Source: a virus | Taxonomy: Duplodnaviria > Heunggongvirae > Uroviricota > Caudoviricetes | Virus record (IMG/VR): IMGVR_UViG_2541047121_000025 | Strand: one strand, 5' to 3' | DNA length: 4,710 nt | Shown here: positions 1-4,710 of the stretch, one piece after another | How the letters are laid out: the number at the start of each line of letters is the position of its first letter | How positions within the stretch are numbered: position 1 is the stretch's first letter | Program-made: the position numbers and the translations under genes | The notes under the pieces: generated by a model | What the model saw: the letters and a program-made list of their open reading frames with translations, nothing else | What the model was told of the DNA's origin: nothing | The model's database searches: none

Positions 1-70
1 ACTCTGTACAGGATTATGTAGTTAGGGTGGGTCACGATCTCTCCCAATCCAGAAACCCGTTCGCTTGGTG
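1..70. repeat. 70-bp direct repeat, copy A (69/70 identical to 239-308); corresponds to an internal segment of the toxin gene, lying immediately left of the left operator
   Basis: Positions 1-70 match 239-308 with one mismatch (44 c vs 282 t). Similarity ends at 71/309. Copy A begins at the window edge, so its true left boundary is unknown. Confidence 0.9.
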
Positions 71-75
71 TATGT

Positions 76-120
76 AATCTACAATAAAAAACTGTTTTTG
101 TGTCAACAGTTTTTAATTGT
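76..120 (-). promoter_or_regulatory. Left operator/promoter unit (OL/pL-like): imperfect inverted repeat ACAATAAAAAACTGT-N10-ACAGTTTTTAATTGT with candidate leftward promoter
   Basis: Arms of 15 bp at 81-95 and 106-120; the left arm is identical to the 15-mer at 1116-1130. On the minus strand a consensus -35 TTGACA (plus 101-106) and a -10-like TAGATT (plus 76-81) are separated by 19 bp. The whole unit is about 90 percent identical to the right unit when reverse-complemented. Promoter assignment is inference. Confidence 0.5.
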
Positions 121-130
121 TGTTTTGGGC

Positions 131-153
131 AAAAAAATCCCTCGAAAGAGGGA
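131..153 (-). terminator. Rho-independent terminator for the leftward regulator-antitoxin-toxin operon
   Basis: On the minus strand: 6-bp stem TCCCTC / GAGGGA with a 4-nt loop (plus 138-153) followed by a run of 7 T (plus 131-137 is AAAAAAA). It lies 18 nt downstream of the toxin stop codon at 172-174. Confidence 0.6.
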
Positions 154-171
154 GTATGAAAATTGTTCAAC

Positions 172-459
172 TCAGATAGAGAAGGGAAATTGTCGCCGAG
201 AATGTGTCACGCTTACAATCTCAATGCTTGAAGCAGCTACTCTGTACAGGATTATGTAGTTAGGGTGGGTCACGATCTCTCTCAATCCAGAAACCCGTTC
301 GCTTGGTGGATATAAGTACGGATGCTCAGATAGAGGTAATACCGATGTTTCAATGCGTATTTTTAGTCTACGTGCTGCCGGTGGGTTCTCCTTGGCGATG
401 TAAGTTATGATCTGGCGCAAATCATCGCGAGCAGACGGTAGCCATAAAATGGGTAACAT
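172..459 (-). CDS. parE2: Type II toxin, ParE/RelE superfamily (ParE2-like), 95 aa
   Basis: Complete ORF. The core REIVTHPNYIILYRV and the C-terminal IEIVSVTHSRRQ match the ParE/RelE fold pattern as I recall it. Its ATG overlaps the stop of the upstream antitoxin ORF (TAATG at 457-461), typical of translationally coupled toxin-antitoxin pairs. Family assigned from memory, not from a search. Confidence 0.8.
   Translation of the reverse strand: MLPILWLPSARDDLRQIITYIAKENPPAARRLKIRIETSVLPLSEHPYLYPPSERVSGLREIVTHPNYIILYRVAASSIEIVSVTHSRRQFPFSI
239..308. repeat. 70-bp direct repeat, copy B, inside the toxin gene (about codons 51-74)
   Basis: Partner of 1-70. On the minus strand it encodes PPSERVSGLREIVTHPNYIILYRV. 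The single mismatch would change R to G if copy A were read in the same frame. Confidence 0.9.
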
Positions 460-650
460 TACTCGCTCTTGTTAGTTACAGCAATTTGAGCAATAAGATT
501 TTCCATTTCAGCCATTACCTCGTCATGTGGAATTGCGGGGCGAGTGTCTGCAAGGCTTGACGTTACTTTAGTGCGCAACCATTCGTTGTAACTGTTTTCT
601 TGTTCGGTAGTTTCGAATTCTGAAACTATCGGAGAAAGGGCTGTACCCAT
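459..650 (-). CDS. paaA2: Small antitoxin (PaaA2-like), 63 aa, partner of the ParE toxin
   Basis: Complete 63-aa ORF directly upstream of and overlapping the toxin start. Minus-strand Shine-Dalgarno GAGGAG sits about 8 nt before the ATG at 650. The motif ALSPIVSEFETTEQENSYNEWLR matches my recollection of PaaA2; identity with the named protein is unverified. Confidence 0.75.
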   Translation of the reverse strand: MGTALSPIVSEFETTEQENSYNEWLRTKVTSSLADTRPAIPHDEVMAEMENLIAQIAVTNKSE

Positions 651-677
651 GGCATAACTCCTCTTCTTGTACTGTGG

Positions 678-1079
678 TCACGCCCGGCGGCTTTTTTGTG
701 CCGCCAGCCACCTAGCAATGGTTTCTTCCATTGATTTTTTCTTGTCTTTGATTTCTTGAAGCATTTTTTCTTGGTCTTCCTCAGGAAACGCACTAAAAGC
801 TTGGAGCAGTTCGCGTTGGCGAGGACCAATTTTCATCGTGTCAGGGGTGAAAATTTGCTCACACTCTTCAGGAGGCAATAAAAACCAATGCAATGGATGC
901 CCTGAAACCTCAACCAGTTTATCCAAACTTGAGGCTTTAGGTGTAGCCTTACCGCTGACCCATTGTTGAACAGTTTGTTGTGTCACACCAATTCTACGGG
1001 CAAGCTCAGCCTGGCTCCATCCAGTTTCCTGAAGAAGCTTGCTGATTCTGTACATAGATACTTCTAGGGCGCTCATCAT
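678..1079 (-). CDS. paaR2: HTH (XRE/Cro-CI type) transcriptional regulator, PaaR2-like; probable repressor in the cI position
   Basis: 133-aa ORF with a helix-turn-helix signature ELARRIGVTQQTVQQWVSG near the N-terminus. It is the first gene of the leftward operon and is divergent from the Cro-like gene across a 108-bp operator region. Start is uncertain (ATG at 1079, 1076 or 1055; no clear Shine-Dalgarno, so possibly leaderless). Confidence 0.8.
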   Translation of the reverse strand: MMSALEVSMYRISKLLQETGWSQAELARRIGVTQQTVQQWVSGKATPKASSLDKLVEVSGHPLHWFLLPPEECEQIFTPDTMKIGPRQRELLQAFSAFPEEDQEKMLQEIKDKKKSMEETIARWLAAQKSRRA

Positions 1080-1115
1080 TATTCAATTTTACAGGTAAAT
1101 ACTGTTAAAAGCATC

Positions 1116-1159
1116 ACAATAAAAAACTGTTGATTGCATACAGTTTTTTATTGTAGGTT
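1116..1159 (+). promoter_or_regulatory. Right operator/promoter unit (OR/pR-like): perfect inverted repeat ACAATAAAAAACTGT-N9-ACAGTTTTTTATTGT with candidate rightward promoter
   Basis: Perfect 15-bp inverted arms at 1116-1130 and 1140-1154. Candidate -35 TTGATT at 1130-1135 and -10-like TAGGTT at 1154-1159 with an 18-bp spacer; an alternative -10 TATAGT lies at 1165-1170. A candidate leftward -10 TAAAAT (plus 1086-1091) would place the regulator transcript start at its ATG. Promoter elements are inferred. Confidence 0.55.
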
Positions 1160-1187
1160 TTGCTTATAGTTTTTAGAGGAGGGCAAA

Positions 1188-1460
1188 ATGCTAGATAGCA
1201 CTCGCGAAAAAATTAGGCAGAAATACACTCAGGCTGAAATAGGTCGTTATATGGGGGTCGCTCAACAGACTGTTTGGCAATGGTTTAGCTTTGGCGTTCC
1301 CCCAAAGCAGGTAATTCCGTTATGCCAACTAATGAAGTGGGAAGTTACCCCGCATGAAATCCGCCCAGATATTTATCCTAACCCAACCGACGGTTTACCT
1401 GTTGGATGTAAGGTTAACACATCAAATGCGCCGGAGTTGATTCATGAAAATCAAGCATGA
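1188..1460 (+). CDS. ydaS: Cro-like DNA-binding protein, YdaS family, 90 aa
   Basis: Strong Shine-Dalgarno AGAGGAGGG at 1175-1183. HTH-like GVAQQTVWQW and a conserved RPDIYP motif typical of YdaS/Cro-like proteins of Rac-type prophages. Divergent from the repressor gene. Confidence 0.8.
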   Translation: MLDSTREKIRQKYTQAEIGRYMGVAQQTVWQWFSFGVPPKQVIPLCQLMKWEVTPHEIRPDIYPNPTDGLPVGCKVNTSNAPELIHENQA

Positions 1461-1869
1461 ACACATCCGCATGGCGATGAATGCCTGGGCGCATCCGGAC
1501 GGCGAAAAAGTACCGGCTGCGAAAATTACCAAAGCGTATTTCGAGCTGGGAATGACGTTCCCGGAACTGTATGACGACAGCCATCCGGAAGCCATGGCTC
1601 GCAATACTCAGAAAATTTTCCGCTGGGTGGAGAAAGACACTCCTGATGCGGTTAAAAAAATTCAGGCGTTGTTACCAGCGATCGAAAAAGCGATGCCGCC
1701 TCCGCTGGTGGCCCGAATGCGCAGCCACAGTTCCGCTTATTTTCGGGAGTTGGTAGAGACGAAGGAACGGCTGGTGAAAGATATTGATGATTTCGTTGCA
1801 TCAGCGATCGTTCTGTTCGATCAGATGAATCGTGGTGGCCCGGCAGGAAACACTCTGGCTGTGCATTAA
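1444..1869 (+). CDS. ydaT: CII-like regulator, YdaT family, 141 aa
   Basis: N-terminus MKIKHEHI and overall size match the YdaT family as I recall it. GGAG lies 9 nt upstream; the start overlaps the end of ydaS by 17 nt. The position after the cro-like gene mirrors cII in lambda. Confidence 0.75.
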   Translation: MKIKHEHIRMAMNAWAHPDGEKVPAAKITKAYFELGMTFPELYDDSHPEAMARNTQKIFRWVEKDTPDAVKKIQALLPAIEKAMPPPLVARMRSHSSAYFRELVETKERLVKDIDDFVASAIVLFDQMNRGGPAGNTLAVH

Positions 1870-1882
1870 TTGGGTAATAAAT

Positions 1883-2392
1883 ATGAGTAATGACAAAAAA
1901 TTGACACTGAGCGTTTACGAAAACAGTCCGCACATCTGGCGTGGCGGTTTATCTGATGTGGAGCTGGCAGAGTGGTTGATACATAAAGCTAATGCGCTGC
2001 TCTGGCGTTTGTCAGCCAGAGAACAGCGCAAGGAAACCAGAATAAAGCTGGCTGATGCAGAAGCGTGTGCCGGGCTTATTGAGGATTATACAAATCTTGG
2101 TATTTCTTCAGCAGAGAGTGATCCCATTCAGCCTCTGAGCAGGGAGTCAATCCAGCACGCTGGTTGTATGGCACATCTTGTAACTGCTCGTCAACATGAG
2201 GTGGGTATTGGATCACTTCCGGCGGGATATTCGCTGATTCCAGAGCTGGTTGAAGCAAGAAAATCAGTTCAGAAAAAGAGAGATGACGCACTTCAATTAT
2301 TGAGAGAGCACTATGGCGCGATACCAGAATGCGAACAGCGTCGATACCCTGAAGGTTATGAATGGATGCAGTCTCTTTTTGAAGTTCGCTAA
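1883..2392 (+). CDS. Hypothetical protein, 169 aa, no recognised domain; accessory gene between the cII-like and replication genes
   Basis: ATG at 1883 is 14 nt after the ydaT stop (the ORF track extends to 1832 but there is no in-frame ATG before 1883). First-codon-position composition is gene-like (G about 34 percent, T about 17 percent), whereas the overlapping minus-strand ORF has the reverse bias. No strong Shine-Dalgarno. Predicted largely helical. Confidence 0.6.
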   Translation: MSNDKKLTLSVYENSPHIWRGGLSDVELAEWLIHKANALLWRLSAREQRKETRIKLADAEACAGLIEDYTNLGISSAESDPIQPLSRESIQHAGCMAHLVTARQHEVGIGSLPAGYSLIPELVEARKSVQKKRDDALQLLREHYGAIPECEQRRYPEGYEWMQSLFEVR

Positions 2393-2609
2393 TCAATATG
2401 TCGAGACGAAGGTATGTTTCGGCGCGCAGCCAGGCTCTGTAATCCGGGAGCATTTCGGGGCTGTTACACCAGCGGTTTGTTGCTGCAACATTTAATACAT
2501 GAGCCTGATAAAGGCTTTTCAAAAAATACATGTCGAACCTCCTCTGGTTCTGTCGATTGGGAACCACAGATTATATCCGGAGGAAGGTTCGGCACCAGAT
2601 GAGGTAGCC

Positions 2610-3701
2610 ATGCGTGATTACGCAAAAGTTTCTCCGCGATTCTGGCTGGGAGAAACGGGGAGAGAACTTAGAAAGGCGGGTGCAGAAGCGCAAGTTGTTG
2701 CTTTTTACCTGATGACATCCCCTCACGCAAATATGCTGGGTTTGTATTACCTGCCAGTTTTATACCTTGCTCATGAAACCGGGCTTGGTCTGGAAGGGGC
2801 TTCAAAGGGGCTTAAAAGGGCTGTTGAAGCTGGTTTTTGTAGCTATGACCATGATGCAGAGATGGTCTGGGTCCATGAAATGGCAGCCTGGCAGGTTGGG
2901 GAAACGTTGAAGCCTGGCGATAACCGTTGTGCAGGTGTCAGGAATGAGTATGCATCATTACCTGAAAACGCTTTTCTGTCAGTGTTTTACGACAGATATA
3001 AAACGGATTTCCATCTGGATGTGAGGCGGAATAATAGCCGAAATTCGGTAAGGGGCTTCGAAGGGGCTTTTAAGGGGCTTCGAAGCCAAGAACAGGAACA
3101 GGAGCAGGAGAAAGAACAGGAACAGGACAAAAACACTATGGTTCATGGCAAAAAAAACACCACGAACCAGGCAGGGGATGTTCAGACCGTCAATCCTGGT
3201 CAGCCAGCAGGCACGACACCGGAAGCCGATTCGGGCGCTGTGCAGCAGGTGATGACCGCAGGGTCGGAGCAATCACACCAACTGCAGCAGCCTGAAGCCG
3301 ATTCCGCCATTCAGCGGGAAGCCGATCGGGTAGTCCCGGAAAGCACCGGGCAGTCTGTGGGACGAGTGGATTATCCGGATGTGTTCGAACAGGTCTGGCG
3401 GGAATACCCGTTGCGTGCTGGGGCAAACCCGAAGAAATCCGCTTTCAGTGCCTGGAAGGCCAGATTGCGCGAGGGGGTGCCACCAGAGACCATGCTGGAT
3501 GGTGTGAGGCGTTACGCGAGATACCTGGCGGCGACCGGGAAAGCGGGAACGGAATTTGTTCAGCGAGCGACGACGTTTTTTGGGCCGGACCGGAATTTTG
3601 AAAACCCCTGGTTGCTCCCGGTAAGCGGCACGAACAACCAGCGTTGTGTGAATCATATTTCTGAACCGGATACCGAAATTCCGCCGGGATTCAGGGGGTG
3701 A
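2610..3701 (+). CDS. Replication initiator/organiser, lambda O-like or YdaU-like, with internal candidate iterons and an EQ-rich linker
   Basis: GAGG Shine-Dalgarno at 2601-2604 before ATG 2610. The N-terminal segment MRDYAKVSPRFWLGETGRELRK...LGLYYLPVLYLAHETG and the C-terminal segment YPDVFEQVWREYPLRAGANPKKSAFSAWKARL look like phage replication-initiator domains (assigned from memory). An in-frame ATG at 2499 is an alternative start but has no Shine-Dalgarno. The gene is followed within 7 nt by a DnaC-like gene. Confidence 0.8.
   Translation: MRDYAKVSPRFWLGETGRELRKAGAEAQVVAFYLMTSPHANMLGLYYLPVLYLAHETGLGLEGASKGLKRAVEAGFCSYDHDAEMVWVHEMAAWQVGETLKPGDNRCAGVRNEYASLPENAFLSVFYDRYKTDFHLDVRRNNSRNSVRGFEGAFKGLRSQEQEQEQEKEQEQDKNTMVHGKKNTTNQAGDVQTVNPGQPAGTTPEADSGAVQQVMTAGSEQSHQLQQPEADSAIQREADRVVPESTGQSVGRVDYPDVFEQVWREYPLRAGANPKKSAFSAWKARLREGVPPETMLDGVRRYARYLAATGKAGTEFVQRATTFFGPDRNFENPWLLPVSGTNNQRCVNHISEPDTEIPPGFRG
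2781..2823. repeat. Iteron-like cluster 1: GGGGCTT-type motif at 11-bp spacing
   Basis: GGGGCTT at 2796 and 2807, GGGCTG at 2818 and GGGCTT at 2781. The three phased copies fall in three different codon phases of the initiator gene. Confidence 0.45.
3050..3087. repeat. Iteron-like cluster 2: AAGGGGCTT x3 at 11-bp spacing with an embedded 12-bp palindrome GGCTTCGAAGCC; candidate replication origin core
   Basis: GGGGCTT at 3052, 3063 and 3074, again in three different codon phases. The palindrome GGCTTCGAAGCC is at 3076-3087. A purine-rich, A-rich tract follows directly (3088-3160). Confidence 0.45.
3090..3131 (+). repeat. Hexanucleotide tandem repeat (GAACAG-like x7) encoding an EQEQEQEKEQEQDK linker
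   Basis: Read directly: gaacag gaacag gagcag gagaaa gaacag gaacag gacaaa, in frame with the initiator gene. Confidence 0.85.
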
Positions 3702-3707
3702 TGTGGC

Positions 3708-4454
3708 ATGAAAAACATTGCGGCAGCCGGGGTTCTTGAACGTATTCGCAGACTTGCACCACAGGCGTCGGTTCCACCGTACCGGACGGTGGAGGAGTGG
3801 CGGGAATGGCAACTTGCTGAAGGACGAAAACGCAGCGAGGAGATTAACCGCCAGAATCACCAGTTGCGGGTGGAAAAAATCCTGAATCGTTCGGGCATCC
3901 AGCCTCTGCACAGCAAATGCTCGTTTGCGAATTATCAGGTGCAGAACGACGGGCAAAAATACGCGCTGAGCCAGGCCAAATCCATAGCTGACGAACTGAT
4001 GACCGGGTGCACGAATTTTGTGTTCAGCGGTAAAACCGGCACCGGGAAAAATCACCTTGCAGCGGCGATGGGTAACCGGCTGATGGCGAAGGGGCGCAGC
4101 GTGATTATCGTCACCGTGTCTGATGTCATGAGCGTGTTGCATGACAGCTACGACAACGGCAAATCCGGGGAAAAATTTTTACAGGAGCTTTGCAGTGTTG
4201 ATTTGCTGGTCCTGGATGAAATAGGCGTTCAGCGGGAGACGAAAAACGAGCAGGTGGTATTACACCAGATAATTGATCGCCGGACAGCATCACTGTGCAG
4301 TGTCGGGATGTTAACAAACCTGAATCATGCCGCAATGAGTACACTTCTTGGTGAGAGGATTATGGACCGCATGACCATGAACGGTGGTCGATGGGTGACG
4401 TTTAACTGGGATAGCTGGCGTCCAAATGTCAGCAATATGAGGGTTGTGAAGTAA
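3708..4454 (+). CDS. DnaC-like helicase loader (AAA+, IstB/DnaC family; YdaV-like replication protein), 248 aa
   Basis: Walker A GKTGTGKNHLAAAMG at about 4030-4075 and Walker B LLVLDEIG at about 4204-4227. A G-rich Shine-Dalgarno AGGGGG lies upstream of ATG 3708. It directly follows the initiator gene, as the P/DnaC-type gene does in lambdoid replication modules. Confidence 0.9.
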   Translation: MKNIAAAGVLERIRRLAPQASVPPYRTVEEWREWQLAEGRKRSEEINRQNHQLRVEKILNRSGIQPLHSKCSFANYQVQNDGQKYALSQAKSIADELMTGCTNFVFSGKTGTGKNHLAAAMGNRLMAKGRSVIIVTVSDVMSVLHDSYDNGKSGEKFLQELCSVDLLVLDEIGVQRETKNEQVVLHQIIDRRTASLCSVGMLTNLNHAAMSTLLGERIMDRMTMNGGRWVTFNWDSWRPNVSNMRVVK

Positions 4455-4475
4455 TTTTGTCCGGAGGAAATTTTA

Positions 4476-4710
4476 ATGGAAACCGTATCTGACGCACTGA
4501 AAGCACTGAAAAAAGCCTCTTCACATGTGGTGGCAGCTCGCCTTGGAATCAGTCGTGAAGAGGCTGTCAACGAGCTGTGGGAACTCAAAATAAATGGCGT
4601 CGTTGATAAAACTGGTCACACCTGGTTTCTGGCTGGCGAAGGTGAATCCCGGGTAACCGAAGAGCGGCCAGTAAAATCTGAAGCACAGGATATGCTGACC
4701 AGGGAGGTCG
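4476..4710 (+). CDS. Hypothetical protein, 5' part only (runs off the window end); possible winged-helix DNA-binding fold
   Basis: GGAGG at 4463-4467 then ATG 4476; open to the window end (78 codons, METVSDALKALKKASSHVVAARLGISREEAVNELWELKINGVV...). It is missing from the ORF track because no stop codon is inside the window. The fold guess is weak. Confidence 0.6.
   Translation, partial: METVSDALKALKKASSHVVAARLGISREEAVNELWELKINGVVDKTGHTWFLAGEGESRVTEERPVKSEAQDMLTREV

Follow-up and report, generated by a model that had tools for sequence, protein, structure and literature searches.

A toxin-gene segment repeated beside the left operator of an O157:H7 prophage, probably the end of a 238-bp tandem duplication

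Immunity region and toxin-antitoxin operon

The window is the whole stretch of 4,710 nucleotides that was analysed, from the Caudoviricetes record IMGVR_UViG_2541047121_000025. From 65 to 4710 it is, base for base, the immunity region of an E. coli O157:H7 lambdoid prophage; only bases 1-64 depart from it. The Sakai record annotates this locus as prophage Sp4. Pfam and PDB matches identified a leftward three-gene toxin-antitoxin operon of the PaaR/PaaA/ParE type between a left and a right operator. The gene for a PaaR-type HTH repressor occupies the CI position (678-1079, minus strand; HTH_3 and Phage_CI_repr, PF01381/PF07022). It is followed on the same strand by the gene for a PaaA-type antitoxin of 63 aa (459-650; PF21217; E=1.4e-20 to PaaA2 chain 3zbe_A) and by an intact gene for a ParE-family toxin of 95 aa (172-459; PF05016; E=3e-36 to ParE2 chain 5cw7_B). 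An intrinsic terminator of the operon is predicted at 131-153 on the minus strand, with a stem running from 153 to 138 and then a T run. The right operator is a perfect 15-nt inverted repeat (1116-1154). Rightward from it lie a YdaS-like gene in the Cro position, a YdaT-like gene in the CII position, an O-like gene and a DnaC-like gene.

The left operator (76-125) is an inverted repeat, 76-96/105-125, which is related to the right operator and shares its half-sites. It overlaps a predicted leftward promoter on the minus strand with TTGACA at 106 to 101 and TAGATT at 81 to 76, separated by a spacer of 19 nt. This promoter was not called by a consensus scan because the scan allows spacers of 16-18 nt. 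The left operator is strain-polymorphic at 81-100, where the window reads ACAATAAAAAACTGTTTTTG and seven fetched contexts (L002, L006-L011) read ACAATTAAAAACTGTTTTG. The latter variant has one substitution and a T run that is 1 nt shorter.

A related operon, paaR2-paaA2-parE2 of the cryptic prophage CP-933P/Sp12, has been dissected experimentally (Jurenas et al. 2021, PMC8630535). There, PaaR2 is CI-like, YdaS is Cro-like and YdaT is CII-like, and the promoter PL933P with OL1-3 lies just past parE2 and is repressed about 100-fold by PaaR2 or YdaS (PMC8630535). The window has the same layout, with an operon of HTH repressor, PaaA antitoxin and ParE toxin between left and right operators, diverging YdaS (Cro-like) and YdaT (CII-like) genes and a repressible leftward promoter just beyond the toxin gene, which is a prediction here. 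Its left operator and promoter are likened to PL933P and OL1-3 by analogy, activity having been shown experimentally for the paralogue alone. However, the toxin of the window is only about two-thirds identical to ParE2 (judged by eye on a printed alignment), the operator half-sites (ACAATAAAAAACTGT) are unlike the CP-933P consensus, no duplication has been described there and the locus studied here lies in another prophage (Sp4 in the Sakai annotation). The window locus is a close paralogue of the already characterised CP-933P system and distinct from that locus.

Further features were observed to the right of the operon. Five exact copies of AAGGGGCTT are arranged in an 11-bp phase in two clusters (2794-2813 and 3050-3080), about 250 bp apart, within the O-like replication gene (2610-3701); only one of 200 shuffles reached the observed count. 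They resemble iterons, which makes this part of the initiator gene a candidate replication origin, comparable to that of lambda. In the O-like protein, a Glu/Gln-rich linker is encoded by a GAACAG-type repeat (3088-3127) whose length varies between strains, with an indel at 3128 relative to strain 7784 and called products of 363-376 aa in other assemblies. Two long ORFs, 1883-2392 on the plus strand (169 aa) and 2076-2531 on the minus strand (151 aa), overlap in antisense by about 300 nt. The latter carries the RefSeq name 'ECs1072 family phage-associated protein', and neither ORF has a Pfam match.

The direct repeat and its junction

Positions 1-70 (copy A) and 239-308 (copy B) are direct repeats with 69 of 70 bases identical and a start-to-start spacing of 238. 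The sole difference is c at 44 versus t at 282, and chance alone would give about 2e-33 pairs of this kind in 4.7 kb. The repeat with its single difference had been reported in a preliminary description of this DNA, as had its end at 70/308, and both were re-derived. The first base beyond the repeat is already unlike (T at 71, G at 309) and ungapped extension to 77 nt brings two extra mismatches, at 71 and 74, so that real similarity ends at 70/308. At the other side the repeat starts exactly at base 1 of the window. The 70 bp are thus a lower bound and the true left end may lie outside the window.

Copy B is the original segment within the intact toxin gene and is identical in all 23 loci inspected. 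Codon arithmetic on the 95-aa ORF places it between the second base of codon 51 and the second base of codon 74, in agreement with the range of about 51-74 given before. Copy A, on the minus strand like the toxin gene and cut by the window edge, is a duplicated 3' fragment of it comprising codons 51-74. As also described earlier, it lies outside any complete ORF of the window and abuts the inverted repeat of the left operator on its outer side. Its private c at 44 changes Arg60 to Gly in the toxin frame. A transposon target-site duplication or IS scar was rejected, as it had been before on grounds of length, since the repeat measures at least 70 bp compared to 2-14 bp and there are neither a transposase nor terminal inverted repeats between the copies.

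Homology to the ancestral sequence begins with the hexamer TTGGTG at 65-70, which is derivable from either parent. Its partner TTGGTG at 303-308 lies in codons 51-53 of the toxin gene, where the duplicated unit has its right end. Over the ancestral 1.7 kb, this hexamer is present at two places only, 65 and 303, and these are the two breakpoints. An identity of at least 6 nt was found for 0.18% of random breakpoint pairs of this sequence (chance about 0.002). Across the junction, CGCTTGGTG as at 300-308 abuts TATGTAATC at 71-79, i.e. the end of a unit is followed by the start of a unit, and the repeat spacing equals the unit length of 238. From this spacing and the junction geometry, we infer a 238-bp duplication unit whose second complete copy is 71-308. 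It contains the left operator and promoter, the operon terminator and the last 137 nt of the toxin gene.

Direct copies, an end-to-start junction, breakpoint microhomology beyond chance and a single-copy allele in relatives (see below) are what a tandem duplication leaves behind. With modest confidence, copy A is therefore taken as the end of a recent, strain-private tandem duplication of 238 bp with its junction at the 6-base microhomology. A nascent strand ending in TTGGTG of the toxin gene (303-308) would have re-paired with TTGGTG at 65-70, after which replication would have copied 71-308 once more. Read leftward, the predicted order is the intact regulator-antitoxin-toxin operon, terminator, operator/promoter and junction, and past the junction toxin codons 51-95, a second terminator, a second operator/promoter and the normal left-arm leader. 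On this model, a window that cuts into the first copy accounts for the repeat starting at base 1, and window 71-238 should recur as the 168 bases left of base 1, with ...GGGGCGGGGTGGGTGGTTGGTG and the DUF1391/ydfB left arm further out. A simple tandem duplication had been dismissed in the preliminary description as the flanks differ. This objection fails because the window begins inside the first copy, and the junction has the form of end-of-unit followed by start-of-unit. The recombination scar offered there as one option was essentially the right idea.

Duplications in E. coli by RecA-independent template switching or slipped misalignment between short direct repeats are well documented (PMC1428787). 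Their junctions show 4-15 bp of identity and are often G-rich, point mutations occasionally occur beside the junction, and the distance bridged inside a single fork is usually a few hundred to a few thousand bp (PMC1428787). The repeat resembles the cases of Slack et al. 2006 (PMC1428787) in its direct orientation, its short G-rich junction identity (6 bp here, 4-15 bp reported), the distance of a few hundred bp, the adjacent point mutation and the ancestral single-copy allele in relatives. It differs in that their amplifications were 7-32 kb long and selected, while the unit here has 238 bp and no evident selection, and in that the full first copy is outside the view.

Nothing would be destroyed by such a duplication. 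The intact operon and its terminator would stay in place and the outer operator/promoter would still face the conserved left-arm leader. In the lysogen, the inner promoter would be kept off by repression. Upon derepression, it would start transcription near 69, read toxin codons 52-95 and yield only a toxin-sense RNA of roughly 175 nt, ending at the duplicated terminator.

Relatives of the locus

Using megablast, 65-4710 was matched in hundreds of O157:H7 chromosomes. Compared to strain 7784, 65-3127 is free of mismatches, and past 3127 only the repeat-number indel in the O-like gene was found. Bases 1-64 are unrelated to the ancestral flank, where relatives read ...CTGTGGGGCGGGGTGGGTGG and then TTGGTGTATGTAATC. 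The conserved flank, ...GGGTGG followed by TTGGTG and TATGTAATC, was present in 23 of 23 loci inspected, which comprise 11 genome loci and 12 IMG/VR contigs. The toxin segment is single-copy in all comparators, namely 444 complete E. coli genomes (those containing the 64-mer), the 11 further loci and the 12 IMG/VR contigs. Ten genomic contexts of the exact toxin protein were likewise all single-copy. Copy A, the c at 44 and the novel junction were absent from all 23 loci, and each of the 444 genomes carries t at the variable site. The c was consequently rejected as a natural toxin allele. The comparison with homologous prophages, a check proposed in the preliminary description, thus speaks against conservation of the repeat (0/444 genomes, 0/23 loci).

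No collinear match was found in 5,426 complete E. coli genomes by megablast with 1-1200, 1-140, 1-64 and the whole window as queries, nor in phage or plasmid collections. All top matches place 1-77 on the internal toxin copy, in two pieces, and 99% identity is reached by no record. Exact scans with the novel junction as a 30-mer and a 22-mer gave 0 matches in IMG/VR, GTDB species representatives and JGI metagenomes; as a positive control, the ancestral junction was found 12 times in IMG/VR. An ORF fusing the operator frame to the toxin C-terminus was not present among 5.8 billion predicted proteins. This search returned ordinary toxin clusters and P0002, an ORF running into the ancestral flank. 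P0002 is a 72-aa 'hypothetical protein' of many genomes (277 contigs) on the minus strand at about 65-170 of the window. From a start beside the toxin stop codon it crosses the terminator and leftward promoter and extends into the left-arm leader. The gene call is probably spurious.

This prophage segment, usually a chromosomal one, also occurs at 24094-24429 of NZ_CP124741.1, a 287-kb record in the plasmid collection that is labelled as a plasmid of E. coli O157:H7 EDL933. The replicon may have been wrongly assigned or wrongly assembled.

The lone occurrence of the junction bears on the question whether copy A exists in the organism at all. A chimeric read, a template-switch product, a mis-join or a poor consensus at a contig end could have produced it; such an artefact is considered rather unlikely, but it is the most serious alternative to the tandem duplication. 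The odd segment stands right at base 1 of the window and is the only one of its kind among the 5,426 complete genomes and three large collections, the fused ORF is uncalled among the 5.8 billion proteins and copy A holds the only base difference of the window, a c seen in none of the 444 genomes. Moreover, polymerase template switching in vitro likewise uses short microhomology. Edge position, private base and lone occurrence would be explained almost as well by a chimera formed in vitro or a bad contig end as by a duplication. However, a de Bruijn or overlap mis-join requires far more than 6 bp of identity, and other draft assemblies run through this region unbroken (contigs of 8-146 kb), so that there is no repeat boundary inviting an error. 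Direct orientation at short range is the classic geometry of slippage in vivo. When assembler k-mer sizes were checked by hand, no standard k yielded a contig start at base 1, and this line of reasoning was dropped.

Some observations also weigh against the tandem duplication itself. Its first copy is outside the window, which makes 'tandem' a prediction, and only about 5% of random window cuts would fall inside a first copy of 238 bp. The 70 bp hold one mismatch and the other 4,646 bp none, and a single private change placed at random would have a chance of about 1.5% of falling in copy A. Even one mismatch exceeds the expectation for a very young duplication, unless the duplication event introduced it, and a chimeric or low-quality sequence end would explain it just as well. 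No second genome among the comparators searched has the junction and could independently confirm its presence in a cell.

Alternatively, copy A could be real and yet not part of a tandem array, being either a short patch from a double template switch, to the toxin gene and back again, or the product of recombination with a second element bearing the same toxin gene. In both cases, the sequence left of the window would not be a further copy of the operator. Only the right-hand junction is visible, a few genomes have two places that match this region, and O157:H7 lambdoid prophages are known to rearrange (PMC8630535). Such an origin is quite improbable. Two events or a second donor would be required, against a single slippage event for the tandem duplication, and the ancestral flank is kept in every context examined, even in those with Rac-like left arms or an inserted IS66 element. 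The donor would have to carry the same allele (69/70). The ParE2 paralogue was rejected as donor, since its protein differs at several residues in this segment. A recurrent mosaic boundary was rejected as well; contexts with different left arms or the IS66 insertion keep ...cggggtgggtgg followed by TTGGTG. In L008 (GCA_047262435.1), IS66-family elements lie about 13 nt outside TTGGTG, directly beyond the left promoter, and replace the left-arm leader.

Toxin remnant, leader RNA or mutation scar

In the preliminary description, copy A was also suspected to be the remnant of a second toxin gene continuing to the left. In a trivial sense this is probably correct, as copy A would be a promoterless 3' fragment left by the duplication. 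A second ParE/RelE paralogue was rejected: the fragment lacks codons 1-50 as well as an ATG, and ahead of codon 51 its frame enters the operator and promoter that stand in place of these codons. It has no antitoxin gene of its own either, with operator and terminator upstream instead. Truncated toxin remnants or paralogues beside toxin-antitoxin loci are similar in being a promoter-proximal piece of toxin coding sequence in sense orientation. In contrast to these, copy A is identical to the neighbouring gene at 69 of 70 bases, lacks codons 1-50 and an antitoxin, and is absent from all relatives examined. This combination argues for a fresh duplicate fragment and not for an old, decaying paralogue.

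The position of the breakpoint had led to the further proposal that the leftward transcript opens with a regulatory leader. If the -10 element is right, the predicted start is at about 69, inside the junction hexamer, which agrees with the proposed start near 70. The significance given to this closeness did not hold: breakpoint and predicted start coincide because the only two TTGGTG hexamers happen to lie there. That copy A acts as a functional leader is highly improbable, whether through a toxin-sense RNA or through a small C-terminal peptide, and whether on toxin-antitoxin expression or on the lysis-lysogeny switch. The breakpoint within about 2 nt of the predicted start would suit it, as would the completeness of the duplicated promoter copy and the GGAG that t to c creates 5 nt upstream of an in-frame GTG (toxin Val63). 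However, the start site is itself a prediction, from a promoter with a 19-nt spacer, and conservation is zero (0/444 genomes, 0/23 loci). No stable fold was obtained (z=+1.5; 189 of 200 shuffles fold at least as well) and no Rfam match at E<=1. An RNA that is sense-identical to the toxin mRNA is unable to pair with it, and under the duplication model a terminator would follow within about 110 nt. The 'RNA-level regulatory mimic' of the preliminary description was given up on the same grounds: absence from 444 of 444 genomes and 23 of 23 loci, the z-score and the missing Rfam match.

At 33-50 on the minus strand, the private t to c at 44 turns TTGAGAGAGATCGTG into TTGGGAGAGATCGTG and thereby creates GGAG before GTG. 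This pair could in principle permit a 33-aa C-terminal toxin peptide from the leftward transcript, and it may well be a coincidence. It would also be very surprising if the duplication were consequential, with the second left operator/promoter altering repressor looping or bistability, and possibly a toxin-sense RNA or a 33-aa ParE peptide that binds or titrates the antitoxin. Most likely, the repeat is a neutral duplication private to this strain, an ordinary mutation scar and not a regulatory device.

The repeat adds a new example to a well-known class of mutation, here in a paralogue of a characterised locus, and it is neither conserved nor designed. Its biological weight is small, as one more slippage-type duplication in a prophage prone to rearrangement, and nothing points to selection or conservation. 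The practical lesson is that a repeat clipped by a window edge can mimic an exotic regulatory arrangement. Should the duplication prove real, its strain could serve studies on PaaR as a naturally occurring variant, with two operators, of a bistable CI/Cro-like switch.

Follow-up and report, generated by a model that had tools for sequence, protein, structure and literature searches.

Does an operon that encodes an HTH regulator, an antitoxin and a ParE toxin, and that lies between two similar operator/promoter units, form the immunity switch of a lambdoid prophage? We addressed this question in a 4,710-nucleotide stretch of viral DNA, hereafter the window. An earlier note, written from the sequence alone, had proposed the lambda OL-cI/rexAB-OR architecture with the toxin-antitoxin pair in the rexAB slot, and both the sequence and experiments on a paralogue match this proposal. 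We consider it highly likely that this locus serves a defective O157:H7 lambdoid prophage as its immunity switch, with the 133-aa HTH protein as a CI-type repressor, and that the switch is heteroimmune to that of the sister prophage CP-933P. The anatomy of the sequence, its homologies, the conservation of its operators and the variability of its cargo in relatives were read directly.

An O157:H7 chromosome matches window positions 65-4710 at 99.98% identity. The matching prophage carries an integrase, an ExoVIII-type exonuclease, dicB and a DnaC-type loader as neighbouring genes, in agreement with the published description of Sp4 (PMC2669165). Given this identity and these neighbours, the source is most likely the E. 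coli O157:H7 prophage CP-933M/Sp4, which is lambdoid and defective. Exactly two paaA-parE loci are present per O157 genome, which is also the count in the literature (PMC4803016, PMC8630535), and ours is most likely the one named paaR1-paaA1-parE1, a name that we take from secondary sources. Of 5,426 complete E. coli genomes, 506 contain at least 80% of window positions 1-1500. Copies of the toxin-antitoxin pair with 99% identity or more occur in 437 genomes, among them O157, O26, O103 and O121 strains. None of the deposited phage genomes carries the repressor at more than 60% identity, so there is no inducible phage model.

The extreme left end of the window, which the earlier note had passed over, differs from the natural left flank of the locus. 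Positions 1-64 repeat a stretch of parE with a single mismatch, at position 43 (Arg to Gly), and join the OL/PL unit on its left side at a TTGGTG microhomology. The junction at 64/65 has no contiguous match in the 5,426 complete E. coli genomes and is absent from 130 fetched loci, a 30-mer across it has no exact match in viral, genome or metagenome contigs, and the private variant of the fragment is matched in none of the collections searched. We regard this fragment as probably a contig-end artefact. The one other difference between window and reference lies 10 nt before the 3' end. In the window, a PL transcript would enter the parE fragment, and every reference has the ydfA-dicB operon there.

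Features of the window, with positions, strands and supporting observations
Feature	Position	Strand	Remarks
Anomalous parE fragment	1..64	-	near copy of parE-internal 239-302
PL -10 TAGATT	76..81	-	AATCTA invariant in 27/28 unique relatives
OL1 candidate operator ACAATAAAAAACTGT	81..95	.	match on +, 0 mismatches; within PL spacer
PL -35 TTGACA	101..106	-	TGTCAA invariant in 28/28 unique relatives
OL2 candidate operator ACAGTTTTTAATTGT	106..120	.	match on -, 1 mismatch
Intrinsic terminator, end of paaR-paaA-parE operon	153..138	-	TCCCTC-TTTCG-AGGGA then T run
ParE-family toxin, 95 aa, ParE1-type paralogue of ParE2	172..459	-	Pfam PF05016, E = 2.9e-17
PaaA-family antitoxin, 63 aa, without DNA-binding domain	459..650	-	Pfam PF21217 PaaA2, E = 5.6e-19
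CI-like repressor, 133 aa	678..1079	-	434-like HTH, linker, C-terminal hairpin
PRM-like -10 TAAAAT	1086..1091	-	6 nt upstream of ATG at 1079; conserved in relatives
OR3 candidate operator ACAGGTAAATACTGT	1091..1105	.	overlaps PRM
OR2 candidate operator ACAATAAAAAACTGT	1116..1130	.	match on +, 0 mismatches; abuts PR -35; centre ~-44 from PRM start
PR -35 TTGATT	1130..1135	+	
OR1 candidate operator ACAGTTTTTTATTGT	1140..1154	.	match on -, 0 mismatches; within PR spacer
PR -10 TAGGTT	1154..1159	+	TAGnnT in 20 close relatives + L043; TAATCT in L044 group
Cro-like YdaS-family regulator	1188..1460	+	recognition helix QQTVxQW, common to repressor
YdaT box, exact TTGATT-N6-AATCAA	1437..1454	.	OM site of CII-like YdaT (PMC9986795)
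YdaT, CII-like regulator	1444..1869	+	PDB 3c4r + 8bt1, E ~1e-83; Pfam PF06254

The genes for the HTH protein, PaaA and ParE, all on the minus strand, are the sole annotated genes between the two units and are followed by a terminator, as had been claimed. The toxin exceeds the curated cut-off of its Pfam family and matches ParE2 (PDB 5cw7) over residues 1-93 with E = 3e-36; substitutions in parE are biased to third codon positions. The antitoxin matches PaaA2 (PDB 3zbe) with E = 1.4e-20, and the two genes overlap by base 459; the locus thus has the small antitoxin, translationally coupled to its toxin, that characterizes PaaR-PaaA-ParE systems. A gap of 27 bp separates the HTH gene from paaA on the same strand, with no minus-strand terminator scored in it and a z-score of -2.0 for RNA hairpins at the paaR-paaA junction. 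Toxicity and specific neutralisation are attributed to both O157 paralogues in the summary that PMC4803016 gives of Hallez et al. 2010. With PADLOC, neither the pair nor the other cargo genes seen in relatives matched a defence system. Further right, two ORFs overlap within 1883-2531, where the codon-position test is ambiguous.

The two units, 81-120 and 1116-1154, are palindromic, and together they hold four copies of ACAATAAAAAACTGT at no more than one mismatch, where 0.2 would be expected by chance; four copies were reached in 0/200 shuffles. When 13.4 kb of that O157:H7 prophage are scanned, no site of this type appears beyond the same four. The claim of two near-matching operator/promoter units, about 1 kb apart, with a common 15-bp site is upheld. 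A third right-hand site, previously overlooked, lies at 1091-1105, so that the right-hand set comprises three ACA-N9-TGT sites over 1091-1154, overlapping candidate promoter hexamers, and the left-hand set two over 81-120, all five candidates being 15 bp long. The similarity between the units had been put at about 90 percent, which is too high: positions 76-120 are 82% identical (37/45) to the reverse complement of 1116-1159. The differences sit in the central spacer, and the arms are complementary at 95% (76-95 vs 1140-1159) and 94% (103-120 vs 1116-1133).

Inverted units about 1 kb apart, around exactly three genes, might also be terminal repeats, left by an inserted mobile cassette with repressor, antitoxin and toxin. 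We find this exceedingly improbable, as each unit is itself palindromic and overlaps promoter hexamers, a target-site duplication is absent, and a relative without cargo (L051) keeps both units. The mosaic breakpoints against CP-933P also fall elsewhere: they lie within the gene for the repressor and at the YdaT box (window 1433), rather than at the units.

As parts of an immunity switch, the units should hold early promoters, and an outward-facing candidate promoter can be read off the sequence in each, with the hexamers and spacers that had been proposed (19 nt leftward, 18 nt rightward). A generic promoter scan of the window reported none of PR, PL and PRM; it misses PR and PL owing to the 19-nt spacer of PL in the window allele and the weak -10 of PR, a 3/6 match. 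Our calls for all three promoters rest instead on conservation across relatives: over 28 unique relatives the PL hexamers hardly vary, and T, A and T are retained in the PR -10. In a relative with an 18-nt spacer (L016), the leftward promoter is the sole consensus match in 1.4 kb (10/12). The OL palindrome of this relative also scores as terminator-like, a score that merely mirrors its symmetry, and we rejected the palindromes as terminators. The stem of the intrinsic terminator at the end of the operon is kept, with paired changes in L043. The repressor ATG at 1079 has no Shine-Dalgarno sequence, and by analogy with paaR2 and cI (PMC8630535) we predict a leaderless repressor mRNA from the PRM-like promoter.

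Conservation bears on whether both units matter. Across 20 unique relatives, a single operator column out of 45 varies at OR, compared with 28 out of the 63 remaining intergenic columns (Fisher p = 3e-7); for OL, the counts are 9/30 and 42/77 (p = 0.03), so that conservation is modestly above background. In relatives whose repressors are 80%, 68% and 48% identical to ours, other genes or none occupy the space between repressor and OL, and both operator sets are still present. Inverted similarity between OR and OL, about 1 kb apart, recurs with sequences of their own in relatives with another recognition helix (the L047 type) and in those with another domain (CP-933P, L052).

The first descriptions of the locus present it as a three-component toxin-antitoxin system (PMC4803016, PMC3141249), and one could suppose that the module is self-contained, with the HTH protein autoregulating at the right unit only and the left unit a decayed duplicate with no role at an early promoter. 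The lower conservation of the OL operators and the 19-nt PL spacer would fit such decay. We nevertheless judge this very unlikely, since the PL -35 and -10 are essentially invariant in the 28 unique relatives and lead into a conserved ydfA/DUF1391-dicB operon, since relatives that lack the toxin-antitoxin pair retain both operator sets, and since PL of the paralogue has an activity that PaaR2 represses ~100-fold (PMC8630535).

An immunity switch with two operator sets requires a repressor to read them. In the HTH protein, a disordered linker connects a helix-turn-helix domain (residues 4-67) to a helical hairpin (residues 86-132). The hairpin is homologous to the C-terminus of PaaR2, with 42% identity over the C-terminal 98 aa; BLASTP aligns residues 37-133 only, and the N-terminal domain has no homology to that of PaaR2. 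Because the N-terminal domains are unrelated, the binding data for PaaR2 are not directly transferable. Pfam finds no Peptidase_S24 domain in the repressor, the model of which comprises the HTH domain, the linker and two helices, and the Sp4 repressor is also reported to have no peptidase domain (PMC2669165). The best match to its DNA-binding domain among solved structures is the 434 repressor (E = 3e-5), where TQQTVQQ aligns with TQQSIEQ and the QQ...Q contacts are kept. Foldseek with the AlphaFold model returned only generic XRE-type HTH domains and no informative match for the C-terminal hairpin. From the 434-like recognition helix set against the half-site (PMC1636474), and from the paralogue experiments (PMC8630535), we infer that the 133-aa protein binds these operators and represses PR and PL.

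The palindromes might instead be read mainly by the Cro-like YdaS, whose recognition helix is nearly the same as that of the repressor (54% identity over the 28 aa of the helix-turn-helix) and whose CP-933P counterpart footprints the same region (PMC8630535). As a replacement for the leftward HTH protein this is highly improbable: in its alignment to the 434 repressor the HTH protein keeps the QQ...Q contacts, and it is conserved along with the sites. A role for YdaS rather complements the main explanation, as the operators of lambda, 434 and CP-933P serve both proteins.

We propose the following course for the switch. A repressor dimer would read the 15-bp operators through the half-site ACA(A/G)T, at three sites in OR and two in OL. 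Occupation of the promoter-proximal site, in the PR or PL spacer, together with its neighbour would shut off both outward early promoters, and the site beside the weak PRM -35 probably stimulates the leaderless transcript of the repressor, so that PRM would be activated by the repressor itself; OR3 would limit this transcription. Oligomerisation and OL-OR looping may proceed via the PaaR2-like C-terminal hairpin. The repressor transcript would take in paaA and parE and stop only at the 138-153 terminator, so that toxin and antitoxin would be made whenever the prophage is repressed, and their expression would be coupled to lysogeny. YdaS, with its near-identical recognition helix, would compete for the repressor's sites, and the CII-like YdaT would bind the box at 1437-1454. 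Induction would take place without RecA cleavage. The prophage is defective, and amplification of Sp4 is reported to depend wholly on the replication of the neighbouring Sp5 (PMC2669165); the choice between lysis and lysogeny may therefore no longer lie with this switch.

Comparison with relatives suggests a modular chassis, in which the C-terminal tail of the repressor, paaA-parE, and ydaT with its box are fixed and recombination swaps a specificity cassette of DNA-binding domain, operators and Cro-like gene. The YdaT box is the edge where DNA homology to CP-933P restarts. There would be at least three heteroimmune switches, and the one in the window would have a 434-like reader that has adapted to operators of 15 bp. 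This scheme is tentative, and we give it not quite an even chance; a 15-bp operator read by a 434-like domain would require a dimer geometry different from that of 434.

For the sister prophage CP-933P, a toxin-antitoxin pair that replaces rexAB in a CI/OL/OR switch has already been published and examined by experiment, and the interpretation in the earlier note, although supported, is not novel. New here are a 434-like second immunity type, the candidate operator OR3, the PRM-like promoter with its predicted leaderless start, the conservation of the operators and the variable cargo slot. The practical value lies in annotation, namely the operator set, the promoters and the probable leaderless start of this second immunity type. 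Relatives also offer a natural series for the role of the toxin-antitoxin pair, with the same repressor accompanied by the pair, by an internally deleted pair, by other cargo or by none.

The closest known system is paaR2-paaA2-parE2 of CP-933P/Sp12 in the same strain, which Jurenas et al. 2021 established as a CI/OR/OL switch by EMSA, footprinting and reporters (PMC8630535). PaaR2 binds OR and forms octamers in a CI-like manner, PaaR2 and YdaS repress PR and PL, and the data comprise DNase footprints, GFP reporters for PR, PRM and PL, and a leaderless paaR2 mRNA (PMC8630535); paaA2-parE2 occupies the place of rexA and rexB (Prolic-Kalinsek et al. 2023, PMC9986795). The order and strands of these genes and of ydaS-ydaT are as in the window, as are the ~1 kb between OR and OL/PL, the leaderless-compatible repressor start and the missing peptidase domain. 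The toxin belongs to the same ParE family (68% identity in close relatives of the window), the PaaA-family antitoxin and the C-terminal domain of the regulator are homologous, and YdaT is 88% identical at the DNA level, with the TTGATT-N6-AATCAA box in both. The regulator N-terminus is unrelated, the Cro-like protein is another one, and the operators are ACAAT-N5-ACTGT in the window and GTTTAGTAA-type repeats in CP-933P; because all three differ, the prophage is predicted from its sequence to be heteroimmune to CP-933P, as its switch should be.

Phage 434 shares the half-site ACAAT and the QQ...Q recognition residues with the window. Its operator (consensus ACAATNNNNATTGT, PMC1636474) is 14 bp long with a 4-bp centre, whereas ours is 15 bp with a 5-bp centre; its repressor ends in a LexA-like domain, ours in a short helical hairpin; and the DNA-binding domains are only ~35-40% identical. 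The 434 type is defined by a 14-bp ACAA-N6-TTGT operator read by a QQ...Q helix, and the 15-bp sites place the window, judged by its sequence, outside this specificity class, in a system that appears to work like 434.

Short repressors in the CI position without a cleavage domain are known from Sp4, Sp6, Sp9 and Sp10 of O157 Sakai, from Gifsy-1 and Gifsy-2, and from Qin as DicA (PMC2669165). The Gifsy repressors are ~31% identical to ours. Qin has ydfA-dicB as its leftward genes downstream, as does the O157:H7 prophage that matches the window. Unlike the window, most such loci lack a toxin-antitoxin pair in the interval from repressor to leftward promoter.

Lambda (OL-rexB-rexA-cI-OR-cro-cII) is compared here as summarised in PMC8630535 and as generally known. 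Both systems have divergent repressor and cro genes, three OR operators spaced 24-25 bp centre to centre, a second set at the leftward early promoter, cargo cotranscribed with the repressor and ending before OL, and a leaderless repressor mRNA; in the case of the window, the cotranscription and the leaderless mRNA are predicted. The lambda repressor has an S24 autocleavage domain that ours lacks, and lambda has three recognisable OL sites where the window has two. OL and OR lie ~1.0 kb apart in the window and ~2.4 kb apart in lambda, the unrelated YdaT stands in the role of CII, and a ParE toxin-antitoxin pair is the cargo in place of RexAB.

Over 4,646 bases (65-4710), all but its first 64 nt, the window differs at a single position from the chromosome of E. 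coli O157:H7 strain FRIK944. The matching prophage carries an integrase, an ExoVIII-type exonuclease, dicB, ydfB and a DUF1391 gene on its left side and an O-like initiator with a DnaC-type loader on its right, a content that agrees with the published description of the Sakai prophage Sp4, which we take to be CP-933M. Sp4 has a repressor without a peptidase domain, and its loader and recombinase are of the DnaC and ExoVIII types, respectively (PMC2669165). Substitutions among relatives show a third-codon-position bias in the four small genes, all of which are therefore under purifying selection.

The 15-mer ACAATAAAAAACTGT, allowing at most one mismatch, occurs at four sites in the window (OL1, OL2, OR2 and OR1 in the table), where 0.2 are expected by chance; four were reached in 0 of 200 shuffles, and no extra copy was found elsewhere in 13.4 kb of the matching prophage. 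These matches confirm the half-site that an earlier note had placed in both a left operator/promoter unit (OL/PL) and a right one (OR/PR). Within each unit the paired sites form one palindrome; the arms are 94-95% complementary between the two units, and the identity of about 90% claimed for the units is a little too high for the whole units (82%). The outward candidate promoters proposed there are present in a common layout, with one operator lying across the promoter spacer and a second abutting the -35, and the HTH gene, paaA and parE are, as had been claimed, the only genes between the units, closed off by a terminator.

Features of the switch region
Feature	Position	Strand	Remark
OL1	81-95		ACAATAAAAAACTGT site
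OL2	106-120		ACAATAAAAAACTGT site
PL	left unit	-	TTGACA, 19 nt, TAGATT
Terminator	153..138	-	
ParE toxin	172-459	-	
PaaA antitoxin	459-650	-	
HTH protein	678-1079	-	133 aa
TAAAAT hexamer	1091..1086	-	overlapped by OR3
OR3	1091-1105		ACAGGTAAATACTGT site
OR2	1116-1130		ACAATAAAAAACTGT site
OR1	1140-1154		ACAATAAAAAACTGT site
PR	right unit	+	TTGATT, 18 nt, TAGGTT
YdaS-like Cro	1188-1460	+	
YdaT	1444-1869	+	
Replication genes	right of YdaT		

A relaxed ACA-N9-TGT search (six matches in the window vs 1.3 expected) yielded a fifth site, OR3. The TAAAAT hexamer that it overlaps lies 6 nt upstream of the repressor ATG at 1079, and a Shine-Dalgarno sequence is absent there, so that a leaderless repressor mRNA is predicted from a promoter resembling PRM, the repressor's own promoter in lambda. 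Centre-to-centre distances between neighbouring OR sites are 24 and 25 bp, and OR2 is centred ~44 bp before the presumed start of the PRM transcript, at about the position from which lambda CI activates PRM. The paaR2 transcript was shown to be leaderless, like that of lambda cI (PMC8630535).

A scan of viral contigs gave 50 loci encoding relatives of the HTH protein, a CI-like repressor, and OR was compared across 20 unique sequences with repressors 91-100% identical. Here the two perfect OR operators are invariant, OR3 differs at one central position, and the 9-bp inter-operator spacer and remaining OR intergenic DNA vary freely (variable columns, 1 of 45 in operators vs 28 of 63 elsewhere; p = 3e-7). 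The corresponding counts at OL are 9 of 30 and 42 of 77 (p = 0.03). The PL hexamers are essentially unchanged across 28 unique sequences, distant ones included, the PR -10 keeps its T, A and T in every relative compared, and the terminator stem is retained, a distant relative showing paired changes in it. In most relatives the PL spacer is 18 nt, and one of these has PL as its sole consensus promoter match in 1.4 kb. The window and the O157 allele carry an extra T in the OL1-OL2 spacer (96-105), which lengthens the PL spacer to 19 nt; PL may be weaker in this lineage as a result.

The interval between the repressor gene and OL is a cargo site. It holds one 120-aa gene with a weak EACC1-like match in a Salmonella-type relative whose repressor is 80% identical (L043, 3553-3915), a 134-aa gene and a DUF2767 gene in Klebsiella/Raoultella-type relatives (68%; L044, 3547-4225), and nothing in a third (48%; L051, 3426-3466), where OL lies ~110 bp past the repressor gene; PADLOC returned zero matches among these alternative cargo genes. 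In the close relatives L040 and L041, an internal deletion (~3430-3553) joins the 5' part of paaA to the 3' end of parE while repressor, OR and OL stay intact, which indicates that the switch tolerates loss of the toxin-antitoxin pair. The locus could be read as a stand-alone toxin-antitoxin module, or as a mobile cassette with the two units as its terminal repeats, but the variation of the slot speaks against both readings, since all cargo variants retain both operator sets. A 66% relative with a different recognition helix keeps the pair, and its OR and OL share a 35-nt inverted similarity of their own, as do those of CP-933P, the sister O157:H7 prophage carrying paaR2-paaA2-parE2.

On the minus-strand RNA, 650-715 contains a GC-rich hairpin (GGCGGC-N8-GCCGCC) at the repressor gene's last codons and a second stem pairing the repressor stop-codon region with sequence immediately 5' of the paaA start; the fold has a z-score of only -2.0. 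Farther right, there is an overlap between two long ORFs of opposite strand: 1883-2392 (+) matches phrog_8304 end to end (E = 4e-120), and 2076-2531 (-) is the ORF that RefSeq annotates, as 'ECs1072 family', the annotation given to a neighbouring gene in the matching prophage. Codon-position counts are flat in their overlap. Within the O-like initiator gene, five exact copies of AAGGGGCTT with an 11-bp period form two clusters (2794-2813 and 3050-3080) that look like origin iterons, adjoined by a GAACAG repeat (3090-3127) encoding a Gln/Glu-rich linker.

Positions 1-64 nearly duplicate 239-302 inside parE, a single mismatch turning a conserved Arg into Gly, and stand where all references have the ydfA-dicB flank. 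The join to the reference sequence is a TTGGTG microhomology (64/65-70) at the left boundary of the PL unit, close to where PL transcription would start; neither this junction nor the Arg-to-Gly variant had a match in any collection searched. This odd 5' end is more likely to be a contig-end artefact than a real 238-bp duplication. Taken with the one mismatch to the reference within 65-4710, which lies at 4701 and thus 10 nt from the 3' end, it points to the window being an entire contig with unreliable ends.

The repressor is modelled as a five-helix HTH (4-67), a disordered linker and a helical hairpin (86-132), and both domain search and structure model indicate that a peptidase domain is absent. 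The YdaS-like protein has this helix-turn-helix in common (54% identity over 28 residues, including QQTVxQW), so the two should recognise common sites in the manner of CI and Cro. The half-site is that of the 434 consensus operator, ACAATNNNNATTGT (PMC1636474), which is 14 bp long, whereas the window's operators measure 15 bp.

O157 genomes hold two paaA-parE-type loci, and the toxin and antitoxin of the window are clearly paralogous to ParE2 and PaaA2. PaaR2, recovered from a CP-933P-type locus, aligns with the window regulator over its C-terminal 98 residues only (42% identity); the DNA-binding domain, Cro-like gene and operators of CP-933P are all unlike those of the window. DNA homology to CP-933P extends over 183-743 and starts again at 1433, so that the mosaic boundary falls at an exact TTGATT-N6-AATCAA box (1437-1454), the published primary YdaT binding site (PMC9986795), which overlaps the ydaT start codon. 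The window's YdaT is closely homologous to the YdaT proteins of solved structure (E about 1e-83). In CP-933P, PaaR2 and YdaS bind OR, PR, PRM and PL are repressed, and operators are present at OL; a leaderless paaR2 mRNA, PaaR2 octamerisation and bistability were also shown (Jurenas et al., PMC8630535). There, paaA2-parE2 stand in place of rexA and rexB, and PaaR2 in place of CI (PMC9986795). The earlier note was thus correct in reading a lambda-like switch with a toxin-antitoxin pair in the rexAB position, a design already established for this sister locus. Because the DNA-binding domain and operators differ, the window should hold a heteroimmune version of this switch, with a predicted mechanism that is well supported by homology and conservation. 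The concept of a toxin-antitoxin pair in a CI-type switch is already published; apparently new in the literature searched are this operator set, OR3, the predicted leaderless PRM and the 434-like 15-bp sites.

Follow-up and report, generated by a model that had tools for sequence, protein, structure and literature searches.

A Rac-like prophage of Escherichia coli O157:H7 carries an early-operon cassette of two convergent, overlapping genes and a conserved hairpin

Introduction

In phage lambda, oop is a 77-nt non-coding RNA that overlaps the 3' end of cII, and in phages P1 and P7 the C4 antisense RNA is cut from a precursor by RNase P. The locus described here shares with oop the placement of a leftward antisense unit in the same lambdoid slot, between a cII-type gene and the replication genes, but here that unit encodes a protein of 151 aa and overlaps an additional gene instead of cII, and the two show no similarity in sequence. 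The likeness to C4 lies in a candidate phage regulatory RNA in which a terminal stem is followed by CCA and which, if released from a longer early transcript, would block a ribosome-binding site. The target of C4 lies downstream on its own strand, whereas the candidate target gene here lies on the opposite strand, and the present element had no Rfam match to C4, nor to any other plausible RNA family of bacteria or phages, at an E-value of 10 or better.

In the type I toxin-antitoxin pair SymE/SymR, and in similar cis-antisense systems acting on translation starts, a structured RNA is likewise encoded directly across from the ribosome-binding site and start codon of a gene for a protein of approximately 100-150 aa; here, however, no promoter dedicated to the RNA was found, its probable source is the operon transcript, and a second, overlapping protein gene is present. 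Protein ORFs opposite another gene are also described from the same strain group, as the EHEC antisense overlapping genes nog1, laoB, asa and pop. Those are young orphans embedded in older host genes, whereas here two phage genes meet tail to tail, are conserved across genera to approximately 33-40% identity, and form an arrangement that recurs in unrelated families. Like prophage morons, which are accessory genes expressed independently within phage operons, the locus forms a discrete insertion that the related prophage Rac lacks; its slot is fixed while the cargo varies, and it brings translation signals of its own. It differs from morons in opposing the operon, overlapping a co-oriented partner and sharing an antisense hairpin with other cargo families. 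Both proteins belong to catalogued families, the minus-strand ORF being a member of NF033230 and the plus-strand ORF a member of phrog_8304. Neither entry records that the opposite strand of the same DNA encodes the other, and in annotation pipelines only one of the two survives.

The cassette and its insertion site

The window analyzed (4,710 nt) comes from a Rac-like prophage of E. coli O157:H7 and represents its early region, in which the genes neighbouring the insertion gave Pfam matches to YdaS, YdaT, HTH_3 and IstB_IS21. Positions 1870-2598 are a self-contained accessory cassette of about 730 bases within the rightward early operon, where it separates the cII-like gene from the replication genes. 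Its features are as follows.

1870-2598, no strand: cassette inserted relative to Rac, from just past the stop of the cII-like gene to just past the hairpin-CCA
1883-2392, plus strand: 169-aa gene in early-operon orientation (ATG at 1883, stop at 2390-2392; phrog_8304)
2076-2531, minus strand (read from 2531 to 2076): 151-aa ECs1072-family gene (RefSeq and NF033230), convergent with the 169-aa gene
2076-2392, both strands: tail-to-tail overlap of 317 nt, read both ways
2529-2543, minus strand: translation start of the 151-aa gene, AGGAGG-TTCGAC-ATG (Shine-Dalgarno at 2543-2538, 6 nt, ATG at 2531-2529)
2531-2597, plus strand: irregular hairpin of about 19 consensus pairs followed by an unpaired CCA (2595-2597), from folding and conservation
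2570-2575, minus strand: perfect TATAAT inside the upper part of the hairpin

A preliminary description of this DNA had proposed an insertion between the cII-like and replication genes, unlike in Rac, and had taken the site for a variable accessory slot. Both points were borne out by comparison. In the Rac prophage of K-12 only 12 nt separate ydaT from ydaU and the cassette is absent, so the stretch is an insertion relative to Rac; the K-12 slot is empty, and in other prophages unrelated cargo genes follow the same leader at this position. The same gene pair was found 3' of ydaT in E. coli, of Cox/cII-like genes in Salmonella and of cro in Serratia, as well as in metagenomes, and similarity among these four contexts starts at the Shine-Dalgarno sequence of the plus-strand gene and ends at ...GGCACCA. 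The cassette is missing from K-12 Rac and present in the four contexts, and it travels as a unit between phage contexts.

The insertion had further been read as one gene followed by a 217-bp non-coding gap at 2393-2609. The plus strand is indeed empty for 217 nt up to the ATG at 2610, but the minus-strand ORF covers 2393-2531, which codes for its 46 N-terminal residues. The possibility that the replication initiator starts at 2499 or earlier did not hold: the alignment to phrog_1701 begins at residue 1 at position 2610, the RefSeq start is identical, and a start at 2499 was ruled out by homologs and profiles that begin at 2610. Within the same interval an 11-bp palindrome, GTTGCTGCAAC, had been placed at 2477-2487 and a small hairpin at 2501-2517. 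The palindrome exists at 2479-2489, and the hairpin amounts to a 4-bp stem (AGCC/GGCT) at 2502-2516. Both lie inside the minus-strand coding sequence and are unconserved beyond the E. coli lineage; they were therefore rejected as functional elements and are regarded as incidental by-products.

Two convergent genes

The 169-aa ORF lies at 1883-2392, as first described, and starts 13 nt past the stop of the YdaT/cII-like gene. It matched phrog_8304 over its full length (residues 1-169 on profile positions 1-169, E 4e-120), and homologs, one of them from Serratia, extend to approximately 32% identity. Codons 1-64, which lie outside the overlap (192 nt, 1883-2074), had a pN/pS of 0.10 with zero stops; they include the N-terminal motif TLxVxxxSPxIWxGGLxDxELAxWL and are the best-conserved part of the protein down to 32% overall identity. 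Other frames of the same 192 nt had pN/pS values of 1.0-44 or were full of stops, the codon-aligned mirror frame being low but stop-bearing. A strong Shine-Dalgarno sequence, CAGGAGGATAT-ATG, precedes the gene in Salmonella-type copies, and a weak one in the E. coli lineage. By these comparative measures the 169-aa ORF has the appearance of a genuine gene. Structure prediction yielded an AF2 model of moderate quality (pLDDT 66), with the tail at residues 148-169 below 50, and the C-terminus varies in length among homologs (148-197 aa); the variable C-terminus and low model confidence suggest that part of the ORF may matter merely as a translated spacer. The motifs YxNLGxS, LSxEAI and GYxLxPEL are nonetheless kept in the plus frame inside the overlap at deep divergence. 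For this protein, the profile searches returned the function-unknown phrog_8304 and no routine early-protein family.

On the minus strand, the AGGAGG at 2543-2538, noted in the preliminary description as a strong ribosome-binding site 6 nt ahead of an ATG at 2531-2529, is confirmed and serves the 151-aa gene. This ORF is labelled 'ECs1072 family phage-associated protein' in RefSeq and matched NCBIfam NF033230 at 105.7 bits (E 2e-30, profile positions 3-141 of 142; curated cut-off 70 bits), and the plus-strand ORF had no match to that profile. Homologs extend to approximately 33% identity, and an exhaustive HMM search for the family returned only 23 clusters. The best-conserved motif of the protein, PDYRAWLRAETYLRLD, is encoded at about 2400-2447, within the supposed gap. 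Codons 1-46, outside the overlap (2394-2531), had a pN/pS of 0.09 and zero stops. For the non-overlapped parts of both genes, other frames had pN/pS near or above 1 or contained stops, and only the codon-aligned mirror frame was low (0.15-0.33) and stop-bearing. The substitution patterns thus show both genes to be under purifying selection. The full-length AF2 model of the minus-strand protein, built from just 8 sequences, reached a pLDDT of 89.5 and a pTM of 0.86.

The start signal GGAGGTTCGAC-ATG is present in nearly all lineages and ahead of every cargo family, with GTG or GGTGG as rare variants. The minus-strand TATAAT at 2570-2575 may be the -10 element of a promoter for this gene; it is degenerate in other lineages (TATATT, TATATC, GATAAT, GTTATC, GCTAGC), and a consensus scan of 1800-2750 on either strand found no full sigma-70 promoter and no terminator. 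In a table of a microarray study of strain Sakai (PMC2241611), ECs1072 is listed among genes with a change in signal across growth transitions, an entry that hints weakly at expression in the lysogen.

Constraint on the overlap

The overlap covers the 3' two-thirds of the minus-strand gene and the 3' part of the plus-strand gene, with plus codon positions 1, 2 and 3 facing minus positions 1, 3 and 2, respectively. Both ORFs are open in nearly every lineage, with overlap lengths of 260-392 nt, and both frames and their start signals are kept down to approximately 35% protein identity in the four contexts (E. coli, Salmonella, Serratia and metagenomes). When the minus-strand protein was held fixed and recoded synonymously, the plus frame stayed open in only 0.3-28% of trials per lineage; with the plus-strand protein fixed, the minus frame stayed open in only 0.4-10%. 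Among lineages with saturated synonymous sites, which are partly non-independent, identity in the antisense frame was 0.35-0.45 vs a null of 0.17-0.22 and 0.48-0.51 vs a null of 0.18, an excess corresponding to z of 6-7 for the plus frame and 8-9.5 for the minus frame.

Codon identity given the same amino acid was 0.35 and 0.47 outside the overlap and rose to 0.47-0.74 within it, graded along the overlap, with the weakest dual constraint (0.47) beneath the plus-strand tail. Synonymous sites of the minus-strand gene were constrained over 2076-2290. Short-range omega in the overlap was approximately 0.6-0.95 in the plus frame and 0.33-0.83 in the minus frame, indicating weak selection, and rate classes within the overlap were just modestly below 1; these two measures are too weak alone to decide dual constraint. 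With selection on a single frame, forward simulation predicted that omega in the other would be 1.2-2.0, vs the observed values below 1 in both frames. Taken as comparative evidence, these results show that in the overlap each frame is under constraint in excess of that exerted by the other. Losses were also seen: the plus-strand ORF is absent beside one ECs1072 copy (L006) and frameshifted in another lineage (L045), and the minus-strand ORF is broken in three (L039, L040 and L061), so that neither gene is indispensable.

The hairpin-CCA element

Between the minus-strand start and the replication gene 78 nt are left, and the hairpin with its CCA occupies 66 nt plus CCA of these. Its plus-sense form is exactly complementary to the 5' leader, Shine-Dalgarno sequence and AUG of the minus-strand gene. 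In the window, the plus strand folded at -38.1 kcal/mol (z -4.2) and the minus strand at -30.8 kcal/mol (z -3.5), the minus-sense fold pairing GGAGG with CCUCC. The plus strand was the more stable in all 52 distinct leaders (mean -31.1 vs -22.2). The lineages are partly non-independent, and for part of the leader set the retrieval pattern dictated the outer stem; among the 10 inner pairs left free by this pattern, G·U pairs numbered 105 on the plus strand vs 4 on the minus strand, so that the inner pairs are 93.9% paired on the plus strand vs 67.1% on the minus strand. Two compensatory changes were found in the set retrieved by protein homology, a count reached in none of 500 shuffles. Of the 17 leaders retrieved by protein homology, 16 have ACCA after the terminal stem and one has GCCA. 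The A of ACCA is, however, able to pair with the U in the complement of the start codon, and one compensatory C-G was seen at this pair.

These patterns of covariation and wobble show that the hairpin pairing is selected on the plus strand, and a hairpin selected in plus-sense RNA is antisense to the ribosome-binding site and start codon of the minus-strand gene. The strand bias of the G·U pairs argues against a structure of the minus-strand mRNA only. Its position and this strand bias make the hairpin a candidate antisense regulator of the minus-strand gene. No conserved plus-strand promoter was found ahead of the hairpin across the cargo families, and the hairpin RNA is therefore probably made from the early transcript. 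The suggestion of a regulatory RNA in the former gap was right in kind but misplaced, the conserved structure being that at 2531-2597. Rfam cmscan of 1800-2750 and 2515-2615 at E-values up to 10 returned chance snoRNA, microRNA, histone stem-loop and other unrelated models, and ARAGORN found no tRNA or tmRNA.

Other cargo families and searches for function

The same hairpin leads at least six unrelated minus-strand cargo families, three of them with an overlapping plus-strand partner, and was present in 576 of 5426 complete E. coli genomes (about one in ten). Whatever the cargo or the downstream plus-strand gene, it is joined at the identical base to the minus-strand start codon. Families B and C share this leader as well as the convergent overlap, their partner ORFs reaching deep into the antisense gene, and one leader-headed cargo is a BssS-family protein. 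Minus-strand cargo genes were truncated independently with the plus-strand ORF intact in L039, L040, L061, L085, L102 and L087.

Neither ORF of the pair matched Pfam, and neither protein matched PADLOC-DB, at an E-value of 0.1 or better; across Pfam, NCBIfam, PHROGs and PADLOC the only matches were NF033230 and phrog_8304, both labelled 'function unknown'. Searches of both proteins by tblastn against 50,697 deposited phage genomes found nothing, PDB sequence searches gave no match, Foldseek against viral models gave nothing with an E-value below 2, and a scan of GTDB species-representative genomes found no relative. Literature searches on ECs1072, ydaT/ydaU antisense and the hairpin arms returned the one microarray table entry and otherwise irrelevant items.

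Proposed mechanism and alternatives

The reading favoured here, with moderate confidence, is a three-part cassette of a plus-strand gene, a convergent minus-strand gene and an antisense hairpin, in which the two genes would be expressed in alternation. The arrangement would suit an antisense switch tied to lysogeny vs lytic growth. In the lysogen, with the early promoter repressed, the minus-strand gene could be expressed like other prophage accessory genes. Once early transcription fires, it would pass head-on through the minus-strand gene, and the early transcript would yield a structured antisense RNA masking the minus-strand start, together with the plus-strand protein, perhaps a partner or antagonist of the minus-strand protein. 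Translation of the plus-strand ORF deep into the antisense gene may also shield the early transcript from Rho termination, in which case the downstream replication genes would still be reached.

Several alternatives bear on whether both frames encode functional proteins. The RefSeq annotation implies that the ECs1072 gene alone is real and that the 169-aa ORF is a shadow in a permissive antisense frame. That PGAP annotates only the minus-strand gene, that the AF2 model is far better for the minus-strand than for the plus-strand protein, that some pairs have an overlap omega close to 1 in the plus frame, that the plus-strand Shine-Dalgarno is weak in the E. coli lineage and that the L006 copy of ECs1072 lacks the plus-strand ORF would all fit, yet the stop-free 192 non-overlapped nucleotides (pN/pS 0.10, the best-conserved stretch to 32% overall identity), the strong Shine-Dalgarno in other lineages, and a plus frame that is open in just 0.3-28% of recodings with identity above the null (z 6-7) make this improbable. 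Still less credible is the converse, close to the preliminary description and to the PHROGs view, that the plus-strand gene alone is real and the minus-strand ORF spurious: the curated NF033230 matches the minus-strand ORF, its AF2 model is confident (pLDDT 89.5, pTM 0.86), its non-overlapped part has a pN/pS of 0.09 behind an almost invariant Shine-Dalgarno-ATG, and its frame is open in just 0.4-10% of recodings with identity above the null (z 8-9.5), against which stand the membership of the plus-strand protein in phrog_8304 and the choice of the plus-strand ORF by gene callers in many assemblies (P0013, P0014). A third view accepts both genes but holds the plus-strand protein to be functional only to about residue 100-148, the rest staying open solely for ribosome cover against Rho. 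This has a real though minor chance of being correct. The plus-strand C-terminus varies in length and sequence (148-197 aa), pLDDT is below 50 at residues 148-169, dual constraint is lowest under the tail (0.47) with plus-frame overlap omega of 0.6-1.0, and the partner ORFs of the unrelated families B and C also extend deep into the antisense gene; conservation of YxNLGxS, LSxEAI and GYxLxPEL within the overlap at deep divergence and synonymous constraint on the minus-strand gene over 2076-2290 that exceeds the need of a mere open frame speak for more than cover.

Other alternatives concern the hairpin. It might hide the ribosome-binding site within the minus-strand mRNA, or be a processing or stability site of the early mRNA (RNase III or RNase P), rather than an antisense element. 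We regard this as rather unlikely. The minus-sense GGAGG/CCUCC fold (-30.8 kcal/mol, z -3.5), the RCCA-like end of the stem (ACCA), as in RNase P substrates, and the location between cistrons of a polycistronic early mRNA are consistent with such roles, but nearly all non-Watson-Crick positions pair on the plus strand only (105 vs 4), which argues against action in the minus-strand mRNA, and the constant joining of the hairpin at one base to the minus-strand start codon, with any cargo and any downstream gene, speaks against a pure processing site. Somewhat less likely again is a type I-like toxin-antitoxin or abortive infection system, with the minus-strand protein as toxin, the hairpin RNA as antitoxin (cf. 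SymE/SymR) and the plus-strand protein as a second antidote. The 151-aa minus-strand protein far exceeds the usual size of type I toxins, the leader also precedes cargo for which toxicity is unlikely (e.g. the BssS-family protein), a comparison of cargo families found no conserved promoter for the RNA, no sign of a discrete RNA species was found, and PADLOC gave no match; set against these are a structured RNA exactly opposite the minus-strand Shine-Dalgarno and AUG, a very strong Shine-Dalgarno that could be sequestered in the minus-strand mRNA too, and the independent truncations of minus-strand cargo beside intact plus-strand ORFs in six lineages.

Implications

When two protein genes overlap at length in antisense, the overlap is usually put down to faulty annotation, and pipelines indeed keep only one member of the pair here: RefSeq holds the minus-strand gene in the window and the plus-strand gene in another copy (L067). 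The present locus is a case with comparative evidence, both frames being conserved across genera, and is directly testable in a well-studied pathogen. Genome annotation is affected too: in hundreds of E. coli genomes, one gene of each pair is probably missing. The leader hairpin could mark further accessory or defence cargo in the early regions of prophages.

A wider and more tentative reading, which we hold to be possible but doubtful, is that a class of early-operon cassette as yet undescribed is widespread among temperate phages of enterobacteria, with antisense protein pairs and a shared antisense RNA forming a toggle. In such cassettes, the two strands of one 140-390 bp stretch would encode two proteins, an arrangement that would be kept over deep divergence and recur in at least three unrelated protein families, and one shared, CCA-ended, tRNA-like antisense RNA would be released from the early transcript. 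A lysogen function (e.g. defence or host modulation) would then be turned off, and neutralized by the antisense-encoded partner, at the onset of lytic growth. If the switch proposed for the three-part cassette is true, the phage would tie the expression of an accessory gene to the decision between lysogeny and lysis through the geometry of the DNA and a shared antisense RNA.

Gene content of the early region

The window, which E. coli O157:H7 chromosomes match at 100% identity, comes from a Rac-like lambdoid prophage and covers its early region. Apart from the segment discussed below, it carries the following genes:

172-459, minus strand, RelE
459-650, minus strand, RelB
678-1079, minus strand, cI-like HTH repressor
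1188-1460, YdaS/Cro-like gene
1444-1869, YdaT/cII-like gene
2610-3701, DnaD/DnaT-like replication gene
3708-4454, DnaC-like ATPase

A 77-nt direct repeat (96% identity) has one copy at 239-315, within the RelE-family toxin gene, and the other at 1-77, downstream of that gene, suggesting a partial duplication. The replication gene contains five copies of RAAGGGGCTT with 11-bp spacing, at 2793-2813 and 3049-3080; allowing up to one mismatch, six matches were present in the window, a count equalled in none of 200 shuffles. These copies resemble origin iterons that lie within an initiator gene, the arrangement seen in lambda O. The N- and C-terminal parts of the replication protein match separate PHROG families and are joined by a low-complexity Q/E-rich linker (SQEQEQEQEKEQEQDK, window 3060-3135).

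Two convergent, overlapping genes

Since ydaU lies only 12 nt past ydaT in the K-12 Rac prophage, the segment 1870-2598 represents an insertion. The preliminary description placed here an unrecognised 169-aa gene followed by a non-coding gap. The plus-strand ORF was indeed found at 1883-2392. The gap (2393-2609) has no called gene on the plus strand but is not non-coding, as it holds minus-strand coding sequence and a conserved RNA element. The minus-strand AGGAGG-N6-ATG had been read correctly (2543-2529) and opens a 151-aa ORF ending at 2076; the two ORFs overlap tail to tail over 317 nt (2076-2392). A palindrome and a small hairpin noted in the gap, sited at 2479-2489 and 2502-2516 (a 4-bp stem), fall within this minus coding sequence and are unconserved beyond the E. 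coli lineage. A putative regulatory RNA lies in the gap, though at another place than proposed, and the suggestion of a variable slot for accessory cargo is supported.

RefSeq annotates the minus ORF as 'ECs1072 family phage-associated protein' and leaves the plus ORF unannotated. The minus ORF matches NCBIfam NF033230, scoring 105.7 bits where 70 are required. The plus ORF has its own PHROGs family (phrog_8304, 4e-120), and the databases therefore conflict on the coding strand. Among the window and the loci fetched for comparison (L-numbers), RefSeq retains one member per overlapping pair, which is the plus gene for L067 but the minus gene for both L169 and the window. The members affected by this inconsistency are:

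L067, 2059-2514, minus strand
L169, 851 to approximately 1180, plus strand
window, 1883-2392, plus strand

A further call of 134 aa, which may be a third real ORF or a miscall, was made in a Salmonella assembly (L003, 3537-3941); it has the orientation of the minus-type gene and overlaps the plus-type gene in its N-terminal part.

Homologues and ORF integrity

A search of 5.8 billion proteins returned full-length homologues of both ORFs down to approximately 50% identity, and profile search added plus-protein homologues at 31-35% identity, one from Serratia. When 1.84 billion representative proteins were searched, the minus family amounted to no more than 23 clusters. Both ORFs were intact in nearly all lineages (plus 148-197 aa, minus 151-159 aa, overlap 260-392 nt). 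The exceptions were L006/L007, in which an ECs1072 copy lacks the plus partner; L045, in which the plus ORF has a 1-nt frameshift (its near relative L065 is intact); and L039, L040 and L061, in which the minus ORF is broken. In both L040 and L061, W34 of the minus gene (window 2430-2432) is changed from TGG to TAG, one copy being 99% identical to the window and the other approximately 84%; the gene may have been inactivated more than once, or recombination may have spread one segment. Further minus-strand cargo genes were truncated beside an intact plus ORF in L039, L085, L102 and L087. The minus start, GGAGGTTCGAC-ATG, is nearly invariant. Salmonella-type copies have a strong SD before the plus gene (CAGGAGGATAT-ATG). 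In the E. coli lineage the plus ATG lies 13 nt past the ydaT stop.

Coding evidence and dual constraint

Outside the overlap, pN/pS was 0.10 for the plus gene (1883-2074) and 0.09 for the minus gene (2394-2531), with no stop codons. Alternative frames there gave ratios of about 1 or above, or contained stops; the codon-aligned mirror frame also gave low values (0.15-0.33), but with stops. In each protein the non-overlapped part holds the most conserved motif. Upon synonymous recoding of one gene, the other frame was still open in 0.3-28% (plus) and 0.4-10% (minus) of trials per lineage. In lineages with saturated synonymous sites (pS 0.72-0.92 outside the overlap), identity within the overlap was 0.35-0.45 in the plus frame versus a null of 0.17-0.22, and 0.48-0.51 in the minus frame versus 0.18 (z of 6-9.5 across both frames). 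Where the amino acid was the same, codon identity along the minus gene rose from 0.35 to 0.47-0.67; the corresponding rise for the plus gene was from 0.47 to 0.64-0.74. The effect was weakest beneath the variable plus tail. Weaker, short-range tests within the overlap gave omega of 0.58-0.95 (plus) and 0.33-0.83 (minus), and class-rate estimates of 0.56-0.92 and 0.44-0.74; when selection on one frame was simulated, the expected value for the other was 1.2-2.0, with wide intervals. AlphaFold2 predicted a confident, full-length all-alpha fold for the minus protein (pLDDT 89.5, pTM 0.86, 8 sequences) and a moderate model for the plus protein (pLDDT 66), with a long helix at 25-70 and a tail below 50.

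We conclude that each ORF is a gene and that both frames of the overlap are under constraint. It is unlikely that only one of the two is real, as the RefSeq practice of keeping a single member would imply. The last 20-30 codons are the least constrained part of the plus ORF.

A conserved leader hairpin

The minus ORF leaves 78 nt of the gap. Similarity across contexts, as judged by alignment, stops there at a conserved block, CATGTCGAACCTCC...GGAGG(A/T)(A)GGTTCGGCACCA (2529-2597). Either strand of this block can form a long, irregular hairpin, and CCA always follows the stem. The plus-sense RNA was more stable in all 52 distinct leaders (mean -31.1 versus -22.2 kcal/mol). Within the 10 inner pairs left free by the leader search pattern, to which the count is limited, G·U cells numbered 105 in the plus sense versus 4 in the minus, and 93.9% versus 67.1% of cells were paired. 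Two compensatory changes were found in 17 leaders retrieved by protein homology, a number reached in none of 500 shuffles. Judged from these sequences, hairpin pairing is specific to the plus strand. Rfam families and tRNA and tmRNA models did not match the hairpin, no plus-strand promoter 5' of it was conserved across cargo families, and 1800-2750 contained no consensus promoter or terminator. The structured RNA thus has the polarity of the early operon, exactly antisense to the minus leader, SD and AUG, and is probably produced as a piece of the early transcript.

Distribution and exchangeable cargo

The cassette was found in the following settings, with the plus gene co-oriented with the early lytic operon in every case:

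E. coli, past ydaT
Salmonella element, int / cI-like / Cox ... Ash / RecE
Serratia prophage, directly past cro
metagenome contigs

The leader alone occurred in 576 of 5426 complete E. coli genomes and on at least 100 IMG/VR contigs. It is fused at one constant base to a minus-strand start codon (162 instances, 61 distinct downstream proteins), and at least six unrelated cargo families lie behind it, including a BssS-family protein (loci L066-L167, IMG/VR and E. coli). Cargo proteins are 151-155 aa in family B, 97-99 aa in family C and 77-83 aa in family D. A convergent plus-strand partner accompanies families A (ECs1072), B and C and the A/B-like gene of L149, overlapping by 140-392 nt. In families B and C both ORFs are open more often than recoding predicts; the frame relation is common to A and B and differs in C.

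L007, of the L006 lineage, has a tandem arrangement in which an ECs1072-type gene without plus partner (166-627) precedes a second leader and a family-B gene (719-1174). The latter is overlapped antisense by a GTG-start ORF behind CAGGAGGA, the second unit spanning 719-1415. The N-terminus of this ORF (NNKPVIKVLNFNPDELAAWLLE) is similar to that of the plus family, a kinship that hhalign did not confirm.

Proposed function

Neither protein gave an informative domain, defence-system, PDB-sequence or fold match; both are members of families previously catalogued as unknown. In strain Sakai, the ECs1072 microarray signal changed during growth transitions (PMC2241611), which hints at expression in the lysogen. 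The cassette, whose anatomy is documented here, may be an antisense switch linked to the lysogeny/lysis decision, a logic that we infer from orientation, hairpin strand and cassette position.

Other readings compete with this one. The plus tail might be useful only as a translated spacer against Rho, or the cassette might be a type I-like toxin-antitoxin module. The hairpin could alternatively be a processing site, or a structure masking the minus gene's own SD.

Neither the antisense overlap, long and conserved as it is, nor the plus-sense hairpin-CCA that the cassettes share was found described elsewhere. Under the antisense-switch reading, this would be a prophage accessory cassette under antisense control.

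Follow-up and report, generated by a model that had tools for sequence, protein, structure and literature searches.

Candidate origin iterons at 11-bp spacing inside the replication initiator gene of prophage CP-933P

The DNA analyzed in this study (4,710 nucleotides, referred to as the window) is the immunity/replication region of CP-933P, a cryptic prophage of E. coli O157:H7. Its replication initiator gene (2610–3701, + strand) encodes a polypeptide of 363 amino acid residues that is annotated as 'hypothetical protein' in RefSeq (WP_001205823.1). The gene is flanked by ydaS/ydaT on one side and by a DnaC-like gene on the other. The polypeptide starts with a predicted winged-helix N-domain, continues with a QE-repeat linker and ends in a C-half whose tail is DnaT-like. 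Residues 1–363 matched PHROG phrog_1701, 'DnaD-like helicase loader', over their full length (8.9e-149) and the C-half matched phrog_3729, 'replication initiation protein' (4e-124), both names being annotations rather than tested functions. No Pfam match was found for the whole initiator at E up to 0.01 or for its N-domain at E up to 10, including Phage_rep_O (PF04492) and PF09681, and a sequence search of PDB and Pfam with an N-domain profile also returned no match. A fold search with the N-domain identified only the generic winged-helix class. In the structure prediction, which used an alignment of database homologs, the N-domain was confidently predicted to adopt a winged-helix DNA-binding fold. 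This winged helix-turn-helix domain, the putative specificity module, is encoded by positions 2610–3029 (+ strand, residues 1–140).

The C-half (3132–3701, + strand), which ends with ...IPPGFRG, is an exchangeable module and is presumed to be the part that recruits the helicase or its loader. It is shared at ~92% nucleotide identity with initiators whose N-domains are unrelated. In megablast, the match to phages whose N-domains are different begins at 3130, and these alignments place a mosaic joint to the C-half module at ~3130, so that the N-domain and both repeat arrays described below would travel as one exchange unit. The last 24 residues of the initiator are weakly DnaT-like (17.8 bits vs. 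a DnaT equivalog cut-off of 201). Identification of the initiator as DnaT (primosomal protein I) was rejected, as the score is below the equivalog cut-off and the match is confined to these 24 residues. PF17948 is present in some homologs of the initiator. The neighboring gene (3708–4454, + strand) encodes a DnaC-like AAA+ helicase loader with matches to Pfam IstB_IS21 (3.9e-19) and Bac_DnaA as well as to NCBIfam PRK12377 (1.6e-153) and the DnaC equivalog (3.3e-89, below its cut-off). The initiator gene is carried at full length by ~470 complete E. coli genomes. A search of a plasmid collection for a minimal replicon based on this initiator returned only chromosomal, prophage-like or misassigned records.

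The initial annotation had noted the motif GGGGCTT at exact 11-bp spacing inside the initiator gene, in all three codon phases, and our counts and offsets bear this out except for one copy. GGGGCTT occurs exactly five times in the window, at 2796, 2807, 3052, 3063, and 3074, all on the + strand and all within 2610–3701. Dinucleotide shuffles gave an expectation of 0.70 copies, and five copies were reached in 0 of 200 shuffles. The longer 9-bp unit AAGGGGCTT, or AAGSSSCTT, is found at the same five sites (starts at 2794, 2805, 3050, 3061, and 3072; 5 observed vs. 0.26 expected in the window). The starts of the copies lie at gene offsets 184, 195, 440, 451, and 462, which correspond to codon phases 1, 0, 2, 1, and 0, so that every codon phase is represented. 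The 9-bp unit is quasi-palindromic, and its arms AAG and CTT surround a core of GGG or CCC. Tandem Repeats Finder (TRF) identified period-11 arrays at 2794–2820 (2.5 copies) and 3050–3085 (3.3 copies), and a GAACAG repeat of 6.3 copies at 3090–3127. A scan of the whole window against Rfam returned no match, and the repeats therefore belong to no known RNA family. In the whole genomes of Escherichia phage Fraca (43.7 kb) and the phage Acinetobacter B1251 (45.4 kb), the exact motif is confined to the initiator gene and its immediate surroundings.

Array 1 comprises two exact AAGGGGCTT units 11 bp apart (2794–2813, + strand), both conserved in homologs. A third unit at 2818 had been proposed for this cluster. 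The in-phase sequence there, AAGGGCTGT (2816–2824, + strand), is degenerate (6/9), is not GGGGCTT and is not conserved as DNA in homologs, so that cluster 1 contains two exact copies and one degenerate copy. The residues encoded by array 1, E62–L68 (EGASKGL), correspond to the N-terminal half of what is predicted to be the recognition helix. The comparative set comprised ~160 homologous loci, and 79 viral loci and 79 bacterial genomes were scored for the position of array 1. The two units were found at +184 and +195 in ~75 of the 79 viral loci and in most of the 79 bacterial genomes. Among 41 non-redundant homologs, the codons of array 1 were nearly invariant: GAA in 38/38, GGG in 40/40, AAG in 40/40, GGG in 35/40, CTT in 37/40, and GCT in 33/40. 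The single spacer base, the third position of S65, varied freely. The motif codons had the lowest synonymous entropy among 89 conserved columns (0.14 vs. 0.85; Mann–Whitney p = 3e-5). Moreover, among the 39 loci with a GC content of 60% or more, 33 kept the rare codon GCT and 36 the rare codon CTT, compared with usages of 17% for GCT and 9% for CTT elsewhere in the N-domains of the same loci. Judged from these homologous sequences, array 1 is under selection at the DNA level.

Array 2 contains three exact AAGGGGCTT units at 11-bp spacing (3050–3080, + strand), as had been reported for this cluster, and encodes R148–L157. It is situated at the end of the coding region for the DNA-binding domain, directly before the linker, and its coding segment is predicted to be disordered, with pLDDT below 50 at residues 145–160. 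In the homologs, array 2 has two to three units in strict 11-bp phase, of which the final one always begins 15 nt before the linker, exactly as it does in the window. Its orientation varies. It is direct in Enterobacterales types, encoding the peptide EGASKGL, and is inverted to AAGCCCCTT in most other lineages, encoding APSKPL or APSEPL, while several loci have mixed orientations (++-, -+-, and --+). By this comparison, the DNA of array 2 is conserved and its peptide is not, and the predicted disordered segment can tolerate such inversion. The distance between the arrays is 256 bp in the window and varies in homologs without helical phasing, which leaves any looping model loose. The perfect palindrome ascribed to the second cluster is also present. 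This 12-bp sequence, GGCTTCGAAGCC (3076–3087), is formed by the last unit of array 2 and the conserved CGAAGCC junction, and its codons are fixed or nearly so in homologs (CGA for R158 in 17/17, AGC for S159 in 38/39).

The initial annotation had held that the motif is conserved as DNA rather than as a protein repeat, which agrees with the fixed synonymous sites of array 1 and with the retention of array 2 despite inversion and altered peptides. This DNA-level conservation of the two arrays extends to more than 100 related phages. It had named a conserved protein with a freely varying DNA motif as the pattern that would speak against origin iterons. The homologs show the opposite, both at synonymous sites and at array 2, and the iteron reading survives this comparison as a candidate. 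The presence of two separate clusters, which had been regarded as unusual, turned out to be a conserved rule of the family and is also found in at least one unrelated N-domain type.

The low-complexity linker is encoded directly after array 2 (3087–3131, + strand; QEQEQEQEKEQEQDK), with the purine-rich strand on top, and includes the hexanucleotide repeat noticed earlier (GAACAG, 3090–3127). An A-rich, purine-skewed tract had also been noted here. The skew is present, as the A-over-T skew across 3080–3180 is up to 0.9 (0.6–0.9 after array 2), but the GC content of 35–50% means that the tract is not markedly AT-rich. In homologs, the tract after array 2 averages 49% AT. The duplex stability of the linker tract is −1.28 to −1.37 kcal/step vs. 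a window mean of −1.41 (sd 0.105), that is, ~1.2 sd less stable. The tract is absent from the 12 least-stable 40-bp stretches of the window, the least stable of which are intergenic, and for this reason it was not adopted as a demonstrated unwinding element. Synonymous sites of the QE linker drift freely in homologs, and at least seven homologs have other low-complexity linkers in its place, GA or GT repeats among them. For the most part, the A-rich hexamer tract serves as linker-coding DNA, and it is not a clear unwinding element. The hexamer repeat next to array 2 clearly evolves by slippage. The window contains 6 one-mismatch matches to the DnaA box vs. 9.9 expected, showing no enrichment, and a promoter/terminator scan of 2400–3400 gave only weak matches at background level.

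Comparisons among N-domain types further showed that the motif changes together with the domain. The N-domain of a second family, termed family B, is 31% identical to that of the window family in a tblastn segment and ~24% identical in the alignment. Across 71 loci, family B carries AAAGGGTT exactly at the two corresponding places and at no other. The change from AAG/CTT to AAA/TTT is symmetric in both arms, and the family B units are read in yet other frames. Variant units are also shared by both arrays of one genome, such as AAGGGCCTY in L065 and L300 and AAGGCCCTT in L325 and L335. The Tritos-type N-domain is unrelated to that of the window (hhalign probability 0.2%), and the C-half is common to both. 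The Tritos type has two GTCACG arrays with 10–11-bp spacing, one within the part of the gene that encodes its N-domain and one immediately ahead of the linker, and these two arrays contain all nine GTCACG copies in 5.6 kb. A search of IMG/VR with this type returned only 100%-identical N-domains, and its relatives match PF09681 weakly (E 0.0096; 16.4 bits, below the cut-off of 23.3). YdaU of the Rac prophage has three copies of TGTTCAAACA just before its linker. The motif remains linked to the N-domain where C-halves are exchanged and where the partner gene changes from a DnaC-like loader to a primase-helicase, and it accompanies the domain across Escherichia, Acinetobacter, Burkholderiales, and Stenotrophomonas, in which the neighboring genes differ. 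Across the homologs compared, as the initial annotation had suggested checking, the specificity of the motif thus co-varies with the DNA-binding domain of the initiator, whether in family B, the Tritos type, Rac YdaU or the variants within single genomes.

We consider it likely that the arrays are iterons for the initiator's own winged-helix N-domain and form a replication origin inside the initiator gene. This reading builds on the observed DNA-level selection, the observed link between motif and N-domain, the confinement of the motif to the initiator gene and the predicted winged-helix fold. N-domains of the initiator would bind both arrays, and the arrays with their flanking DNA would serve as the replication origin of the prophage. 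With a period of 11 bp, successive protomers would come to lie on the same face of the helix. Array 1 may offer a second place for docking and thereby permit looping or wrapping or increase the local concentration of the initiator. Once bound, the initiator, through its C-half and the adjacent DnaC-like protein, would load the host DnaB at a nearby unwound stretch, for which the purine-rich linker tract (3088–3135) and a lower-GC stretch between the arrays (2940–3020) are candidate sites. As CP-933P is cryptic, its own copy of the origin may never fire. With 9-bp units at 11-bp spacing, the repeats are far shorter than classical iterons of 17–22 bp, which counts against this reading. The literature searched contained no binding or replication experiments on this initiator family, and a search with the motif string returned no relevant paper. 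Iterons or origins are not mentioned for these types in the paper on Eru replication regions, and the papers on CP-933P characterized PaaR2, YdaS, and YdaT, but not the origin. The arrays are thus an expected kind of element in an initiator family in which it was previously undescribed.

Beyond a role in docking, array 1 could be self-referential, the recognition helix being encoded by the initiator's own binding sites, a possibility that we regard as rather doubtful. As the predicted recognition helix is encoded by these sites, a single mutation would alter the site and its reading head together. From family A to family B, GAAGGGGCTT becomes GAAAGGGTTT, and in the same codons the arms go from AAG/CTT to AAA/TTT and the helix residues EGA..L become ERV..F. 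If true, such coupling would provide a built-in route to new origin specificities and make protein and site inseparable by recombination, and the invertible array 2 in the disordered linker would follow by gene conversion.

In-gene binding sites would fit every comparative result if the arrays were operators, at which the initiator or another phage regulator autoregulates or blocks its own transcription or translation while replication starts elsewhere. No convincing unwinding element adjoins the arrays, and the additional motif pair that Acinetobacter-type loci carry at −38/−27, just upstream of the start codon, is at a typical operator position. However, the fixed place of array 2 at the boundary of N-domain and linker matches known origins inside initiator genes (PMC6022878), the two complete phage genomes have no other motif cluster to serve as an origin, and only weak promoter-like matches were found between the arrays, none of them overlapping the arrays. 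Operators are on balance unlikely. Binding of a different protein, such as a ParR-type centromere-binding protein, a host factor or the product of an ECs1072-family, DUF1627 or DUF977 neighbor, is more improbable still. The arrays of short repeats every 11 bp are reminiscent of type II centromeres, of which R1 parC has 11-bp repeats in two blocks, and ParB-like genes are found near some homologs. Against this, the motif follows the initiator N-domain across hosts whose neighboring genes differ, and it switches with the N-domain type even where C-half and context are unchanged. A type II partition centromere similar to R1 parC was rejected, as the window contains no partition ATPase gene, no ribbon-helix-helix gene and no adjacent parM/parR-type genes, and the arrays are intragenic.

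It is also very improbable that the conserved DNA marks a module boundary and promotes homologous recombination between phages there, by which the N- and C-halves of initiators are shuffled. The mosaic joint at ~3130 lies just past array 2 and the linker, and the junction AGCCAAGARCAG and the QE-repeat DNA are common to very distant hosts, both of which fit such a role. Array 1, however, is at no joint, and natural recombinant junctions appear to map after the linker rather than in the arrays. The motif differs among N-domain types that share one C-half and thus cannot be a common crossover sequence, and a recombination substrate would not be expected to show either the inversions that keep the 11-bp phase or the symmetric arm change of family B. 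As a side effect, the linker repeat could nevertheless aid recombination. A repeat at the level of the peptide, with EGASKGL needed twice, or a slippage by-product in low-complexity coding DNA, is hardly credible. In the window, both arrays give EGA(S/F)KGL when one frame is followed, and the adjacent hexamer repeat is slippage-driven. Yet synonymous sites are fixed, the frame differs from unit to unit within an array, inverted arrays specify APSKPL and family B units use still other frames, and on these comparisons a peptide-level explanation appears largely refuted already.

With iterons as the preferred reading, our results provide a probable origin and a DNA-recognition code (AAG-SSS-CTT every 11 bp) for an initiator family that has neither annotation nor a Pfam model. 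Its members are widespread among the temperate phages and prophages of Gamma- and Betaproteobacteria, and both the Stx phages of Shigella and E. coli and phages of Acinetobacter baumannii are represented. The family's layout of winged-helix domain, phased short repeats, low-complexity linker and exchangeable C-half could guide the search for origins in lambdoid prophages without lambda O/P and help to define their replication or incompatibility types. For the evolution of initiator-origin specificity, the family also offers a natural data set in its orientation flips, symmetric arm changes and paired arrays. No new principle of replication initiation is revealed.

The arrangement can be compared with that of lambda O, in which an N-terminal DNA-binding domain and a C-terminal P-binding domain are separated by a flexible linker (PMC6022878). 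The lambda origin lies inside the O gene, where repeated sites at the end of the coding region for the DNA-binding domain are followed by linker-coding DNA (PMC6022878). The lambda iterons are four inverted repeats of 18 bp, to each of which one O dimer binds, and the origin also has a 39-bp region of high AT content. Similar to lambda, CP-933P has in-gene repeats before the linker, a putative loader-recruiting C-half, and an N-domain and sites that form one specificity module. Different from lambda, its units are 9 bp with an 11-bp period, present in 2 + 3 copies in arrays 256 bp apart without a clearly AT-rich neighbor, and related phages carry the units in either orientation. Of the lambda-like organization proposed in the initial annotation, the repeats inside the initiator gene thus hold, and the AT-rich region is the weakest part, as the tract is linker-coding, drifts at synonymous sites, is replaced in some homologs and is absent from the least-stable stretches of the window. 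Membership in the lambda O family (PF04492) was rejected, as there is no Phage_rep_O match, no dyad iterons of ~18–19 bp were found and the partner is a DnaC/IstB-type AAA+ protein, not lambda P.

SPP1 G38P with oriL and the lactococcal replisome organizers (PF09681) have an origin-binding N-domain and repeats in their own gene, which is followed by loader and helicase genes. The window N-domain, however, has no PF09681 match at E up to 10 and was not classified as such a replisome organizer. SPP1 has a second, distant origin, oriR, whereas the second array of CP-933P is within the same gene. In the rep genes of RepA_N plasmids, such as that of pSK41 RepA (PDB 4pta), oriV is inside rep and the position of the iterons is similar to that of array 2, but there is no sequence relationship, the hosts differ (Gram-positive plasmids vs. 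a proteobacterial phage) and iteron length and number are different. We know of no second array in the recognition-helix codons of RepA_N initiators.

The Rac prophage of E. coli K-12 has an active origin, oriJ (PMC3945230). It shares with CP-933P the gene order racR/paaR2, ydaS, ydaT, initiator, and DnaC-like ydaV, and its YdaU has the same C-terminal tail ...IPPGFRG, a low-complexity linker and the TGTTCAAACA triplet directly before it. YdaU differs in its DUF1376 N-domain, its motif and in having only one evident array. For the 11-bp phasing, a structural analogy is provided by winged-helix domains of the PhoB/OmpR type on 11-bp direct repeats and by ParR on R1 parC, in which small domains are arranged head-to-tail on one face of the helix. 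These proteins function in transcription or partition and are not homologous to the initiator, and the analogy is structural only.

Lambda also has a palindrome to the right of its AT-rich region. In CP-933P, an imperfect palindrome, TGGTTCATGGC-A8-CACCACGAACCA (3139–3169), directly follows the linker and is not above the background of the window. Post-linker palindromes are recurrent but not universal, being in the top 10% of their own background in 12 of 43 loci, and stronger ones were found in Shigella phage POCJ13 (L003:3007–3035) and Fraca (L005:3019–3036).

The 4,710-bp window was 100% identical to chromosomes of E. coli O157:H7 and constitutes the immunity/replication region of CP-933P, a cryptic prophage of lambdoid (Rac-like) type whose immunity genes are the subject of two papers (PMC8630535; PMC9986795). 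The minus-strand genes parE2 (172-459), paaA2 (459-650) and paaR2, which encodes a CI-like repressor (678-1079), are followed by ydaS (Cro-like, 1188-1460), ydaT (CII-like, 1444-1869), a minus-strand gene of the ECs1072 family (2076-2531; RefSeq annotation, NCBIfam 2.1e-30), the gene for a 363-aa initiator annotated as "hypothetical protein" (2610-3701), that for a DnaC-like AAA+ protein (3708-4454) and a DUF1627 gene. A plus-strand ORF of 169 aa without a family match (1883-2392) overlaps the ECs1072-family gene, and likely just one of this pair is real. In addition, the copies of a 77-nt direct repeat (1-77 and 239-315, 96% identical) lie on either side of the parE2 3' end and the sequence downstream of it, and inverted repeats of ACAATAAAAAACTGT at 76-125 and 1116-1154 flank the paaR2-paaA2-parE2 block on both sides, where the CP-933P operators OL and OR would be expected.

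The 363-aa protein had no match in Pfam. Its full length matched the PHROG families labeled "DnaD-like helicase loader" and "replication initiation protein". At the C-terminal end, a stretch of 24 residues resembled the DnaT tail. By its position and partners, it is the prophage replication initiator. The AlphaFold model of residues 1-174 (pLDDT 84.5) was a winged helix-turn-helix, with predicted helices at residues 25-36, 50-57 and 60-73, a strand at 45-47, a wing at 77-88 and then two further helices; residues 141-174 were disordered.

GGGGCTT occurred at five sites of the window (2796, 2807, 3052, 3063 and 3074), all identical to those of the fuller unit AAGGGGCTT; 0.7 copies were expected by shuffling, and 0 of 200 shuffles reached five. 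Tandem Repeats Finder reported period-11 arrays at 2794-2820 (array 1) and 3050-3085 (array 2). With gene offsets of 184, 195, 440, 451 and 462, the exact copies occupy each of the three codon phases, as the initial annotation had stated for this 11-bp spaced motif. A further copy that it placed at 2818 was not exact: the in-phase unit at 2816-2824, AAGGGCTGT, matched at 6 of 9 positions. The palindrome that it described in the second cluster is GGCTTCGAAGCC at 3076-3087, and the purine-skewed tract with a hexanucleotide repeat after this cluster was also recovered (GAACAG repeated 6.3 times at 3090-3127, by Tandem Repeats Finder).

Homologs of the N-terminal half were collected from GenBank phages, IMG/VR (79 unique loci) and bacterial genomes, one per species (79 loci of Gamma- and Betaproteobacteria, locus GC 35-68%). 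Among 41 sequences, each <92% identical, the array 1 codons were GAA in 38/38, GGG in 40/40, GCT in 33/40, AAG in 40/40, GGG in 35/40 and CTT in 37/40. The conserved Gly, Leu and Glu codons flanking array 1 used every synonym, and its sole spacer base (Ser65, third codon position) was free to vary. The motif codons had the lowest synonymous entropy among 89 conserved columns (mean 0.14 vs. 0.85, p = 3e-5). In the loci with at least 60% GC (n = 39), the rare codons GCT and CTT were kept in 33 and 36, respectively, vs. 17 and 9% elsewhere in the N-terminal domain. Array 2 always had 2-3 units in exact 11-bp phase, the last of which began exactly 15 nt before the linker. It was direct only in Enterobacterales types, where it encodes EGASKGL, inverted to AAGCCCCTT in most lineages, where the peptides are APSKPL, APSEPL or APPKPL, and of mixed orientation (++-, -+-, --+) in several loci. 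Across two complete phage genomes, exact copies of the motif were confined to the initiator gene or its immediate vicinity. Judged by these comparisons, selection acts on DNA at the arrays, as initially proposed: the synonymous sites of array 1 are fixed, which is the opposite of a conserved protein with a freely varying DNA motif, and the peptide of array 2 changes while its DNA stays. A repeat selected as peptide is essentially refuted by the fixed synonymous sites with their low entropy, the rare codons kept in GC-rich loci and the inverted array 2.

Given the winged-helix model, array 1 encodes the predicted recognition helix in its first half. It never inverts because it codes for a structured part, and array 2 can invert because it codes for a disordered segment; either orientation would be tolerated because the unit is quasi-palindromic, its arms being symmetric around a core of G3 or C3. 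Two clusters had been considered unusual, whereas the two-array layout is the rule across homologs of this initiator family. The distance between the arrays varied without helical phasing. Some lineages had a third motif pair shortly upstream of the start codon of the initiator; for instance, Acinetobacter-type loci possessed a pair at -38/-27, 11 bp apart (L004:2463-2482; also L045, L051 and L076, among others). A gammaproteobacterial MAG locus (L330) contained extra 11-bp-phased arrays ~650-910 bp upstream of the gene.

Across the compared loci, the motif tracks the N-terminal domain and not the C-terminal half, the partner gene or the host. This domain and its motif occurred with different C-terminal halves, the partner being a DnaC-like loader in some cases and a primase-helicase in others. 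The anticipated covariation of repeats with the DNA-binding domain was found. In family B, a distant subfamily whose amino acid identity was 31% in the tblastn segment and ~24% in alignment A1, the motif AAAGGGTT was at exactly both homologous places (+175/+186 and +407/+418) and nowhere else in its 71 unique loci; relative to AAG...CTT, its AAA...TTT arms have changed symmetrically. Within single genomes, rare units were in both arrays (AAGGGCCTY in L065 and L300; AAGGCCCTT in L325 and L335). Finally, the initiators of Tritos, 689R5 and Evi shared the C-terminal half with the window from 3130 on (~92% nucleotide identity), and their N-terminal domain had no detectable homology to that of the window (hhalign probability 0.2%). 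Their layout was similar with a different motif, GTCACG, present four times within the N-domain coding region and five times directly before a DKDT-repeat linker; these two arrays held 9/9 copies in 5.6 kb. In these three phages (L170:3137-3559, L171 and L172), a DUF977 protein and no DnaC-like gene follows the C-terminal half, which may work with the host loader. YdaU of the E. coli K-12 Rac prophage (L254:4120-4977) has a DUF1376 N-terminal domain and shares the tail ...IPPGFRG at its C-terminus with the window initiator. Three palindromic TGTTCAAACA copies lay at L254:4512-4577, in the 90 bp that precede its NKDTDKD linker, and this stretch accounted for 6 of 7 strand-hits in 8 kb (0.76 expected); in sequence, the known origin oriJ may rest on these copies.

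The arrays are probably iterons of the initiator's own winged-helix domain, with array 2 marking an origin inside the gene, at the boundary between DNA-binding module and linker. The winged-helix domain would bind the arrays, the 11-bp period would align protomers along one helix face, and the C-terminal half together with the DnaC-like protein would bring in DnaB. An autoregulatory operator with no origin function agrees with the comparative data and is unlikely. That another protein binds the arrays is less likely still, as the motif tracks the N-terminal domain alone across very different contexts. A recombination sequence at the module boundary would suit the joint at 3130, but array 1, the switching of motifs among N-domain types and the phase-preserving inversions do not fit, rendering it highly improbable.

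Initiator-binding repeats within the initiator gene, as in the iteron reading, are a classical kind of element; RepA_N plasmids and SPP1 (gene 38/oriL) have the origin in the initiator gene in the same arrangement. In lambda, a flexible linker separates the DNA-binding domain at the N-terminus of O from the P-binding domain at its C-terminus, and O contains the iterons and, next to them, an unwinding region (PMC6022878), so that module, linker and intragenic sites are arranged as proposed for the CP-933P initiator. Literature searches turned up no origin or iterons described for this initiator family. Its layout is distinctive in the 9-bp units at an 11-bp period, the pair of arrays with one in recognition-helix codons and the free orientation of the linker array. 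Changes of protein and site might be coupled where a recognition helix is encoded by its own binding sites, which is a doubtful suggestion.

The likeness to lambda had been extended to an AT-rich region. The tract downstream of array 2 is indeed purine-rich (68%) and strongly A-skewed (AT skew 0.61), yet its GC is 35-50%, it averaged 49% AT in homologs and it was absent from the window's 12 least-stable 40-bp stretches. Its synonymous sites drift, and in at least seven homologs the QE linker gave way to low-complexity linkers of other kinds, GA or GT repeats among them. The hexamer tract mainly encodes a QE-repeat linker, and the lower-GC stretch between the arrays (2940-3020) is an alternative candidate for unwinding. 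GA, GT, KE or EG dipeptide repeats stood in place of the QE repeat in L050, L084, L309, L317, L328, L330, L334 and L335. Most homologs of 68%-GC hosts kept SQEQEQ in the linker, and the QE repeat itself seems favored. Directly after the linker, an inverted repeat was found in the window (3139-3169, imperfect), in POCJ13 (L003:3007-3035), where 12 of 13 pairs match with a compensatory T-A to C-G change, and in Fraca (L005:3019-3036), where the palindrome is perfect over 18 bp. It was recurrent and not universal, ranking in the top 10% of the locus's own background in 12 of 43 loci.
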